Shown here: piece after piece, positions 1 through 10,253 of the stretch
Layout of the letters: each line of letters starts with the position of its first letter
Position numbering within the stretch: position 1 is the first letter of the stretch
NCBI GenBank assembly: GCA_039794845.1
Contig: JAUQVK010000023.1
Coordinates: forward strand, 1-10,253
Origin: Thermostichus sp. DRC_bins_24
GTDB taxonomy: Bacteria; Cyanobacteriota; Cyanobacteriia; Thermostichales; Thermostichaceae
Length of the DNA stretch: 10,253 bases
Direction: 5' to 3'
Program-made: the position numbers and the translations under genes
Notes under the pieces: generated by a model
Databases searched by the model: none
What the model was told of the DNA's origin: nothing
What the model saw: only the letters and a program-made list of their open reading frames with translations

Positions 1-866
1 TTCATTCATGTACATTTTTGCCCTCTTACTCGTGCCAGCGTGTCCTTGTGCATGAACTAGAATCATGTTCTATGCCATTGAGGTCTGGTGAGTACCTTGG
101 CAGAAATACCACTTCATGGCCTCCTGCTTTCACCAACTCCCTTATCCTCTCCTTGCGATGTTCCTCTAGGTCATGCAGAACACGATGAATCAAGGCATTA
201 TCACAGTCAAGACCGATGGTCTTTCTTAACTTGGTGTTAGGTATCGCCCTAGCCATCCCTAATGCTCCACATCGCTTGCGCGACCAAATCCTTCTGGGTT
301 TAAGCTGCTCTGAAAAAGCATGGGTGCTATCAAGCTTTTCTTCTTCTGCCTACCGGCCACTACAGCTCTTGCGTGGTTCTTCTACAGCAAGACTTGTGCT
401 TTCCGTTCCTGTTCCCGCTACGCGGGATGCGGAGCACTATCCGGATAAAAGGGGAGGTCTCGGCTTCTACGGTTGTAGGTGATTAGCGAAGTATTTAATT
501 CTATCTTGCTATCTTGACAATTGTTTCAGCAGGACTGAGTTCCTTCTCTTTCCTGAGACCTTAGCTCTTTTTTTTCGTGTTATTTTCATTTGCTTCAGAG
601 CATAGTGAATCGCACTCGGTTGAACGCCAAATATCTTGGCTCTATCCTTTAACTTAGCTTCTGGGTACTGCTCCACATGCTCTTTGAGGGCAGCCCAGTC
701 AATCTTTCGCGCTCGTCTCTTGACTACGGTCGGTCTGAGGTCATCTCGGCCTAGCCAGCGATAAACAGTTGAACGGCTGACTTCGTAAATCCGTGCAGCT
801 GCCGTCGGGCCACCTCCTTTCTCGATATACCTAACGACCCTCTCTCAAGTCCAAGCTGTGGCTCAT
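1..866 (-). pseudogene. IS630-family transposase pseudogene
   Basis: ATG at 866 gives MSHSLDL, then a 2-nt loss in a GA run near 841-845. It continues ERVVRYIEKGGGPTAAARIYEVSRSTVYRWLGRDDLRPTVVKRRARKIDWAALKEHVEQYPEAKLKDRAKIFGVQPSAIHYALKQMKITRKK, with a frame change at the A8 run (568..575). Later fragments are ELRSQERE, QDRIKYF, VAGRQKKKSLIAPMLFQSSLNPEGF, GWLGRYL, DNALIHR, GHEVVFLPRYSPDLNGIEHD and KRAKMY. The DNA..H and LPxYSPDLNxIE motifs are IS630 DDE hallmarks. The first catalytic motif (YIDESG-like) is missing, and there are in-frame stops and insertions. Confidence 0.9.
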
Positions 867-915
867 GGAGCTCCCTCTCATGATTCATCTCCAGGTCATG
901 TTACCTTTAGCACCG

Positions 916-939
916 TCTCATCCTCAACTGAATTGACTA
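916..939 (-). repeat. Left terminal inverted repeat of the IS630 element
   Basis: The minus strand reads TAGTCAATTCAGTTGAGGATGAGA, about 50 nt upstream of the transposase ATG. It closely resembles the 24-bp ISY100 end as I recall it (TAGTCATTTCAATTAACGATGAGA). The partner repeat is outside the window. Confidence 0.7.
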
Positions 940-999
940 CAGGCCGTCATGAGTGAATGCGCTACCGGTCCACAACAAAAACAAAGGCCGGAGCGAGGG

Positions 1000-2154
1000 T
1001 TATCCCAGGTTAGGGCAGAAGGTGCTGGTGGGGTCAAACTGTTGCCGTAGCTTACGCATTAGGATCGCGGTGGGGCCGAAATCGTGGGCTAGGGCGGCCT
1101 TCAGGCCTGGGGGGGCTTCCAGAAGTGTCAGAAATCCTCCTGCAGACCGGAGGAAGCGTTGCAGCTGCGTCAGGGATCCCCTTTCGGGATTCTTTATCCA
1201 AGCTCGCCCTAGCCCACAGCCCCGATGCAGTTGCACCTGAGTTTCCGGGAATAGGGTTTGAAACTGCTGTAAAGCCGCCAAGCTCTGGTTGGGCAAACAC
1301 CCCCATTTGGCCAGCACCCCCTCTGAACTGGATTGTGGCATGGGCAAAGCCCCGGGGTTCACCTCCTGCCAAGCCAACTCCAAGGGGGCCAACTGTCGGG
1401 TTTGGGTCATCTGTTCGGCAATCACTCGCTCTGACCCGTGAAAGGTGAGCAACAGCTGCGATCCCTCTGCCCTCAGCCAAAGATCTACCCCCACAGGGCT
1501 AACCTGGCCTGCCAGTACCCGCTGACACAGTACCTCTAAATCCTGCAGGGATCCTGTAGCCAGCAAACCCGACCGGGCCGCCGGTAGAGGATAAAGCCGC
1601 AAACTCACTTGGGTCAAAATGCCCAAACTGCCTAGGGATCCGGTGAACAGCTTCATCAGGTCGTAGCCGGCAACATTTTTCACCACCCGTCCCCCCGCTT
1701 TGGCCACTTCCCCATCTGCGCGCACAAAGGTGATGCCCAACAGCAAGTCGCGGATCCCGCCGTAGCGCTGGCGCAGGGATCCTGTATCGGCGGTGGCGAT
1801 AATGCCCCCCACGGTGGCCCAGTCGGAATACAGGGGATCCACCGGCCACCATTGCCCCTGCTCCGCCAAAATCTGCTGCAACTCCGCCAGGGTCATGCCT
1901 GCTTCTACGGTGACGGTGAGGTCGGCAGCTGCATGATCGATCAAGCGACACAACCCCCGCGTGCTGAGGATCTGATCCACAGGCTCCAGCGAATGCGCCC
2001 ACCCTAATTTGCTCCCGTTCCCCAGGGGCAGCACTTTCTGCCCTCGGCACTCCTTCAGGATCCCGGCCAACTCAGCTACGGTCGATGGGATCTGAATTGA
2101 CAGAGAATCAGGCTGCCCCGAGAGAAAGGCTGCCAACGGAGGAGCAAAAGACAT
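1000..2154 (-). CDS. glcE: FAD-binding oxidoreductase, glycolate oxidase/dehydrogenase FAD subunit GlcE
   Basis: 384 aa. Motifs GNGSKLGW, DLTVTVEAGMTL, ATVGGIIATADTGSLRQRYGGIRDLLLG and GGRVVKNVAGYDLMKLFTGSLGSLG are typical of FAD_binding_4/GlcE. The C-terminus reads LRQQFDP. Confidence 0.85.
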   Translation of the reverse strand: MSFAPPLAAFLSGQPDSLSIQIPSTVAELAGILKECRGQKVLPLGNGSKLGWAHSLEPVDQILSTRGLCRLIDHAAADLTVTVEAGMTLAELQQILAEQGQWWPVDPLYSDWATVGGIIATADTGSLRQRYGGIRDLLLGITFVRADGEVAKAGGRVVKNVAGYDLMKLFTGSLGSLGILTQVSLRLYPLPAARSGLLATGSLQDLEVLCQRVLAGQVSPVGVDLWLRAEGSQLLLTFHGSERVIAEQMTQTRQLAPLELAWQEVNPGALPMPQSSSEGVLAKWGCLPNQSLAALQQFQTLFPETQVQLHRGCGLGRAWIKNPERGSLTQLQRFLRSAGGFLTLLEAPPGLKAALAHDFGPTAILMRKLRQQFDPTSTFCPNLG

Positions 2155-2319
2155 GGAGGATAGCAGGGAATAGAGTCTGAATCACCCCAACCGAGGGGGT
2201 CATTTCACCATACTCCAGTCTGTGGGGGCAAAACCTTGTGTTTCGGTAACAGCCTGAGCAGAAGGCACCCTTGTACCGGGGCCGGCCCCTGAGTAAACAC
2301 CTAAGGTAACAAATGAGTT

Positions 2320-2610
2320 TCAAGACCCCTGGGATCCCGGTTCGGGCTCTTGCCGCCGAATCAGGTAACGCACTTCTTCGAGCAAGACATTGAAGCGTTG
2401 ATCGGTTTCTGCTTGCCGCTGACGGAACTCTTGCAATTCCTGCTCGTGCCGCTCTTGATTGGCCACAACTTGATCCATTCGCTGGGCAACCTGATCCACC
2501 CGTTGCACCACTTGGCGAAGGATCCCGGCCATATCCCCCAACTGCTCTTGAAACCGAAGCTGGGCATCCACCAAGCGGCCAAAGCGCTCGTTTAATTCTT
2601 CATCGGTCAT
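2320..2610 (-). CDS. Small coiled-coil hypothetical protein, tandem copy 2 (96 aa)
   Basis: Q/E/R-rich heptad pattern. Near-identical to the upstream copy. Its ATG overlaps the upstream stop (ATGA, 2607..2610). Divergence from the paralog is mostly synonymous. Confidence 0.85.
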   Translation of the reverse strand: MTDEELNERFGRLVDAQLRFQEQLGDMAGILRQVVQRVDQVAQRMDQVVANQERHEQELQEFRQRQAETDQRFNVLLEEVRYLIRRQEPEPGSQGS

Positions 2611-2887
2611 GAGGAGCTCCCTGGATCAATGTCCGGTTCAGGCTCTTGCCGCCGAATTAGGTAACGCACTTCTTCGAGCAAGACGTTGAAGCGTTGATCG
2701 GTTTCTGCTTGCCTTTGACGGAACTCTTGCAATTCCTGCTCGTGCCGCTCTTGATTGGCAGCCAATTGATCCACCCGTTGCACCACTTGGCGAAGGATCC
2801 CGGCCATATCCCCCAGCTGCTCTTGAAACCGAAGCTGGGCATCCACCAAGCGGCCAAAGCGCTCGTTTAATTCTTCATCGGTCATGA
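2337..2887. repeat. Tandem gene duplication: 2337..2612 (276 bp) and 2633..2887 (255 bp)
   Basis: Manual alignment shows about 10 substitutions plus one 21-nt in-frame indel. Confidence 0.95.
2607..2885 (-). CDS. Small coiled-coil hypothetical protein, tandem copy 1 (92 aa; start placed at 2885, not 2990)
   Basis: MTDEELNERFGRLVDAQLRFQEQLG start is identical to the paralog. The 2990 extension overlaps the Nudix gene and has no counterpart in the paralog. Confidence 0.85.
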   Translation of the reverse strand: MTDEELNERFGRLVDAQLRFQEQLGDMAGILRQVVQRVDQLAANQERHEQELQEFRQRQAETDQRFNVLLEEVRYLIRRQEPEPDIDPGSSS

Positions 2888-2913
2888 AAGGCTGCTGCTC
2901 AGTGCTTATTTCG

Positions 2914-2919
2914 ATACTA
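2914..2919 (-). promoter_or_regulatory. Possible -10 element (TAGTAT) for the coiled-coil gene pair
   Basis: TANNNT hexamer about 30 nt upstream of the ATG at 2885, in the short intergenic gap. Motif match only. Confidence 0.3.
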
Positions 2920-2944
2920 TCCCAGGGCACCCACGGATCCCCCT

Positions 2945-3496
2945 TTAAGATTGTTCTGCCGCCAAAAACAGTTGGGCTCGCCATAAGCACGTGATGGATT
3001 TGCTATCCAGATCCATTCCAGAGCGGGCGATTTCTGTGAGTTCAGAAGGAGAAAATTCTACGACCGTAATGTCTTCATCTTCATCCTTATCGGGAGGGGA
3101 ATCCAGCACTTCCAAATCTCGGGCCAAATAGGCATACATGATCTCATTAGAATATCCGGGGCACAAATAAAATTGCCCAAGAGAATCCCAGCGATGGGCA
3201 CGTAACCCGGTTTCTTCTTCGAGTTCTCGTCGAATGGTTTCATCGGGGTGTTCGCCTGGCTCGAGCGTGCCTGCCGGGAACTCGTAAAGGTAGGAGGCAA
3301 CCGCAAAGCGATATTGACGAATACACACAAACTTGCCTGCTGCCGTCATTGGTACCACCACCGCCCCACCCGGATGGATGAGATATTCTCGTTCTCCCTC
3401 TTTGCCATTGGGAAAGCGCATCCGTTGACTGACGAAGGTGTATTTGTAGCCTTGAAAGCGCAAACGTTCACGAATAACCTGCGAGGGATCCGACAT
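2945..3496 (-). CDS. Nudix hydrolase, ADP-ribose pyrophosphatase (NudF)-like
   Basis: Perfect Nudix box GTLEPGEHPDETIRRELEEETGL. Also HPGGAVVVP, RQYRFAV..YEFPAG, the conserved PG in LCPGYSNE, and DEDEDI. Confidence 0.9.
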   Translation of the reverse strand: MSDPSQVIRERLRFQGYKYTFVSQRMRFPNGKEGEREYLIHPGGAVVVPMTAAGKFVCIRQYRFAVASYLYEFPAGTLEPGEHPDETIRRELEEETGLRAHRWDSLGQFYLCPGYSNEIMYAYLARDLEVLDSPPDKDEDEDITVVEFSPSELTEIARSGMDLDSKSITCLWRAQLFLAAEQS

Positions 3497-3752
3497 GGCA
3501 AGAGTCCAAGCGAGGGGGCCGCACCCAGCTTACAGCTCTTGAGCGGGTTTCCTGCAGCTTGGTCTGTGCTTCTGTCTCTCACCCAGCCAGAAGGTTTCAA
3601 CCTAAACTGTAGTATGTGACTAGCGAAAGGGCTGTGATCTTTTCCGGTAGATGCGAGAGCACTAACCGCAGCCGCCGGCCCTGTTGCCGTGGGATCCCTG
3701 GATTGGGATAGAGTCAGGAGGCGATGTTGCAGGGATCCGCGAGTTGGGCCTC

Positions 3753-5255
3753 ATGATTTATCCTCCCCTGAAGGACTTTCTTCCCCTTACCGAGCAGGGC
3801 AATTTCATCCCGGTGTATCAGGAATGGGTGGCGGATCTGGAAACACCGGTCTCTGCTTGGTATCGGGTTTGTGCCGGCCAGCCCTACAACTTTTTGCTGG
3901 AATCGGTGGAGGGGGGGGAGCAGATCGCCCGTTACAGTTTCTTGGGCTGTGACCCCCTTTGGACGTTGGAAGTGCGTGGGGATCAGGCGCTGCAAATTCA
4001 CCGCGATGGCCGGCGAGAGCAGCACCAAGGGGATCCCTTTGCCATTTTGGCCCGGTGTTTGCAGCCCTATCAGCCGGTGCATTTGCCGGAGTTGCCCAGC
4101 AGCATTGGCGGCCTTTTCGGTTACTGGGGCTATGAGCTCATCCATTGGATCGAGCCGAAAGTGCCTATTTACCCGGGCCAAGCGGGGGATCCGCCGGATG
4201 CCATTTTTATGCAGGTGGATAGCATTCTGTTGTTTGACCAGGTGAAGCGCAAGATCTGGGTGGTTGCCTTTGCCGATACCCGCCAGCAGTCGGCTCAGTT
4301 AGCCTACGAACAAGCCTGCCAACGGGTGGAACGCTTGGTGCAACAGTTAAGTGCCCCGGTTTCGACGGCCAACCTCAGCTTGAACTGGAAACCGCAACTG
4401 CCCAGCGGGATCCCCCCCAGCAACCTCAGCCCGGCGGCCTATCAAGCGGCGGTGCAACAGGCCAAAGAATACATTCGTGCCGGGGATATTTTTCAGGTGG
4501 TGCTCTCGCAACGCTTTACCACCCCCTTTCGGGGGGATCCCTTTCATCTCTACCGCTCCCTGCGCCTGATCAACCCCTCCCCCTACATGGCGTTTATGCA
4601 GTTCGGGGATCTGTACCTGATCGGCTCTAGCCCAGAGGTGATGGTGAAGCTCAGCCAAGCCGGAGAGGAACGAGTCGCCACCGTGCGCCCGATTGCCGGA
4701 ACTCGCCCACGGGGAGCAACCCCTGCTGAGGATCGGGAATTGGAACAAGATCTCTTGGCTGACCCGAAGGAACGGGCTGAGCATGTGATGCTGGTGGATC
4801 TGGGCCGCAATGATCTGGGCCGGGTGTGCAAGCTGGGATCCGTACAGGTGGATGACCTGATGCAGATCGAACGCTACAGCCATGTCATGCACATCGTCAG
4901 CAACGTGGTGGGGCAACTGGATCCCCAACACAGCGCCTGGGATCTCTTGCGAGCCACGTTTCCCGCCGGCACGGTTACGGGTGCCCCGAAAATCCGCGCC
5001 ATGCAGATCATCCACGAGCTGGAGGGATCCCGACGCGGCCCCTATTCCGGTGCCTACGGCTACTACGACTTTTCCGGCCAACTGAACACCGCGATCACCA
5101 TCCGCACCCTGATGGTGCAAAACGGCCAGGTGACCTTGCAGGTGGGGGCAGGCATTGTCGCCGATTCGGAGCCCGAGAAAGAATACCAAGAGTGCCTGAA
5201 CAAAGCCCGGGGCATGCTGATGGCCCTGGCCAGCCTCCAGGAGGGATCCCGGTAA
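3753..5255 (+). CDS. trpE: Anthranilate synthase component I
   Basis: LETPVSAW, FLLESVEGGEQIARYSF and NPSPYM (Trp feedback motifs), GDIFQVVLSQRF, RPIAGTRPRG, KERAEHVMLVDLGRNDLGRV, FPAGTVTGAPKIRAM and GAGIVADS. Start placed at ATG 3753 (MIYP), which matches the cyanobacterial TrpE N-terminus, rather than TTG 3684. Confidence 0.96.
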   Translation: MIYPPLKDFLPLTEQGNFIPVYQEWVADLETPVSAWYRVCAGQPYNFLLESVEGGEQIARYSFLGCDPLWTLEVRGDQALQIHRDGRREQHQGDPFAILARCLQPYQPVHLPELPSSIGGLFGYWGYELIHWIEPKVPIYPGQAGDPPDAIFMQVDSILLFDQVKRKIWVVAFADTRQQSAQLAYEQACQRVERLVQQLSAPVSTANLSLNWKPQLPSGIPPSNLSPAAYQAAVQQAKEYIRAGDIFQVVLSQRFTTPFRGDPFHLYRSLRLINPSPYMAFMQFGDLYLIGSSPEVMVKLSQAGEERVATVRPIAGTRPRGATPAEDRELEQDLLADPKERAEHVMLVDLGRNDLGRVCKLGSVQVDDLMQIERYSHVMHIVSNVVGQLDPQHSAWDLLRATFPAGTVTGAPKIRAMQIIHELEGSRRGPYSGAYGYYDFSGQLNTAITIRTLMVQNGQVTLQVGAGIVADSEPEKEYQECLNKARGMLMALASLQEGSR

Positions 5256-5263
5256 TTGGCTGG

Positions 5264-7477
5264 CTACTGGGGAAGAGTAGGCGCAAAGGTGTTGTTGGGG
5301 AAGGTGCAATTGGTGGAGGGCACTTGGACGGAGTTGTTTTGCACCCGGCTGGGGAAGTTCGCATTCCGGCCTGTATTTCCCTGCGCTGCCAGAGCCGCCG
5401 TTAGAGCCGGACTGGGGTTGGCTGCCGGGATGGGGGTGGTGATTCCAAACAGTTCCAGCACAGCATTTTGCTGAGATCTGAGGAAATAATCCAACCCTAC
5501 CCCCCCAGAGTTATCCGAGCTGTTCTCAACGATCCGAGCACACAAGCGGGAGTCATTTTGCGCCCGCACAAAGATGCCCGCATCCGCTGCGGTGGTTGCG
5601 CCCGTGACGCTGTTGTCGAATAAGCCCACGAACAGTTGGTTGGTCTCGGCCCCTGCGCCTGCCCCTGAGCGCACCCGGATGCCATCGCCATTGGCTCCAT
5701 TGACGGTATTGTTCACCATCACCCCCGTGGCCCTGGAGGTATCTTCCAGTTGAATATCCAAAGCCCGCTGCCCGGCGTTGCTGACGGTGTTGCCCTCGAA
5801 GCGGAAGAAGGCTGTGGCATTGTTAACCGGGCCACTACTCCCATCACCGCGGTTCATGTTGATGTCGATCCCTTTACGGCCGGGGTTGGTGACGGTGTTG
5901 TTGCGAACCGTGATGTTCATGGTGGAGTCTTGGCGGGGCCGGATCCCGATGCCATCGGCATCCACATCGGGGCTGGGGTTGAGGGTGGTGGGGCCGGTGA
6001 TGGTATTGCCCTCGATCAAGCCCCGCACCGTGCCGTTGCCCGCCGAGACGAAGGAGATGCTGCGATCTTGGATCTCGCTTAGGGTGTTGCCGCGAATGAT
6101 GATATCCAGTTGTGCTGTGCCATTGGTATCGGAATCGATGCCATCATCATCCGTATTGCGAAGGGTATTTCCTTCTACCAGGGCCTTGCCGACAGCCGTA
6201 TCAAACATATTGACTTCCATGCCGTCGATATCCAGCAGCGCTTCCCCAGTTAATGCCAGGGTGGTGCCATTGGGGTCGATATCCACCAGGTTGTTGGTCA
6301 GCCTTGTATTGACGGTGCCTCGGGTATTGGTGTGGACGATCCCCCCTTCAATTCCAGAGCCTCCCGCCAAGGTGGGTTTGTAGCGAATGTCTTGAACTGT
6401 ATTTTGATCAATGATGACGGTGCCGGTCACATCCCGCAGATAGATCCCTTCGTTAAGGGCGCCTTCCACATTGTTGTCGGAGAGGTTTACAGTACCCTCC
6501 ACATCCTGCAAGAAAATCGCCCGGGATCCGGAATTGACAAAGCGGCTGTCTTGAACGGAGAAATCCCCATTGGCATTGGTGAGCAGGATCCCGTTTTGGT
6601 TGGCATCAGTCACCGTCAGGTCGGTGAGGGTAGCTCGATTGAGACCCGTCAGCTGAATCACATTTGCCGCATCAGCAGCAGGCAGGTCCACCGATCCGTT
6701 CATGGGTGGGGCATTCGTTCCCAGGAACTCTAAGTTCCGCAAGTTCAATCCATCGGCCTCGCTGTTTCCCAGTAGAAGGGCTACCTCTGTGCACCCTCCT
6801 GCGGCGGCGTCAACATTGGCCCCATCAAGGGTCAATGCTTCTATCGTGATGTTGGAAGCTTCAACGGAAACGCCAACACAAACCGGGCTGCTGGAGGGAG
6901 CAAGAATCGTTTGACCCGTGCCTGCGCCTCGAATCGTCAGGCCAGCTTTGTCCAAAACCAGAGTGCCGGATCCCTGCAGGTATTGTCCTGCAGCCAGAAT
7001 TAGGGTATTGGCAGGGTTCGCCAGATTCAGACCTTCAGCCAGTGTCACTGGAGAAGCCGGGCTAGAGCCATCTCCTCCTCCCAAAGGAGACACAAAAATC
7101 GTTGTCAGGGGAGGAGTGGGAGTTGGGGTCGGAGTGGGAGTTGCGGTGGGGGTGGGAGTCGGACTCGGGCTTGGACTTGGAGTGGGAGTCGGGGTGGGCG
7201 TGGGCGTGGGTGTTGGGCTAGGAATCGGGGTGGGCGTGGGTGTTGGGCTAGGAGTCGGGGTGGGCGTTGGAGTCAGCGTGGGTGTTGGGGTGGGCGTGGG
7301 CGTCGGCGTGGGGGTGGGAGTCGGACTCGGCGTGGGGGTGGGCGTTTGAGTTGGAGTCGGAGTTGGGAAGGATCCGGAAATAACCGGAAGACTAGGACTG
7401 CTAGAGGAACATCCTGCCAAAATTACAGAGGCTGCAAGGGTGAGTGTAACTAGAATAGGCAGCGATCTTTTCCTCAT
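5264..7477 (-). CDS. Predicted lipoprotein with Pro/Thr linker and right-handed parallel beta-helix (pectin-lyase-like fold) repeats
   Basis: Signal peptide [23 protein letters not shown] has a lipobox (LAGC) followed by a Ser run. Then an 86-aa PT linker and a DUF1565-like cap ([31 protein letters not shown]). Many IxGNTI/xxGI repeats follow. Alternative start at 7498. Confidence 0.85.
7109..7366 (-). repeat. (Pro-Thr/Ser)n low-complexity hexamer repeat inside the lipoprotein gene
   Basis: 258 nt of degenerate 6-nt units. It includes a 30-nt-period duplication (gtgggcgtgggtgttgggctagga at 7200 and 7230). Confidence 0.95.
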
Positions 7478-7659
7478 AGCTTCAAACCCAGCGGACATGG
7501 TTGACCGCCGAAGATACTACCAACTTGCCAGATACACTAAGGTTAAGCGAAGGTAATCTCCTGACTAAGATTGATTGAAAATTTGCATTCTGGGCCTCTC
7601 GAGTGTCGGTGGGTTGGAGTTGACGGTAGATTGATGGGATCCCTCTGGAAGACCGAAAA

Positions 7660-8469
7660 GTGATGCTGGCCAACCTAACGTTTAGCCCTGAAGAACAGGC
7701 GACCCAAACCCCACAACTGACAACTGTGGAGCAAGCTTTTCAGATGTTTGTGTCGGAGGGGTATCTCCTGTTGCAAGAGGTGTTTGCGCCGGAGGCCATC
7801 GACACTCTGCACCGCTCTTTTCTGGAAACCTACAGCCGGTATTGCGCCAGCGCCACCCATGCCGATGCCCTTTTGGTGGGGAACAAACGGGTGATGGTAA
7901 CGATCCGTCTGGAGCCACCCTTTAACAATCCGCTTTTTTACGCCCACCCGTTGCTCTTGCCGATTCTGAAGCGGATTTTGGGGCCAGAGCTGATCCTGAG
8001 TGGGTTTGGGGCAGTGGTCTCTTTGCCGGGATCCACCGATCAACAGGTGCACCGGGATCTGTCTCATTTGTTTGGGGATGAGATGCTGGATGCGCTGATC
8101 CCCTGCTATGCCCTGAACTTGCTCATTCCCTTGGTGGATGTGAACGAAGAGAATGGCATGACCCGTCTCTGGCCCGGTAGCCATGCGGTTTTTGATGCCC
8201 ACTATGCCGAACTGGCCAAGCAGATGCCGTTTGTGGATCCGCCCCTGGCCAAGGGATCCTGTCTCATTTTCGATTACCGCCTGATTCATTTGGGTCGAGC
8301 CAATCGTTCGGATGCGCCCCGCCCCTTGCTCTACAACACCTACAGCCGCGCTTGGTTCCGGGATCCGGTGAATTACAACCAGCAGTCTCCCCTCGTGATC
8401 CCGGCCACCGAATGGGGGCGGATCCCGGTCGAGCACCAACGCCTCTTTGTGGCGGCTGAGAAGGTATGA
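7660..8469 (+). CDS. Phytanoyl-CoA dioxygenase (PhyH) family Fe(II)/2-oxoglutarate dioxygenase
   Basis: F..EGYLLLQEVF N-terminus, HxD motif (QVHRD), IPLVDVNEENGMTRLWPGSH, and KGSCLIFDYRLIHLGRANRSDAPR with the distal His and the 2OG-binding Arg. Start is GTG 7660 or ATG 7663. Confidence 0.9.
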   Translation: MMLANLTFSPEEQATQTPQLTTVEQAFQMFVSEGYLLLQEVFAPEAIDTLHRSFLETYSRYCASATHADALLVGNKRVMVTIRLEPPFNNPLFYAHPLLLPILKRILGPELILSGFGAVVSLPGSTDQQVHRDLSHLFGDEMLDALIPCYALNLLIPLVDVNEENGMTRLWPGSHAVFDAHYAELAKQMPFVDPPLAKGSCLIFDYRLIHLGRANRSDAPRPLLYNTYSRAWFRDPVNYNQQSPLVIPATEWGRIPVEHQRLFVAAEKV

Positions 8470-8488
8470 ACCGCCGGTGAATTGGAGG

Positions 8489-9058
8489 TTAGTTAGAAGC
8501 CCGCAGCGATTGCGCCAGTTGTTGGGGAGTCAGTTGCTCGTAGGGCTCAAACGGCTGGTGGATCCAGGGGTTATCGGGCAAATAATCCACGTAGTAGTCC
8601 GGTTGATACACCGAAGCGGCCTTGTACCACAACACGCCGGTGCGAATCTCCTCCACATAAAAGCCGTAGTGGTGCTTGATCCAATGCACGGCCCGCTTCA
8701 GGGTCACTCCAGAATCCGCCAGATCATCCACCAGCAGCACCTCACTGCCCAGGTTGGCGGTGGTCATGGCCAGATCCCGAGAAAAGGTCAGCACCCCCCG
8801 TTGGCGGTTGCCGGGGCCGGAGTAGGAAGAGGCCGAGAGAATCGCCAGGGGGAGATCGAAAAGACGGGCCAAGGTATCGCCGATGCGCAACCCCCCTTTG
8901 GCAATACAGACGATTTGGTTGAATTCCCACTCGCTTTCGTAGACTTTGACGGCCAACTCCTCGATTTTGCGGTGGTAGTCGGCCCAGGTGATGGAAATCT
9001 CGTGCAAGGGATCCCCCCTATAGCAATCTGGAGTGCTCAATTCTACTGCAAAATTCAC
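8489..9058 (-). CDS. Type I phosphoribosyltransferase (xanthine/guanine/hypoxanthine PRT-like)
   Basis: PRPP-binding loop VLLVDDLADSGVTL, plus CIAKGGL and PDYYV..WIHQPFE. The GTG start overlaps the upstream stop (GTGA, 9055..9058). TTG at 9007 (xHEISITW) is a plausible alternative start. Confidence 0.9.
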   Translation of the reverse strand: MNFAVELSTPDCYRGDPLHEISITWADYHRKIEELAVKVYESEWEFNQIVCIAKGGLRIGDTLARLFDLPLAILSASSYSGPGNRQRGVLTFSRDLAMTTANLGSEVLLVDDLADSGVTLKRAVHWIKHHYGFYVEEIRTGVLWYKAASVYQPDYYVDYLPDNPWIHQPFEPYEQLTPQQLAQSLRASN

Positions 9059-9600
9059 AAGCTCAGGGATCGCTCCCGAATTGCCTGCAGGTTGAGGGCC
9101 AGATCACGACGGATGCGCCGTTCTACCATGCCGACGGGCATTCTGCGTGGAGGTTTAACCTGTAGGTGGTAGGTGAGCAGGGTTTGGTTGGCCGCCACGG
9201 GGTGCAGATCCCAGAACCCCTCAAAGATGAGAAAATCTCCCTGGGTTTTTTGAAAGCGCAGCTGCTGGGGAAAGAGCTCTTCGATGGCCAACACCACGGC
9301 AGCAGAAAACTGGGCAAACAATACCTTTTGGGATCCCACCTGACGTACCAAGGTGTAGCCATTCTCACGGCCGATAACGCGACTTTCTACCAGGTTGGGG
9401 ATAAATTCTGCTAAGCGATCGTAATCGGTCAAAACCTGCCAGATCCGCTCCCGTTCGACGGGAATGTGCACAGTGCCCTGGATCTGTCGGCGCCGTTCTC
9501 CCAAATCCACCACCTCAATCTGGATATCCTCAAGAATTGGGATCTCTTCCTCCAGGGCAGTCTCTTCCTCTTGGGGATCCCATTCGGGGTCAGCAGACAT
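9055..9600 (-). CDS. SRPBCC / polyketide cyclase (COQ10-START-like) family protein
   Basis: IWQVLTDYDRLAEFIPNL, GDFLIFEGFW, TLLTY.L.VKP, and a C-terminal DL..NL.AIR helix. Confidence 0.9.
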   Translation of the reverse strand: MSADPEWDPQEEETALEEEIPILEDIQIEVVDLGERRRQIQGTVHIPVERERIWQVLTDYDRLAEFIPNLVESRVIGRENGYTLVRQVGSQKVLFAQFSAAVVLAIEELFPQQLRFQKTQGDFLIFEGFWDLHPVAANQTLLTYHLQVKPPRRMPVGMVERRIRRDLALNLQAIRERSLSL

Positions 9601-9632
9601 GGCAAGGGCTATGAGTGTGGCAGGTTGGCCTC

Positions 9633-9638
9633 ATGATA
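9633..9638 (-). promoter_or_regulatory. Possible -10 element (TATCAT) for the SRPBCC-PRT operon
   Basis: Near-consensus hexamer about 33 nt upstream of the ATG at 9600. Motif match only. Confidence 0.3.
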
Positions 9639-9685
9639 TTGCATCGGGATCCGTCTGAGATGGAGATTCTTCGGGTGGGATCCCT

Positions 9686-9931
9686 TCAGGGAAAGAGCGC
9701 CTTCAGCCAGCCGATGATCACATCCCATACCCGTTCCACAAAGGCAAAGGGATCCCGCAACTCTTGTAGCACCTGCCGCGGGCCGATATTGAACACCACA
9801 AACAGCACCGCCAGAATGATCACGATCCCCACCGTCGTCCAGATGGCGTCTCGAATCACCCGTACCCAAAAAAACAGCAAAAAGGCGGCAATGATCACCG
9901 CGGCGACCAGCGGCAACATTTCCAGTACCAT
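9686..9931 (-). CDS. Small hypothetical membrane protein (two TM helices plus amphipathic tail)
   Basis: Hydrophobic segments LPLVAAVIIAAFLLFFWV and IWTTVGIVIILAVLFVVF, followed by NIGPRQVLQEL. Fills the gap between SRPBCC and petN. Start is 9931 or 9919. Confidence 0.75.
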   Translation of the reverse strand: MVLEMLPLVAAVIIAAFLLFFWVRVIRDAIWTTVGIVIILAVLFVVFNIGPRQVLQELRDPFAFVERVWDVIIGWLKALFP

Positions 9932-10040
9932 CGGGATCCAACCTCGTCCAGATCTGAAGTTTTTGGCCTACCCCCACTTTAGCCAGCCTGAGCCAGGGAA
10001 AGGTGTTCGTCGATGCGCATCTGCAGGGGATCCCATCCCG

Positions 10041-10046
10041 TAAAAT
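10041..10046 (+). promoter_or_regulatory. Possible -10 element (TAAAAT) for petN
   Basis: Near-consensus hexamer about 34 nt upstream of the petN ATG, in a divergent intergenic region. Confidence 0.4.
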
Positions 10047-10079
10047 GAGAGCACTGTGTTCTTGTGCTTTGCTGAACCC

Positions 10080-10169
10080 ATGGACATCATCACTCTCGGC
10101 TGGATTGCGATTCCCTCCTTCTTTGTTCTCTCGATTGCCCTGGTGGTCTGGGGCCGCAACGGCATGTAA
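10080..10169 (+). CDS. petN: Cytochrome b6f complex subunit VIII, PetN (29 aa)
   Basis: Manual translation gives [29 protein letters not shown]. The length of 29 aa, MDI..LGW start and SIA.VVWGRNG end are diagnostic. It is too short for the ORF track. Confidence 0.97.
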
Positions 10170-10208
10170 TCGCCGGCGATACTCCCTGCACTGGGATTTG
10201 AATGTGAC

Positions 10209-10253
10209 ATGGAAACTGAGCTTCCCCTCGTCACCCAAATTGCCTACGGCAGC
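10209..10253 (+). CDS. Possible 5' end of a downstream gene, truncated by the window (METELPLVTQIAYGS...)
   Basis: ATG about 40 nt after the petN stop, open to the window end. Too short to identify. Confidence 0.35.
   Translation, partial: METELPLVTQIAYGS

Follow-up and report, generated by a model that had tools for sequence, protein, structure and literature searches.

Small dispersed repeats (SDRs) have, to our knowledge, been thought limited to heterocystous cyanobacteria, and how they move has been an open question since 2008. Insertion sequences of the IS200/IS605 family, together with their transposase-less derivatives (PATEs), transpose as single strands by “peel and paste,” and Rickettsia palindromic elements (RPEs), of about 100-150 bp, are palindromic repeats that lie in frame inside protein genes, where they are tolerated. 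SDR1-8, of Nostoc punctiforme and its relatives, were reportedly described by Elhai et al. (2008, Genome Res 18:1484). SDR5 is called a 21-nt sequence (PMC13756078) and is stated to insert between nucleotides 3 and 4 of the palindrome HIP1; in the lineage of Thermostichus, the palindrome that is iterated is not HIP1 but GGGATCCC (PMC4390886). PMC5861425 states that, among HIP1-rich genomes, no SDR-like repeat was found outside Nostocaceae. REP and REPIN sequences, mobilized by RAYT (Y1 HUH) transposases, are short, high-copy hairpin repeats that insert with no target duplication (PMC3116915, PMC3733652, and PMC6006769).

In our study, the window was the whole of contig C23 (10,253 nt) from a Thermostichus genome, G000, of 3.50 Mb in 115 contigs with 56.9% G+C. 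An initial annotation of this DNA had claimed five micro-inserts (here a to e) in a dead transposase gene and had proposed that they were very small SDR-like mobile elements and not ordinary decay. The proposal held for four of the five, based on matches to repeat families, the presence or absence of exact 24- or 27-nt units at orthologous sites, and a second dead copy of the same insertion sequence (IS). We place a probability of roughly 80% on the account that an IS630-family element died and afterwards received an IS630-type MITE together with four twin-hairpin copies of two mobile repeat families, three of FAM24 and one of FAM27. Both families are, we infer, “very small mobile repeated elements” of the SDR type.

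A dead IS630-family element and its inserts

The translation of positions 542-844 matched HTH_Tnp_IS630 (Pfam PF01710, E 1.1e-36), the domain of orfA. Besides orfA, the element has a slippery run of eight A (A8) and a DDE orfB in decay, and it is truncated by the contig end (Table 1). The orfB reading frame is disrupted by stops, frameshifts, and insertions. The frame change at the A8 run is the natural programmed-frameshift site and not damage, because in the intact relatives of the element (L032, L036, and L041) two ORFs overlap and meet at an A7-A8 run. Relatives were present in 21 of the 60 other genomes searched, and the own-genome search found no second DNA copy in the G000 assembly. The 8-nt duplication beside insert d is ordinary decay.

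The inserts were checked by a MAFFT alignment of positions 1-960 of the window, on the minus strand, against five relatives that included the three intact ones. Assembly error across the insert region is unlikely. A 1797-nt Logan contig of run X1, possibly the source sample itself, spans 1-1000 with 2 differences and 0 gaps, and a contig from a second study (X2) spans 358-544 with 0 differences. Next to none of the sampled window words were present in runs X3 and X4.

Table 1. Features of the dead IS630-family element in the window, with positions, strand, and the evidence for each.
Feature	Position	Strand	Evidence
Dead IS630-family insertion sequence	1..939	-	Pfam PF01710; alignment to intact L032, L036, L041
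Insert e, decayed FAM24 (putative), TGYC-CTT-GGCA subfamily, CT-CGT GCCA GCG-TGTCCTTG(T)GCA-T	29..53	+	Alignment; family match
Insert b, FAM27, GTGTTCTGCATGACCTAGAGGAACATC	157..183	-	Alignment; match to 27-nt unit
Insert a, FAM24, GT-CGC GCAA GCG-ATGT GGA GCAT-T	261..284	-	Alignment; CM R1
IS630-type MITE, ends TAC..TTCGC.. and ..GCAAGAGCTGTA, between TA sites	361..493	-	Own-genome matches
Twin-hairpin module of 27 nt inside the MITE, TT-CCCGC TAC GCGGG-ATGC GGA GCAC-T	412..438	+	CM R1; fold
8-nt tandem duplication, CAAGATAG x2	501..516	-	Sequence read against alignment
Insert d, FAM24 variant (putative), AT-TGT TTCA GCA-GGAC TGA GTTC-C	520..543	+	Alignment; family matches
A8 run, orfA/orfB frame change	568..575	-	A7-A8 run at the same place in 5/5 aligned relatives

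The initial annotation had also proposed alignment to intact copies of the IS, and in this alignment inserts a, b, d, and e were absent from the intact relatives. Insert a was confirmed at the claimed size and position, as 24 nt extra relative to L032, L036, and L041 with unambiguous boundaries. It fitted the FAM24 pattern exactly and was the top match in the window (25.3 bits, E 4.1e-5) to CM R1, a covariance model built from 31 G000 copies of FAM24 other than insert a itself; its genome matches at ≤6 mismatches numbered 14, against a mean of 5.0 for shuffles. Insert b was likewise real, but its size had to be recast, as the 22 nt and 5-nt repeat of the initial annotation form one 27-nt unit that is extra relative to the intact relatives and lies directly after TCATC at 184-188. 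Insert b and its flanks matched the 27-nt unit at C28, C89, C24, and C53. It is decayed, with seven of its 27 positions departing from the FAM27 consensus, and six of these seven are GC-to-AT transitions, as expected of an old pseudogene.

Inserts d and e were found on the opposite strand. The alignment upheld the 24 nt claimed for insert d, in which the first hairpin was maintained through changes on both sides. Sixteen of its 24 positions matched the reverse complement of a family member at C96, and a near twin at C95:2747-2769 (21/23 identical) had the same altered first hairpin; CM R1 scored insert d at only 4.5 bits (E 6.5). For insert e, claimed as about 22 nt at about 36..57, the net gain of 22 nt stood (around 29-57 in the alignment), and the element itself was relocated by its family match, which put its length at 25 nt and the loss of target at about 2-3 nt. 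It matched the family head TCGCGCCAGCG at 10 of 11 positions, comparable to a copy at C6:38442, with a CM R1 score of only 3.9 bits (E 9.3). By the covariance model, the assignment of inserts d and e to FAM24 is weak, and we propose it tentatively from partial matches that coincide exactly with the alignment gaps.

Other properties ascribed to the inserts did not survive. They had been said to share one orientation, but a and b run forward on the minus strand and d and e on the plus strand, and the loose motif GTYnnGCW...RRRRCA was not a signature of either family. Several had been said to fold, but the folding energy of the four window inserts was no better than that of shuffles (z = -0.79, -0.29, -1.34, and +0.47); structural support for them exists at the family level only.

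Random indels and local duplications in a decaying pseudogene, or assembly errors, could in principle have left such inserts, with their likeness to repeats due to chance. The IS does show ordinary decay, namely the duplication at 501-516 and frameshifts, and insert e was not enriched in genome matches relative to shuffles (5 at ≤5 mismatches; shuffle mean 2.9). Single matches can also be cited, that of insert b to a sigma-factor-like ORF (C18:4896-4915, 19/20, E 0.79) and that of insert a to C4:59660 (E 2.8), both of which we set aside as chance matches. This explanation was already largely refuted and is hardly credible, given the CM R1 score of insert a, the match of insert b to the 27-nt unit including its TCATC flanks, and insert lengths that are exactly the family lengths; contigs from two studies reproduced the sequence. 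Moreover, an independent dead copy of the same IS (L034, in the related genome G006) behaved alike, carrying FAM24 inserts of its own (CM R1 25.6 bits). Intact copies of this IS carried no such inserts, and CM R1 found no match at E ≤1 in L032 and L036-L042. MITE excision footprints were considered as the origin of the four inserts and rejected, since no TA was present at the junctions and all four matched FAM24 or FAM27.

Insert c, placed by the initial annotation at 373-397, proved to be no micro-insert but part of a 133-nt MITE. This MITE takes the place of about 150 nt of orfB, between a TA in IKY|Y and another in L|VAGRR. All 39 non-self matches of the IS in its own genome fell on the MITE stretch. 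Its 3' 40 nt (361-401) gave up to 134 word-7 blastn matches in the genome, and window positions 356-490 gave 167 blastn matches. Other copies of the MITE had terminal repeats TACAGCCCTT.. and ..AAGGGCTGTA adjoining TA, and the stretch in the window showed the terminal inverted repeats, TA target, many copies, and lack of coding capacity of an IS630-type MITE. Nested within it was a twin-hairpin module that matched CM R1 at 10.8 bits (E 0.17) and folded as DNA at -7.2 kcal/mol (z -2.36). The module was absent from some MITE subfamilies.

Two families of twin-hairpin repeats

The genome search and covariance model that the initial annotation had proposed yielded two dispersed families and, as described below, filled and empty sites. 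As shown by TRF together with motif scanning, members of FAM24 are twin hairpins of 24 nt, of the form xT-CGC GYYA GCG-NNNN (GGA, CTT, CTA, TTA)-N'N'N'N'-x. A perfect hairpin of 4 bp with a 3-nt loop followed 98 of 197 CGCGNNAGCG sites in G000, compared with 8 of 175 in the reversed-genome control. The 98 copies comprised 31 different stem and loop combinations; as they were chosen for pairing, the evidence lies in the ratio to the control and not in stem variety alone. The second stem kept its pairing through changes on both sides. FAM24 is thus a real structured family. The 98 copies consisted of 40 solos, 22 tandem units, and 36 copies nested in the 5' part of MITEs.

FAM27 is a 27-nt unit of two adjacent mini-hairpins, ATC-GTGC TCC GCAC-GACCC GGA GGGTC, in which a GTCC..GGAC variant preserves the first stem. 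At ≤4 mismatches, 41 units were found (26 tandem and 15 solo), compared with 0 for the reversed pattern. The unit was tandem at C28, C53, and C24 and single within a gene at C89, and the arrays in G000 sat in a repeat whose match is to the right-end region of an IS200/IS605 element. A GGTAGAGCGCGGGACTTA stretch in the FAM27-bearing repeat had a tRNA-like look, and ARAGORN found no tRNA or tmRNA there.

Solo copies of both families sit mostly within long open frames. Of the 62 FAM24 copies outside MITEs, 52 were inside open frames ≥200 codons long, with either orientation and every phase represented. This raises the question of whether the 24- and 27-nt units are selected rather than selfish, as peptide modules of 8 or 9 residues or as functional RNA or DNA signals that selection and gene conversion have spread. 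Each unit length is divisible by three, most non-MITE copies of FAM24 are in long open frames, and the pairing of the second stem is kept through two-sided changes, all of which would suit such a role. We nevertheless consider it very improbable, as the units have no fixed orientation or phase with respect to the open frame, both orientations and all phases being seen, are also carried by dead IS, MITEs, and IS200/IS605 ends, and are absent from orthologues of the same genes. Rfam, run over the window and five repeat loci, returned only a chance SCARNA6 match (E 0.035, below the gathering score). With the repeats read as mobile and selfish, only tolerated in-frame copies, of 8 or 9 codons, would survive in genes. 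It is likely, and of practical relevance to annotation, that many proteins of these genomes contain selfish inserts of 8 or 9 codons. RPEs are similar in being palindromic repeats tolerated in frame inside protein genes; FAM24 and FAM27 differ from them in their length of 24-27 nt and in also forming tandem arrays.

Filled and empty sites and target junctions

In public genomes, a search with a 21-nt pattern of FAM24 returned at least 124 loci, almost all of them from hot-spring isolates labeled “Synechococcus sp.” and from Thermostichus MAGs. For the 124 loci filled in other genomes, the state in G000 was empty at 37, partial at 11, filled at 6, unspanned at 63, and unmatched at 19. When pairs were anchored by their flanks, 34 of 40 differed by exactly 24 nt, several of the pairs being paralogues of one gene family. 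A gene on C63 of G000 has a 1611-codon frame with three FAM24 copies. Its site at 2034-2057 carried the element in G000 but not in G004, G008, or G003, and its site at 1275-1298 was empty in G004 and G008 and had a different stem variant in G001, G005, and G006. The FAM27 copy at C89:25581-25607, in a thioredoxin-like gene, was filled in G000 and empty in all 11 other genomes of the genus, where the empty site reads TCATC or TCGTC. These comparisons indicated that FAM24 and FAM27 have moved, because orthologous Thermostichus sites differ by exactly 24 or 27 nt, and each family was gained at such sites as an exact unit.

Insertion of FAM24 occurred at C-N-G^A, with no target duplication at the junctions examined. 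Among 121 unique solo copies, the upstream flank was C (90%), C (71%), G (71%), n, and T (94%), and the downstream flank was T (86%) and T (82%). Nineteen unique, clean pairs showed a single base in the empty allele at the position of 25 nt (xT-core-Tx) in the filled one, and this base was A in 16, G in two, and C in one. Judged from these alleles, the one-base replacement seems to fit the co-copying of bases from the donor flank better than a simple cut-and-paste.

Hairpins favor polymerase stalling, and the repeats might have been copied from existing copies by template switching, or microhomology-guided copying, in replication or repair, so that a CCG-TT-core-TT cassette overwrites CNG-A with no dedicated transposase. 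The conserved unit of FAM24, at 28 nt, exceeds the 24 nt of net insertion, as such copying would have it, and in line with it are the single base of the empty alleles, an upstream triplet that is nearer to CCG in filled than in empty alleles, and the failure to find an intact Y1 gene in G000. However, a homology of three bases is very short for reaching distant donors, identical 24-mers at more than 100 loci per genome suggest an efficient, dedicated process, and the strict TCATC target of FAM27 looks enzyme-like. We regard template switching as rather unlikely.

FAM27 sits 3' of TCATC and itself ends in TCATC, the position after TCATC having been seen at two sites with a known empty state (insert b of the window and C89). 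Since it ends in the word after which it inserts, FAM27 can insert beside itself, leading to tandem arrays.

Possible routes of movement

FAM24 and FAM27 could also move as single-stranded hairpin DNA that is cut and joined in trans by an HUH/Y1 transposase of the IS200/IS605 type. This route is our guess, which we hold as possible and, on balance, doubtful. In its favor, the elements are hairpins, FAM24 inserts without target duplication, and FAM27 has a fixed target word. CM R1 matches lay within about 170 nt of a tnpA match in 4 of 8 loci, one FAM27 unit lay about 14 nt past the tnpA stop in two IS copies of G008, and two FAM24 copies followed tnpA head to head in L222. The closeness to tnpA may only reflect the use of mobile-element DNA as a neutral sink. 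In our reading, a neutral sink also explains the four copies in 0.94 kb of dead IS, compared with about one per 35 kb genome-wide by a strict count; repeats would pile up in the dead IS because insertion there costs nothing.

Against the HUH/Y1 route, the one-base replacement at the FAM24 junction does not fit simple peel and paste. An intact Y1 gene or RAYT was not found in G000, in whose 115-contig assembly repeated IS copies may be missing; its only Y1 gene, at C103:11473-11737, was an IS200/IS605 tnpA with a frameshift and without an adjacent repeat. Copies of 98-100% identity to the FAM27-carrying tnpA type of G008 occurred only in that genome, the next best match being 62% (G001), and the best match of this type in G000 was a dead gene of 33% identity. 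The strand of the elements was not associated with local GC skew (17/13 against 9/9), skew being a weak proxy in cyanobacteria and in a genome of 115 contigs.

Compared with IS200/IS605 elements, the repeats are alike in that hairpins define the element, FAM27 may share insertion 3' of a fixed 4-5-nt word without duplication (TCATC), and the FAM27 arrays lie in a repeat resembling the right-end region of such an IS. They differ in the replacement of one base at the FAM24 junction and, by the weak proxy of GC skew, in showing no strand bias. At 24-27 nt, they are several times smaller than any IS200/IS605-family element that we know of. The resemblance to REP/REPIN-RAYT systems lies in short, high-copy hairpin repeats without target duplication, in the position of some FAM24 and FAM27 copies next to Y1 genes in relatives, and in the occurrence of inverted pairs (L222). 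The differences are that neither family has a GTAG or CGTC tag (the head is xTCGCG in FAM24 and (AT)CGTGC in FAM27), that FAM24 is mostly inside open frames and not extragenic, and that no RAYT, intact Y1 gene, or repeats flanking tnpA were found in G000.

A bolder possibility, which we consider unlikely, is that no transposable unit seen so far is smaller than FAM24 and FAM27, bare twin hairpins of 24-27 nt that would be excised and pasted as single strands by an HUH/Y1 or other enzyme; FAM24 would swap one A after C-N-G for a 25-nt cassette, and this chemistry would be shared by the HIP1-splitting elements of the SDR5 type in other cyanobacteria. If this were true, the CG^A step of HIP1 would be a cleavage site, and the HIP1 palindrome would be tied to a mobile-DNA nicking activity.

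Relation to SDRs and distribution among genomes

CM R1 matches in distant HIP1-rich cyanobacteria shared the 24-mer head of FAM24. In one such genome (G044), FAM24-type copies lay exactly between GCG and ATCGC of HIP1 in three of the nine copies displayed (L243, L253, and L267). Because the FAM24 24-mer is found at GCG^ATCGC in HIP1-rich cyanobacteria, we consider SDR5 the probable type of this family; the label is taken from this insertion behavior and not from a consensus sequence, and the family is greatly expanded in Thermostichus. The initial annotation had suggested an undescribed SDR-like system, which is only partly right, as FAM24 behaves in HIP1-rich genomes like the published SDR5 type. 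New are members of the SDR kind in Thermostichus, a lineage for which the literature searched, with regard to both Thermostichus and Synechococcus JA-3-3Ab, contained no earlier description of these repeats.

Both families share with SDRs their unit lengths (24 and 27 nt, within the SDR range of 21-27 nt), their many dispersed, near-identical copies, precise insertion, presence or absence as exact units, nesting in MITEs or other repeats, and tandem arrays. The conserved core of FAM24 is 21 nt, and the position of some copies between GCG and ATCGC in HIP1-rich genomes may correspond to that of SDR5 (PMC4390886). They differ in that FAM24 is strongly expanded in Thermostichus, far from Nostocaceae, where its target is C-N-G^A without HIP1, and in that FAM27 is a second family with a TCATC target of its own.

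Our findings place elements of the SDR kind in hot-spring Synechococcus A/B (Thermostichus), at tens to more than 100 copies per genome. This system offers filled and empty sites between species, defined targets (C-N-G^A for FAM24 and TCATC^ for FAM27), and physical nearness to IS200/IS605 transposase genes in some relatives. Since numerous genomes of isolates and deeply sequenced hot-spring metagenomes exist for the lineage, rates of insertion and excision, intermediates, and the enzyme become directly testable.

The statement in the initial annotation that SDRs are largely confined to the Nostoc group does not agree with the expansion of FAM24 in all 12 genomes of the genus searched. At E ≤0.01, CM R1 gave 28-141 matches in each of these 12 genomes, 0-10 in other genera of the family, and 0-9 in each of the remaining 38 genomes, counts that are rough, as at most 129 candidates were scored per genome. 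FAM27 was absent from 55 of 61 genomes and was found in the other six, with 53 copies in G008, 37 in G000, 6 in G010, 5 in G004, and 1 each in G013 and G022.

The Y1 transposase gene and repeats bearing FAM27

In the genome of Thermostichus sp. DRC_bins_24 (G000), FAM27, the 27-nt family to which insert (b) belongs, occurred within a repeat of ~100 nt with the layout ..CCTCCCGACGCAATGCCTAGCGGGTAGAGCGCGGGACTTAT[FAM27 x1-4]CGCTCCCCGTAGCGCAGCGTGCCGCAGGCTTACCCCTCAT.., present in at least 11 copies. Because its 5′ part matched the DNA downstream of IS200/IS605 tnpA in two related genomes (G008 and G006), this repeat looks like a transposase-less derivative. It had no match in Rfam and none to tRNA. 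The sole match to Y1 (IS200/IS605 tnpA) in G000, at C103:11473-11817, was frameshifted and adjoined a TnpB-like ORF fragment.

Target sites, variants and distribution of FAM24

The sequence TCATCG contains the target of FAM27 (TCATC^) and, on the opposite strand, that of the 24-nt twin-hairpin family FAM24 (CG^A). In the dead IS630 copy of G006 (locus L034), a decayed FAM24 copy (around 2090-2120) was found no more than ~1 nt from the position that FAM27 occupies in the window (157-188). When filled loci (L055-L154) were compared with G000, one base was replaced at FAM24 insertion, this being A in 16 of the 19 clean pairs, and the upstream triplet was more similar to CCG in filled than in empty alleles.

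Insert (d) had a near twin in G000 (C95:2747-2769, 21/23 identical), located shortly downstream of a gene's stop codon. Both carried the variant first hairpin TGT-TTCA-GCA, and therefore insert (d) may be a member of a small diverged FAM24 subfamily rather than a product of random decay.

The distant cyanobacterium G048 contained one perfect FAM24 copy (C1:904114-904137, 38 bits), a second, weak copy and seven identical copies of a related IS630; arrival by horizontal transfer is possible.

Other repeats in the window

The IS630-type MITE of the window was one copy of an abundant, modular family, in which the 3′ 40 nt yielded up to 134 matches, the middle ~85 and the 5′ part ~30. A FAM24 copy sat in the 5′ part of many copies, and the nested twin-hairpin module was found in some subfamilies and missing from others.

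Locations of MITE and FAM27-bearing repeat copies in G000
Feature	Copies
IS630-type MITE	window 361-493; others, e.g., C78:7122-7248, C75:14191-14306
FAM27-bearing repeat	C28:3600-3800; C53:40000-40200; C24:21900-22050; C45:200-400; C92:32600-32700; others

A degenerate G-rich repeat at window 7113-7368 (18/24-nt period, 10-14 copies, 66-67% matches by TRF), hosted by a 744-aa minus-strand ORF with a beta-helix domain, is probably a low-complexity linker.
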